Shown here: positions 1 through 64,000 of the stretch, piece after piece
Layout of the letters: each line of letters starts with the position of its first letter
Numbering within the stretch: the stretch's first letter is position 1
Assembly (NCBI RefSeq): GCF_000002075.1
Contig: NW_004797271.1
Coordinates: 438,672 to 502,671, forward strand
Source of the DNA: Aplysia californica
Taxonomy: Eukaryota
DNA length: 64,000 nt
Direction: 5' to 3'
Program-made: the position numbers and the translations under genes
The notes under the pieces: generated by a model
Seen by the model: the letters and a program-made list of their open reading frames with translations, nothing else
Told to the model about the DNA's origin: nothing
Databases searched by the model: none

Positions 1-250
1 TGTTGTTACAATATTCTCTAATGCTTCTTTCCGCGTTGTGTGTCCGAAGAAATTTGCCTGTCGCTTTCTTATATTCGTCATAAGTTGTCTTCTATAATTT
101 GCTTCAACCAAGACTTCTTCATTTGTTTTTCTAGCTCTCCATGGGATAAGTAGCATGCGTCTTATGAACCACAACTCTGTCGCCAGTTGTTCTTTCCAGC
201 TGTTTATTGATTGTCCACGCTTCGCACTCGTATAATAGGATTGGCTCAAT
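1..250 (-). mobile_element. RTE-clade LINE ORF2 C-terminal fragment (degenerate)
   Basis: Minus strand reads IEPILLYECEAWTINKQLE..ELWFIRRMLLIPWRARKTNEEVLVEAN..NIRKRQANFFGH with one frameshift; typical post-RT region of RTE elements; runs off the window edge. Confidence 0.8.
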
Positions 251-649
251 AGGGGACACAATAGGGGAAGACAAAACGTTCGAAAAATCGAGGCTCAAGC
301 GGGTGATTTACGGCTCAAATCTACAATGAATTCTATTATCCCAGTAACTAGTGATAATCATGATGCCTCAATGCATAATTTCTGAAGAAATACGAGACGC
401 AATTGCTGTAGGAATTGATACTACTTAAAACATTGCAACATGAGAACAGTGCTCTATTATTGCTCGATGTGTTATAGCAACATCCAAGAGAGACCAGTGA
501 TTTTTTTAAATGCGAAGATACCGATACCACTGGCGAAGTTTTTGTGCAGTTTGTTTCTGAAGTAGCTGTGTTAGTTTTCTACTGCTAGATCAGCTACTAG
601 CTCCTTCTAACTGATGTCTTTCAGCCACACCCCTGATCTAATGGTAGGT

Positions 650-872
650 AAGATCTACACGTCCTGCCTTCTCGGATAAAGGGCGAAAAATCTCAGAGGT
701 ATCGAGAGCAAGTTGCGCACGTTAAAGATCCCTTTGTGGTCCAAAAATCGATAAGAGTAAGCTTCGGCCGCCACCCGGGAAAAATGCAAAATTTCCTACT
801 ACCAATTGAAAATGTTAAATGTGTCCTGCGCGCTCATATGACCGTATGCTGTTGCGAGCGCCGTAAAACACT
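650..872 (+). mobile_element. 5'-truncated SINE-like fragment
   Basis: Contains GCACGTTAAAGATCCC, a motif seen in SINE central domains, and ends in CTCATATGACCGTATGCTGTTGCGAGCGCCGTAAAAC, the same 3' tail as the abundant ~170-bp retroposon in this window. Confidence 0.45.
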
Positions 873-904
873 ATGGAGGAAAAAAAAGCTGTGTTAGAAC
901 TGAA

Positions 905-1125
905 TCTTGTCACCCTTGGACGTGCATGCGCATGCCTTGTGTGGCCAGAAGAAGCAACACATGCAGAGATTGAAACTCTCATTGAGGACAACTGCATAGG
1001 CTACTGGATGGAGTCGTAATCTTTACAGATGTTCCTGTTCACTCCAGTGTCAAGTCAGTTTGGGCTTTCACCGCTCAAGTTCATGGGCGGTGTGTAAGCT
1101 TACAAGAGGGATCGGGTGCAACAGC
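905..1125 (+). mobile_element. Non-LTR retrotransposon RNase H relic, N-terminal piece
   Basis: Translates with frameshifts as LVTLGRAC..WPEEATHAEIETLIEDNC..DGVVIFTD..VKSVWAFTAQVHG; resumes after the hAT insertion at ~4000-4070 as GVEAITDALRWI. Confidence 0.65.
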
Positions 1126-3991
1126 CAGGGGCAGCTCGTCCATAGAGCACGGTCGTGCACTGCCGCCCAAAATGTTTAATGCCCAAAGCACCCACAAAGA
1201 GACAATAAAATAACCTTTGACATGCACATAGATCCAATCTATTTCCAATACAAATTCCTCGCCAGAGCCTGAACGGTAATTACAACATCTACAACAACAC
1301 TACAACGTCTACTACACCATAGTAAGTCCTCGTGCTTCACCCAAGCAAAAAGTAGCACGTTCAGTTGTGGTAATCTGACTCGAAAAATGTTCTATGGGCA
1401 GACCCAAACAACGATGACGTTTCCGTGAGCTTCATAGTACATTAATATTAATAAGGCGGCACAATCTCAATGTGCACCAGCCGAACAAAGCCCACAGAGG
1501 AGGTCTAAAAATAACACGATCTCAGACAAGTTCACGACAGCTTATACAATTCTGTGCCCGTATTATGATAGCTTCGGAGCAATCCAGCGGAGTGCTCCCA
1601 ACGATGTGCGATTGGTCCATTGTCTTGCCATTTATATCTAGCCCCACCTCTGTGACCCTGAACTTGAGCGAGGTCAACTTGACGTATTCAGATCACTGTG
1701 TCAGAAGAACCTTAGGCCTACTTGGAATGGTGTTGATGTGAAAGTGTTATTACTTGACTGTGTAATTCCAATGCAGGAGGAATGAAGTTGATTTTTTACT
1801 GGCAAATAAATTCAGTTCTCTAACCCAAAGTGAAAAGAAAATAGTGAAAGAATCAGGTCCTCATCAACCAAAAGATATCAAAGTAATACAACCAACAAAA
1901 AGGTGCAATCGTGTTTTCAATACGGATCTTTTCGAAACAGTGGAATGGCTTACTGTCAGCGTTAGCAAACACTCACTGTACTGTTTCTACTGTCTGCTTT
2001 TTGGAACTGAGGACGCCAAGTGGTGTAAGACAGGTTTCACTGATCTTGTCCATGTGAAACAAAGCATTAGAAAACACGAATCATCAAAAGCGCACATCAA
2101 CAATGTCGTTAAGTATTACACTTTCGGAGTAGTAGACATAGCAGCGCAGCTAGACGTTGGTTATCGCATTGCAACGTCTCTCTACAACGAACGGGTGAGA
2201 AAGAACAGGTACGTATTGTGTAAGGTTATCGAGTGTATTTTGTTCTTTGGAACTCACGAGCTCGCCCCCGCGCGGTCACAAAGAAGGTGATTTGTCGGGG
2301 AACAGGGGTATCTTTCTTAATTTACTGCACAGAGACGCTAGTACTGACAGGATACTATTTGATCATCTGCAAACTGCTACTGTTGCAAAATATACTTCCA
2401 AAATAATACAAGAGGAATTGCTTGACTGTATTTTCAAAATATACCACGAAGAACTGATTAAGGACAGACGCTCTGCCAACTTTCTTTCTGTTCAGGCTGA
2501 CGAAGCAACTGATGCAGGTCATTTGTCACAGTTTGTGATCATTCTGAGGTATGTTAAGGAAGGAAAACCGGTAGAGCGGTTTCTAAAGTTTTTTTAAAAG
2601 TCAAAGACAGAACTTCGTCAGGACTCGTTTCAACCCTTAAAAAAGCTTTAGAACCATTCAGCGTCGAGGAGAAGCGGATCTCCCAAACCTACGATGGGGC
2701 AGCTGTAATGAGCGGGAGAGTCTCTGGTGTACAGACTCAGATGCGCCATTTTTTTCCCTAACGCTGTCTTCGTTCATTGCCATGCGCATCAGTTGAATTT
2801 TAATTTAAAGCAGGCTTGTTCTGGCATATCAGACTGCAGGATATTTTTCGCTAATGCTACAGGCTTTTCGACATTTTTTGCCCACTCTACAAAACGCATT
2901 GACGTTCTCAGACGCGTTTGTCATCGGAATATTCCACGGCCGTCTGAGACAAGGTGGAATTTTCAGTCTCGACTCATTAACACAATCTTCACTTGGAAAG
3001 GAGACCTGCAACTCTGTCTTGAAGAAATTCAGTCTCAGCACTGGGACGACAACACCACCCACGAAGCCTGTGGTCTTTTGAATGTATTAAAGGGCGATAC
3101 ATTTCTCTTCTTTTTGCACTTTTTCAACAAAGTGTTCACGCACGTTGACGTTGTGTATGGGATCCTCCAACACAGAAGTACAACGCCCATAGCAGCCCAA
3201 CAAGCTTTAGAAACGTTTAAAGCCGCCATCGAGGAAATTAGAAACAGTATAAGTGTTCCATCAACAAGTCAGACCACTGAAGAAGGCGCTTCTGAGAGAC
3301 GCAGACGTCATAACACAAACGAAAGTGCTGCAGTGGAGGCCTATGACATAATAGTTACTCAAGTTGTTGACCGTTTCTCAGAACAAAATAAGATCAATAC
3401 ACTATCAATCGTCGACCCCTCCAAATTCCAGGACTATCAAAAGTCGTTTCCTACAGTTCTTTTGGATCATATATCAGAATGCTACTATGTTTTACACAAA
3501 ATCAAGTTGCAAGCAGAATTAGAAATATTATATTGCAATGAAACCTTTAAGTCTGCTCAGTGTCGTACAATTCAGGGCCTTTATTCAACTCTGAAGGACT
3601 ACAAACTCGACACAACCTTTAGAGAAGTATGAAAAATCCTTGAGGTCGCACTGACGACACCATCTACGTCTGTAGAGAGGCTAAACGAAGCTTCAGTACA
3701 CTGAAACGAATAAAGACATTCTCCCGTTCTACAATGGGACAAGAGAGACTGAATGCTCTTACATTTATGTCCATCCACAAGGACATCATTGACAGTATCC
3801 CCAACTTCGTCAACAGAATAATGGAGTCCTTTGCTGAGGCCAAAGAACGACGGGTAGACTTCTTCTTCAAGTAGATATTCTCCAAACAGGTAGGATGAAG
3901 AATACATCTCATTTTCCATGCCCTTGACTATCTTCAACCTGCTTTAAGTTAAATGTGCACGCCCACTTTTTAGACCCACGAGCCGCCCCTG
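1126..3991 (+). mobile_element. hAT-superfamily DNA transposon, full length, decayed
   Basis: 14-bp TIRs CAGGGGCAGCTCGT (1126) and ACGAGCCGCCCCTG (ends 3991), 13/14 match; 8-bp TSD GCAACAGC (1118-1125) / GCCACAGC (3992-3999); encloses transposase remnants. Confidence 0.93.
1771..3874 (+). pseudogene. hAT transposase pseudogene (ZMYM1-like: TTF zinc finger, DUF4371 region, hATC dimerisation domain)
   Basis: ORF pieces 1844-2290, 2247-2597, 2727-3632 plus interrupted segments: LYCFYCLLF (TTF finger), QADEATD, QTYDGAAVMSG, VHCHAHQLN, ETRW, and ..RSFSTLKRIKT..STMGQERLNAL..; several frameshifts and stops. Confidence 0.9.
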
Positions 3992-4136
3992 GCCACAGCG
4001 TACAGCACTACTGTCTTCTAGAATGTCCCTGGGAGTCGAAGCTATCACAGATGCCCTTAGGTGGATACTAAATTACTAAATACCAAAAATTGGACCCTGC
4101 TGAAGAGGGGACGAGCAATTATAGACAGAATCCGTC

Positions 4137-4780
4137 TGTGAGGCATCGTGATGAAATCAGGCGCTCGTCAAAATAATGAAATCCGAGAAATCGGCATATT
4201 TTAGCCTGTCTGGATTTTTTTATTTTTTTATTTTTTGGCTTAACACCTTGTATGTCCATTCCTAAATACTTTTGGTGGTTGGTTGGCGGATGCTTTGGTG
4301 TAGTTTGCTTCTTCTTTCCTATCAATCATATCGTCCTTATCTCCCCTTCTTCTTTTTTTTATGTATGTTACTCTCTTGCAACACCTTTAATCTTCTGGCG
4401 CTCATAATAATGACCGTATGCAGTTGCGAGCGTCGTAAACTAAAACCTCTACTATAACAAAAACTAAAAACACTTACTTTTATGTGCGGATTTAAGTGGA
4501 AAAATGTTGATTAAAGGCACAAAAAATGTAAATTTGCAGTTTCCAGGGACTCTTAGGCTATGGAAGTCACCAAATTTTGGCGGCCATTTTCTCGCTAATT
4601 TTACTTCTGAAACCATGCGACCCCACCTCCTTCAATCGCTAATATCTCGACTTCTATTCAAGATAAATGGATATTTTTTTTCATCCATAGAAGGCAACAT
4701 TAATTAGGATGACGTCAAGAGCTCCATATGCTTTTTAAAAAAATTGACGAGCGCCTGATTCCACTATGTCGTGATACATA
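4137..4780. mobile_element. MITE, family A
   Basis: ~35-bp imperfect TIRs TGTGAGGCA..GAATCAGGCGCTCGTCAA; related copies at 9938 (partial), 19447-19853, 43298-43724 and 47897-49369; this copy carries the 170-bp retroposon at ~4272-4450. Confidence 0.75.
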
Positions 4781-4782
4781 TA

Positions 4783-5004
4783 CAATCAGCCTGTCACAAT
4801 TCTGACTGATTTAATGAGCGTACTTGAGAAAGTGAAACGTGCAGGTTTTCGTATGCTGGCGGACTGGTTCAGCGAAATCAATGGGAGAAATCAGAAGATG
4901 ATCACCTGGATGTTATCTGTCCTGGGCAAGCAGCTGTGAGAGGGAATGAGCGAGCGGATCAACTGCCAGGCTGCACTGGAATAGAGGGATCGCTCACACT
5001 TGAC
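4783..5004 (+). mobile_element. Non-LTR retrotransposon RNase H relic, C-terminal piece
   Basis: QPVTILTDLMSVLEKVK..ADWFSEING..ITW..CPGQAAVRGNERADQL, matching the RNase H C-terminal motif WxPxHxGxxGNExAD. Confidence 0.75.
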
Positions 5005-5009
5005 ATATG

Positions 5010-5020
5010 AATAGATAGAC

Positions 5021-5079
<59 letters not shown>

Positions 5080-5114
5080 ATGACAGACAGAATGACAGAC
5101 AGACAGATGGATTT

Positions 5115-5195
<81 letters not shown>

Positions 5196-5200
5196 CAGAC
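5010..5200. repeat. (GACA)n/(GATA)n microsatellite
   Basis: Direct reading. Confidence 0.95.
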
Positions 5201-6564
5201 TCACTCAGTCGTTACTCACGTTTTCTCTATCTCCTCTCTTTTCTTCTTTTCTCTCTCCTTCCTTTCGATTACTAGTGACTGCGCTCGCACGTGACCTTCT
5301 GGCAAGCAAGGGGGAAGACAGCTCCTACAATGTAGAAACTGAAAAGAATAATAATATAGCCAGGGCAGAGGAAGTTCAGCAGTCTCCGCGGATGAATCAG
5401 CAATCAGTTACTGATGGAGCCCATCGGTATTGTATTAGTAAGAACACCTAAAGTTGGACGCTGCTGGAGAGGGAAGAGGAATTAGGGAGAGAATCCATAT
5501 GTGAAGACCCCAGTTCTGGAATCAAGTACGTGCGGTACCTTTACTTTAAGTTTATTAAGTAGGCTGAAGCTACTGGGTTGCAAGGGACGTGTTGACCTCG
5601 GTAATTAATTAATTGCTGCTGTCAATCTGAGTCTATCAAGAGCCAAGCTCTCCCAAAAGTCAACTATTACATTTTTTCATTTCAAAGGATTGTGATAAGA
5701 GTCAGCTGTTCTACATAAATCTATTATTTGTACAATACAAATAATACTGTATAGACGCGCTTTAAAAAAAACCCTCCGGTCACGTTACTTAGGCTTTGAG
5801 GCTTGAGGACAGTCTCTTTGGTTTCTCAACGAGAGGAGTGATCCATAGCCTAATGTATACAGTAGACAGCAGTACAAAATCTACAATCATCATCGTCTTC
5901 TCTGTCAGAAAAAACTACCTGTGTCCAGGTTGGCATGTTCTCCGATAACTTCAGCAAACTTTAATTTTACTAGGAGGACTTGAAATACTGCAATATTATT
6001 CTAGAATATTTTCAACAGACAGATTCCTACTTCATAAATGTCATATGAGCTAAAAAGAACATTACAATGTGCTAAAAACAACATTACTATTGCTTTATTT
6101 GTTTTCTTTTTTAACACAGAATCTACATCAATCATCGTGATTAGAAAAACATAATACTGGCACTTTGTTTTCTCGAAAAAAAAATGTGGGAGTAGATTAC
6201 TCCGTCTGTGTCTTCCTTTCTCGATTGTTGTTGCACTGTAGGCTAGATAAATTTCTCTCGGCCTACTCAAGATTTCTAATGTAATCTCAGGTCAGGTGAC
6301 TGACTGCTCGACATACCGTGATCGGTAACAGCAGGTTTTCTCCATTGACGTGTAAATTTGGATGTAGCTAATATCAAAGGCTACACTTACGTTTGTTCGA
6401 GTTTAGAGTGTCGAGAGAACAAGAGGAAGACTGCAAGTAGTTCACCACTGTCCGTTCTGCTGGTGGCCAGAGATTTGTTTACAAAATTACAATCGGTTGT
6501 TTCCAGTCTCGCTGTCCGTTAAACTGGAACTTTGTCAGCTCTGTATGTAAAGAAAGTCAACAAG

Positions 6565-6683
6565 ATGTCTGGTCAAGGGGAAACGCCTCTGAATATGGAA
6601 CATAGAGATGCAGTAACAAGAGGCCTAGTGGACCTGTTGAAACCTGCTGTTGATGAAATTGATGACCGAGTCAAGAGTGTCAG
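6565..6683 (+). CDS. SNAPIN: SNAPIN coding exon 1
   Basis: ATG at 6565; donor AG|GTTGG. Confidence 0.9.
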
Positions 6684-8023
6684 GTTGGCTTAAATTTTTT
6701 GGCGCTTTTTCGGTAGTTCCCACCCCGCAATTTTTATTCTAGAATCTAGATCTAGATTTAGGCTCAAATGGGGGGTGGGAACTACCGAAAAAGCACCAAT
6801 TTTTATGCTTCTTTGTCATTTGTTTACTATTTTGGCCAGTAGCGTCAATTGCCACCAAGTGACGTGGTGACAATTGACTTTATTGACACTGATGTCAATT
6901 GCCACACAGTGAAGCGGTGTCAAGTCTGAAAACAACGCTTTATCTTTAGTCTTTAGCTTTCTATATGTATTACGAACACATGGATAAGTTAAACGAAGTG
7001 GCTAGCCGTACTTAAGTACGGCTAAACTGCCAGTCTAGCCGTACTTAGATCTAGGTTTGGCCCAATCGACTCAAGCCTGTTAAGTACACAGGTCTCATTA
7101 GATCTAGATCTAGATCTAGGTATAGTAATTATTCAGGTTCAAATACATGCAAGTCAGTAAGGCACCTTTTTGTTTTGTCTGAAATACAAATACTTTAGGT
7201 ACTGCACACTAAAAATTTCATTTACAATTCAGCCATCAATATTAAGTACGGCTAGCCTGACAGTCTAGCCATCCTTAAGTGCGGCTAGACTGGCTGTCTA
7301 CCCGTACTTAAGTACGGCTCGACAAGAAGTCTAGCCGTACTTAAGACTGCCAGTCTAGCCGTACTTATCTTAGGCCCTATTAACATTAGAAAACAGGAGG
7401 TTTAAAATACATGCACTGTCATTAAGGCACCTGGTTTCGTCTCAAATACAAATACTTTAGGTACTGCACACTAAAAATGTATATTTACAATTCAGTAGGC
7501 CTGTTTTTTGTAAATGGTCAGTCTAGCCATCATATTTTAAAGAATAAGTACGGCTAGACTGTGAGTCTAGCCGTACTTAAGTACGGCTAGCCTCTTCCTA
7601 AGTTAAATCTAGATTCAACCCCCTCTCTTACGTTGATAAGTTATAATAATAATTTATAATAATTGCATTTATATAGGGCATATCCATGCTCAAGAGCGTG
7701 CTCTATGCGCTTTGCAACTATTAGCATATGACGCCAAGAGCTCCATATGCTTTAAAAAAAATTGACGAGCGCCTGATTCCACTGTGTCGTGATACATATA
7801 TATACAATCAGCCTGTCACAATTCTGACTGACTTTATGAGCGTACTTGAGAAAGTGAAACGTGCAGGTTTTCCTATGCTGGCGGACTGGCTCAGCGAAAT
7901 CAATTGGAGCAATCAGAAGATGATCACCTGGATGTTATCTGTCCTGGGCAAGCAGCTGTGAGAGGGAATGAGAGAGCGGATCAACTGCCAGGCTGCGCTG
8001 GAATAGAGGGATCGCTCACACTT

Positions 8024-8078
<55 letters not shown>

Positions 8079-9159
8079 TCTCTATCTCCTCTCTTCTCTT
8101 CTTTTCTCTTTCCTTCCTTTCGATAACTAGTGACTGCGCTCGCACGTGACTTTCTGGCAAGCAAGGGGGAAGACAGCTCCTACAATGTAGAAACTGAAAA
8201 GAATAATAATATAGCCAGGGCAGGGGAAGTTCAGCAGTCTCCGCGGATGAATCAGCAATCAGTTGCTGATGGAGCCCATCGGTATTGTATTAGTAAGAAC
8301 ACCTAAAGTTATAAAACGAGTAGTTACACACATTCTGGGGTTCGAAAGGAAAATAGTAGGCCTATAGATCTAGAATCTAGGTCAATTTTCATATCGAAGT
8401 GACTATTTCTCCGAACGTTCAGAGAAATAGTGCCGATCTTTATTTCTCCGAAAGGTTTCCGGCTTACGGTCTCGTGATTTTTGGCCTATTTATTGCGAGA
8501 GTTCGGCGCCAACTTTCATTCTGCCTCTGGTCTGGGAAGGAACACCGCATGGCAAGCCCGCCTACAGACAACCTTCAGTAACACCCACCACCATCATGCA
8601 CATGTACACACACTAACTAAACATGACCAGTGGGCAACTTTTGAACGTATGACGAGCTGAGCTGTGGATGGAGAGACAGTGTGAGTGAAACAGCTGGTGA
8701 AAGGAAGAATGTGCGAGTGTATCCACAGGCGACAGCAACTACAAGACGACGACATGCACACCGACCCCCCTGGCCTGGTCCACAGCTCAGGAACGAAAGG
8801 AATGCAGCTCAGGCAGTGTTTTGCCTATATTATTGTCCATGGTTCGCAGGGTGCAAGGGAATGAGTGAGATTTTCTTTGTGTGTGCCTGGAGGGAGGGGG
8901 TGGGGTATGAAAGTCATGCGGACGGGGATGAGCCGCGGGAGAGAACAGGGGAATTAAATGAATGAGAAACTGAAAGAGACGAACGACTCATGAGCCATGG
9001 AGTGAATGGATCCTGTGTTTCTATTTTTGTATACTTTGAACTGTTACTGAATAAAGGCTGAAATAAAGCCCGAAAAACAAACACACACACACACTCCTCA
9101 CTCCCCACTTACAACCACACATAGACACACTCATACACGCACATACATACACACACACA

Positions 9160-9213
<54 letters not shown>

Positions 9214-12200
9214 AGCAAATTTTTGGGTCTATATATATATCTATTTCAATTTTCAAGAGCTAGTCTAGAGATTTTTAGATGAGTGTAAAAACGTGAAAAA
9301 GAAAGGTTTCACAACAGAAAGAAATCAAAATTAGAACAGCCCATAAACAACAACAAACATTAACAAATAAGGGCGTGTGTCCACCTGTCCGAAGAAGATT
9401 GGCTGTTTTAACCCTAAATGTGCGTAATTTTTTTTTTTTTAAGTACAGGATATTACATGTAAATTATAGAATCACACACATTAAGGGGCTTGCCAGTGTC
9501 AGTACATTGGTCGCAGCAGTGACAAACGCAGATGCCAGTTCTATGTGTCGTTATCAATAACCCTCCATAGATCTAGATCTAGATCTAGACAGCACACGAG
9601 TGAACACAACACATTACGTTTAAGAGCAGCACCCTTCATAGGCAACACGTCATATCTGTAGCAAAAAACTGTTTGGAGTTGTAGCATTTCTTTATATAAA
9701 TATTTACTGCGGACATTTTTTGGACCGATTGAACCATATTGTATACGAACAATCTTTGGTAGGCCTATACTATAATTATAGATCTTTATAATATCCTAAA
9801 TTTGCGGGAAAGGATGAGATTTCAGAGTGTTCGGAGAAATAATGCCCAGCTTTATTTTCCTGAACGTTCGGAGAAATAGTGCCCAGCTTTATTTTCCCGA
9901 ACGTTCGGAGAAATAGTGCCGGCCTTTTCATATATATATGTGAGGCAGCGTGGTGGAATCAGGCTCTCGTCAAAATAATCAAGGTGAAGAAACTTGCATT
10001 TTTCTGCAGGTTTATGAATTTTTAGCAAATTTTTATTTTTGGGCTCAACACGTTTCATAACCCTCACCCTGCGGGAGCCGGGTTTATGTCGCCCGATAAG
10101 CGTATTTCGGCACCTCAACTACGTTCTGGTCCTGATTAGTGTAGCTCCTGGCTCAGCGCACGTGCAGCGCGCATCCTCTTACGTGTCATTCGGGTCCCGA
10201 GTCAGATCCCCATTCACGCAGGTCAAGTGTGTGTGCGTCAGTCTGCTTGAGTTTGTGTACGTTTGTGGCCTTCTTCTAGAACCGCCTGCATTGGTTCGTA
10301 ATCGAGGCATACGTCTCATTCAAAACATGTCAAGTTGGTAGCTCTAGATGTTCGTCCAAAGAAATTATAGAAGAAATTGACCCACTTAGACATGAGGAGC
10401 GCGAAAGGATAGTCAGGAAACTAGATTTCCATTTTTCTATACAAAATATTTCAAATGAGCTTGATTTTGTATTAAAAACATACTACCTGATAAAAAATAA
10501 GCTTGTTTGATAGTTTTGAATACCATTGTGCAGGTACAAAGAACAATTTGAGTGTAAAACATTCGGAAATTGGCCTAAATTATTTCACGTAAGATGATGC
10601 GCGGTGCGCGTGCTCTGAGCCAGGGGTTAGACTGACTCGGGACCAGAACGTAGGCGAGGTGCCGAATAGCAGCATGAAGGCATGTTATTTGAAGTACCGG
10701 TATTGTTACCATGTGTGTCGGTGTGATTCCTCTTCAACAGAGGTTACACACCAAGCAACAGCCTGCCCGTATTCTGGAAAGTTAGGTCGAGGAGAAGGTG
10801 TAGTTGAAAGAAGACCATGGTAGAGCAAAGGCACCGGAAAGGCTTCCCGATCAAGGAAAAACAGCTGATTCTCATAGAGGTGGATGACTAAAAACCAAAA
10901 TCTGTAAATCCATGCAACTATGAATTCAACACTCATGTTGGTGTGGTTTTGGGGCATAATTTATGTAGTAACAGTATGACCCATCCCAATTTAATTATCC
11001 TAGAACTCTTTAATATAACCTGAAATTCGTACAATGCAAAATTAGGACTAATGAACTAATGAAATGATTTCTGCACCAGCCTTAAAAACACTTGCCAAAA
11101 GAAACACACAAAAAACCCCAAGTTATTAGTAATATTACTTGTATATTTATCAGAGATAAAGTTAGATTAGTGAAAAGTTGTTGACTGAATAGGCCCTTTA
11201 TGAAAGTGATCTGATAAAGAGTCAGAGCTGTATGGATTGATATTTGTATGTGTGGGTGAAAGTGTTCCTAAAATTGCTGAAAAAGATTTTTCTTCTGCTG
11301 CTCCCTTTCACATTTCAGTTCGTACTGGCTCTTGAAGCCTGCTAATATTTTTTTAGTGCAATGGTTTGTTGGGTTGTTGTTGTTTTTTTGTTTGTTTGTT
11401 TGTTTGTTAGTTAAATGTAGAGTCAGACAAATTTAGATAGTTTTTAACTTTGTTTAGGATCCCGACAGTCACTTTGTTTAAGAAGCAAGGCAATGGGGAC
11501 AGAAATAGCTTTTGGGTTGGGGTGTAAAAAAAGATGATAAGTTGTGGTCTTCACTTTTCAATAAGTTATGGTCTTCACTTTTCAATAAGTTATGGTCTTC
11601 ACTTTTCAATAAGTTATGGTCTTCACTTTTCAATAAGTTATGGATTTCCATTCACTGAGTGATTTTTTCCCTTCTCCTCAGGCAAAGCCAAGTGGAGCTA
11701 AGACAGCAGATTGACAGTCTGTGTGATGGTAAGCGACAAGTTGATAATATTTAACTCTGCTTTGATACAGGGGAGCTGGGACACAGTGAAAGCTCGGATT
11801 TACAGAAAGGAGGATTCCTCATTTGTTTAATTTATAGAATTAACAACTTTATTATACTCCACTATACCAGTAATTTGTAATTTTTTTCATTTTCTTGATT
11901 TTAGAACTTTCAAATGATGGTATGGATTGATAGTAGTCAAATATTTGTGTGAGCTGAAGGAAGTATGGAAAATAGTCTTGACTTGTTTGTTTTTTTATGC
12001 TTCTCGGATAATAGGTGTCGCTGCTTGTCATGCCATAGGTTTCTGGGTCAATTTATTATGAAATGATAAGCCTGTTCATTTTTAGAAGTTGAAACATCCA
12101 GTGTTTGTGTCTCTGTTTACCGACTGCTGTTTTACTTTTCCAGATTTGAAAAAAATTGCAGAAAGTGACCCAGTACCCATGGAATTGGAGCCGTACGTGA

Positions 12201-15200
12201 AGAAACTGAACAGCTCTCGTCGACGGGTCATGCTGGTCAACAGTATTCTGCAGAATGTGCAAGTATGATGTACTTCCTCTTTTTGGCCCATGTTTTCATA
12301 CGTTTTATTAGTTTTATAACTATTAACGCAATCCCGCATAAAACTCTGGTCAGAAAATTACCCCCCCCCCCCCCCTCCCAATAAGAGAAAGGGCATAATT
12401 CTGACTAAAATATTGTTTTTAAAGTTGTTTTTTTAATTGCCTCACATGATAAAAATACCAAATAAACTGCCAAACAGAGATTAAAGATTGAAGTTTTGAT
12501 TCAATCAGCAGTGTCAGTGCTTCTGGGCCTATCCTTATTTTCTGGTTGATCCACTGATGAGCTCTAGTTCTGTCTTTGTGGTTTTATTCGTCTTCCTTGT
12601 CTGACCCATCAACTATATCTAATTTCTCCTCAATATCAGACGTCTTCTGACCAGGTATTAGCCCCATGTTTATTAATCCTCTCCCTTTAATTTTATGATA
12701 ACCGGATAGTTTGCCATTTTAGAAGGGATCAGTTTTGTACTAGATTCAAGCTCTACTTGGGAGGAAAAAGTTCAAGAAACCAATGAGGTTACAGGAAACT
12801 TTCAAGTTGTTTTTCTCAAATGCATTCGGTGTACCCATTGCTCACAAAAGGGACCATATCTCAAAAACTATTACAAGTATCTGGAAATTTTTCTAATAAC
12901 TCCCCCCCCCCCCCCCCGAAAAAACCTAACCCCAAGTCATCAGGGAAGGTCACTCTATGCAGAAATTGAAACAACTACAATTACTTAAAAATTGCACATG
13001 AGGACCCTTTTCTCAGGCAGACCCACAAATTCTCTTTTCCAGTGTAGTGTAGCTAACTATCAAAAGCACTAGTTTAATATTACAAGTATGTCCTGGTATT
13101 TTCGTTTTTGTGTGTGTGTGGGGGGGGGGGGGGTTCATTGCACACACATAGCCCTCCCTTTTCCAGCTTGCCGTTGTCTCTTACCCACTCGACTCCACGG
13201 TGTTGCAAGAAAGGAAAGTTAATGTTGTATCACAGAGAGGGAAAGCTGGCATGTTGCCAGTGTTGCGGGGAGTGAAAGTTTGTGTGTTGTGTTATCAAAG
13301 GGAGGGAAAGTTTGTGTGTTGTCAAAGGGAGGGAAAGTTTGTGTGTTGTCAATGGGAGGGAAAGTTTGTGTGTTGTCAAAGGGAGGGAAAGTTTGTGTGT
13401 TGTCAATGGGAGGGAAAGTTGGTGTGTTGTGTTGTCAAAGGGAGGGAAAGTTGGTGTGTTGTGTTGTCAAAGGGAGGGAAAGTTTGTGTGTTGTCAAAGG
13501 GAGGGAAAGTTGGTGTGTTGTGTTGTCAAAGGGAGGGAAAGTTTGTGTGTTGTCAAAGGGAGGGAAAGTTGGTGTGTTGTGTTGTCAAAGGGAGGGAAAG
13601 TTGGTGTGTTGTCAAAGGGAGGGAAAGTTTGTGTGTTGTCAAAGGGAGGGAAAGTTTGTGTGTTGTCAAAGTGAGGGAAAGTTTGTGTGTTGTCAAAGGG
13701 AGAGACAGCTGGCAAGTTGCTGAAGGGGGGTGTGTTGTCGAAGGGAGTGAAAACTGATGTGTTGTCAAAGGAAGGGAGGGTAAGCTGGCGTATTTCCAGA
13801 GTGAAGTGTCGCAGAGAGGGAAAGGTGGTGTGTCGTCTAAGGGAGGGAAAGGTGGTGTGTCATCTAAGGGAGGGAAAGTTGCCATGTCGTCTAAGGGAGG
13901 GAAAGGTGGTGTGTCGTCTAAGGGAGGGAAAGGTGGTGTGTCGTCTAAGGGAGGGAAAGCTGGCGAATTGCCATAGAGTGAAGTAGTGTCGCAGAGAGGG
14001 AAAGCTGGTGTGTTTTCATGAGTCATAGTCAAGGTGTTTCAGCTGCTGTCTGGAGAGATTGTCAAGTGTCAAGGTTTCTTCGTGCTATACGTCGGTTCCT
14101 CTTTTATTGATCAATTTAATAATACAGTCGAAATTGTCCAAGACAGACGAAGCAGAGAATTTTTTTTCTCGTAAACAGTGTAATCTTAATGTTATTCTGA
14201 AGTTAGGCTTCATTGGCAAGTTTCTGCCTCTCGTGTTTTGCTCTTACTTCCCTGGTGATGGTGTCTAGCTTGGTCAATTTTTAAAAAATTCGGGGGGAGG
14301 GGTGTGCTGACCTGCCTTAGCAAAGAGGAGACGTAGCTTTTAACTGTGACATGACATGGCTGATGATGTCATAAATGACGCTGGGTTTTGTGTTTTCTTC
14401 ATGTTTGGTGATAAAACACGATCAGTTGTCAGGGCAGGGGACTTACACAGTGAACAAGACGAGGCCTTTGACAACATTAGGCGGCTGATGATATCATAAA
14501 CTGGTCATAAAACATGGGTCGGAGGTCACAGCACTGGTGAACACAGTCAGTCAACAAGAATAAGCATGTAGGGTACTGAATCTTTTTGACAGGACAACAT
14601 GATTCGTCCTTTGGGTCATAGACGTAACGTCTATGTCTCTTCTCTCTCACCATCAATAATTCAAGTGTACCTCACGTTTCACTACTAGGAATTTAGGGCA
14701 GCCAAACATTTACTCACTTGAGCCTGAGCTATTTTTCACCCAACAATTATTTCAGCCTGACAGTTTGGGGGTATATTGAATCGTTGACCACAAAAAGACT
14801 GTAAAAGCTAGCATAATATAAAAAAAAATGCAACAAATGAAAGAAAGAATGCTTTCACAGAAAAACAAAGCTGCATCTAATTTGTCCCAATAGTTTTTAT
14901 TTTATCTATATTTTGAAATTGCAATGTCTGGGGTTACACCATTTTTTTAGCGCCCAGTTTATAATAAAATCATCTATCGCAATGCAGAGGTGACCGACCT
15001 TGTCCATTATAGCTAAAAAAAAGCATCACACATAACTTCACCAAATTTTTAACAATACGAAACAAGTGGGTCAACTGTTCGCTCGCTTGCCGCTTCCTGC
15101 AGCTTGTAACCGAAAAACACAGGAGATATCGATCGACAAAGCACATCCCATAATTTATACACGGGATTAGGCCACCGGGCTTGCGGTGCGTCCCATAAAT

Positions 15201-15403
15201 ACACGGGAATAGGCTCAAGTGAATTAAAACTATTTCTTTGCCAAATAATTAGTGTTGGTCTTTATCACTCTTCTTATACTGTATTGTTCTTTTCTTCTTT
15301 TTTTTTTCAGGACAGACTGAATAAACTACACAATAACATCTCTAAAGAGACAGCGCGCAGAAAGACAATGCTTGATCCATCATCACCCACACATCAGAAG
15401 TGA
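6565..15403 (+). CDS. SNAPIN: SNAPIN (BLOC-1 subunit 7), 125 aa; join(6565..6683,11682..11728,12144..12262,15311..15403)
   Basis: Spliced product MSGQGETPLNMEHRDAVTRGLVDLLKPAVDEIDDRVKSVRQSQVELRQQIDSLCDDLKKIAESDPVPMELEPYVKKLNSSRRRVMLVNSILQNVQDRLNKLHNNISKETARRKTMLDPSSPTHQK carries Snapin motifs (SQVELRxQID, PYVKKL, RRRV, KETARR); GT-AG introns with phases 2,1,0. Confidence 0.96.
6701..6797. repeat. ~100-bp foldback / micro-MITE
   Basis: GGCGCTTTTTCGGTAGTTCCCACCCC pairs with GGGGTGGGAACTACCGAAAAAGCACC; flanked by AATTTTTT / AATTTTTA. Confidence 0.7.
6994..7598. mobile_element. Non-autonomous Mutator-like (MULE) foldback element
   Basis: 9-bp TSD TAAGTTAAA (6985-6993, 7599-7607); ~35-bp TIRs containing the palindrome TAGCCGTACTTAAGTACGGCTA, which also recurs internally. 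Confidence 0.75.
7647..8305 (-). mobile_element. Chimeric retro-insertion: LINE/SINE 3' tail plus a copy of 4709-5455
   Basis: 7728-8310 is near-identical to 4709-5455; 7647-7727 is an (ATT)n-type tail in minus orientation; AAGTTATAA flanks both ends. Confidence 0.7.
8395..9924. mobile_element. Non-autonomous Mutator-like element
   Basis: 9-bp TSD TTTTCATAT (8386-8394, 9925-9933); subterminal palindromic units CTATTTCTCCGAACGTTCGGAGAAATAG at both ends. Confidence 0.7.
10068..10668. mobile_element. Non-autonomous DNA transposon with ~85-bp subterminal inverted repeats
   Basis: 10104-10192 is the reverse complement of 10586-10668; a related copy lies at 44567-45043 and begins TTAACCC. Confidence 0.7.
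11545..11643. repeat. 24-bp minisatellite, ~4 copies
   Basis: Unit TGGTCTTCACTTTTCAATAAGTTA, just upstream of the SNAPIN exon 2 acceptor. Confidence 0.9.
11682..11728 (+). CDS. SNAPIN: SNAPIN coding exon 2
   Basis: CTCAG|..QSQVELRQQIDSLCD..|GTAAG. Confidence 0.93.
12144..12262 (+). CDS. SNAPIN: SNAPIN coding exon 3
   Basis: TCCAG|..PYVKKLNSSRRRVMLVNSILQNVQ|GTATG. Confidence 0.95.
13270..14012. repeat. Minisatellite of 24/29-bp units grading into 27-bp units
   Basis: GTGTTGTCAAAGGGAGGGAAAGTT repeats, then GTGTCGTCTAAGGGAGGGAAAGGTGGT repeats. Confidence 0.95.
15311..15403 (+). CDS. SNAPIN: SNAPIN coding exon 4
   Basis: TTCAG|DRLNKLHNNISKETARRKTMLD..TGA. Confidence 0.95.
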   Translation, partial: DRLNKLHNNISKETARRKTMLDPSSPTHQK

Positions 15404-16499
15404 TGAAATGAAATTTTGTACATTTCAAACTAAAGTGCAATGGACCATTGAAAGCTATTCCTTCGCCATTCTTCTCAGATAGAAATTAGTGCATTGTTGT
15501 ACATGAAGTTGTGAGAGATGTGAAAATGTCATAGATGTTTTGCTGCTTGTAATTGTAAAAGAGGCACAAGTGTTTGTGATGACTATTTTGTGTTGCTTCC
15601 AAATGTAGATATATATATATATATAATTTTTTATTTGAGTTTGAGTCAGTTGTATAGAACATTTTGCGTGGAGGCTTTGGAAAACCAGAGAAAAGATGGG
15701 CTTGTCAATTTTGGGTCACATGTCAAAAATGAAAAATTTCAGGATGTGGGTCAAAAATGGTCAATTTCATTTTAGGATGTAAAGAACAAAAATAGTCAAT
15801 TTCAGGTCCAAGGTAGACATATAAATTTTATTTTTTTATTTTAAAGGCTCAATTTAGGGGGAGGGGGGAATGAGTTTGCAAAGCTGAGATCATTTATAGC
15901 TTACATCATGTTGAAGCTACATTCCAAGTGAGAGTTTGTGCAGAAAGTGGAAGTGATTGTGCAATTGAGAGGTCGTCTGCTCAGAACTATTTTGTCCAAA
16001 GTGCCTCTTTATTTAAGTATACTCAGGACCACATAGTTCTGAGGTGACGGGGTGAGAAGAGTTTCATTATTTTAGCTGTTTTTGATCATTGTCCGGTCAT
16101 GACACAATTGCTTGAGTCCTTTTTGTTCAGGTTTCTGTATGGGAAAAATGCCAAGTACTGGTATCTTTTGTTCAGTATAGTAAGTAGGCTTTTGTTTTGT
16201 GAACTTGAAATTCATGTATTCAAACAATTTCACTTTTGCTCAAGTCCTAAAGTTGACTTACTGTTATTTTATTGAAATAAGTTTTCTCAAAGAAATTATG
16301 AAAAAAAATGACTCGAGCAATTTTGTGTTCAGGCCATAAAGAAGTGTTCTTTTTTGATTGGATAAAGCTTTTTTTCTGGTTATCTGGTGCTATTTTAGTG
16401 ATAATAGTTTCATCGTGGTCATTGGATGTTACTCAAAGTTGCTGAGGGATGTGTTGTCGCAACTTGTGTGACGTTAGTGAGGGAGATTTTTTTATGAGT

Positions 16500-16797
16500 C
16501 GTGTAACGGTAACGAGGGAGGTGTTGTGGCGAGTGATGTTGTTACTGTTGTTACGGTAACAAGGGAGGTGTTGTGGCGAGTGATGTTGTTACTGTTGTTA
16601 CGGTAGCGAGGGAGATGTTGTGGTGAGTGATGTTGTTACTATTGTTACGGTAGCGAGGGATGTTGTTACTGTTGTTACAGTAACGAAGGAGATGTTGTGG
16701 CGAGTGAAGTTGTTACTGTTGTTACGGTAACGAGGGAGGTGTTGTAGCGAGTGTTACTGTTACGGTAGCGAAGGAGGTGTTGTTACTGTGACGGTAT
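16500..16797. repeat. ~46-bp minisatellite
   Basis: Unit GTTACGGTAACGAGGGAGGTGTTGTGGCGAGTGATGTTGTTACTGTT with deletions in some copies. Confidence 0.9.
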
Positions 16798-17368
16798 TTG
16801 TATATTTACCTTTTTATTTATTTTAAGTTTAAGCTCCTCTTTTTGAGACTGGGCGACCATCGTGTGGCCAAGTTCTTCCTCATCTCTCTATTGAGGATTC
16901 ATTTGGTTTGCTCCTAGTTAGCTGGTGGTCCACTGGTAGGTCCTACTTCTTTCTTGCCCTCCTCTTGTAATTTCTATCTGTCTGTCTATCTTGCTACTTC
17001 TCTGCTCTAAACAAAGGTTATCCTGCCGATGTTTTTTTTTCTTTACCCAAACTGGTTTGCTCTCCGGAGCTGACTGCTGCCTCCTTTATTGTCACCTCTA
17101 ATAGCACTAGGACATTTCTGTGACTTAATAACGCTGACTATATGGCAATAAATCTGTGTGTTGCACATCATAGTGTTCAGTTCACTCAACATTTTAAACA
17201 CCAGTAATGTTGACGTGATGGAGGCAACACAATCGTTCATCTTTGGGTAGACACAATGTGGATCCCGGGGGACGCAGAGAAATTTGTAAAACATTTGCTA
17301 TATATATATATATATATGTGTATTCAAATATTTGCTTTTCTCCCCCCCCCCCCCCATTAAATGGTTTA

Positions 17369-17979
17369 GAGTACAAACAGAGTGAGCCCGTTGGCGTTCC
17401 AGCGTTAAAAAAACTGGTTGTCACTGTAACAGTGATGTACTTGTTTACACCCACCCGTGCCTGTTCCAGCTCTGTCGGGATAGATAGAGACGTGTTGTTT
17501 TAGAAGGTGAAGATAGCGGGTTCATAGAATCCACCAACGGAAAGAGACCTACAGGGAGTTCCACCTCCTTGTAGGTGGAAGTTTTGAATGACGAGAAGTG
17601 CCTATCTTACATTTGAATGAAACCAAGAGGGGAAACAAATTTTCGAAAACCTACTATGAAAACTGATTAAAACTGAATAATCATCACCTCCTTTATCAGA
17701 AAGAACCTGCCTTTTTCTTACAACCTCTATCAAAGCTTCCACCTCCATCTTCTTATTCGTTGCTTGAAGAAAGAAAGAAAAAAATGTTTCCACGCTTACC
17801 GAAATTTAGTGCAACACTGAAAAAAAATTAAAACTCCAGCGAAACAACAGGTGTGGTACAGGTTCACCCTGGGTTTTAAAATGGCTCCACTCCAACCGGT
17901 GCATAGCAACTTGTATTACTTCAAATTGAGACCTGTCATATCGCTGGAAAAAAAATGGCAACGGGCCAACTCTGTACTC
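17369..17979. mobile_element. PIF/Harbinger deletion derivative
   Basis: TIRs GAGTACA..GCCCGTTG..TTCCAGC with TTA on both flanks; contains a decayed transposase N-terminus (RVHRIHQRKETYREFHLLV, + strand, ~17510-17575) and a MADF-like start (MEVEALIEVVRKRQVLSDK, - strand, ~17690-17748). Confidence 0.7.
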
Positions 17980-19446
17980 TTACGGAGGGCCAACTCTGTA
18001 CTCTTACGGAGGGCCAACTCTGTACTCTTACGCAGGTCTTTTTTTTTTCTTCATAAATATCATGTACAAGTAAATAATGCTCACAAATATTTGTGTTATA
18101 TTGTCATTCAAGTTGAAATACAAAGATCGAGAGATTTGAACATGGTGTTTCAGTTGTTTTTTGTGATTTTTGCCCCCATGAACATTTAGATGGTTGGCGG
18201 GTGCTCTAGTGTGGTTTGCTCCTTCCTTCCTATCAAACATCTTCTATAATCTTTATCTCCCTTCCTTCTTTTTTGTGTTTGTTACTCTCTTGTAACACCT
18301 CAAATCTTAGGCAGATATAAGTTAGATGACCTTTTTGTGTTGCAAGTGCCGTAAAACTCTTACTAAAAAAAAGCACATATAGATGGCGTGGGGCTGCTTC
18401 CGTCCTGACTGTCACAGTGTCGGGGTCAGCCTGGGCTGGAAGAGATGCATCCCCCCAGCAGACAGTGGGAGATCCTCAACAAAGTAACTTCCCTGTATTA
18501 GAAAAGAACTAGTGTCATCTGCACGCAACGTCTTACCTGTACGAGGCACAGACATATGTGAGGGGTGCTGACAAAATGTTACCATACTTCTCGGATTTTT
18601 TATGGAAATTGATTCATCAACTTTAAAGGTGAAGTTTGTACAATTTGTAAGTGTGGAATAGTAAAAGATATTCTAAACTTGAAGAAAATGGCATCAATTG
18701 AAAATATGTAAATCTGACCCCAGTGTCAATTTTCGCCCGATATCACCATTCTTGAATTGCAAGAAGTTACTCATTTTGTCAACACACCTCACATAACACT
18801 ATTAACACAGGTAGATCTATCTCAACCATGTCGGAGATTAACACGTTCGATCCATCCATAGTTCAAGTAAATCGTGTTTTTGTTTGAGTGAACAGAAGCA
18901 CATTGACACAATAGTGGTCATTTAGTGCTGGAAGAAAGTAAGACGGACAAGAATAACAGAGGGAAAGAAATAAGTAGGACCTACCAGTGGCACCCTTCAA
19001 CCAGTCGCAAGTAAATCATGATATAACTAAACTAAAATCTATAAATATTGAAGAAAATCAAGGGATGACAGTATAAGGGCTGGTGGGAAAATAAACCACC
19101 GCCATCATGAAAAGTACCCAGTATTGATAAATGGAGATAAAAGGACGGATAGTGTGACGCCTTGCACGGTGTCAAAGCAAGAGAAAAAGAGTTACGTCAC
19201 TAAACCTTACTCTCAAAAAAAAATAATTTTAACAAAGAAATTGCTCTTACACACGACCATAACAATATTCAACAGTGGTCAAAGTCAAAGCACACAAATC
19301 TTGACAATGGGTCACAATGGGTGCGTTTCTTTTCCATCAAATGTGCAGGGCAATTTGAATTTGTGAGGAAAACTTTGATGAGACTTTCCGAGATGAGCCG
19401 TGGGTATTCAAGTTTATGGTGTTGCAAATAAATACCAAAATATATA

Positions 19447-19853
19447 TGTGTGAGGCAGTGTGGTGGAATCAGGCTCTCGCCAAAATAATCAAAATGAAGA
19501 AACTTGCATTTTTCTGCAGGTTTGTGAATTTTTATCAAATTTTTGTTTTTTGGTTCAACACCTTTCATGCCCATTAAAGAACTCATTTCTGGGTGGATTT
19601 TTCTGAAAAACGTAGATTAAAGGTACAATAAATGTAAATTTTCAGTTGCAACGGACTCTTAAGCTAAGGAAATAACTAATCTTTGGCGCCATTTTCTCAC
19701 TAATTTTACCTCTGAAAACAGGTGACCCCCACCTCCTTCATTCGCAAATATCTCGACCTGTATTCAAGATAAATGGATATTTTTTTCATCCAAATACAGA
19801 TACATGAACAAACTTTAAAATGATATCAATAAATAAGTCTGCCTCACATATAT
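19447..19853. mobile_element. MITE, family A
   Basis: Same termini and internal sequence as 4137-4780. Confidence 0.75.
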
Positions 19854-22800
19854 ATTGCGGTCCAGTCAGGGAATGGCATATCCTTTGAGCTATCTATGAA
19901 TTAGAGTTTTCAGTGTTGGATTTATCTGTGCACAACTGTATATTGTAGGTAGTAGAACAAACACACACACACACAAAAAACCAACAACAAAAAGTGATAC
20001 TGTCAGAAATTTTATTTCATATTGCTAAAGTTAATTTATACCAGGAGTTTCCAGCCCAAACAAGGAAACAGAAGTGACTATTGCCAGCTCTGACGAGTGT
20101 ACAGTAATGCCAACTTGCCTTTGTCCTAAATTAGTAACTACTGGCTTGGTGAGTCACGCCAGGGAAACAGACTGTGGAATTTCACCGTACCAGTACAGCA
20201 AAACATGCATGTAACCAACATCATGAATAAAATGTACAATGCTAAGAGAAAACTGGTGAGAAGACCCCAAAGGGAGAAAATATTTTGTGGGGGAGTGATG
20301 GGCAACATTTCCATGTGAGTGGTCTCCCTGACAACAGAATAATAGATCTCTACCGCCGATATCGGTCAAACTCAAACATCTTGTTTCTGTACCTGTTATT
20401 TCATAAAGTAGAAGTGATAGAATACAATATGTATCTATCTCAGGTCTGGAGGAAATGAATTCAAAATATAAAAAAATTTTTAAAGCCCTGAGAAAGGAAT
20501 GAACACGAATGATTGGAATTCTGCGGTTCAACGAATGTTGACTTTTGACAGATGAAATCTGTATCGAGATTGACTGCAAATGTTGACACACGTTACCCAT
20601 TATAGGTGTCTGGCTGCTTTCACCTTGCCTGTCTAGGCCAACTAAGGCCAAGTGGGGCACAACATCCTTGCAGACAGATTTTTTAAAAAATAAATAAACC
20701 AAAAAAACCCACAAGATCCAAACTCATGTCATCAGCTTGCAAACACTAAAGATGCTGGTACCAGTCTGTGATAGCACTGTACATTTTACCAGTCAAAAGC
20801 TGTTTCACTCTCAGCTCAGCTTCTTTTTAAAGACAACATTGACATTACCAATATATCTCTAACCTACAGACACTATCAGGTCTCTTTTCCCCCAATGCGA
20901 ACATTTCAGCCTTTTTCCAAATGAACACTACATCAAGAGATGTAGGTCTATAGGTCTAACAAGAGAGTCTATCCATACTGAACCCAGGGGTTTCCCTTAG
21001 TTGTCAAAATTTTCATGCAACCAAAGAAAATAGTACATTGTCCACAATTCAAACTGTACTTTGAAACATAAACCTGGAAATTTTACCATATACCGAGTTT
21101 TGAAGTGACTCAACACTTGTGCAATATTTTTCCATTGGGGGGGTGTGTAAAGGAGGTGGGTTGATAATGCTGCGATGCAAAAAATCAAGAAGACACTACA
21201 TCATCAAATTTCTGTGACCGAAATGTTTCTTCTCAGGGGTGCCTGAAGCCAATCATCAGCTTCCTGGAATTTGACATGCCTCTTTTCAACACAACTAATT
21301 ACAAGGTTGGGCATCCAGATTGACTTTTCATCTTGTACTTGTAATACACGAATGGGAGGCGAGATAGGAAATGAAAAATTCTCCTAAGCAACATAGGTTT
21401 AAAAACAGGTTTGAAACTATGTCAGCCACACCATAGTCCCAAGTCACTTCTTCCAACCAAGACAACAGTGTGTGACTTAATAGTAGTGTGCCCTCTTTGT
21501 GAGAAGAGAAAAAAAACAAACCAGCAAACGGAGAACAAGCCATTTGAACGGACAGCCATTGGAAATTGGAGAAATCAGAATAAATGCCAAAACATGACAA
21601 AGATCAAAGTAACTGGAATGATTTCAATGGAATTCAAATGGAGCTTGTTACAACTCTATAAATCTGGAATGAAGTTTGGATGACCTGTTCACAAATTGTA
21701 CAGGATGTGAGAACTTGAGAACTTGTATGACCAGTATACTGTATAGTCACGGTCAGCCCAGACAGACATGTTAAAAACTGAGTATTCAAGAGAAAGAAAA
21801 ACTGGTCGATTTGCACAACCTATTGAACAAAATGCTTGGTAACATTTTAAAAATAAATAAATTTAAAAAACTCCGATCCCTATCCTTCTCACTCTGTGTA
21901 CCTCCATCTTTGTTTTCACCAGCAGCAAGCAATTAGAGGATGCTGGCAGAAACTACTAGAACTACAAGAAATAAATTGTACATTTTTCCCCGAGGCAATA
22001 TGAAACAAAATTAGTCTTGAAGCAGGTTTTTCCCAACATATCATCACCAACTATGAAAGTGTCAAAACAACATTCTACATCATCACACAATGCAACGAGA
22101 ACAAGAAACTAAGCTTTTTTTTCTTTTTTTTTTTCTTTTCAATATATTCCTACTGGTGGGATCTGGAGGGCATTAAACAAAAATCTCTTTTCTCAGAATG
22201 AGGGGGCAAAAATCTGTGGGGCTCTTTACCTGTGCGTAGTAACAACAAGACTGCTATCATATGGAAAACTTTTCGGTCTATAAATAGAACACAGCACCCA
22301 ATCTACGCATGTCTAAACATTTGAAGCCAACAGCTAACAATACTTACTTAAAGTACAAAAATATACAATCATCAGAATTGTCCAACAATTTCTCACTATG
22401 AGTTTTCTCACAAGCAGCGCAAGACCTAACTTTTCCTGGTGCTACCTCAGGTTCAAGCGAGAGACCCAAGCAAAAATAAAATGGATGGAAATCATCTTTC
22501 CTCTTTGTTATTGCACAGTTTTCCTTGAGCATCAGTATCTTAAATAACATTTCTGTCTGAAGCACAGACCAGCTAAAGCCCCCCATCATAAAAATAATTT
22601 TTTTTAAAGTCTTGTCTAGCACATTCTATGCCTCTAGTTCACCCCACACATTGACCATTATTTCTCCTCTATTTGATTCCTCAACAAAAAGAACCCAAGA
22701 CAAACCCCCAAAACCATCCTTTGTTTCTCGTCCTCTCCCAACACACGAGGACAAACCGGGTTATCAACAACTTGAGAACATTGGGAGCAGGGTGGGGGTG

Positions 22801-25800
22801 CAGGAAAAGCAGCCATCCTCCGCCTTTCTCCTCGCACAGAAATTACAACAAACAAAACCAAAAAAATAAATTGTTGCTAAAATTAGATGATCATATCCCC
22901 TCCACCAAGAATTATGTTACAAAAGAAACCAAAAATCAAACCAAAGATCTGCTTGCTATATTAAGTTGGCATATGTCTTTACGTACATCATGTGTCAATA
23001 TTAAGTTCAGAAGTCAAAGCATGACTATAAGAAAAAACAAAACAAAAAAACTCCCCCCCCCCCCCCCCCCACTAAAATAACAACACGACATCATCTACAT
23101 TATAATCTTGTACTATCAATCTAACATATCCCATGTGATCAAATATGAGGTTTCCAGATTTAGCAACAACTCTCGAGTGGCCAAAAAGACAGGGGAATAA
23201 AATACACATCTTCATATTACTGAACACCATTTTATAGCTTTTCTTCGGGGCGCTCTCCCCCCCCCCCCCCCCATTTCCCATATTAGTTATTTGCGGACAT
23301 TTCGAATTCCCAATTTGCTACACTTTGCACCAAGTATGTATTTGGATTCCAATGCAGTAACACCCTTTTCAACATTTCGTGAATAACTTAAAATTCGCAG
23401 ATAACCTTAAAAATCGAGAAAATCACAAAAATAAAATAGCGCCCGACCCCCCCCCCTCCCCCCAAACCACCCCATGGTATTCAGAATATTCATCTTTATC
23501 AGGAACACCCCAACACAACACTCCAGCACTTGCTGATAAGCAAGCTATTTTCTCTGTACAGATTCTAGTGCTTTCAAAAATAAACAGCAATAAAGCAAAA
23601 ATAAAAATTGTTAAAACAAACCCAGAACAAAAGTTCCGTAGTTTTCTTCATCACAGTCACGAGGTTTCATCTCACAGTCAAGTCTTATAAATTAGCATAT
23701 ACATTTTTATCATTTGAGCTACTAATTAACCAATGACTTTCAGCGAATCGTAAGAAAAAACAAAAGTCTAGGCCAGCACTGCAAAAACCCTCGGGTGACA
23801 CACAAATAGGGCACAGTGCTTCTCCAAGATAAAGAACCCAGCACCACAAAATCATGACCACCATTAACCGAAAGAACAGCATGAGCGCTTCTCAAAGTTT
23901 TTAGCCAACAGGAAATGGGTTGGGGTGGGGGATATATGTAGAAACTACTCAATACCCGCTAGCTACAGTAAGATTTGACACAAGTCACTTGGATCTACTC
24001 CGTACCCTCTACCTACAGGACCCAATAGAACAAGTTCCGATACAACAAAGAAATAAAAATCACAAGAAATCACAACCTCAATCGATATAATGTACTTGAA
24101 TTACACAAACACAACACAAACACTGGACACGTCAATCCATGACCAATCTAATTAAACACAAGGACATCATAACTCTGGAAATAAGTTCATATTTGCTTAC
24201 TCTTGGTGCCTTAAGAATACATGATAAATCTGTTAGATTATTTTGAATACTCATGACTCCATAACTTTAGAAAAAAAAGTCCTCAATTTTCTCTCAGTGT
24301 CTCATTGATCCTTGAAAAACCTAATATTGCAGTCATTGCGACGTTATCCTGGTGGGAAAAAAAATCTTTTCAATTTGCACCAAGTCTCAACATTAAAAAT
24401 ATCGCAGTGTGCAGCCACCACCCGGAGCCAATTCTAAAAGACCCACGTTTTACCTTTCACATCTTGTGAAACCAACATTAAAAATGAAGAACACAAAAAC
24501 TAGACGGAACAAAAACGTTGCCATTGACTGACCAAATCCCAGAGATGCAAGATCCAGTTCTAGTGTTAAGTAGACAGTACATGAAGAATTGCTCAGTCAC
24601 ACATCACAGAGAAATTTTGATAGCAAATGCTAGNNNNNNNNNNNNNNNNNNNNNNNNNNNNNNNNNNNNNNNNNNNNNNNNNNNNNNNNNNNNNNNNNNN
24701 NNNNNNNNNNNNNNNNNNNNNNNNNNNNNNNNNNNNNNNNNNNNNNNNNNNNNNNNNNNNNNNNNNNNAACATACCAAGATTTTTAAAAGATGAAACAAA
24801 TCAATAAAAGAGGAGCAGCGCTGCAAATCATCACAAACGCATAACTTAGTTTACTACTTTGTCTGCTTGCAGAAACAATAAACCGATTGTTTCACGAAGA
24901 TGAACATTTGTCTGTTCCGATTCAAATCCAAACACTGAAACCCTTTGAAACAAATTTGTCATTTAACATTTGTAAACTAGAACTGAAAAGGGACGTTCAA
25001 GATTCTCTTTACCTCAAAACATCCCGCCTTTTCCTTTGGGCATGACTTATTTTTCATAATAGAAAAATGAAAAAAAACCCACAAAAAACCCCCAACAAAA
25101 CAACCCAATAAACAAACATATTTTAAGAGAGAGAAAAGCCATTAACAGAGTTGACTAGAATGTCACATGAAATTAATGCAAGATAAATAAAAGTTGAGGT
25201 ACTAGTTAGCTAAGGTATTCCAGATACCTTGAGATTAAAAAGTCGAAAACCAAACTGAAAAAGATGATATGTTAAAAACAAAACCCAACAGAAAAAATTG
25301 TCATGATCAGAAGAGATTCCAGATATATTGGTGGTTAGCAAAACATGCAGCAAAAACCAACAAACATAATGGAGAAAATGTAGGGAGGAGGAAATAAAAT
25401 TACATTATGATAAACATTAATAAATTCGGTGAGATAAATCTGTCAATTCAAAACGCAGTCGACACAATTCAACATAGAACATTGGCTCAGATCCCTTTGA
25501 TTTCACAACCAAAACCCCCATCCCCACAATATATTCCTTTTCCTATATTTTTAATACTTCGCCTCGGCCTTTTCCAGCAACCTACAAGATAAATAGATGC
25601 GTTTCATGAAAAAAGGTATGGTGTACCTATAAAAACAGGTCTAACTACAAATAACATAAATCTGCAATAAATGTACACACACACACAGACTCAAAAACGA
25701 AAAAACCTACGGATTTTAGAGTGAATACAACCTCTGTCCAATAAAGGTGTTCACAGTCCCACCCCATTTTTCGACATTCTACGAACAAACAAAAGTTTTT

Positions 25801-26208
25801 GGCACATTTCACCAAACAACAATACTCACGAGTGACACATGATACTATCATTAACACAAGACTCGACTGACACATTATGCTATCATGACACAGTGTACTA
25901 TCACAACAGAACACATACCACCAGACAACACCGACAAATACCACAGCCCACGTGGTCACAAAACGCTAAGCCCTTTGCTTTATTTATCTCTGCCCTAGGT
26001 CTGGACGCTCTGTCTAAGCAGTGGACACAACAGACTGAAGCTGAAAGTTGTTAAGAGTTCATTAAGTCCAGAACAGAATGTCTGTATGTGTGGGGTGGGT
26101 GGTGGTCAGGGGGGGAGAGAGGGAGGGGTGGGACAAAATCCCTGATTGCATCTAGCTGCAGGAAGTGAGTGAGTGAACTGGGTGAGAGAGATGGAGGGCG
26201 GCTGCGTC

Positions 26209-26331
26209 TTAGTGCTCCTCATTCTGTGGCGGGGAGCTGCGGCCATGGGGTGGGCTTGTAATGTCCTGGTTAGGAGTGACCGGCGTCTCATCTCCACGGA
26301 ATAGTGGGTTCTTCACTTCCATCTCTCCGGT
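26209..26331 (-). CDS. NPDC1: NPDC1-like last coding exon
   Basis: TGEMEVKNPLFRGDETP..EEH stop. Confidence 0.93.
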   Translation of the reverse strand, partial: TGEMEVKNPLFRGDETPVTPNQDITSPPHGRSSPPQNEEH

Positions 26332-26606
26332 CTGAACAAGAGGAAACAAAGAATGTTTGAGTCTCACAATATAACATGCATAACAACAGTCACATTTCTT
26401 TTTTTTGTGTTTTTGCATCGAGTTGTACAGCACAACACCAGTCACATTTCTCTTTTTCTCCGTTGAGTTGTACAACAACAGCAGACCAGCCACTCTATGA
26501 AATCTAAAAATCAGGATTTGGTGAAAAAAAAAAAAAAATTAAGGCGATTGCCAAGGTGATTAAAAAACTTTCCACGGGTGTCCAAAATATATCCATGTAT
26601 CTGTCC

Positions 26607-26639
<33 letters not shown>

Positions 26640-29600
26640 GTATGTGCATGCATTATTCTTCAAAATCCCGAAGTATCATGTCTAGGACTCCTAGCCCAAG
26701 AGCCCCCCCCCCCCTCCCAGCAAGTCTCGAAAGACGCGACAACTAGTGTGCATGAACTTAAGTTGACCCCGTCAACAGACAGTAGCACATTGAAACAGTT
26801 TTACAGACAAGTCTTGATGATGGGCCCGACTAACCAGAACTTGGATACTGCTTATTTTGACAGAACTATGGCTAATATTGATCATTTGTATGCCGCAACT
26901 GATACAGTTATCAGGCCATCATCGGAGAATTCTGAGTGGAAACAAAGCGAAAGTAGATCTTGAGAATGTCCCGAGCTGGAATGCAAAATCGATACTACTT
27001 TTATTATACTTGAAATAACACATGCAAGCAAAGATCCAACACAACTTGGGATGAATCAACTAATAAACCGGCATCAACGTTTCGGAAAATGGAGCTCCAA
27101 GTTCCTGCCGACAAAAAGTTTAACGGGGCCTCCCGCAACAGAGAAGAAGGAAGAATAAATTTTTAGAAAAATCCAGCTCAACAGACGGCACCCAAAAAAA
27201 TCGGGATATACGTGGTCGAAATCAGGAAAATCGGGAGGCTTGAGATTTCAGCCTTATCTGATTAAATCAGGATGAGTAGCAGGTCTGCAACAGTTATTTT
27301 TTTTTTGTTCTTCTCCATTAAGTCGTACAACAACAGTCATATTATTTCTTTTGTTCTACATTGGGCCATACATCACAGTAAAAAAAAAAAACCCAGAGTA
27401 GCATGTATCATAATGGTCCTAACCTTTTGATTTAGTCATTTTTTCTTCTTTTGAGACATTTCGGGGAAGAAGAAAATACTGTACGAAAAACCCCCCACCA
27501 AAAAACAATGTTTTCATTTGCTGCAAAATGCTTTTCCTGTAAGAGGCTCGTTTCCCTTTTAGACGAGGATTTTTTAAAGGTACAGATTAAGAGGAACAAA
27601 TAACACTGCATAAAAGTATATGGAAGACAACAGAGAAAAACAAAGAACAGAAGATTTTGTTTGACACATAATTCCCTGTACTATGAAAGGATTTCAAAGC
27701 CACATTTTAACCTTTTTCCCGTTTTTTTTTCTATGCATTGCAACCTTTCTTTCCATGAAATCTGCTCAAAATTAAGAAATACTCATACCCGTGAAGGTGC
27801 ATATTATCATGGTTTTACTGTGCGACATAGCAGAAAATATTAGAACCTGGATGGCAAATTTTAAAGCATGCCCTACTACAGTACTTATATGTCCTAGATT
27901 CATTTTATCGAACCAATAGCTCTACCACTCTTATCTTCCCTGAACCTTTGGTCAATCTTGTTCTCATGGTCACCTGTCCAAGCATCCACTACTTACTTTC
28001 CACCTTGCATTATAAAAAAAAATGACACTATCCACAACATACACCTGTCTAAGATAACCATTTTTTTTACATCCACAATGGGTGGTGTCTTAGATTACTA
28101 AAATGCAGTTATGTTAGCAAAGTCAAGACCATGCAATCGGAGACAGAGCAGTAGAAAACGCCAGGCCTAATGGCAATTTAACATAAAGAAGAAGATGAGG
28201 AGGAGGACGAGAAGGAAAAGCAGCAGCAGCAACTACAGCATTTTAAGAGAGAGAGAGAGGGGGAAGAGAGAGAGAAAGGAGAGAGAGAAAAGAAGACAGA
28301 GAGAGAGAAAGAGAGAGAAAGAGAGCAAGAGTTTGACTCACAGGAGCCAGGCCTGGACACTCATAGACAGTGTAGTCTCCCTCCACATTATCCTCTTCTG
28401 AATCGTCATCCGATGCGTCGTGCTTCATGTCCCCGTTCGCTCTGAGGACAAAGTGGTGAAATAATAATAATAAATAATATTTGTAGAGCGCATATCCCCA
28501 CTCAACAGCAAGCCCTGTGTGCTTTACACTATATTACATAATTAAATGGTATAGGTTGAGAAAGTAATTTCATTCAGTGTTTAAGGCCATTGGCCCACAT
28601 CACATCACATAAAATGGTATAAGTTTAAACTACCCTATCAACACTATTACGTTATTTAACCCTATCTGTACGTCGTGTTTTATTATTGTATCCATACAAA
28701 GTGGGGAAATCTGTGCCACCACTTTCCAAAGAGAAAATTTACTCGTTAATCTAATCCGTACACTTTGCATAGCAGTCTGTCAAAATGATTTTTTGAGAAA
28801 TACCGAAAGTTTCAAAGCGATCTTCGCACTACAAGTATTCTAAAATGTGAAGAATACAACCCCAGGGGTACAAAATGACCCCAGGGTGTACGGATAGGCC
28901 CCAGGGACACAAAATGACCCCAGGGCGTACGGACAGGGTTAAGAGGCGGGACCTCCAAGGTTTAACGTCCATCTACAAAAGGACCGAGCCAAATGGGAAA
29001 TTTGTGTAAAATGCCTTTCCCGCGGACACAACATTAGACTGAGCTGAGGCTCGAACCCCCAAACCCTCAATCTCACAGATACGGGTCTGGTAGACTATCC
29101 ACTAGGCCACAGATGCCTCTGAGGACAACGGTTGACGTTGTGTCACACCCAAACAGACATTACTGAGATCTCATGTCGGAGGCTGGCTGCTTCCCCCCTG
29201 CCCGTCATGTTTGTTTGAGTAATGAAAATACAAGTCATTTCGCATTTGAGGAAACTAAGAACATTTGAAAAAATATGAACCAGAGGCGCCATCCGACCCA
29301 TCTACACCCCCACCCCCAAATCCCTAATTTATTTATCCATGGTTCATCTGTAGTTTCTGATGCCCGTAGTGGCACTCAATCCAACCACCTACTTACTCCT
29401 TCATCACAATCAACTGTGGTTTCTTATGCATTGGTACACCCTCCAACCACCCATCCACTTCTCTATAGAGGATTCTTCTGTTATTTCCGATGCTGGTAAT
29501 GGTGCACCTGTACACCCTCCAGCCACGCATCTACCTCTCTCTAGAGAAATCCTCTGCTGTTTCTTATGGTGGTACACTCGATACACCCTCCAGCCACCCA

Positions 29601-32600
29601 CTTACTTTTCCATGGCAATCATCTGCTGTTTCTGGTGCTGGTAGTGGTACATCTGAGCGCTCTGTGCCAGCTTCCTGTCGCCCGGTGAGGGGATTCGCTC
29701 CTTCATGGGACCTGTCACGCCATAGGCCGGGTACTCTACATCCGTGGCAGCTTTGCTGCTCTTACGAAATCTGGAGGAGGGAAAAAGAGAATAATTGTTG
29801 GGGAATTGTTAGTTTTAGCATTGTAAGTTTTAGTTTTAGTAGAGGTATTACGGCGCTCGCAACTGCATTAGGTCATATGAGCGTCTGAAGATTAGAGGTG
29901 TTACAAGAGAGTAACAAACATAAAAAAGAAGAAGGGGAGATAAGGACAATAGATGTTTGATAGGAAAGAAGAAGCAAACCACGCCAGAGCACCCGCCAAC
30001 CACCCACTAGCATTGTAAGAGTTTTACAGCACTTGCGACACAATAAAGTCATGTGTTACAAAAGAGTAATAATAAACTCATAATCAATATTTGGAGAAAA
30101 AAAAACACAAAAAAACAAACACAAACAACCCAACCACACAACAGGCCACAGCAGAGCATCCACCAACCATCCGCAAGTTTGTTTTTTTTTACTTCATAGC
30201 ACACGGACCTCGGTTTGAGCGTAAAGAGAAGCACATCCACTCAATAACAATTTAGTGTTACAAAAAAAAAAGAAAAAAAAGTGATACAGACAGAAACAGA
30301 GGGAGAGAAAGGAAAAAGGACCCACCAGTGACACTTTCCTACTAACCATCACAGACAAAAACAACAGAAGGAAAGAAAAGAAGTAGGGTCTCTCATTGAC
30401 ACTCTCCAACCAACCAACCACTACACTCAGAAACAGCAGAGGGTAACTACAAAATCTGGACATAACAGTTGCACCCTCCAATAACCCTCTGTAACAATCT
30501 ACATATTCATAATCAGATGACAATTACTCAACAAAATAATATGTTCAATGCTTATAAGAAAAATGAAGGGAAGACCACACAATGAGCACTCATCAATCAC
30601 ACGCAAGACTTAAATTCCAAAGTGTAATAATCACAGACAATCTATTGGAGAAATTTACACCTGTATTGGATACAGATATTTACATCTATATTCGCAAGCA
30701 ACAAAAAACCCAAACAATCCATTCTCGAGTAAATCCCACCCGAGATTCAAACCACCCTCTCTGGTGTTCGCTCACCTTGATATATCTCTGGACCGATGAT
30801 GCATGGCTGAAATATCACTACTACTATTATCATCGATGTTATTATTATCATCATTATTATTGTTAATATGATTATTATTGTAACTAAAATGACTGTAGCT
30901 ATAATACATGGGCCTCCTTTCATCCGAAGCATACATTCCCCGTAGGCTGCGATTGGCCGGATGTGACGCAGAGGACGTGGAACTGCGCAGCAACGAGTCC
31001 GACTCTAGCCCATCTGCTTTCTTCTGCTTGTTTACACAATCTGATGTATGGGAAGGTGAAGGGGGCTTCCCTTTGCCTCGCAGAATTCTGCATAGCTCAC
31101 TAAAACACATGATGTCTATTTATCCATCAATCTACCACCAGTCTGTTGCACAGTTCACTTAAGCACACAATGTCTGTCTATCTAACTATTCACCTATCAG
31201 CACAGCTCAATAAGATGCATATCTGTCTTATCTTATCATTTATTGATCCACCTATTCGTTGCACTTAAGCTATCTTTCTGTCTATCCATGTCTTTATTTA
31301 CACAGCTCCCTAAAGTTCAGCCAATCGGTCTACAAGTAGCACATATGTACAAGATTTTCAAACACAATACTGCAATAACAAAAAATCATGTACATCTATG
31401 AACTGTATAAATATCATAAGCGCCGAGAATTTCCAAGTTCAGTGGTCGAGATATTTACAAAGTAACAAAACAAAATGTTTGCATTCCACACAAATGCACA
31501 CAGGAACGAAATCATGAAAGCTACATCACATGTCCCAATATAAAAGTCCAACCAAACAGTTCTGGTACTGAGATATCTTCCTCCAATACGTTCCGACTAC
31601 CCCCAAAGCTGGAGGATCACACTCCAACACCAACAATCAAGCCCTGCCACATTTGCAGCACTTCATGAAACATTCATGCGCCTCATCTCTCACGAGCATA
31701 AATGTCTGCCCAATCTGTGCACACCCGCCTGTATTCCAGCCTGCACACCAGAACTCACTCATGAACAGTGGACAAACACGAGCTTGCAGAACTCAACTTG
31801 TGACACCGGCTTACATAAACCAAAGCCCAAGTGGTAGCTCATCACATGTTCCGCACAATGTCACATGCTCCATAAACAAAAAGCCATGAAAATCTCCTGA
31901 GGAAGGACACGCCACGTGACAGATGTACCATCTAAAGGAGAGCCCATCAACAGACCCTTTCACAGAGCACAACTCCTTTCACTGAGAACACAACAACCCC
32001 TTTGATTAAATTCAAAAACCCCATTCACAAATCTGAAATTCATCCCTGCTCCATCTTTTCTGTGAACATGACATCTTTTTCACCCCCTCATTCTCTCCGC
32101 CTAGCTTTGCCTTTAATAAGCCAAGGTTCTGAATGTTCATATTCTCTCCCANNNNNNNNNNNNNNNNNNNNNNNNNNNNNNNNNNNNNNNNNNNNNNNNN
32201 NNNNNNNNNNNNNNNNNNNNNNNNNNNNNNNNNNNNNNNNNNNNNNNNNNNNNNNNNNNNNNNNNNNNNNNNNNNNNNNNNNNNNNNNNNNNNNNNNNNN
32301 NNNNNNNNNNNNNNNNNNNNNNNNNNNNNNNNNNNNNNNNNNNNNNNNNNNNNNNNNNNNNNNNNNNNNNNNNNNNNNNNNNNNNNNNNNNNNNNNNNNN
32401 NNNNNNNNNNNNNNNNNNNNNNNNNNNNNNNNNNNNNNNNNNNNNNNNNNNNNNNNNNNNNNNNNNNNNNNNNNNNNNNNNNNNNNCCCACCACCACCAC
32501 CCTGGTCACATGACCTCGGGAAGTCACATGAGAGGTCATTATGTGCCCTGTCTGTCACAACACTGAGCAATTGGAGCGCGACATTTGAGTGACAGCTAAA

Positions 32601-35600
32601 ATACACTTGGGGACAGTAACAAGCTAGCCACACAGATCAAAACAACTGATTCATGAGGGAGGAGGCAAGGAGGAGGGAGAAAAGCAGGAAGGGAGAGGAG
32701 GAGAGGAGGGGATAGAGGAGGGGGAAAGGAGGGGAGAGGAGGAAAGGAGGGGAGAGAAGGGGGAGGAGGGAGTAGGTGGGAGAAGGAGGGAGAAGGTGGG
32801 AGGAGGAGAGGAGGGAGAGAGCATGTGGGAGGGGGAGAGGAGGGTGGGAGTAGGGGGGAGAATGAAAGAGGTGGAAGGAGGCAGGGCAAAGAAAAGAGAG
32901 GGTGGGGGAAGGGGAGGGATTTGTTTTAGTAAAAGTTTTATGACACAACACAATAAGGTCATATAAGTGCCGAAGAATAAATGTGTTACAAGAGAGTAAT
33001 ATACCCAAAAAAGGAGGAGAGATAAGGACGATTGATTGGGGTCAAACAGTGTCTTTGTCTTTTATCATTTCAGTTACAATAAAACTAATAAATGGAAGAC
33101 ACACTGTTTTGACAGAGGTTTTTGTGATGTTTCATAGGAAAGAAAGAGCAAACCATACCAGAGCGCCCACCAACCACCCATGAAGGGGAGGGGAGAGACA
33201 GAGGAAAGGAAAGGGGAGTGTGAAGCAAGGGGGAAGGGGGGAAAGGGGAGCACATGCCATCTGTCTGACCTGTTGATTTGTTTGAGTAGCGAAACACACA
33301 TCCACACCATACTGGTCTCTAAGATGAAATGCCACAAAAAAGTAAGAACAGAAGACGGGGACGACAGAAAGTAAGAAAAGAGGTAGGGCCAACAGGTGGT
33401 GCATTCTGACCACCTAGTTTGGGACTCTCTGGGAGTAAATTCACCACAAGACAGAAAGGACAAAGGAGAAGAAAAAAGAAACACAACCTACAGATGGCAC
33501 CTTCCAACCACCAAAAAAGCAGACTAAACTTTGTTTGTTTGAGCAATTGTTTTAGTATGAGTCTTAAGGCACTTGCAACACAACTGGGTCATAATATAAG
33601 GGCCGAAGATTCCAGGTATTACAAGTGAGTTACAAACATTAATAAAGGAGGAGAGATGTTGACGATAGATATTTGACAGGAAAGAAGAAGCAAACCACAC
33701 CAGAGCACCTGTCAACCACCCGCTGTTTTGAGTCAAGAGAAACACACCAACATAATTATAATCATAAATTGCAAGGGAAAAAGCAAGACAGACATACAAG
33801 AACAAAATAGGGAAAGAAAACGAAGTATGAGCCATCAACAAAACCCTTCACCCACCACACAGACAGAGACTCTAGAGGGAAAAAAAAAAAGAAGTGCGAC
33901 ACACAAGCAACACCTTTCAGTCACACACACAGAGAAAAAACAATAGCAGGAAAGAAAAAAGTCCAACATACCAGTGACACCCTCCAACCACCCTTATACA
34001 CAGACAAAAACAATGGTAGCAAAGAAATAGAAAACCAGCTTCACCCTCCAACCACCCGCATTCACAACAAAACAAAAACAATTAAAGAGTAAAGAAAAAG
34101 AAGACCAGCGACACCCTCCTTTATTTGTTTTAGTAAAGGTTTTACGGTGCTCGCAACTGCATAAGGTCATATAATAATAATAATAATAATAGATAGCATT
34201 TGTATAGCGCATATCCCCGCGTGATATGAGCGCCAAAGGGTGGATGTCAGCAGAGAAGTCCTTACAAGGAATCACGCTTACTCTGCTCACCTCTCTAGCT
34301 TCAACAGCACAAAGTCTGCTTCGACTATCAAGGCATCCCGGAATTCGGAAATAGCTGGTCGCAAAAGAGTGGCGCACAAAAGTAATAGAAGAAAAATGAC
34401 GATAGTAAGGATAAGGAAAGAAAAAGCAGCAGTTCCCTGTTGCAGTTCAGGTACAGTTATGAGCATGACATAAATGAACCAGCCCATTTACAATTCAACT
34501 GTGCATAAGAACATGGTTAATGTCCCCCCTTTGGTAATGGCCTTAACTCTTCATGTCCTTAGAGGATTTTCGTTCTGACCGAAGCCTCCCAGGGACTGCT
34601 CCTATACAGCAGTAGGGTGGGTTATAAAAGTCTACATAACTTTCAATCTACTAGGCCCACATCAAAACTTTTGGTATGGTTGTGTTAAGAAATGAAAGTT
34701 GCATTTATTGGTGTTCATTTTAGATACCTTTACTGAAAAATAATATTAGACTATTCATTTTAGATACCTTTACTGAAAAATAATAATAGACTATTGAAGT
34801 AAATGGCCATTAGCAAAAAAAAATTTGAGTAATTATTTGAAGTTTCCAGGTGAAAGATGAGGTGTACAATAACCATTTATAAAAAAGTCACATTCACATA
34901 GAATAGGCCTACATATTACGATGAACTAACCTGAATAGAGCCTCAACAAGATCCAACATCTAGATATAGATTTATAATATCCAAATGGAATGAAAACTTT
35001 GTCACTGTATAATCCAAACAATAAAACTGTCACTATAATTATTTCAGGAGCAATCTCCAGCCATGATAATCTCCCTAACCAAAACACAAACAAATTATAC
35101 ACAAAAAAATCAGCTGTTTAGAAACAAGCCATCAAATCTAGCATACGCGCCCACACAAACGCTACAAAATGAAAGTACAAACAGAAAAAGACCTATTTTC
35201 GGCATTTGCTACCATAATTTCGGTTGATGTCGTGAAATATTAGTTTCGCGTGTATTTAATGAAGGCTAGTGTAGCCAGCCGGTGTCAACGGCTCGCCGGC
35301 CAAACCCACTTCGCGCCGAGCCGCTCCCACCGGCTCACCGGACATGAAGAGTTAAGACACTTCAGTCAGTAGCACCGCCCCGGTGGTGGTGGGGGGGGTG
35401 GGGGGCCTCCAGCTGCCCACATTCACAAACAAAAACAATTACGAAAAAGAAAAAGAAAACCAGTGACACCCTCCACCCACGGGTAAAAAGTCAAAGTTGT
35501 AAACACTTACTTGTAGTAGCAGACACCAGCCATCAATATTCCGATGAATCCTGTTACTGTGGCAACTGCACACACAACTGTGGACAAGAGAACATCTTTG

Positions 35601-38600
35601 TGGTTAACTCATCTTTCAAGACATAGCAGACACATATATGTGTGTGTGTGCCTGATGAAAGGTACCAAGTGATGCATTTTGAAGAATCCTGTTTTTTGGT
35701 GGGTTTTATGAGCATTGTCATGTACAGAGATCATTTTTGCACAATATGCTTTTTAAATTTGTAAGATACCTTCAGTCGTTTTTTTAGATATGGGTGATTT
35801 TGTAAGGCAGGGTGCAGAAACAAAATTTTGAGAAAAACGGCTCAGAAGATTCCCCTTTGCTCCTGCTTTGTGGATTGCTTGCGACGATATAATGATATTG
35901 ATGACAGATCAAGGCTTGGCACAGAAAATTTGGAATAGTCAGAGGAGACAGCACCATGCTGACGATAAACTGTGAGGAGTCTGGGGTAGATAATTGTGAC
36001 AATGACGATAGATCATGAAAACAGGGGAGATAATACCACAATGAATAACTGGTGATTGATCATGGCTAGGCATGAAAAAAGACTTAGTATCCAGAAAATT
36101 GTATTCATTACATTACATTTTAAGAATAAAATTATAGAGTACAGCCCCCACCCCATGTCTTTACTCGCACATTACGGCCATAATAACCCCCTGTTCCCTT
36201 TCCCCCTGAGACATTTTTGCAGCCCCATTGTAACCCCCTGCTGTTGTGCACTAGGTCAAGCAATTACAAGAGGGTGGGCTGTTCTTTACTTTCACTCATA
36301 TTTTTTTCAATTTAAAATGGATTAGCTGTTCTTTACTTTCACAGAGATATTTTTCCAGTTACAAATGGGTGAGCTGTTCTTTGCTTTCGCCCCACAATCT
36401 TCTTGGGGGAAAACAGAGCAAATCGGTTCCTTTTTAACTGTTTGATTTGTTCTCCCTATATCCACACGATCATCTTAGAGAATAAATTTTAAAAAAAAAA
36501 AAAAGAAAGCAAATTGGTTCAACTTATAGATTAACTGGGTGATTTGAACTACAAGAAAAAAAAAAAGTGATTTGTATTATCTGTACCCCTTACATCCAAA
36601 GGTGGTGGGGACAAACCCCAAAGGGTTCTACTCACATACAAAATTTTTGTCATCGGTTGCCATAAACTTGGATCCCTCTTCTTCCTGAGAAGGGCCCGGG
36701 TGATGAAAACGAGCTGTCTTGCCAGGCGGTGCATGCGTCTCAGGGGCAGCGTTCTCCGGCTTGTCAGTTTGAATGTCCCCCCCTGGTGCAGCAGGAACAT
36801 ACTGGGGTTCGACTTGTTCTAGATTGAGTCCCTGAGAGTTGCCCTGGGCCGAGACTTGCTGGTCAGCGTTCTCTCCCTTTTTGTCTGGACAAACCCAACA
36901 GAAAATTTTCAAAATAAACAAATTAAAAAATACAAATAAATAAACAAAATTCCACTTTAATTAATTGATTCCGTAAGGGAAATTTTAGTTAAATTTTAGT
37001 TTTGAATTTGAGCAAAAAGGAAAACATTGACAAAATAGTTGTAATTTAGATAGGAAAAAAATAAAATACGTAAGAGGCAACGGATAGAAGTAGAACCTAG
37101 CTAAAAAGTAACAACTGCAGCCTATTGTTTGTTAGCTTGCTGGAGTTGAGGGAAGCACATGTAACTACACAGTATCGGCTACTCAAAAAGCGGAGTAAGA
37201 CAGACACGTAGAAAGCAGGGGAAAGAAAAGAAGTAGGAACTGCAAAGTCCAATAGCGCCTTCCAACCACTCACACAAACAGAAACAACAGAGAAAGAAAA
37301 GATGCAGGACCTGCCAGTAACATCCCCAATCACCCACACAGATGGAAACAAGTCAGGGGAAAGAAAAGAAGTACGAACTACAAATGCTGCCCTCAAACCA
37401 CTCACAAATGCAGTTTATATTATGTTTAGTTTTAGTAAGAATTTTACAGCACTTGCTACACAATAAGGTCATATAAGTGCCGAAGATTAGAGGTGTTACA
37501 AGAGAGTAACAAACACATTTTTAGAAGGACGGGAGATAAGGGCGATAGATGTTTGATAGGAAAGGGGAAGCAAACCATACCAAAGCACCCATCAACCACC
37601 AATGCAGTTTATATTGGAAATTGCAGATTTAATTGTTTTAAAGACAAACAAAAAAGTACCACATAGCGACGGCAGCCAAAACATACGAGAAACCACAACG
37701 CATCACAGCAGTCACCCTGACTAAACTAATGTCACCTAAATACATACATAATGAGGTCCCACCAACCGAGTTGATTACCCGTAATGATTATGACCCAAGA
37801 GTCCCAGAAGTAATTATCACAGGTCACCAAAAAATGTCCACCATTGAGTAGAAATGGGTTGTGAGTGCCACCATTCATCATACTATCATGACAATAATTG
37901 CTTCCACAAAGCATGCTCCTATTATTGATACTTTTTTCTTAAATTGCTCGTTCCCACCACTATATCCGTTACTGTGTCAAGTGCATCTCTTAACTCAAAT
38001 AGAAACAAATAAAATGCAGTTATTGCATGTCACTCGATGTTGTATCCCTTTAGATAAAAGAGAGTAACAAACAAAAAAAAGGAGGAGAAATCAGGATGAC
38101 AGATGTTTAAGTCTTAGTAGATCTAAGTGTTTTACAGCACTTGCAACACGAAAAGGTCATATAAGTGCCGAAGATTAGAGGTGTTACAAGAGAGTAACAA
38201 ACACAACAGAGAAGGAGGGGAGATAAAGATGATAGAAGTTTGACAGGAAAGAAGATGCAAACCACGCGCACCCGCCAACCATCCATGAGTGGAAGAATAA
38301 GTGTTACGAGGAGGTAACACTCAAAAAGAAAAAGAAAGAGAGATCAGGACGATAGATGTTTGGTAGGAAAGAAAGAGCTTTTAGTTTTTGTAAGAATTTT
38401 ACAGCACTTACAACACAATAAGGTCATATAAGTGATGAAGATATAAGAGTTGTTACAAGAGAGTTACAAACACAGAAAAGAAGTAAGAGAGATCAGGAAA
38501 ATACATGTTTGATATGAAAGAAGGAGCAAACCACACCAGAGCACCCACCAACCACCAGCAAAGAAAGAGCACTGCCTGTATGAAAAATATAACAACAACA

Positions 38601-41600
38601 CTGCAGTTCACACCGTCAATTTGACTGCCTATATGGAGAACATGACAACAACAGCAACACCTGTCTATATGAAGATTATGTTGGCAAAAAGCAACACTAT
38701 TCACAGTGAACTCCCTGCCGGTATGAGAACATAACCATAACTATAACAACAACAACAGCAGCAGAAGCACCATCAACAGCAGCAGCAGCAGCCACAATAA
38801 CAGCAACAACAGAGCTCACACAGTCAATCAACTCACCGGCCTGTATGGCAGGTCCCCGCTGCAATGCATTGTCAAGCTTCTGCTGCTCTGTCAGTTCTTC
38901 GATGATTTTGGCGATTAGTTTATCGTTTTCAGGAGCAGAATCTAAGATGGAAAATGGATTTTTTTTTTCATATTGGTGTCAGAGATTAATTCTGAAAGAA
39001 GCAGCTTTGAAGGGAATGCTGAACTGCTACATATAAAATTATGTGACCAGTGCTGTTATCAACATCAAAACAAGATTGTGTGTCTGTGATTGCTTAAAAG
39101 AATCTTTTTTAAAGGATAGTGTGGGGGGGGGTGTACTATGTTCCAATTGTAATCTTTTCTCATGTCTGTCCGTCTGTCTCTCCTCTCTCTCATCCCTTTC
39201 TCTCTCCGGCACAAATTTGAGTACAGACATTCCCACAAAAAAAAGCGTGCACACACACACACACCCAAGTACTCATGATCAATAATGACAAACATCCCCT
39301 TTGTAACTGGATGACATCTAATAACCAAAAAAATCTTTCCTCAGAGAACATATATGCAGTAAAACTCTGATAACCCGAACTTCATGAGACCAGAAAATAT
39401 CGTCGTGTTAAGCAGAGAGCTAATGAAAAGAACACCAAAAAAAGGCGAATTGACTCTTCCCTTACTTATTCAGATGAAATGCTAGGCCTCGGGTTACCAA
39501 TTTTTAGCCATTAATAACACGGTCAGAGCTACCAACCTTGGGAAATCAATAAAAGGGAAACCTTATTTTCATCCTCAAGACCGATGTCTTACTTATCTGC
39601 ACAGAATGAGGCTAGAAGAAGATTGTAGGTTTTTACTTGATGGTTTTCCAAGCTACTTCTCAGTTTACCAAACAATAACAAAACAAGGATGGAATTGATA
39701 AATCTTAGCGGCACATTATAAAGAATATTAGAAAAAATATTTTTTTAAACGAGACATTACTATCAAATTAGGAATGGTTGGCAGATTCTCAGTGGGGTTT
39801 TTTCCTGTCTCGTAAAGTGTGTGTGTGTGTGTGACTGTGTGTGCGCGTGTGTGTGTGTGTGTGTGTGTGAGTGTGTGTGAATTGTGTGCTGTGTATTTAC
39901 AACAGTACGCAACTGTGGTTCGAGAAAAAAAAAAAGAAAGGAGAAGTGTCCGTGTAGAGAGTGATGAAATAGTCCAAAATTCATTCATATTAACTAGATA
40001 GATCTGATGATTTGTTTCATCCTTTTAAGGAAAGATAGTGGATAGTTGCAATGCAGAAAATAAAGATGAAAAAAAAGAAAGAAGGATTTTAAATCCTTTC
40101 GTGTTAACAAGAATCTTGTGTTACCTCTTAAAAGACATAACGGACACACGTCCGACCAGCAGCAGACCAATGGCAGTGTTGCAATAGATTTAGAGCCATT
40201 TCACATAAATGAGTAACAAAAATTTGTATATCTCACAGTATGCATGTTGTTCTTAGGTTTCTAAGTTTCAAATAAAGGAAACAAATGAAAAATCGGTATG
40301 AGAAACGAAATTGCTTGTTTTTTTAAAGTGCCCCCAAAACAGTGCATCTTCAACAGGTTAAGCGGCTTCAAGTCTACTGTATGGGTATTAGGAATGTTGG
40401 TCGATACACATTAAAGCTCACCAGAAACAAAGGCACTTTTTAGCACAGATTTCAATTTTGATAAAGTGGTTCAACCCCCCCCCCCCCCCCGATAACAGTC
40501 CGGAAAATTTGGCTTGGTCACATTGAAGAAAATGATCTGGCAGGGGGAGTTAATAAATCATGACCCTGTAGTGACGTAGCACTGGGAGAACATCTCCCAC
40601 CCTGTCACTTGAACTGCCAGCTGTGGTGGGCATTGTGTCAGCTGGGCACGAAGCACAACACACATTAGATGATATATCAATGGCTCAGAGCTAGAAGTTA
40701 CTCTTGTAGGCCCTACAGTTTAACGCCCACATCAATACTTTCTAGATAATTAAAGATCGCAGTGGCGGTCGACCTTTTTAGTAAGAGTTTTACAGCACTT
40801 GCAACACGAAAAGGTCATATAAGAGCCAAAAATTAGAGGTGTTACAAGAGTAGCAAGCACAAAAAAGGAGGAGAGATAAGGACGATAGATGTTTGATGGG
40901 AAACAAGGAGCAAACCACACCAGAGCACCCGCCAACCACCCGGGGTAGACCTTTTGTTCCACTAAACTGACTGTAAATGTTTCAAGCCCCCATTTGAAAC
41001 AATTTAGATAATTAAGGAGGCAGGCTGCTTCCACCCAGCCTATCGGAACCAACTCAGGCAAACAGGGATACAGCTTCCCAACAAACTTTTAGAGATACTA
41101 GTAGGGAAAAAAACAAAACAACCAACCTGCCCACTTGAAGAATCAAACTTCCATCTTGTACTAAGTGACTGCAAAGAGGCAAACCAACATACCAGAGATG
41201 CCACAATATCCATGTGACTATGTCTAAATTTTTCAGCTTTGAGAAAAATGGATTTTTACAGCAAAAGCATAACCGCAAACACTTAAACACAGAAACATAA
41301 AAGGAAGTGTAAGACTGCAGTGAAACCACTGGCTAGATGGCTGTGATATTTACAGACTATGTGAGATGTCATTTGAATGCTTCAATTTGATTATTTTTAG
41401 CATTTTGGTCAAAATAGATATTATAGTCACTTCTGGCTCTCAGTCTCTGCTGTGATATATATCATATTACAAAACTCCAGAGCGGCTCTTTTGAAACACA
41501 CGATGAAACACGAGTATAATGTCCACATCTCTGACACATTGACATTAATTTAAGTTGTTACAAAACACAAGAGTTTCACATCAATTCAAACTTGAATGTA

Positions 41601-44600
41601 TTGACCAAATTCCAGGTCGCTTACACTTTATGATAAAAATAAACTGACACAATTACAAGGTTGTTATTATTTCTCAAAGTTCATTCAAGGACATAATATT
41701 GTTTCTTTTGTCACGAGCAAAAAGAAAACATTTTTTTTTTAAAGGTAAATAATTATATTATATGGTGTTTACATTATTTACTGTGCTAAAAACTTTGACA
41801 AACTCCCATAAATATCTCTACCCAGTTTTAAACTCCACACCACTAAAAAATGTACATAACAATATTATATTAAAATCAAACCCCAGACCTTAAAACAGAG
41901 AGAATCCCCTTTACTCTTGGAGGGGGAAAAAAATCCATGTTAAAAAATTGATTCCTATGATGACTGCCTAGCAGTATCATCCTGGCAAAACCTGTTGTCT
42001 GTGTTGCTAGAACAGTTTCAACAGTTATCTGTCTTTAGCTTTCTTTATTCATCATGAGAACTTGGAAGTAGTGCATAGTTGAAGGGTAAAATACTACTCT
42101 CAGCCTTCACTATCACAGTTCCTTCAGGAAAAAGTAAAGAAGTCTATAAATAGAAGCAATCATGTCTTTACATTCAACTTGACCTAGAAAAGGTTACATA
42201 ATTCTTCCTGTCATGTCTAGCAGACATCTGGGAAAGTTCCCATGCACCACCGCCACAACCATAGAGTGTAGAATGGTTTGGTTACATGGTAGACCAACAC
42301 AGGAAGGGAGGGGTGAGACAGAAACACAGAACAGTTTTCTTTGTTCCCACGCCACACCAAGAACTATGACATTATACAATAGTTTTAGAATCTGGTAAAG
42401 CTTAAGAAAAAAGACATGCTTGTAAGAATGTAACCNNNNNNNNNNNNNNNNNNNNNNNNNNNNNNNNNNNNNNNNNNNNNNNNNNNNNNNNNNNNNNNNN
42501 NNNNNNNNNNNNNNNNNNNNNNNNNNNNNNNNNNNGAAAAAAAAGAAAAAAAAAAGTTGAACTAGTAGCTCCACTGTTTAAAAACATTATTTCTTCAAAG
42601 TTCTGGGTTTTTTTCTTCAAATTTTGTACACATGCCACAGTTTAATTCTTAATCTCAATTAATTCAAACTCCGACGAGATAAGAAATCTTTTATTTTTTT
42701 ATTTCATGACATAACTTATATATGAAGAGTAATGTTCCATTATAATGTTACGATTCAGGCTCTGGAACAATATTATAGTTCTCGTTCCTCTTAACCAGAA
42801 CAACCATGTCCTTGCCTTTGACTCATTGAAGATTAGCATTCTGGTCATGCGGCAACGCTTATAGGCACCCTGTTGGAGGCACTTAAAATTCTTATCAAGA
42901 AAAATAGAGTATATGATTCCCTGATTACACTTTTCCTGGAGATATTTTAATTGTTTTCTTTACACCTGAGTATGATTCCCTGATTACACTTTTACTGGAG
43001 ATATTTTAATTGTTTTCTTTACACCTGAGTATGATTCCCTGATTACACTTTTACTGGAGATATTTTAATTGTTTTCTTTACACCTGAGTATGATTCCCTG
43101 ATTACACTTTTACTGGAGATATTTTAATTGTTTTCTTTACACCTGAGTATGATTCCCTGATTACACTTTTACTGGAGATATTTTAATTGTTTTCTTTACA
43201 CCTGAGTATGATTCCCTGATTACACTTTTACTGGAGATATTTTAATTGTTTTCTTTACACCTGAAACTGAAAAGGGCAGACAACAACATACAAATAGAAT
43301 GCGTCATGATGCGGTGGAATCAGGCGCTTGTCAATTTTTGTACACAGAGTTGTGGGTTATAACCTTAAAAAGTTACAGCTTATTCATTGTCTGCTTTTGA
43401 TGAATAAATCATCCATCTTCTATCTTCAATAGAAGTCGAGATATTTCAGATTGAAAGAGGTGAGGTCACTTGGTTTCAGAAGTAAAATTAGTCTAGAAAA
43501 TGGCCCCCAAAGTTTGGTGACCTCCAAAGCTTGAGAGTCTTTGGAAACTGTACATCTACATTTTTTGTATGCCTATAATCAAAGTTTTTCAATAAAGTCC
43601 ACACAGAAAAGTGTTGAGCCAAAAAATAAAGATATGATAAAAATTGCCAAACAGGAAGAAAACGCCATTTTCTTAGATTTCATTATCTTGACAAGCGCCT
43701 GATTTCACCAGGAAGCCTCACATACCATGATGTAAATTCAAGTTTCTGATTAGTGTACGAGGGTTCTATATGTGCGATACTCAATTATCATAATTATTTT
43801 ATTTTATGTCTGAGCAGCAGCAGACCGAGGGAGTGTTACGGCACATATAGAACCCTCGTACACTAATCATAAACTTGAATTTATCCATTATGTTCTTACA
43901 CCTTGGAGTGTAAAAAGTTCCCCTACAAAGTGCAAGATTTAACCTCTGAGATAAATAAAATCTAGCTACACCTCTAGGAGAAAATAATCCTAGGACTGAG
44001 CAGACTTCTATAGATTGGGTTTTTCAAAAGAAAGAGCAATCTACTGTCCCAGGAGTGCTGCGTTATTACTTAAAACTGATTTGAATTACTGGAATCAGAA
44101 TAGTTCATAGTAGTTTAGCATTTCACACTATAGAGTCGCTGGGTGGGATGAATGATGTCTAAAATAAAATTTTTGGGTTGTTGTTTTTTGTAAGTGTTTT
44201 ACGGCGTTCGCAAAAGCTGAATATGGTCATATATGAGGTCATATATTTATGTAATATGTGCAACTGTAGTAGAAATTAGAAAAATAAAGTCACCGATTTT
44301 TTTTTCTCCCCAACAAAATTTTCCCTGTGAATCCTTTAAATCAAACAGACCAATGAACCATTTTCACATCATTGTCTTCATTTCATTATAACAAATTAGC
44401 CGACATCACATTTATTTTTAATTAAAACGTTTTGATGATAACACACTGTATAACAGTACAGTAGGCCATAAGTGACTGAGCCAACACCTTGCTATCTATC
44501 ATCATACTCATTGTGAACATTAAAAAGTTAGGGTATTTTTGCAGTATTGGGCCCGTTGAACTGTTTTAACCCGTTCCTGCGGGAGTCGGATGTTCCCCAA

Positions 44601-45975
44601 GAATACAAAAGCCTATTTCGGCACCTCGCCTTCATTCCGGTCCCGTGTCAGTCCAGCCCCTGGCTCAGCGCATGCACGGACTGGGTAACCGGTCATCTCG
44701 TCACATCCCAATTATGTGTGATGAAATGACTTCCCTTGTCTCTCGAAAATTGTTATAGCCCAAGAAGGGCAGAGTTTCCCCAGTAGTAACCTGCCCCAAT
44801 GCATTTTCCATAAGAAATGCTGAAATTTTCAATTGAACAGGGTCAGGGCCTGTGCCCTATATATTGATGTTTGCAAGTGTGTGAGGAAATCCTTGTGGAT
44901 TTGGGGTTTGACGAAATGACCCTGTGACGAGATGACTGGGGTTTTTGTCTTGTTTTTTAGTAGAGGGTTTTACGGCGCTCGCAACTGCATCGAGGGCAAG
45001 GTGCCAAAATTTGCTTCTCGGGCAACATAAACCCGGCCCCCGGTCTGTGACTTTGTCTTGTCTTTTTGAATTATTTGGACCAATTTGACCCTCAAATCCA
45101 TTAAGATCTCAGGCTCAAAATCATGGGGACTTTCAATTTCAGGGAGCCAAAGCAGTGAAGTTGAAGGGGGCTTGCCCTGTCCCCCCGCCCGACCTTTTTG
45201 TCATTATATTTTGGTTTCAGAAGTGATTTCAATAGTCAACTGCCAAGTTACCTAAAGTCTAAAGTGGAAAAACAGACACATTACTTATCAATCATCATAA
45301 TCATTTTAGATCTAAAAGATTAAAGTGGAATGAATGTACACCTCCTGCTGTTGACCGATCTTTGAACACAAAAATGTGAAATGAGGATGAGGAGTCAAAT
45401 GAATATAGGCCTATAGGCACCCTTGTCGCCCTTGACAAGATCTCAAAATAAAAGTACAATACCACAAATAAACAAAGAAAATAAATCAAATGTATGCTCA
45501 TATTAATATTATAGAATGGATGGCTTCTTTTGAGATCATTACGAAAGTGGGGCATCCTAAAGACAGGGAAAGCTGTACGTTTCTGAGTGTGAATTGGTTC
45601 AGCTGTCGAGTTGGGGTTGTCGTTTGTTGACATTTGCGGCAGGGATAAATCGAACGAATTGATTGAATTCAGTAGGTCAGGGCCATAATAATACGTTCTC
45701 AAGGAAGAATTAAAGGAAATCCATTTCTTTCTGAGCAATATTTTCTATCAATTTACCAGTAACCGTTCTCATGAAAGGGGGAAACCAGGGCGAGGAGCCT
45801 ATTATTATGATGATAAGGATCGCAGTGCGAGTAGTGAGTGGGAGTGACTTAGGAGGGGGCAGCACAATTAGGATACATTATGCTCACCTGGTTGAAACTC
45901 AAAAGTGGCAGCTGTAAAGATCCGACTTCCAGGTACCACAAGGAGGAAGCTCAAAACGAGAAACCTCCAAAACAT
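26209..45975 (-). CDS. NPDC1: NPDC1-like type I membrane protein, 298 aa; complement(join(26209..26331,28342..28441,29606..29770,35511..35577,36636..36884,38837..38941,45888..45975))
   Basis: Signal peptide MFWRFLVLSFLLVVPG; TM helix FVCAVATVTGFIGILMAGVCYY; family motifs YPAYGVTGP, GDRKLAQSAQMYHYQHQKQQM, GDYTVYECPGLAPTGEMEVKNPLF; all introns GT-AG with matching phases. Extra N-terminal exons in intron 1 (which contains a gap) cannot be excluded. Confidence 0.93.
26482..27287. mobile_element. Non-autonomous hAT-like element with 6-bp TSD
   Basis: TIRs CAGACCAGCCACTC / GAGTAGCAGGTCTG; CAACAG on both sides (26476-26481, 27288-27293); splits a ~50-bp degenerate repeat. Confidence 0.65.
28342..28441 (-). 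CDS. NPDC1: NPDC1-like exon 6
   Basis: ANGDMKHDASDDDSEEDNVEGDYTVYECPGLAP|GTGAGT. Confidence 0.95.
28460..29117 (-). mobile_element. tRNA-derived SINE with nested MITE
   Basis: Minus strand: A-box TGGCCTAGTGG, B-box GGTTCGAGCC, core GTTGTGTCC..GAAAGGCA, 3' tail TGTAAAGC..GCGCTCTACAAAT(ATT)n; TSD TCTGAGGACAA (28441-28451, 29118-29128). Confidence 0.85.
28660..28938. mobile_element. piggyBac-type MITE
   Basis: TTAA|CCCTATCTGTACG ... CGTACGGACAGGG|TTAA. Confidence 0.8.
29320..29655 (-). repeat. Degenerate ~65-75-bp tandem array derived from the NPDC1 exon 5 / intron junction
   Basis: About five units, each resembling TACCACTACCAGCACCAGAAACAGCAGATGATTGCCATGGAAAA|GTAAGTGGGTGGCTGGAGGGTGT. Confidence 0.85.
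29606..29770 (-). CDS. NPDC1: NPDC1-like exon 5
   Basis: FRKSSKAATDVEYPAYGVTGP..MYHYQHQKQQMIAME|GTAAG. Confidence 0.95.
29828..30007 (-). mobile_element. ~170-bp retroposon, family R
   Basis: TSD TAGCATTGTAAG (29816-29827, 30008-30019); (ACTAAA)n tail. Confidence 0.8.
32655..32920. repeat. Polypurine (GA/G-run) low-complexity tract
   Basis: Nearly all G and A on the + strand. Confidence 0.9.
34547..35351. mobile_element. piggyBac-type non-autonomous element
   Basis: TTAA|CTCTTCATGTCC ... GGACATGAAGAG|TTAA; perfect 12-bp TIR. Confidence 0.8.
35511..35577 (-). CDS. NPDC1: NPDC1-like exon 4 (transmembrane helix)
   Basis: CACAG|..VCAVATVTGFIGILMAGVCYY|GTAAGT. Confidence 0.9.
36636..36884 (-). 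CDS. NPDC1: NPDC1-like exon 3
   Basis: Open 249-nt exon DKKGENADQQ..DDKNFV with CCAG acceptor and GTGAGT donor. Confidence 0.85.
37422..37600 (-). mobile_element. ~170-bp retroposon, family R
   Basis: TSD AATGCAGTTTATATT (37407-37421, 37601-37615); further copies at ~38050-38555, 40778-40941, 33555-33722, 18190-18365 and 60676-60845. Confidence 0.8.
38837..38941 (-). CDS. NPDC1: NPDC1-like exon 2
   Basis: CTTAG|..SAPENDKLIAKIIEELTEQQKLDNALQRGPAIQA|GTGAGT, phase 1-1. Confidence 0.8.
42907..43264. repeat. 59-bp tandem repeat, 6 near-perfect copies
   Basis: Unit GAGTATGATTCCCTGATTACACTTTTACTGGAGATATTTTAATTGTTTTCTTTACACCT. Confidence 0.95.
43298..43724. mobile_element. MITE, family A (reverse orientation)
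   Basis: Termini GGTGGAATCAGGCGCTTGTCAA ... TTGACAAGCGCCTGATTTCACC. Confidence 0.75.
43733..43883. mobile_element. 150-bp hairpin MITE
   Basis: ~44-bp near-perfect inverted repeat TAAATTCAAGTTT..AGGGTTCTATATGTGC. Confidence 0.75.
45888..45975 (-). CDS. NPDC1: NPDC1-like exon 1 (signal peptide)
   Basis: AACCATG start; MFWRFLVLSFLLVVPGSRIFTAATFEFQP; donor CAG|GTGAGC. Confidence 0.8.
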
Positions 45976-46142
45976 GGTTGAAAAAGTCAGATAATTACAG
46001 TTTCACAACGGGCCTTTTCACTTCTCCATTATCCCCCTCATTCGTCTCGCTGGCATAATCACTCTCGTCAATTCTCGGACAATAGCTCAACGCAACGCGA
46101 GAAGTATCGGATTGACGTCACAACACGGAAATGAAAACAAAC
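45976..46142. promoter_or_regulatory. Putative compact bidirectional promoter with CRE and ETS-like motifs
   Basis: 167 bp between divergent ATGs; TGACGTCA at 46113-46120; CGGAAAT at 46126-46132; locally CpG-rich. Confidence 0.7.
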
Positions 46143-49100
46143 ATGGACGACGAAGACGTCATATTTCAGGTAACTCTTGCATTTTTCTCACCTTTTGGTC
46201 AACATGGTCTTCATATCAGGAATTTTATCAAGCGAACACTTTCATATGAAGCAGTACGAACGATTTGTTACTAGAAGCGTTTTGCTTTTCAACTCAGAGG
46301 AATGTAATTGCGAAATTATCGTTAATCGAAACCGGTGTGTGAGTGTGTGTAAGTCAGGAAAAGCGTTGCGACGAGCGATGACGTAAAATAGTATAGACTA
46401 CACAATAACAAATTCAATATAAATATGTTCACAGCGTAGCATTGGCACTCCTCTCTCACATACCAACAACCCTGCGGCAACCCTGCTTAAACAACCTATG
46501 TTGGTGATAGAACAAAACCTGTGTTGGGTGGGAACCTTTGACTTTAACTTTTTTTTAAAAACAACACACCTAACCGACAATGACAACAAGTTTCTGTTCG
46601 GTTTACAAAATGTTTATAAACTCTTTTCCTACCAGGCCAAAATCCACCACTGACCCAGGGCTTGTCCCTGGCCTATTTTTACGCCCCTACCCCACCACAG
46701 GAAAATGTCAAAACATCCAACTAATAGAAACACACTCAAACCTTACAGAGTCTATAGATTCTATATATTGGCCCATCAAACTGAAGGTTAAAAAATAATC
46801 TATCAGATGGAGATACAGTTACAGTATGAAGATTTTTTTCCAATTATATTAGTTTTGGGGTTTCTAAAAGTGATTATGCAACATCGAAGGTGTCATATGA
46901 AAAACTATTTTCCAGCTTTGAAAGGTCATATCTAAAAAAGTAAAACAACAGCATCATTCAAACTTCCCAGGCACGTTGCCTCAAGTTAAGCAAAGAAATG
47001 CTGAAAGTTATATGTAGATCTATGTGTACGTAAGTGAAAATATGAGACATATACTGAAGTCAGGGGAGGGCATTTCTTCTCATTTTTACGTTTCGAAGGG
47101 GACAAAAAAAGGGCTGAAATGACTGAAAATCCTCTCTCAGTGCAATGTTTTCCTTCATAGCTGCAACAGGAAGTCTATTCTATTATTTTGAAAACTTGGA
47201 TCGACCGAGAATTTCATTACTGGATTGGAATAGATCTAGATAGCGAGCCACTCGAGCCGTATTTTGCTGCTACTCTCGGTCCAGCGAGGCCATGTCCGCG
47301 AGCCGCAATACGTCTTGCGGTAGGGAAAGTGTTTAAATGGATCAATTTATATTGTGTAAAAGTACAACAATAACAAGCCTGCACTTTACCTACACAATAC
47401 TACTTTTTATTTACAACTTAATAGTTTACTTAGTACTTTATAAAATATTACAACCAACATTTGAAAAATTATCATTGCTTGTTTGTTGATAGTGTCATTG
47501 ACAAATCAATGTTGAATTTTAAATCGATTGTTGTTTGTTTGATAAATAATTATATGATTTTAATGCAAACTAATGGCACATTGATGCAAAAGTTATTGAA
47601 GGATGGGGCTTTTTAAATTTTGAAGTGAAATAGCAAGCCAGACAGAAAGGATTGATGAGAGAAATGGCCGAGAACTAACTAGAGATGTAGGACACCTAGC
47701 ACCCTCAATGTTAACAGAATATTATTAATTAATATCTCTGGACTGTAGAGTTAGTTGAAGTGACAAGACTTAACATTTATCTTGGACTATAGATACGAGG
47801 AACCAGTGTCTATACATCTAAACACAAGTTTCCCAAAAGGTGTGTGTTATTATTCAATATTTCTCCCACTCCATTTAAGTTTTTAGAAATAATTTACGTG
47901 TTACATCGTGGTGAAATCAAGCACTCAGTTCGTCAAAATAGTAAATGTTTTAATGATCAAAAAACGACATTAGGTTCCGTTGGGAAAGTTTTATTGATTG
48001 TTTTATTTTAGTCTCAGCACCTCGGATGTTCATTTAAAATCACATTTCTGTGTATTTTACGAGAAAATGTTGATCAAAGGCACAGAAAGATGTAAAATCA
48101 AGCTTTGGAAGTCACTTGTTATAGCGACCATTTACACACTAGCTTTATCACTCTAACACCAGGCGACCCCCACGTCTTTCAATCCCAACAGACTTTATAT
48201 TCAAAATGATGGGTGTTTTTTTTTCTAATGAAAATGAACAAGCTTTAACTCATTCGCTACGTATTATGTTCGGCTTGTGGACTAATTTTTTTTCGGGAGA
48301 GCGAAAGAGATGATGACTAGTAGGCAGTTAAAAGGTCTTTGGGGCAACAAATTCGAATAAATATCAACGTATTATATACCAATATTTTCAGTATGGTTTG
48401 TAGAATACATGTGTAATGTTTATTTATGTATTTTTCAACTTTGGTTCCTGTAAGAGACGATTATGCAACACAGTTTTGATTGGATGCGGATAAAATTTGA
48501 AAGTAAAAAATTTATAATATTTGGTGAAACTCAAAAAAAATGTTTGCACCTAGTCAAATGATACATCAAAATAACCATAGATGAATATAGAACTGGAAAA
48601 TATTGAAAAGTTGGCAGTTATTTACCTACATTCCATAATATTTGTACATTTTGAACATAACATCCGATATTGAAAAAAAATAAAAAATTTTATAATCTTG
48701 AAAAACGATCACAAACAGAAAAAAAACCCCGCTCGTATCTTATATGGAATTATTCAGAATTGCATTTGAAATAAACCTATTCATCTCTTGAGTGGCACTT
48801 TTTGTGTAATTTCATCAAAAAGTCCACCTAGTGATTTTGGGGAGAAAAAAATATTTGACTATTTAGATCTAGACCTAGATCTAGCACTCAAAAATATTGA
48901 TTTCTCAATAACAGTGCATTGGCAATATGAGTCCAATCGCATCAATATTATAAAAAAAAGAGTCCTGCACTTCTTTAGTGGGCAAAATAATGATAGATTT
49001 TGTTGTGTAAAATTACGAAAACTGGTGTCCGGGCTATAATTTTGGCATCGCGATAAAACAAAGTCGAATAAACTACGAAATCGCGTTTCAAAACTGAATC

Positions 49101-52100
49101 TAAATTTCCAATTTTCAGTGGAAATGCTTGACCCGGAAGTCAACAATATATTATGACTTTTATTTTAACATGGATATGTGGATAGGAATAGAATCTAAGC
49201 TAAAATTGAAGATCGGTTCTCGCGCCGCCGGGGCCAGCTTAGCGTACTGACGGCACTTTAGCCGCGCCGCCCCCCACGGCTCGGCGTAGCGAATGAGTTA
49301 GTATAATATCAATAACTCCCTATGCCCGAAAATTGACAACCGTGTGATTCCACCATGATGCGATACATATTGTAATAAATCAGCAAGCTATAAAGACTAT
49401 AACTATAATTTGATTTAAAATGCTAGGTTTTTGGGGGCCACAAAAAACGCATTAAATACCAAGTTGATATATACTAAAAGTTGATTAATCAACGAGGCAA
49501 TGGACTGATAAAACTCTCCTTCCTGCAGCTTTTTTCTCCCGTGACTGCTAAGGCTGGGGATTTTTTGGTAGTTTTTTGGGGGGTATCTTTCTCATGATCT
49601 CTTCCCGCAATGGGTTTGTTTTTGTTAAAGCTTGAAAAATGAAACCCTTTCGAATTCCACTCTGTCTTTTTGGATTGTCTCTATGTAAAGCAGTGTCATT
49701 ACGTCACATTGGCCCACCTTCTGAATCGGCTAAATTTTGACAATAAGGGCATAAAAGCATTTACAATAAGACAAGAATCAAAGTCACACACACACACTAA
49801 AGAATGAGATTTTGAGCCTTGAACTGTTCTCTTTGATCTCCCCAGGGTGACGTTTTCAAATTAAGCGAGAGCAAGAAGAGGCTGGTGGGATCAAAGTCAG
49901 ACACGTGGAAGCCCAGGTACCTGATTATCCGCAAGAAGGAGGACAAACCGGTGTTGGAATATCATCGGAAGAAACCGAAAAGCAGCAAAAAATATGAGAA
50001 AACACTCACAGGTAATGCTTGTGTAAACAAAAGTAAATTCTGAGAAGCTGAACATTTTTTTTACCTGAAGCATGGTGATAAGTCTTACATTTGAATAGCT
50101 GATTTTGTATAATAGAAAATTTTGTTTTAAATCCATTAAATCTGTAGTTGTTTTGTTTTGTAAAATAAAGTTTTCTAGCTGACCTGATGTTTCTTCTACC
50201 TGTGGCATATTTTACTAAGGGTAACAATGATCTGTCCCTAAGACAAGACTGGAGGGTGTCACTGTTAGATTCTACTTTTCTATTCCCCTAATTTGTCATT
50301 TTTGTCTGTTTTTCTTTTTCCCTGCACTTAATGATTGTTATGATGGCGTTGTTCTTCTCTTTACTTGGAATGCTATTCGAAAAGACTTTGGTAAAGCTGT
50401 TGATTTCTGCTTTGAATTGTTGTTTCAATTTCTTACGAAGTTTTCGGAAGTTCCTTCTGTTTTTCTGTTTTGCTTTCCCATTCTTTTGCAATAAAATCGG
50501 TTGATCTTTGGCTGAATAGAATTGATCTTTAAATCTTTTGCCAATTTTAAACAGGTTTGTTCACCTTTAAAATTTGTTTTTCAATTTTCTTTTTCAAAGA
50601 ATCGTTTGAGCTGTGGCCAACGTACAAAGTGGAGAAGTTGCAAGATGCCCGTGGACGATCGTTTGTATGTGAAGTTACGTCTCCCGAATTTCACTTGTTC
50701 CTCTCCGGCAACACGGAGAAGGAGGTGGATATCATGGTCTTCCTCCTGCAGGTCCAGATACGCCTCAAGGCTAACATCACAGGTGGCACATCTAGACAAT
50801 TTTTTTTTCTTTGAGGATTTTAAAATTTAAGTATCCTCATTTATTTTTAATCTCTGTGTATAATGTTCATTCAGTAAAGGAGATGCTTTGCTTCATTTCT
50901 TTTTTTTTTCTTTCTAAGTTTAAAGATATTTGAGGGTTGTTATTCCCTTACAGAAATTTGAGGATTGTATTTCCTTTAGAAATGCTCAACTTTGTAAAAT
51001 GAGGCAGCAAGATCAGCAATGTTTGTTTCAGATCTGGCACTTGAAGAAGATGAAGAATTGAATGTTTCGTTTTAATCCAAAGGCCCATTTCTTGTAGTTC
51101 ATTATGAGTATTGGTATGCTTATTTGTATTCAATGTTTTTCTGTCCTTCACAGAGAACCTGATCAATGTTTTGCCAGTGGATTCAGATACGCTGAAAAAA
51201 ATTGGGGCAAAAGGAAAATGTTCTCTCCACGCCTCACCGTGGGGACTGACACTTGTTTTGAAGGTGAGGAATTCTTTGCTCCTAAGTGACTGTTCATGAT
51301 AAGTATACTTATCTCCTGGCTGTGCTTCTGTAACTCTTTTATCTCCAGAGGAGGTTTTCCCCCCCTTGCCGGAGCCCTTTTTGGTATGATACCTTAGAGT
51401 TACTCATGCCTCAATAAACTAATCATTTGATTAAAACTGGTGAATGTATTTTGATAGTTCTTTATCAAATAAAGGAACTCCCTTTATGAAATATCTTTGT
51501 TGGGCAATGGCCGAAAACACAAAATGTCATCGTCATAACAGAATTTGCCCAAACCGCTGACATCAGATCAAGGGCACAGTGGTTCTGACCGCAAGGTGCT
51601 GGGGGTCTTTTATGGCCATTCTCCTGGCTGGTTTTAACTGATCAGTGTTATGTTCCCAATTATAATCAGACGCGGGTGGTTGGAGGAAGCTACTGGTATT
51701 TTCTACTTAATTACTCTCTCATTGTGATCCTTGGTCAGTCTCTCCAGCTGTCTCTGAGTATGTCTGCTCCTCCTTGCCTGTACATCCACATCACAGCATC
51801 TCTTTTCTTTTCCTCATTAGTCATCTTCTGAGCTTTTCCTTCCACAGCAAACCCGTGCCCTACTAGCCCAGTGGCCCCTGAAAAGCATTCGCTACTACGA
51901 GACTTCTGGCTCCGGAACTTTCAACATTGAGGCCGGCCGCGTAGCACCCATGGGAGAAGGCTTATTTAGCTTCAAGACAAAACCCGGAGAGGACGATTTT
52001 ATCTACGATCTCATCGACAATTTTATCGTGGACACCTTGGACCGCGTTAAGGTATGTGAGGAATATAGTTGTGGGCATATAGGTAATTTTTTTGGCAGTC

Positions 52101-55100
52101 TTTGGTATATTGTAAATAAGTGAGAAATGTGGTAGTTCCTGTACAAGACAGAGGGATATTGTAGGTATGTGAATGTGGTAGTTCAGGTACAAGATAAAGG
52201 GATATTGTAGGTATGTGAAGAATATGGTGGTTCATGTACAAGATAGAGGGATAGTGTAGGTATGTGAATGTGGTGGTTCATGTACAAGATAGAGGGATAG
52301 TGTAGGTATGTGAATGTGGTGGTTCATGTACAAGATAGAGGGATAGTGTAGGTATGTGAATGTGGTGGTTCATGTACAAGATAGAGGGATAGTGTAGGTA
52401 TGTGAATGTGGTGGTTCATGTTCAAGATAGACGGATAGTGTAGGTATGTGAATGTGGTAGTTCATGTTCAAGATAGAGGGATATTGTAGGTATGTGAAGA
52501 ATGTGGTAGTTCCTGTACAAGATAATAGGTGAGATGTTGTGGGTATATGAGGAATGTAGTAGTAAGTGTATAGGTCCTTTCCTGGTCGTCAGTCGGATAG
52601 TGTAGATAAGTGAGAAATGTAGTAATGAACGTACTGGATAGTGGAATATTGTGGCGTGCTCTTTGTGTACTATATATATAACAAGACTAATTGTACCAAT
52701 GAATAGATTGTTTTTTCCATTATTAGTAACAACTGTTTTTCACGCCTTCATAATTTTTTCATTATGTGGGTTTGACACCTCTTTCAGCATTGTACACTTA
52801 TTAAGGATGAGGAAGGATGGATGGAGGGGGAGTAGTCAAGAAGATAGTCAAGAAAGTTAACTTGCAAATGATCAGTTCTTCAATTTTTCTAGCTTATTGA
52901 TGATAGACTTCTGCAATGGTGTGACTGTCATTTCTTTCGTAAAATTTGTTTGTGTCCTGAAAGATTTTAATTCAGCCTGCCTCTTAAAAGATTTTAATGG
53001 TGTCAATGGAGGCGGAAAAAAATGTAACCCCCCCCCCCCCCCAAACTTAGAGGAAAAAAAACCTAGGACAAAATTAACCACTTGCAACTTTTCGAAGTGT
53101 TTTATATATGACATTGAGACATTGATATCTTATTTATTTCTACAGCCCACCCAAAAAGGAACGCCGGAGGAAATTGCGGATTACATCCGAGAACACGACT
53201 GTCTACATTCATTGACCACGGTCAGCGTCTGCTCACGCAGGACACCGGAGATACAGAATGTTCTTAAGGCAGTCTGGAATATTGGGTCCTACAGTTCAGG
53301 TGAGTGGGAGTATATATATATATATATATATATTCCTGTTCTCTCCTTTAATCTATCTCTCTCTCTCTTATCTTATCNNNNNNNNNNNNNNNNNNNNNNN
53401 NNNNNNNNNNNNNNNNNNNNNNNNNNNNNNNNNNNNNNNNNNNNNNNNNNNNNNNNNNNNNNNNNNNNNNNNNNNNNNNNNNNNNNNNNNNNNNNNNNNN
53501 NNNNNNNNNNNNNNNNNNNNNNNNNNNNNNNNNNNNNNNNNNNNNNNNNNNNNNNNNNNNNNNNNNNNNNNNNNNNNNNNNNNNNNNNNNNNNNNNNNNN
53601 NNNNNNNNNNNNNNNNNNNNNNNNNNNNNNNNNNNNNNNNNNNNNNNNNNNNNNNNNNNNNNNNNNNNNNNNNNNNNNNNNNNNNNNNNNNNNNNNNNNN
53701 NNNNNNNNNNNNNNNNNNNNNNNNNNNNATCTCTATATATCTCCCTCTCTCTTTCTCTCTATCCCCCCTTATCTCTTCCTCTCTATCCCCCCTTATCTTT
53801 TCCTCTATATCCCTCTATCCCTCTTCCTTATATAATATCTCCTCCTTTATCCCTCTATCTCTCTCATCTCCACTATCCCTCTATCTGTCACAATCTCCTT
53901 TTATCCCTTTCTCTTTCAATCTCCGTCTATCTATCCATCTGTCTCTTTCTATCTATGTTCCTCCATCTCCATCTATCCCTTTATCTCATTCAATTAAGCC
54001 GAAGGGCTAGAACCCATATGGCTGCTGGATCGGAAAAAGTATCTCATTCAATTTGTCTTTTTCTTTTTCTCTTTCTCTTTCTCTCTCTCTCTACACCCTG
54101 CCTCTGCACACCTCATAATTGCTATGAGATTTTCTTCTCACTGTAATGGATAGAAAGAAATTATTTTGCTCAGTGAAGAAATTTTGTTAGTCCAGTGTAT
54201 TTTTTTTCTCTTGTATTTGTTGGTAGGTCCTACTTCTTTTCCTCCCCTCTGCTGTTTCTTCTGTCTATTTGTCTTGCTTTTTTCCCTGGCGCTAAACTAA
54301 ATGACTGTTATTGTTATTGTATTGGGTGTGTTTTCTTTATCAATGAATCATAATAGTGTGTTGTTGGCGGGTGCTCTGGTGGGGTTTGCTTCTTCTTTCC
54401 TATCAAACATCTATCGTCCTTGTCTCCCCTTCTTTTTTTTTATGTTTGTTACTCTCTTGTGACACCTCTAATCTTCTGATGCTCATATGACCTTACGCAG
54501 TTGCGAGCGCCGTAAAACCTCTACTAAAACTAAACTAATGAATCATAATAATATTCTTGTATTGTCGTCTCATGACGCTCAATGTTAAAAACAATAAGGA
54601 AACAACAAATGCAGTTTTTGGGACACCTGAATAGACATAAGGGTCTTGAACATGTATCTCTCACTGACAAAATTGAAGGTTGTAAACGAGGCAGGGGTAG
54701 GCCCAGAGCAACCTACTTAGGGAACCTAATCAAATGGGTAAAAGGGAAAGATCAGGGAAACTTAGCTTTTTTAAGAGCATCCGAGCAAAGGAATGAATGG
54801 AGAACCATGATTGTCAATGTCTGTCGCAGATCTGGCACTAGATGATGGTGATGATTGTCGTCTCTTTTTGTTCCAGAGGGCTCTGCCTCCTTGATCAGTG
54901 GTCAGTCTGGCCGGTCCGGGGGAAGAAGGGAAAGGTGAGTGGATTGTTGTTGTTAATGGTGTTGTTGCTGTTGGTGGTTGGAGTGGTGATGGTGTTGTTG
55001 TTGGTGGGGGTGTTGTTACTGGGATTTTTGTTGTTGTTTTGTGTTTGTGTGTGTGTGAGTGGTATAGGGAGCAAAAGAATCAGTTGTTGTGGTTGTTTAT

Positions 55101-58100
55101 ATTTTTCACTATGTTTATCCTTGACCCCAAGAGGCTGAGTTTTTGGCATACGTTGCTTGGATGTCTGGAACTAGAATGTTGAACTAATCACAGAAAGATG
55201 ATGATGCCAGTTGTATCAGTGTTATTGCTGCTGTTATTATAAAAGAAAAAGGTAACAGCAGCCCAAACCCCGCCTTTCCCCCACTCCTACCTCCCTCATC
55301 TCCTCTCCCCCCCCCCCCCCCCCCACACACACACGCCCTCCCACCTCTTTACTTTACTCATCAGTACTAACAGTAAAAAATTATAATTGCCTTTCCTCCT
55401 TCATCCCCCCCCACCCTGCCCCTCACAGTTCTGGCAGCAGTTCGAACTCCAACTCCCTAGAACGTGGTCAAGCTGTGGTCAGTTCATCTTCCTCCTCTCG
55501 CCTCGTGATCAACCTGGAGCGCCCAGAACTGGATCGAACCAGTTTAGCTAGCAACAGAACGGTAAGCAGCAGTGGTGGTGGCATGCGAGAGGAACCGGTC
55601 TCCGACCGCCCCCCTCCCCTCCCGGCCCGTGCTCCAAAACACAACGGCGTGCCTCGCAGGAGTAGGAGAAGAGACCACAGCCTTCCAAGAAAAGCTGATG
55701 TGATGGCCAAAATGGCAACAGGAGCCACGGCAGAAGTACCTTCCCTGGCTTCTATGGGCGAGAAGTTAACCGATACTCAGCAAGTTCCTGCGTCTCCAAG
55801 GCGACACTCAAATCCTTCAGATTCGCTTCATCGGGTAAACCATGATGACGGTTTGCTCACTCCCCCGATCTCACACGCTCAAATTTCCCCTCGCTACCAG
55901 AATGCTCCCGACCAGTCACACACTCAGTTTCACCAACTCAGCGGGCAGCAGAACATGAAAGTTCGTGTATCCAAGTCCCCCGTTGTGACCCGCAATCCTA
56001 ATAAAGTTGGCCGCGCCGAGTACTTGATTAACCAGCCAAACAGTGGGCTACGGTCCCCCACCACGGGCCGCAGCTCTGAGACGTGGACTCTCGACCCATC
56101 GCACCTGCGGGAAAACGACAGGCTAGACGAACAGGCGTACATGGATGCCGTGGCCAGGGCCAGTCGGCAAAAGTACGGAGGGGGACATAACTCCATCGAC
56201 CGGCGCTGGGCCAAACTACAGCGAGAAGTGAGCTCCGATTCCCAAGACGTTGTGTCGCTGTCATCGAGGACTGGGAGTGTGAGCAGCCCCAGCACACCCG
56301 TGCCCTATAGACCTTCTCGCACGTACGTCAACATAGCAGTACCGGAGGTCAGCCATGAGAGACAGAGGTCGGCCGATGGTGTGATGGGAGGGGGGGGAGG
56401 GACCAACATGCTTCCTCCTCCTGTGTCCCCTCCTCTAGTCATCCGACATGGCAGACAGCGATCAGCTGATGAGTTTAGCCGCTCGTCTTTTGGCAGTATC
56501 GATCCGAGGAATGCAGCCGCCTTCTCACAGTCTACGGATATGCATCACAGCCGCCAAAACTCTGTGACCAGCACCAGTGCCTGCAGCACTCTCAGCCGAG
56601 GGAGGGGAGATAAGAAGGAAGGGGGGGCAGCCCCACGGATATCTTATACATCACAGGTCAGTCAAGCCTCCAGTAAGGATGGAGTAGCGGCCCCTGTGGT
56701 GGACTGGCTTATGTCTGCCAGTTGTGAAGACTTGAGTGATCACATGAGAACAGCAATCTACGACGGTGAAACTCAAAGCAAAGAGGAGGATCAGGGCAAT
56801 ACGTACGAAGAGATTGATACCAGTAAAACGGAAGAGGTCAACAGACAAGAAGTGACATCTCCCTCACTAGGGTCAGCTGTAGAGGACAAACCCCCACTGC
56901 CGTTCACTGGACTGAAAAAGTTCCACGACAACACAGACAGCGCATATGCTCGGGACCGCAGCAAGTCATTTGGTTATGTGAACATCCCGAGCCCCAGTAG
57001 TCCTCCGACCCCCCACAAACCTGCTAGCACAGCGCCTAGTGCACATCTCATACGCAAGATGGTTAACGCCCGCGCTAAACAAGACACCCTTCGCAAGTCG
57101 CTCTCGAACCCAAACTTCCTCAACCTGGGCAGCAAAGAACACTTATACAATCTCAAATCAACAGCGACCACCTCCAACAATGGCAACAAACTGGCCGTAG
57201 GGAGCAAACAGAAAAGTCGCTCCATCGGCAGTTTGTTCCCGGCCATCAAGAAAGCTTTCAGCAGAGAGAGTTTGGGTCACAGCAGGTCTACCACGCCCGA
57301 ACGCCGGGCCAGCTTCAGCCACAAGCGACGCAGCAGCGAAGGCGAGTCCTCCTCCTTTCAACGACAGAACAGCTGCCACAGTCTTGGGGAGATAACCATA
57401 AAGGGTATCCGGCTGACGGAGAGAAGCAGATCATTCCGGAGAGTGAGAGGGGCAAAGTCAGTGGAGGTGTTGGCGCGTACAAATGACGGGGAGAGGTCGG
57501 AAGATAACCGCCACAGTACGGGCACATCCGTGTCGGTCCACAGTGCCGTGTCTCAGTCCTCTCGCGATACTCATCTCTCAGCTCCGGGCGACGTGAGGTC
57601 GTCATCAGCCGACACGTCAGGGTCAGGAACCTCTGCTCAAACAGCAGCTCCCTCCACACCAGAAGGAAGTACTATCAGTCCACCTGTCTCTCCCAGAAAA
57701 TCCTCCTCCTCCCGGAAAAAACCCAGTTCTGGTGCGAGCAATCCCGGGTATATGTCCACAACTTACATCTCACTCACATCCTCCGATCTACCTCCTTTAC
57801 CCTCAGTTGATAAGTCAAAAGTCACTCCGTCTTCCGCCACCACCACCACTCCTTCCCGCACTTCGTCTTCTTCATCGTCTCAGTCGCCTTCATTATCAAT
57901 AACGACATCGTCCACCGGGAGTAAATCCCCCAGCGTGCTGACAAGGACACCCTCCCACACCCCTGAGCATGATCAAATCGATGAGAACAGCAATAAGTGT
58001 AACAATAAGGGGAAAGTGAACCAGTCCAACCATCATCAACATGACGGCGACTCGCCCTCTGAACCAAACTGTCTTCCGATGCAGAGCGGGGCTTCTCCCG

Positions 58101-58375
58101 ATAAATCAAATTCTCCTAAGAAAAAGCGCCCCCATGTGAGTGACCTCGTAGCCAAAATTGAGGGCTGCAAAGGGGATACAGATCCCAGTCTCTCTACCTC
58201 TTGCAATCAAGTCAGTAATGTGTCCTATCAGTCATCATCCTCTTTATCATCGTCGTCGTCGTCATCTTCCGCAACTGTAAAACCTTTTCAGCCGATGCCA
58301 TTCAAGAAACATGAAAGTAAATCAAGACCTTTCTTTAGGTCAATGAAATCGAACAATTCGGAATCTTCAGCATAG
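46143..58375 (+). CDS. DOK/IRS/FRS2-type docking protein (PH + IRS-type PTB + long Ser/Pro-rich tail), ~1282 aa; join(46143..46169,49846..50011,50600..50782,51154..51263,51848..52051,53146..53299,54877..54934,55429..58375)
   Basis: PH-like N-terminus (VIFQGDVFK..TWKPRYLIIRK..VLEYHRK); IRS-PTB motifs QWPLKSIRYY, FNIEAGR, GEGLFSFKT; all junctions GT-AG and phase-consistent into the 966-aa ORF. An in-frame upstream ATG also exists at 46131. Confidence 0.88.
48249..49297. mobile_element. piggyBac-type non-autonomous element nested in a family A MITE (47897-49369)
   Basis: TTAA|CTCATTCGCTACG ... CGTAGCGAATGAG|TTAG; perfect 13-bp TIR. Confidence 0.78.
49846..50011 (+). CDS. Docking protein exon 2 (PH domain)
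   Basis: CCCAG|GDVFKLSESKKRLVGSKSDTWKPRYLIIRKK..|GTAAT. Confidence 0.85.
50600..50782 (+). CDS. Docking protein exon 3 (PH domain)
   Basis: ESFELWPTYKVEKLQD..EKEVDIMVFLLQVQIRLKANIT, phase 1-1. Confidence 0.8.
51154..51263 (+). CDS. Docking protein exon 4 (PTB start)
   Basis: CACAG|..KGKCSLHASPWGLTLVLK|GTGAG. Confidence 0.85.
51848..52051 (+). CDS. Docking protein exon 5 (IRS-PTB core)
   Basis: QWPLKSIRYYETSGSGTFNIEAGRVAPMGEGLFSFKTKPGEDDFIY. Confidence 0.92.
52050..52650 (+). repeat. 46-bp minisatellite beginning at the exon 5 donor
   Basis: Unit GTAGGTATGTGAATGTGGTGGTTCATGTACAAGATAGAGGGATAGT. Confidence 0.92.
53146..53299 (+). CDS. Docking protein exon 6
   Basis: TACAG|PTQKGTPEEIADYIREHDC..GSYSS|GTGAGT. 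Confidence 0.85.
54356..54536 (+). mobile_element. ~170-bp retroposon, family R
   Basis: TSD AATGAATCATAATA (54342-54355, 54537-54550). Confidence 0.8.
54572..54853 (+). mobile_element. 5'-truncated RTE-clade LINE 3' end
   Basis: IRKQQMQFLGHLNR..KIEG..RGRGRPR..EWRTMIVNV; (GAT)n tail; TSD ATTGTCGTCTC (54561-54571, 54854-54864). Confidence 0.88.
54877..54934 (+). CDS. Docking protein exon 7 (58 nt)
   Basis: TTCCAG acceptor and AAG|GTGAGT donor; needed to bridge phase 1 to phase 2. Confidence 0.75.
55429..58375 (+). CDS. Docking protein terminal exon (disordered tail with Tyr motifs)
   Basis: 2947-nt open frame after a CACAG acceptor; contains the 966-aa ORF. Confidence 0.92.
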
Positions 58376-59019
58376 CTAGATCATTTCTGTTAGTTATGAT
58401 TTATAATGATAATGTGCTTCTTGTCATAAGGATCTGAAAATGTACGAATAACTGTGTGGAACTTTATGTTTTATTTTGATGGTCCGGGATTGGTTGCTAC
58501 TTGAAGTAGAAGTAGCCACTATCCTGGATGCTTCGTTGCATCGACTTTGTGGTATCTGGTACCTTCTGTCAGCATTGTGTAACACGATGTGTTGTTACAT
58601 AAATAAAAATGGACAAAAATATCTTGTTACAAGTATTTTTATACTCTGCCCATTTTTCAACGAGAATTGTACGTTATTTTCTACAGTGGACATACTCCAA
58701 GGTTTTTTTGGTTTTTTTCTATACTCAGACTGATATTTTCAATAAATGAAGGTGTATAGGTTTCACTTCTCTTAAAGGAGAAGCTCAGAGTGATTGAACG
58801 ACTCGTGTCCCTTTCTTTACCATTCAAGCCTGGAGCTCCAGGAGCAATGTTTTGCTTGTGGGGCGTATGAAAATATAGGCAGAGTGGGAGACCCATAAAC
58901 ACTGAGGTCTTGCCTGTAAGATCGTTGAGGTGGGGGAGGGTGAGAGCGAGAGTGAGAGTGAGAGCGAGAGCGTTGGAGGGGGGGGGGGGGGGGGGGGGAA
59001 TGCATAGAAAGTCCATGAG

Positions 59020-59335
59020 CGATAAGGTTTTGTCAGTGAGATGTATGAGGGAAGGTATGGAGAGTCTATGAGTGTTAACATTAAAGTCTTGTCTTGTCTG
59101 TAAGGTGTTGGGGGGGTATAGAGAGTTGGTGAGTGTTAATATGAAGGTTGTCAGTGAGATGTATGAGGGAGGTATGGAGAGTCCGTGAGTGTTAACATTT
59201 TGGTCTTGTCTGTAAGGTGTTTGGGGGAGGTGGGGTGTTTACAGAGAGTTGGAGAGTGTTAACGTGAAGGTTGTCAGTGAGATGTATGAGGGGAGTTATG
59301 GAGAGTCCATGAGTGTTAGTGTTGAGGTCTTGTCC
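59020..59335. repeat. Degenerate ~120-bp repeat, ~3 copies
   Basis: TGTCAGTGAGATGTATGAGGG..GGAGAGTC..GAGTGTTAAC recurs three times. Confidence 0.8.
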
Positions 59336-62054
59336 CTGACGTAACTGAAATGCGTGAAAGAAAAGCTTGAGACATAACACCTCGCTCATATTGGGATAAT
59401 AGTTGAATTGTTCACCAAACCTGGTAGAGCATACTTTTTGTCCTTTTCCTCTGTCATTTGCGTCTGTTGGTCTTACTTTTTAATTAAAATAAAATCTTGT
59501 TTCAGTGATTATTAGTGTATGTATGTATTTCCTGTTTTCTCAGACTTGAGTTGTGGAAGGCATGGAGTGTGACAGAGCCTACTTTCCTCTGAATATATAC
59601 ACTCTGTTGTCATGCAATTTATCACCATTATTGTTTATATATAAGTATTATTGATGCCATGTTGGCCACCTCTCAGAGGGCCTTACTCTGATTGTTATGC
59701 CATTGTTTTTGTGTTTCCTTCAAGGGTAATCTTTCTCAGCCATAGTTCCAAGGAGCCCAATGTAAAAATGGGAACAAAAATATTCTTCCCATGACATGAC
59801 TTCTTTTTATAAAATCATATTTTTCTTGTTGAACGAGTTTTATAAAAATCTACTAGCATAGATCAAATATAAGCGGTTGTGCCTTATGTGTATACTTAAA
59901 AACGAATGGCAGCAGAAGTGGTATGCATCAAAACATTGTATCCAGCAGAAATTAAAATTACAACGGAACTGTAAATTTTATACAGAACAATTTAGACCAA
60001 CTATTGGTCGGCAGTAAGCAGAGATTTATTTATTACTGCTTTTATCAAAGACTTTTATCATTGACTTAATTTCTTAATGTGCCTACTACTCCAGTGCCCT
60101 TCCACTGTAGGTGTATATTGTCAATAGGGGGTGCAAAACACCAACAATTACAAAATTATGAATCCAGTTTTTGTAATTGAGATAATTATACCCTCTTGAT
60201 CAAATATTTTTATCACATTTTTTATATGATTGGTAGTTTTGAATAAATGACTATTTGTAGCCAAAATAAAAATCTATGCAATGAGATCTTCCATAGATGC
60301 AGTAGTCATACAGTAATCAAATAGTTTTTCTATCGATACAATGGTTGCTCCTTTTCAAATAGTTCTTCCATATATGCAATCGTTGTACTTGATCAAATAG
60401 TTCTTCCATCCATAGATGCAATGGTCATACATTTATCAAATAGTTCTTCTATTCTGTTTAAAACTTTTATGAAATTTTATTAAGTAAATATTCAAAGGTG
60501 TGGTCGCAGCAAGACTGTCATCAATTTGCCTCATCAATTTGCCGCAACTGCAGTGGTGGTGAAAAGCAAAACAATCAATGGTCTTAACCCAAAGGTGTAA
60601 GTTGTCATATTAAAGTCACGTGAGCTGCTAGTTAGTAATATTCTTGAAGAGTTTTATGTAAGTCAATCAAAAATGTGGGTGTTCGCAGGTTCTCTGGTGT
60701 GGTTTGCTCCTTCTTTCCTGTCAAATGTGTATTGTCCATATCTTTCCTCCTTATTTTCTTTGTATGTTACTCCCATGAAACACCTTGAATCTTTGGCACT
60801 TTTATGATATATTTGGATTGTAATTGCAGTAATACTTTTACTAAAAGTAAAGCTATACTCAATCCAAAATGAGTCACTCAAATCAGAGCATTCTTCATCA
60901 TGAATACTTTCGTTAATATTCATGAACAAGTTTTGTGCAACTCAGTTATAAAGCATTTAAATTGTGTGGATTGAGGCGTCAAACATATATACAATTATTT
61001 TACAAGTATAAATTGTGTGTAAGTCCATCATAAATGAGTCATTCAAGTCAAAAATATTTTCAGTTGTAATCTAACTACACAGGGAAATTAATTTTTTTTT
61101 TTTTTTTTACTTTTCAATGCATTCAACTTTCTGTTTGAATACACCGCTGAAAAGACCTTTGTCTTTACTCTCCATCTGTTGTTTCTGTTTGTCTTTCTCA
61201 ATTCTTCTCGACACTAACTGACCCTTATTGTATCCACGCACTTCTTTTTACGCAAACGAACAAACTGGAGTTGAGGAAAGACACAAAGCACTCACAAGAC
61301 TGTCTTTCCGCAAATGTTGGCTACTGCTGTCACTATTATGAATTTATTTTTGTAATAACTTTCTTTACGCAGCAAATGTTATGCTCTTAACATTTTTACA
61401 CAAGAGAATTTTCTATGTACTTAAGAGTTGTGAATGAATACAAGTTGACAACAAGTGCCGTTTGCCGTTTTCACTTTATATTTTGATTCTGTACATACTG
61501 GTAGTTTAACCAAGGTGGGCCTACAATAGTTGTGGTAATAAGATATAAGACTTAGGGGGAGAAAATGGCAGTCATATTTTTTATTATTTTGAATTTTACC
61601 CGACAAGACACTTCAGTTAAACAGAACATTTAAAAGCAAGTAAATGGTTACTGGTCAATGTTAAAATGAAGAGATGAAATGGTGTGTCCTTAGGAAGATA
61701 TGAGGTTTCAAACTTAACCTTGAGAGTTTTCAAAACCACCAAAGTGTGAGTACCAGTTTCTGTTGTCTAGTCATTAGGTTCTTTGCTATGGCACACAGGA
61801 GATCGGAATTTTATTCCAGGGTGGGGAAAATTTTATTGAGTATCTCAGTCGTTCTGCTGGGATGTTGTATCCCGCTCAGCCTGGGTTTACTCTGACTGGC
61901 AGGGTCAAAGTTCGTCTCCTTGATTTGAATTGTGTTGATGGGGGAGTGAAATGCCTGCATCTTTAAAAAAAATGGCTCTTCCGTTTTTTCCCTCATAGTC
62001 TTTAAACATTCCTCAGTCGATGGGAGAGTGCTGTAAATTTTACAGCGTTTCTTT

Positions 62055-63205
62055 TGATGCTGATGTATGTCACATGTGCTGATCTATGTCATATATCTTG
62101 TCACTTGTGCTGATGTATGTCACACAAGTGCTGATGTATGTCATATACCTTGTCACATGTGATGATGTATGTCACACAAGTAATGATGTATGTCATATAT
62201 CTTGTCACATGTGCTGATGTATGTCATATATCTTGTCACTTGTGCTGATGTATGTCATATATCTTGTCACTTGTGCTGATGTATGTCATATATCTTGTCA
62301 CTTGTGCTGATGTATGTCATGTATCTTGTCACTTGTGCTGATGTATGTCATGTATCTTGTCACAAGTGCTGATGTATGTCATATATCTTGTCACTTGTGC
62401 TGATGTATGTCATATATCTTGTCACTTGTGCTGATGTATGTCACACAAGTACTGATGTATGTCATATATCTTGTCACATGTGCTGATGTATGTCATATAT
62501 CTTGTCACATGTGCTGATGTATGTTATATATCTTGTCACTTGTGCTGATGTACGTCATATATCTTGTCACAAGTGCTGATGTATGTCATGTATCTTGTCA
62601 CATCACAAGTGCTGATGTATGTCATGTATCTTGTCACTTGTGCTGATGTATGTCATGTATCTTGTCACATCACAAGTACTGATGTATGTCATATATCTTG
62701 TCACTTGTGCTGATGTATGTCATGTATCTTGTCACTTGTGCTGATGTATGTCATGTATCTTGTCACTTGTGCTGATGTATGTCATGTATCTTGTCACTTG
62801 TGCTGATGTATGTCATATATCTTGTCACATCACAAGTGCTGATGTATGTCATGTATCTTGTCACATACGCTGATGTATGTCACACAAGTGCTGATGTATG
62901 TCATATATCTTGTCACATGTGCTGATGTATGTCATATATCTTGTCACATCACAAGTGCTGATGTATGTCATGTGTATTGTCACATCACAAGTGCTGATGT
63001 ATGTCATGTATCTTGTCACATCACAAGTGCTGATGTATGTCATGTATCTTGTCACATCACAAGTGCTGATGTATGTCATATATCTTGTCACTTGTGCTGA
63101 TGTATGTCATATATCTTGTCACATATGCTGATGTATGTCACACAAGTGCTGATGTATGTCATATATCTTGTCACATGTGCTGATGTATCTCACATGTGCT
63201 GTTGT
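62055..63205. repeat. 31-bp minisatellite with 36-bp and shorter variants
   Basis: Unit GTGCTGATGTATGTCATATATCTTGTCACTT. Confidence 0.95.
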
Positions 63206-64000
63206 ATGAGTCATATGTTTTGATGTGTGTCACATCGTGATATCATTTTCTGATAAAGGTCACACCAGTCTACATCATTGTGAAGTCAAGAGGGGTTTGG
63301 TTGTGTTGATTTTTTTTGGGTCTTTTTTTACACCAATGTATTTTGATTTTTAAACTACCGAAAATTCCAGCAGCAATATTTTACTAGTGATGGTATCGGT
63401 TTTGTCAACATTTGTGTGGATATTTTGTCTTGCTTTGTTGGTCGGAAGTTTTTGTCTATAGACCCAGCGTTGAATGTATAGAATTTATTTATATAAATTT
63501 TGATGAACAGATGCATTTTAGCACTTTCCTAACGATTGTTATATAATATATCTTTTATCTATGCAACGAGCCATTAATGAACTAATGTTTGTGATTTGCA
63601 AATATTTAAATCCTGGACGTCCTTGCGTGTTGCTTATATGGTAAAAAGGTAAAATTTATTTTTTTTAATATACTTTGATTGAAACTGTGATAGCATAGGA
63701 CTGATTGTATATCATGTTTTCTCTGTGTGAGTTTGTACAGTCGACGTGTGGTGAGTGTGTATTTGTGCGTGTGTGTGCGTGAGTANNNNNNNNNNNNNNN
63801 NNNNNNNNNNNNNNNNNNNNNNNNNNNNNNNNNNNNNNNNNNNNNNNNNNNNNNNNNNNNNNNNNNNNNNNNNNNNNNNNNNNNNNNNNNNNNNNNNNNN
63901 NNNNNNNNNNNNNNNNNNNNNNNNNNNNNNNATGTGTGTGTGTGTGTTGCTGATGCGTGTAAATATGTGTGTGTGTGTTGCTGATGTGGGGTAAATCTGT

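What the first reader, a model, noticed from the sequence alone, without database searches (positions are those of the whole stretch)
29320..29655. Tandem array copied from an exon/intron junction creates decoy splice donors in the NPDC1-like gene
Seen: the last ~45 nt of exon 5 (encoding the conserved MYHYQHQKQQMIAME) plus its donor and ~25 intronic nt recur as about four decaying copies in the intron. One copy retains a consensus donor, GAGTAAGTAG (~29387-29396, minus strand). Inference: repeated local duplication at the junction leaves alternative 5' splice sites that could give extended or NMD-targeted isoforms, or must be actively silenced.
Basis: partly seen in the sequence, partly recalled or inferred. 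Interest (0 to 1): 0.7.

Follow-up and report, generated by a model that had tools for sequence, protein, structure and literature searches.

The report
Jumping-gene end copies splice donors
In a sea-slug NPDC1 gene, the end of an exon and its splice signal are repeated four times in the next intron, the extra signals show no use in the RNA data examined, and the repeat was likely seeded by a short jumping element that sits in similar repeats behind exons of at least seven other genes.

Summary
The array is real. It holds four decayed copies (71-76% identical to the original) of 47 nt of Aplysia californica NPDC1 exon 5, its donor and about 28 intron nt.

The functional reading fails. Three transcript assemblies splice only at the authentic donor. 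An in-frame TAA follows that donor at once, so no downstream donor could lengthen the protein. Only one copy keeps GTAAGT, and it is weaker than an ordinary decoy in intron 6.

A decayed tail of that element follows the array. The same build (exon tail + donor + head, repeated) recurs at seven other loci. Short-period head arrays lie behind coding-exon donors in 9 of 27 cases, against 2 of 56 single heads (P=5e-4); the cause is open.

The closest known case is the human F7 intron-7 minisatellite, whose pseudo-donors are silent. The scan earlier noted a donor minisatellite in RCBTB1 of this genome; it lacks the head. Verdict: neutral at this locus, and a new variant of a known kind genome-wide.

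The parts
29606..29770 (-). NPDC1 coding exon 5; its last 47 nt (29652-29606) are the exonic part of the repeat unit
   Evidence: Pfam PF06809 E 6e-12; P0001 100%; both junctions seen in RNA contigs
29578..29605 (-). Authentic donor GTAAGT at 29605 with in-frame TAA at +2..+4, then the G-rich SINE-like head (29601-29583)
   Evidence: head pattern counts
29507..29577 (-). Copy U1; pseudo-donor GAG|GTAGAT at 29534; head with 1 mismatch
   Evidence: 75% identical to U0; 0 of 1000 shuffles
29431..29506 (-). Copy U2; pseudo-donor GAA|GTGGAT at 29458; head equals the commonest family form
   Evidence: 76% to U0, 77% to U1
29375..29430 (-). Copy U3; pseudo-donor GGA|GTAAGT at 29396, the only consensus hexamer; decayed head
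   Evidence: 71% to U0; 4 of 1000 shuffles; PWM 2.5 against 4.5
29300..29374 (-). Copy U4; best-kept exon part, donor GT lost, head strongly decayed
   Evidence: 73% to U0; 0 of 1000 shuffles
29208..29257 (-). Decayed 3' part and (CAAA) tail of the family-A SINE-like element, same orientation as the heads
   Evidence: nhmmer with profiles built from loci outside the window: E 0.003 in 511 nt; 7.1 bits, 0 of 1000 shuffles
28342..28441 (-). NPDC1 exon 6, splice partner of the authentic donor
   Evidence: Pfam E 4e-6; loose-end consensus at 29606 in X5, X18, X9
29820..30007 (-). Younger family-B copy sharing the same head, ending about 50 nt before the exon 5 acceptor (not part of the array)
   Evidence: very deep pile-up, sharp edge at 30007

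Best explanation
The array is a decaying minisatellite of exon 5's tail, donor and the G-rich 5' end of a SINE-like element that likely inserted just behind the donor and likely seeded repeated slippage duplications; the copied donors show no use in the RNA examined and are likely neutral. Steps: (1) A family-A retroposon inserted in sense at intron +5 (inferred from the head there and the tail remnant behind the array). (2) A duplication joined the head's 3' end (GGGTGTA) to the exon (GATGTA) through a TGTA microhomology (microhomology shown, mechanism inferred). (3) Slippage or unequal exchange raised it to five units, U1 and U2 last (inferred from the identity matrix). (4) The copies decayed while the exon unit stayed constrained (shown as a star-like pattern). 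(5) Splicing keeps to the upstream, strongest donor (shown within the limits of contigs); any leak would be a premature-stop transcript (frame shown, NMD inferred).
For: Head: the 18-mer pattern has 18,853 genome matches against 159 for the reversed control. Of 96 sites with the 17-mer variant, 59 continue into body A, 17 into body B and 20 have the head only. Family members show target-site duplications (L027 11 bp, L120, L121; L053 in the printed flanks) and simple-repeat tails. A tail remnant lies 40-90 nt behind U4 (0 of 1000 shuffles). The head duplicates readily: 71 matches for two heads 26-56 nt apart and 327 for 57-87 nt (controls 4 and 5); the 100 listed of the latter are mostly element-internal units of about 67 nt. 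Of 26 hand-picked donor+head loci, 8 carry exon-tail+donor copies between heads at p<=0.005: NPDC1, L127 (fn3), L182 (LMBD1), L173 (rabaptin-like), L142 (C2), L204 (KCNT1-like), L212, L266 (exon support). Several arrays end in a clear element body (L142, L204, L182). RNA shows only the authentic junction.
Against: At this locus only about 19 nt of head and about 35-50 nt of tail are recognisable, and I saw no target-site duplication by eye. About a fifth of head matches are head-only, some of them chance. Heads capture upstream flank only about twice as often as random sites (13 of 122 against 74 of 1235, P=0.05). The RCBTB1 donor array has no head, so the element is not required for such arrays. 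RNA evidence rests on contigs, which drop rare variants, and on 18 raw reads in X23; no NMD-inhibited sample was available. X5 has an intron contig at depth 8 against 88 for the exon (unspliced, adaptor-ended). No related sea-hare genome could be examined to show an empty site.
Confidence: 0.68

Rival explanations
1. Ordinary donor-spanning minisatellite with no retroposon role: the G-rich stretch is a chance or native intronic G-run, and the element tail downstream is an unrelated insertion.
For: The genome is rich in local repeats: 5-6% of random positions have their upstream 50-mer repeated within 300 nt. The RCBTB1 array lacks the head. 20 of 96 head matches have no body. Element remnants are common in the window.
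Against: Family matches outnumber the control about 27:1 (732 against 27). U2 carries the family consensus head. The tail follows in the right orientation and order. Seven other loci show the same build, some with full bodies.
Confidence: 0.15
2. One reading: copied donors are used at low level or in certain tissues to make premature-stop, NMD-targeted transcripts that tune NPDC1, or must be actively silenced.
For: U3 keeps GTAAGT. Any use gives a stop upstream of two junctions. In human CBS and the 6-16 gene the nearest pseudo-donors are used (PMC1557585, Introduction passage). Low-depth intron contigs exist in X5 and X18.
Against: No copied-donor junction appears in three assemblies, although intron contigs at about 1% of exon depth are kept in X18. 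The nearest copy (U1) has lost +5G, and U4 has lost its GT. The copies have diverged 24-29% from U0.
Confidence: 0.08
3. The units were made at insertion time by reverse-transcriptase template switching between the element RNA's 5' end and the target DNA or nascent pre-mRNA, so the process is tied to real, transcribed donors.
For: Unit lengths vary within arrays (L127, L183, L204). Arrays sit behind sense-strand donors (9 of 27 against 2 of 56), with no matching antisense-acceptor class. The NPDC1 units diverge in a nearly star-like way.
Against: L192 and L173 show near-identical units and higher-order repeats, which points to growth after insertion. Donor-adjacent copies with well-kept family-B bodies (L169, L176) have single heads. 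Antisense insertions near acceptors may simply be purged.
Confidence: 0.09

Closest known systems
Human F7 IVS7 37-bp VNTR; also CBS intron 13, LMNB2, PDGF intron 4 and the 6-16 gene (PMC1557585: abstract, Discussion and Introduction passages read)
   Same: The first monomer spans the exon-intron boundary and the donor is reiterated in the intron. In F7, LMNB2 and PDGF only the authentic site is used.
   Different: Here the copies are old (71-76% identical) and carry 47 exonic nt (F7: 4). No length variant was seen in the one other DNA run. The intronic part is a retroposon-like 5' end shared with arrays at other genes.
TE-derived minisatellites (Ahmed and Liang 2012, PMC3389668: abstract, first part of Results, section 3.4 read)
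   Same: A TE segment is duplicated locally after insertion. The paper reports 5' partial Alu duplications, and slippage at short direct repeats as the model.
   Different: In the parts read, the units are TE-derived. Here most of the unit is host exon and donor captured upstream of a 19-nt element end, and the arrays cluster behind exons.
Mollusc SINEs (Matetovici et al. 2016, PMC4758252: passages and supplement search)
   Same: Short interspersed repeats with target-site duplications and (CAAA)n or ACTAAA-type ends.
   Different: No RNA-family head was found. The head 10-mer is absent from the four supplement files searched (file 1 not searched), so families A and B are not assigned to a named family.
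Scan note e1-9588257: RCBTB1 donor minisatellite, same genome
   Same: Exon end and donor copied in tandem into the intron; judged harmless.
   Different: Its units carry no G-rich head.

Membership tests
Donor-spanning minisatellite (F7 IVS7 type) | First unit spans an authentic exon-intron boundary | tested here: met
Donor-spanning minisatellite (F7 IVS7 type) | Donor reiterated downstream | tested here: met
   3 of 4 copies keep GT, 1 keeps GTAAGT
Donor-spanning minisatellite (F7 IVS7 type) | Most upstream donor used, pseudo-sites mostly silent | tested here: met
   Three contig sets; rare variants may be dropped
Donor-spanning minisatellite (F7 IVS7 type) | Copy-number polymorphism (VNTR) | tested here: inconclusive
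   One DNA-like run spans it without a gap; too few individuals
Donor-spanning minisatellite (F7 IVS7 type) | Near-identical monomers | tested here: not met
   61-77% between units: a fossil array, not an active VNTR
SINE / non-autonomous non-LTR retroposon (families A and B) | Short, high-copy, dispersed, fixed 5' end | tested here: met
   about 135 and 165 bp
SINE / non-autonomous non-LTR retroposon (families A and B) | Target-site duplication and simple-repeat 3' tail | tested here: met
   TSD-like match in 3 of 4 family-A copies checked, and L053, L169; none seen at the NPDC1 copy
SINE / non-autonomous non-LTR retroposon (families A and B) | tRNA-, 5S- or 7SL-derived head with Pol III boxes | tested here: not met
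   No Rfam match at E<=1 in 28300-30600, which holds a family-B copy and family-A pieces; hence 'SINE-like'
SINE / non-autonomous non-LTR retroposon (families A and B) | 3' tail shared with a partner LINE | not tested
   No search made
Regulated unproductive splicing (alternative 5' site to NMD) | Alternative donor used in transcripts | tested here: not met
Regulated unproductive splicing (alternative 5' site to NMD) | Premature stop upstream of an exon junction | tested here: met
   TAA at +2..+4
Regulated unproductive splicing (alternative 5' site to NMD) | Rises on NMD block; conserved in relatives | not testable with these tools
   No such run; no related animal genome is held
Intron gain or exon duplication by tandem duplication (definition recalled) | Copy supplies a usable acceptor and an open frame | tested here: not met
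   No pyrimidine tract before the copies (sequence); in-frame stops

The most novel reading that the evidence does not exclude
A sea-hare retroposon end duplicates splice donors: when its G-rich head lands just behind a real, transcribed 5' splice site, a transcription- or splicing-coupled process repeatedly copies the exon tail and donor into the intron. This has built decoy-donor arrays in at least eight genes, a natural series for testing 5' splice-site choice and a recurrent source of junction sliding.
Probability: 0.25. Interest if true: 0.7.

Novelty: new variant of a known kind. Interest (0 to 1): 0.42.

Why it matters
At NPDC1 itself it matters little: it is a silent fossil of a type known from human genes. 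The wider pattern is the useful part. One repeat end appears in exon-capturing arrays at eight loci, and short arrays of it sit behind coding donors far more often than single copies do. If that holds genome-wide, it names an origin for donor-spanning minisatellites, which I did not find in nine literature searches (open-access library only). It also offers arrays of different age and donor strength in a neurobiology model for testing the 'most upstream donor wins' rule outside mammals.

Tried and rejected
RNA search: no listed holder was on record as RNA, which is no evidence either way. The first lay was swamped by two dispersed repeats, so its joint table says nothing on this intron; exon depth in X21-X23 was only about 1-8.

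Other copies of the whole array in the genome: none found. Rfam: none.

Donor targeting by the element: 161 of 18,853 heads follow GTAA, against about 102 expected from base composition (my estimate). Most of the 29 inspected had no exon. Single heads are not significantly enriched behind exons (2 of 56 against 7 of 416, P=0.29). Not supported.

General flank capture by heads: weak.

A Pfam-only exon test was underpowered: 2 of 28 short arrays, 2 of 31 multi-head and 0 of 56 single sites. Searches used one training exon out of frame; one search is the corrected run. One duplicate row (L262) was dropped. In one search the L218 donor was set one base off; it was not counted as a member.

RyR (L192) copies only about 6 exonic nt plus donor and fails the shuffle test (p=0.14). 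L183's exon lies in an N gap. Neither is counted.

An inverted similarity between the exon tail and body A (I2) was judged compositional. Truncated '...MEK' isoforms: none from Aplysia among 120 listed homologues; 3 of 93 with the motif end within 12 residues (P0036, P0047, P0064), likely single-exon gene calls. Two-tier G-quadruplex-like runs exist in the heads but were not tested further. PDB searches for L143, L137, L191, L264 and L212 gave nothing significant.
Full report
Gene and observation. The window holds Aplysia californica NPDC1 on the minus strand: the exon-5 translation is 100% identical to P0001 and hits PF06809. Exon 5 spans 29770-29606. Behind its donor lie four decayed copies of [47 nt exon tail + donor + about 28 nt intron]. 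The exon tail alone matches each copy beyond shuffles (0, 0, 4 and 0 of 1000). Copies are 71-76% identical to the original unit and mostly 61-63% to each other, which is what independent decay beside a constrained exon would give; U1 and U2 (77%) are a later pair. A contig from run X1 spans the array with one other letter and no gap.

Are the copied donors used? In one search I laid four runs on 29085-29800. X5, X18 and X9 each hold a contig whose loose end at 29606 is the start of exon 6, at exon depths of 88, 389-659 and about 1400-1850. None has a loose end at a copied donor. X18 (29309-29587, depth 3.5) and X5 (29375-29516, depth 8.3) hold colinear unspliced intron pieces; X9 holds none. 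X23 gave only 18 raw reads, none over the copied donors. The RNA status of X5, X9 and X18 is not on record, but their spliced junctions show RNA origin. Contigs drop rare variants, so low-level use is not excluded. Reading through the donor gives AAG TAA, so any downstream donor makes the same truncated product, lacking 73 residues that are largely conserved in gastropods. With a generic recalled PWM the copies score 1.8, -2.0 and 2.5 against 4.5. The five introns checked hold six GTRAGT decoys in 11.6 kb, U3 included, and the one in intron 6 is as strong as the authentic site. The decoys are therefore neither unusual nor strong.

What the intronic part is. The G-rich stretch after GTAA recurs eight times in the window against 0.01 expected. 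The pattern has 18,853 genome matches against 159 for the control. It is the sharp 5' end of two short dispersed families: A (about 135 bp, CAAA tail) and B (about 165 bp, ACTAAA tail), with target-site duplications in several copies. No Rfam head was found, so I call them SINE-like. A profile of 14 family-A copies from outside the window hits 29242-29208, directly behind the array and in the same orientation (0 of 1000 shuffles). The simplest history (inferred) is insertion at intron +5, then duplication of upstream host sequence plus head through the shared TGTA (exon GATGTACC, head GGTGTA), then further slippage and decay. The family is prone to this: two heads in tandem give 71 and 327 matches, mostly element-internal units.

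A recurrent class. Searching for heads behind GTRAG gave 85 matches, 76 clusters. Searching for short-period head arrays without any donor requirement gave 27 clusters. Among 26 donor+head loci picked by hand from these and the first sample, eight carry statistically clear copies of exon tail and donor between heads. Besides NPDC1 they are L127 (fn3, E 5e-4, below Pfam's cut-off), L182 (LMBD1, E 6e-9), L173 (Rab5-bind, E 1e-7), L142 (C2, E 1e-3), L204 (KCNT1, E 2e-4), and L212 and L266 (exon model only). Others, such as a ryanodine-receptor exon (L192) and a SAM-domain exon (L213), have arrays that copy only a few bases. A small exon model (16 training exons, own locus left out) finds a coding exon with a donor within 48 nt upstream in 9 of 27 short-period arrays, 2 of 56 single heads, 3 of 31 other multi-head sites and 7 of 416 random flank positions. 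Arrays against singles give P=5e-4 at score 10, and 1e-4 to 0.03 over thresholds 8-20. The best antisense 'exons' were the reverse strands of the same exons. Upstream GC is only slightly higher for arrays (0.46 against 0.42). Among 30 RCC1-exon loci not chosen for the head, one (L276) had a donor-containing array with a decayed head and B-like sequence.

Against the reading. Flank capture by heads overall is barely enriched (13 of 122 against 74 of 1235, P=0.05). The Pfam-only test was not significant. The exon model is crude and the samples are small. Why arrays favour real donors is unexplained. Candidates are microhomology between the head's 3' end and exon or donor sequence, slippage on a G-rich non-template strand near 5' splice sites, template switching at insertion, or biased retention.

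Comparison with what is known. Minisatellites whose first unit spans a donor are described for human F7, CBS, LMNB2, PDGF and the 6-16 gene; in F7 only the most upstream site is used even when the copies are identical (PMC1557585; abstract, Discussion and Introduction passages). TE-derived minisatellites and 5' partial Alu duplications are described in PMC3389668 (abstract, part 1 of Results and section 3.4). PMC4758252 (passages; four supplement files searched, file 1 not searchable) did not let me name the families. PMC10078293 (passages) shows that repeats can alter splicing but added nothing specific. The locus works like an old F7-type array. It fails the near-identical-monomer feature and is not shown to be polymorphic. 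I found no paper on a retroposon end seeding exon-capturing donor arrays, which cover open-access full text only.

Verdict. Observation confirmed; regulatory reading not supported; origin most likely a SINE-like insertion followed by slippage (0.68). Novelty: new variant of a known kind. Interest 0.42, carried by the genome-wide pattern rather than by this locus.

Noticed in passing
window 30776-31093 (-): 318-nt stop-free stretch in intron 4 between CAG and AG|GTGAGC, in phase with exons 4 and 5, like a cassette exon. It had no reads in X21-X23, exon 4 joins exon 5 directly in the runs, and it had no match among 120 NPDC1 homologues.
   Followed up: partly
window 29452-40941: All 7 strict head matches in the NPDC1 introns lie on the gene's sense strand. 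Antisense copies may be purged because the reversed tails look like acceptors (inference).
   Followed up: no
window 29820-30007; L141, L143, L176: Family-B tails end shortly before real acceptors in several genes, so the elements may be enriched on both sides of exons.
   Followed up: no
L169 (G000:C556:177050-178450): A family-B insertion behind a donor whose target-site duplication repeats the donor downstream of the element.
   Followed up: partly
L164 and L165 (G000:C484:448300-450900): An O-methyltransferase exon with donor and head is duplicated almost identically 1.2 kb apart (recent duplication or assembly artefact).
   Followed up: no
L142 and L143 (G000:C196:1035232-1036118): Two neighbouring introns of one C2-domain gene each start with a head array.
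   Followed up: partly
L276:335-575 (G000:C122): RCC1-repeat exon followed by a decayed head and a 42-nt array containing AT|GTGAGT and family-B-like sequence; found without selecting for the head.
   Followed up: partly
L307:3817-4902 (G000:C390): Dense donor array without the head, matching scan note e1-9588257.
   Followed up: partly
window 42912-43264, 13268-13702, 52126-52524: Young minisatellites (59 bp x6 at 99%; 27/59 bp; 46 bp x8.5).
   Followed up: no
window 28590-29075: A second high-copy dispersed repeat with 37-38-nt inverted arms (28656-28693 and 28905-28942) in intron 5, possibly a MITE.
   Followed up: no
window 29679 (run X18): A depth-5 contig joins mid-exon 5 to unrelated sequence; likely a chimera.
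   Followed up: no
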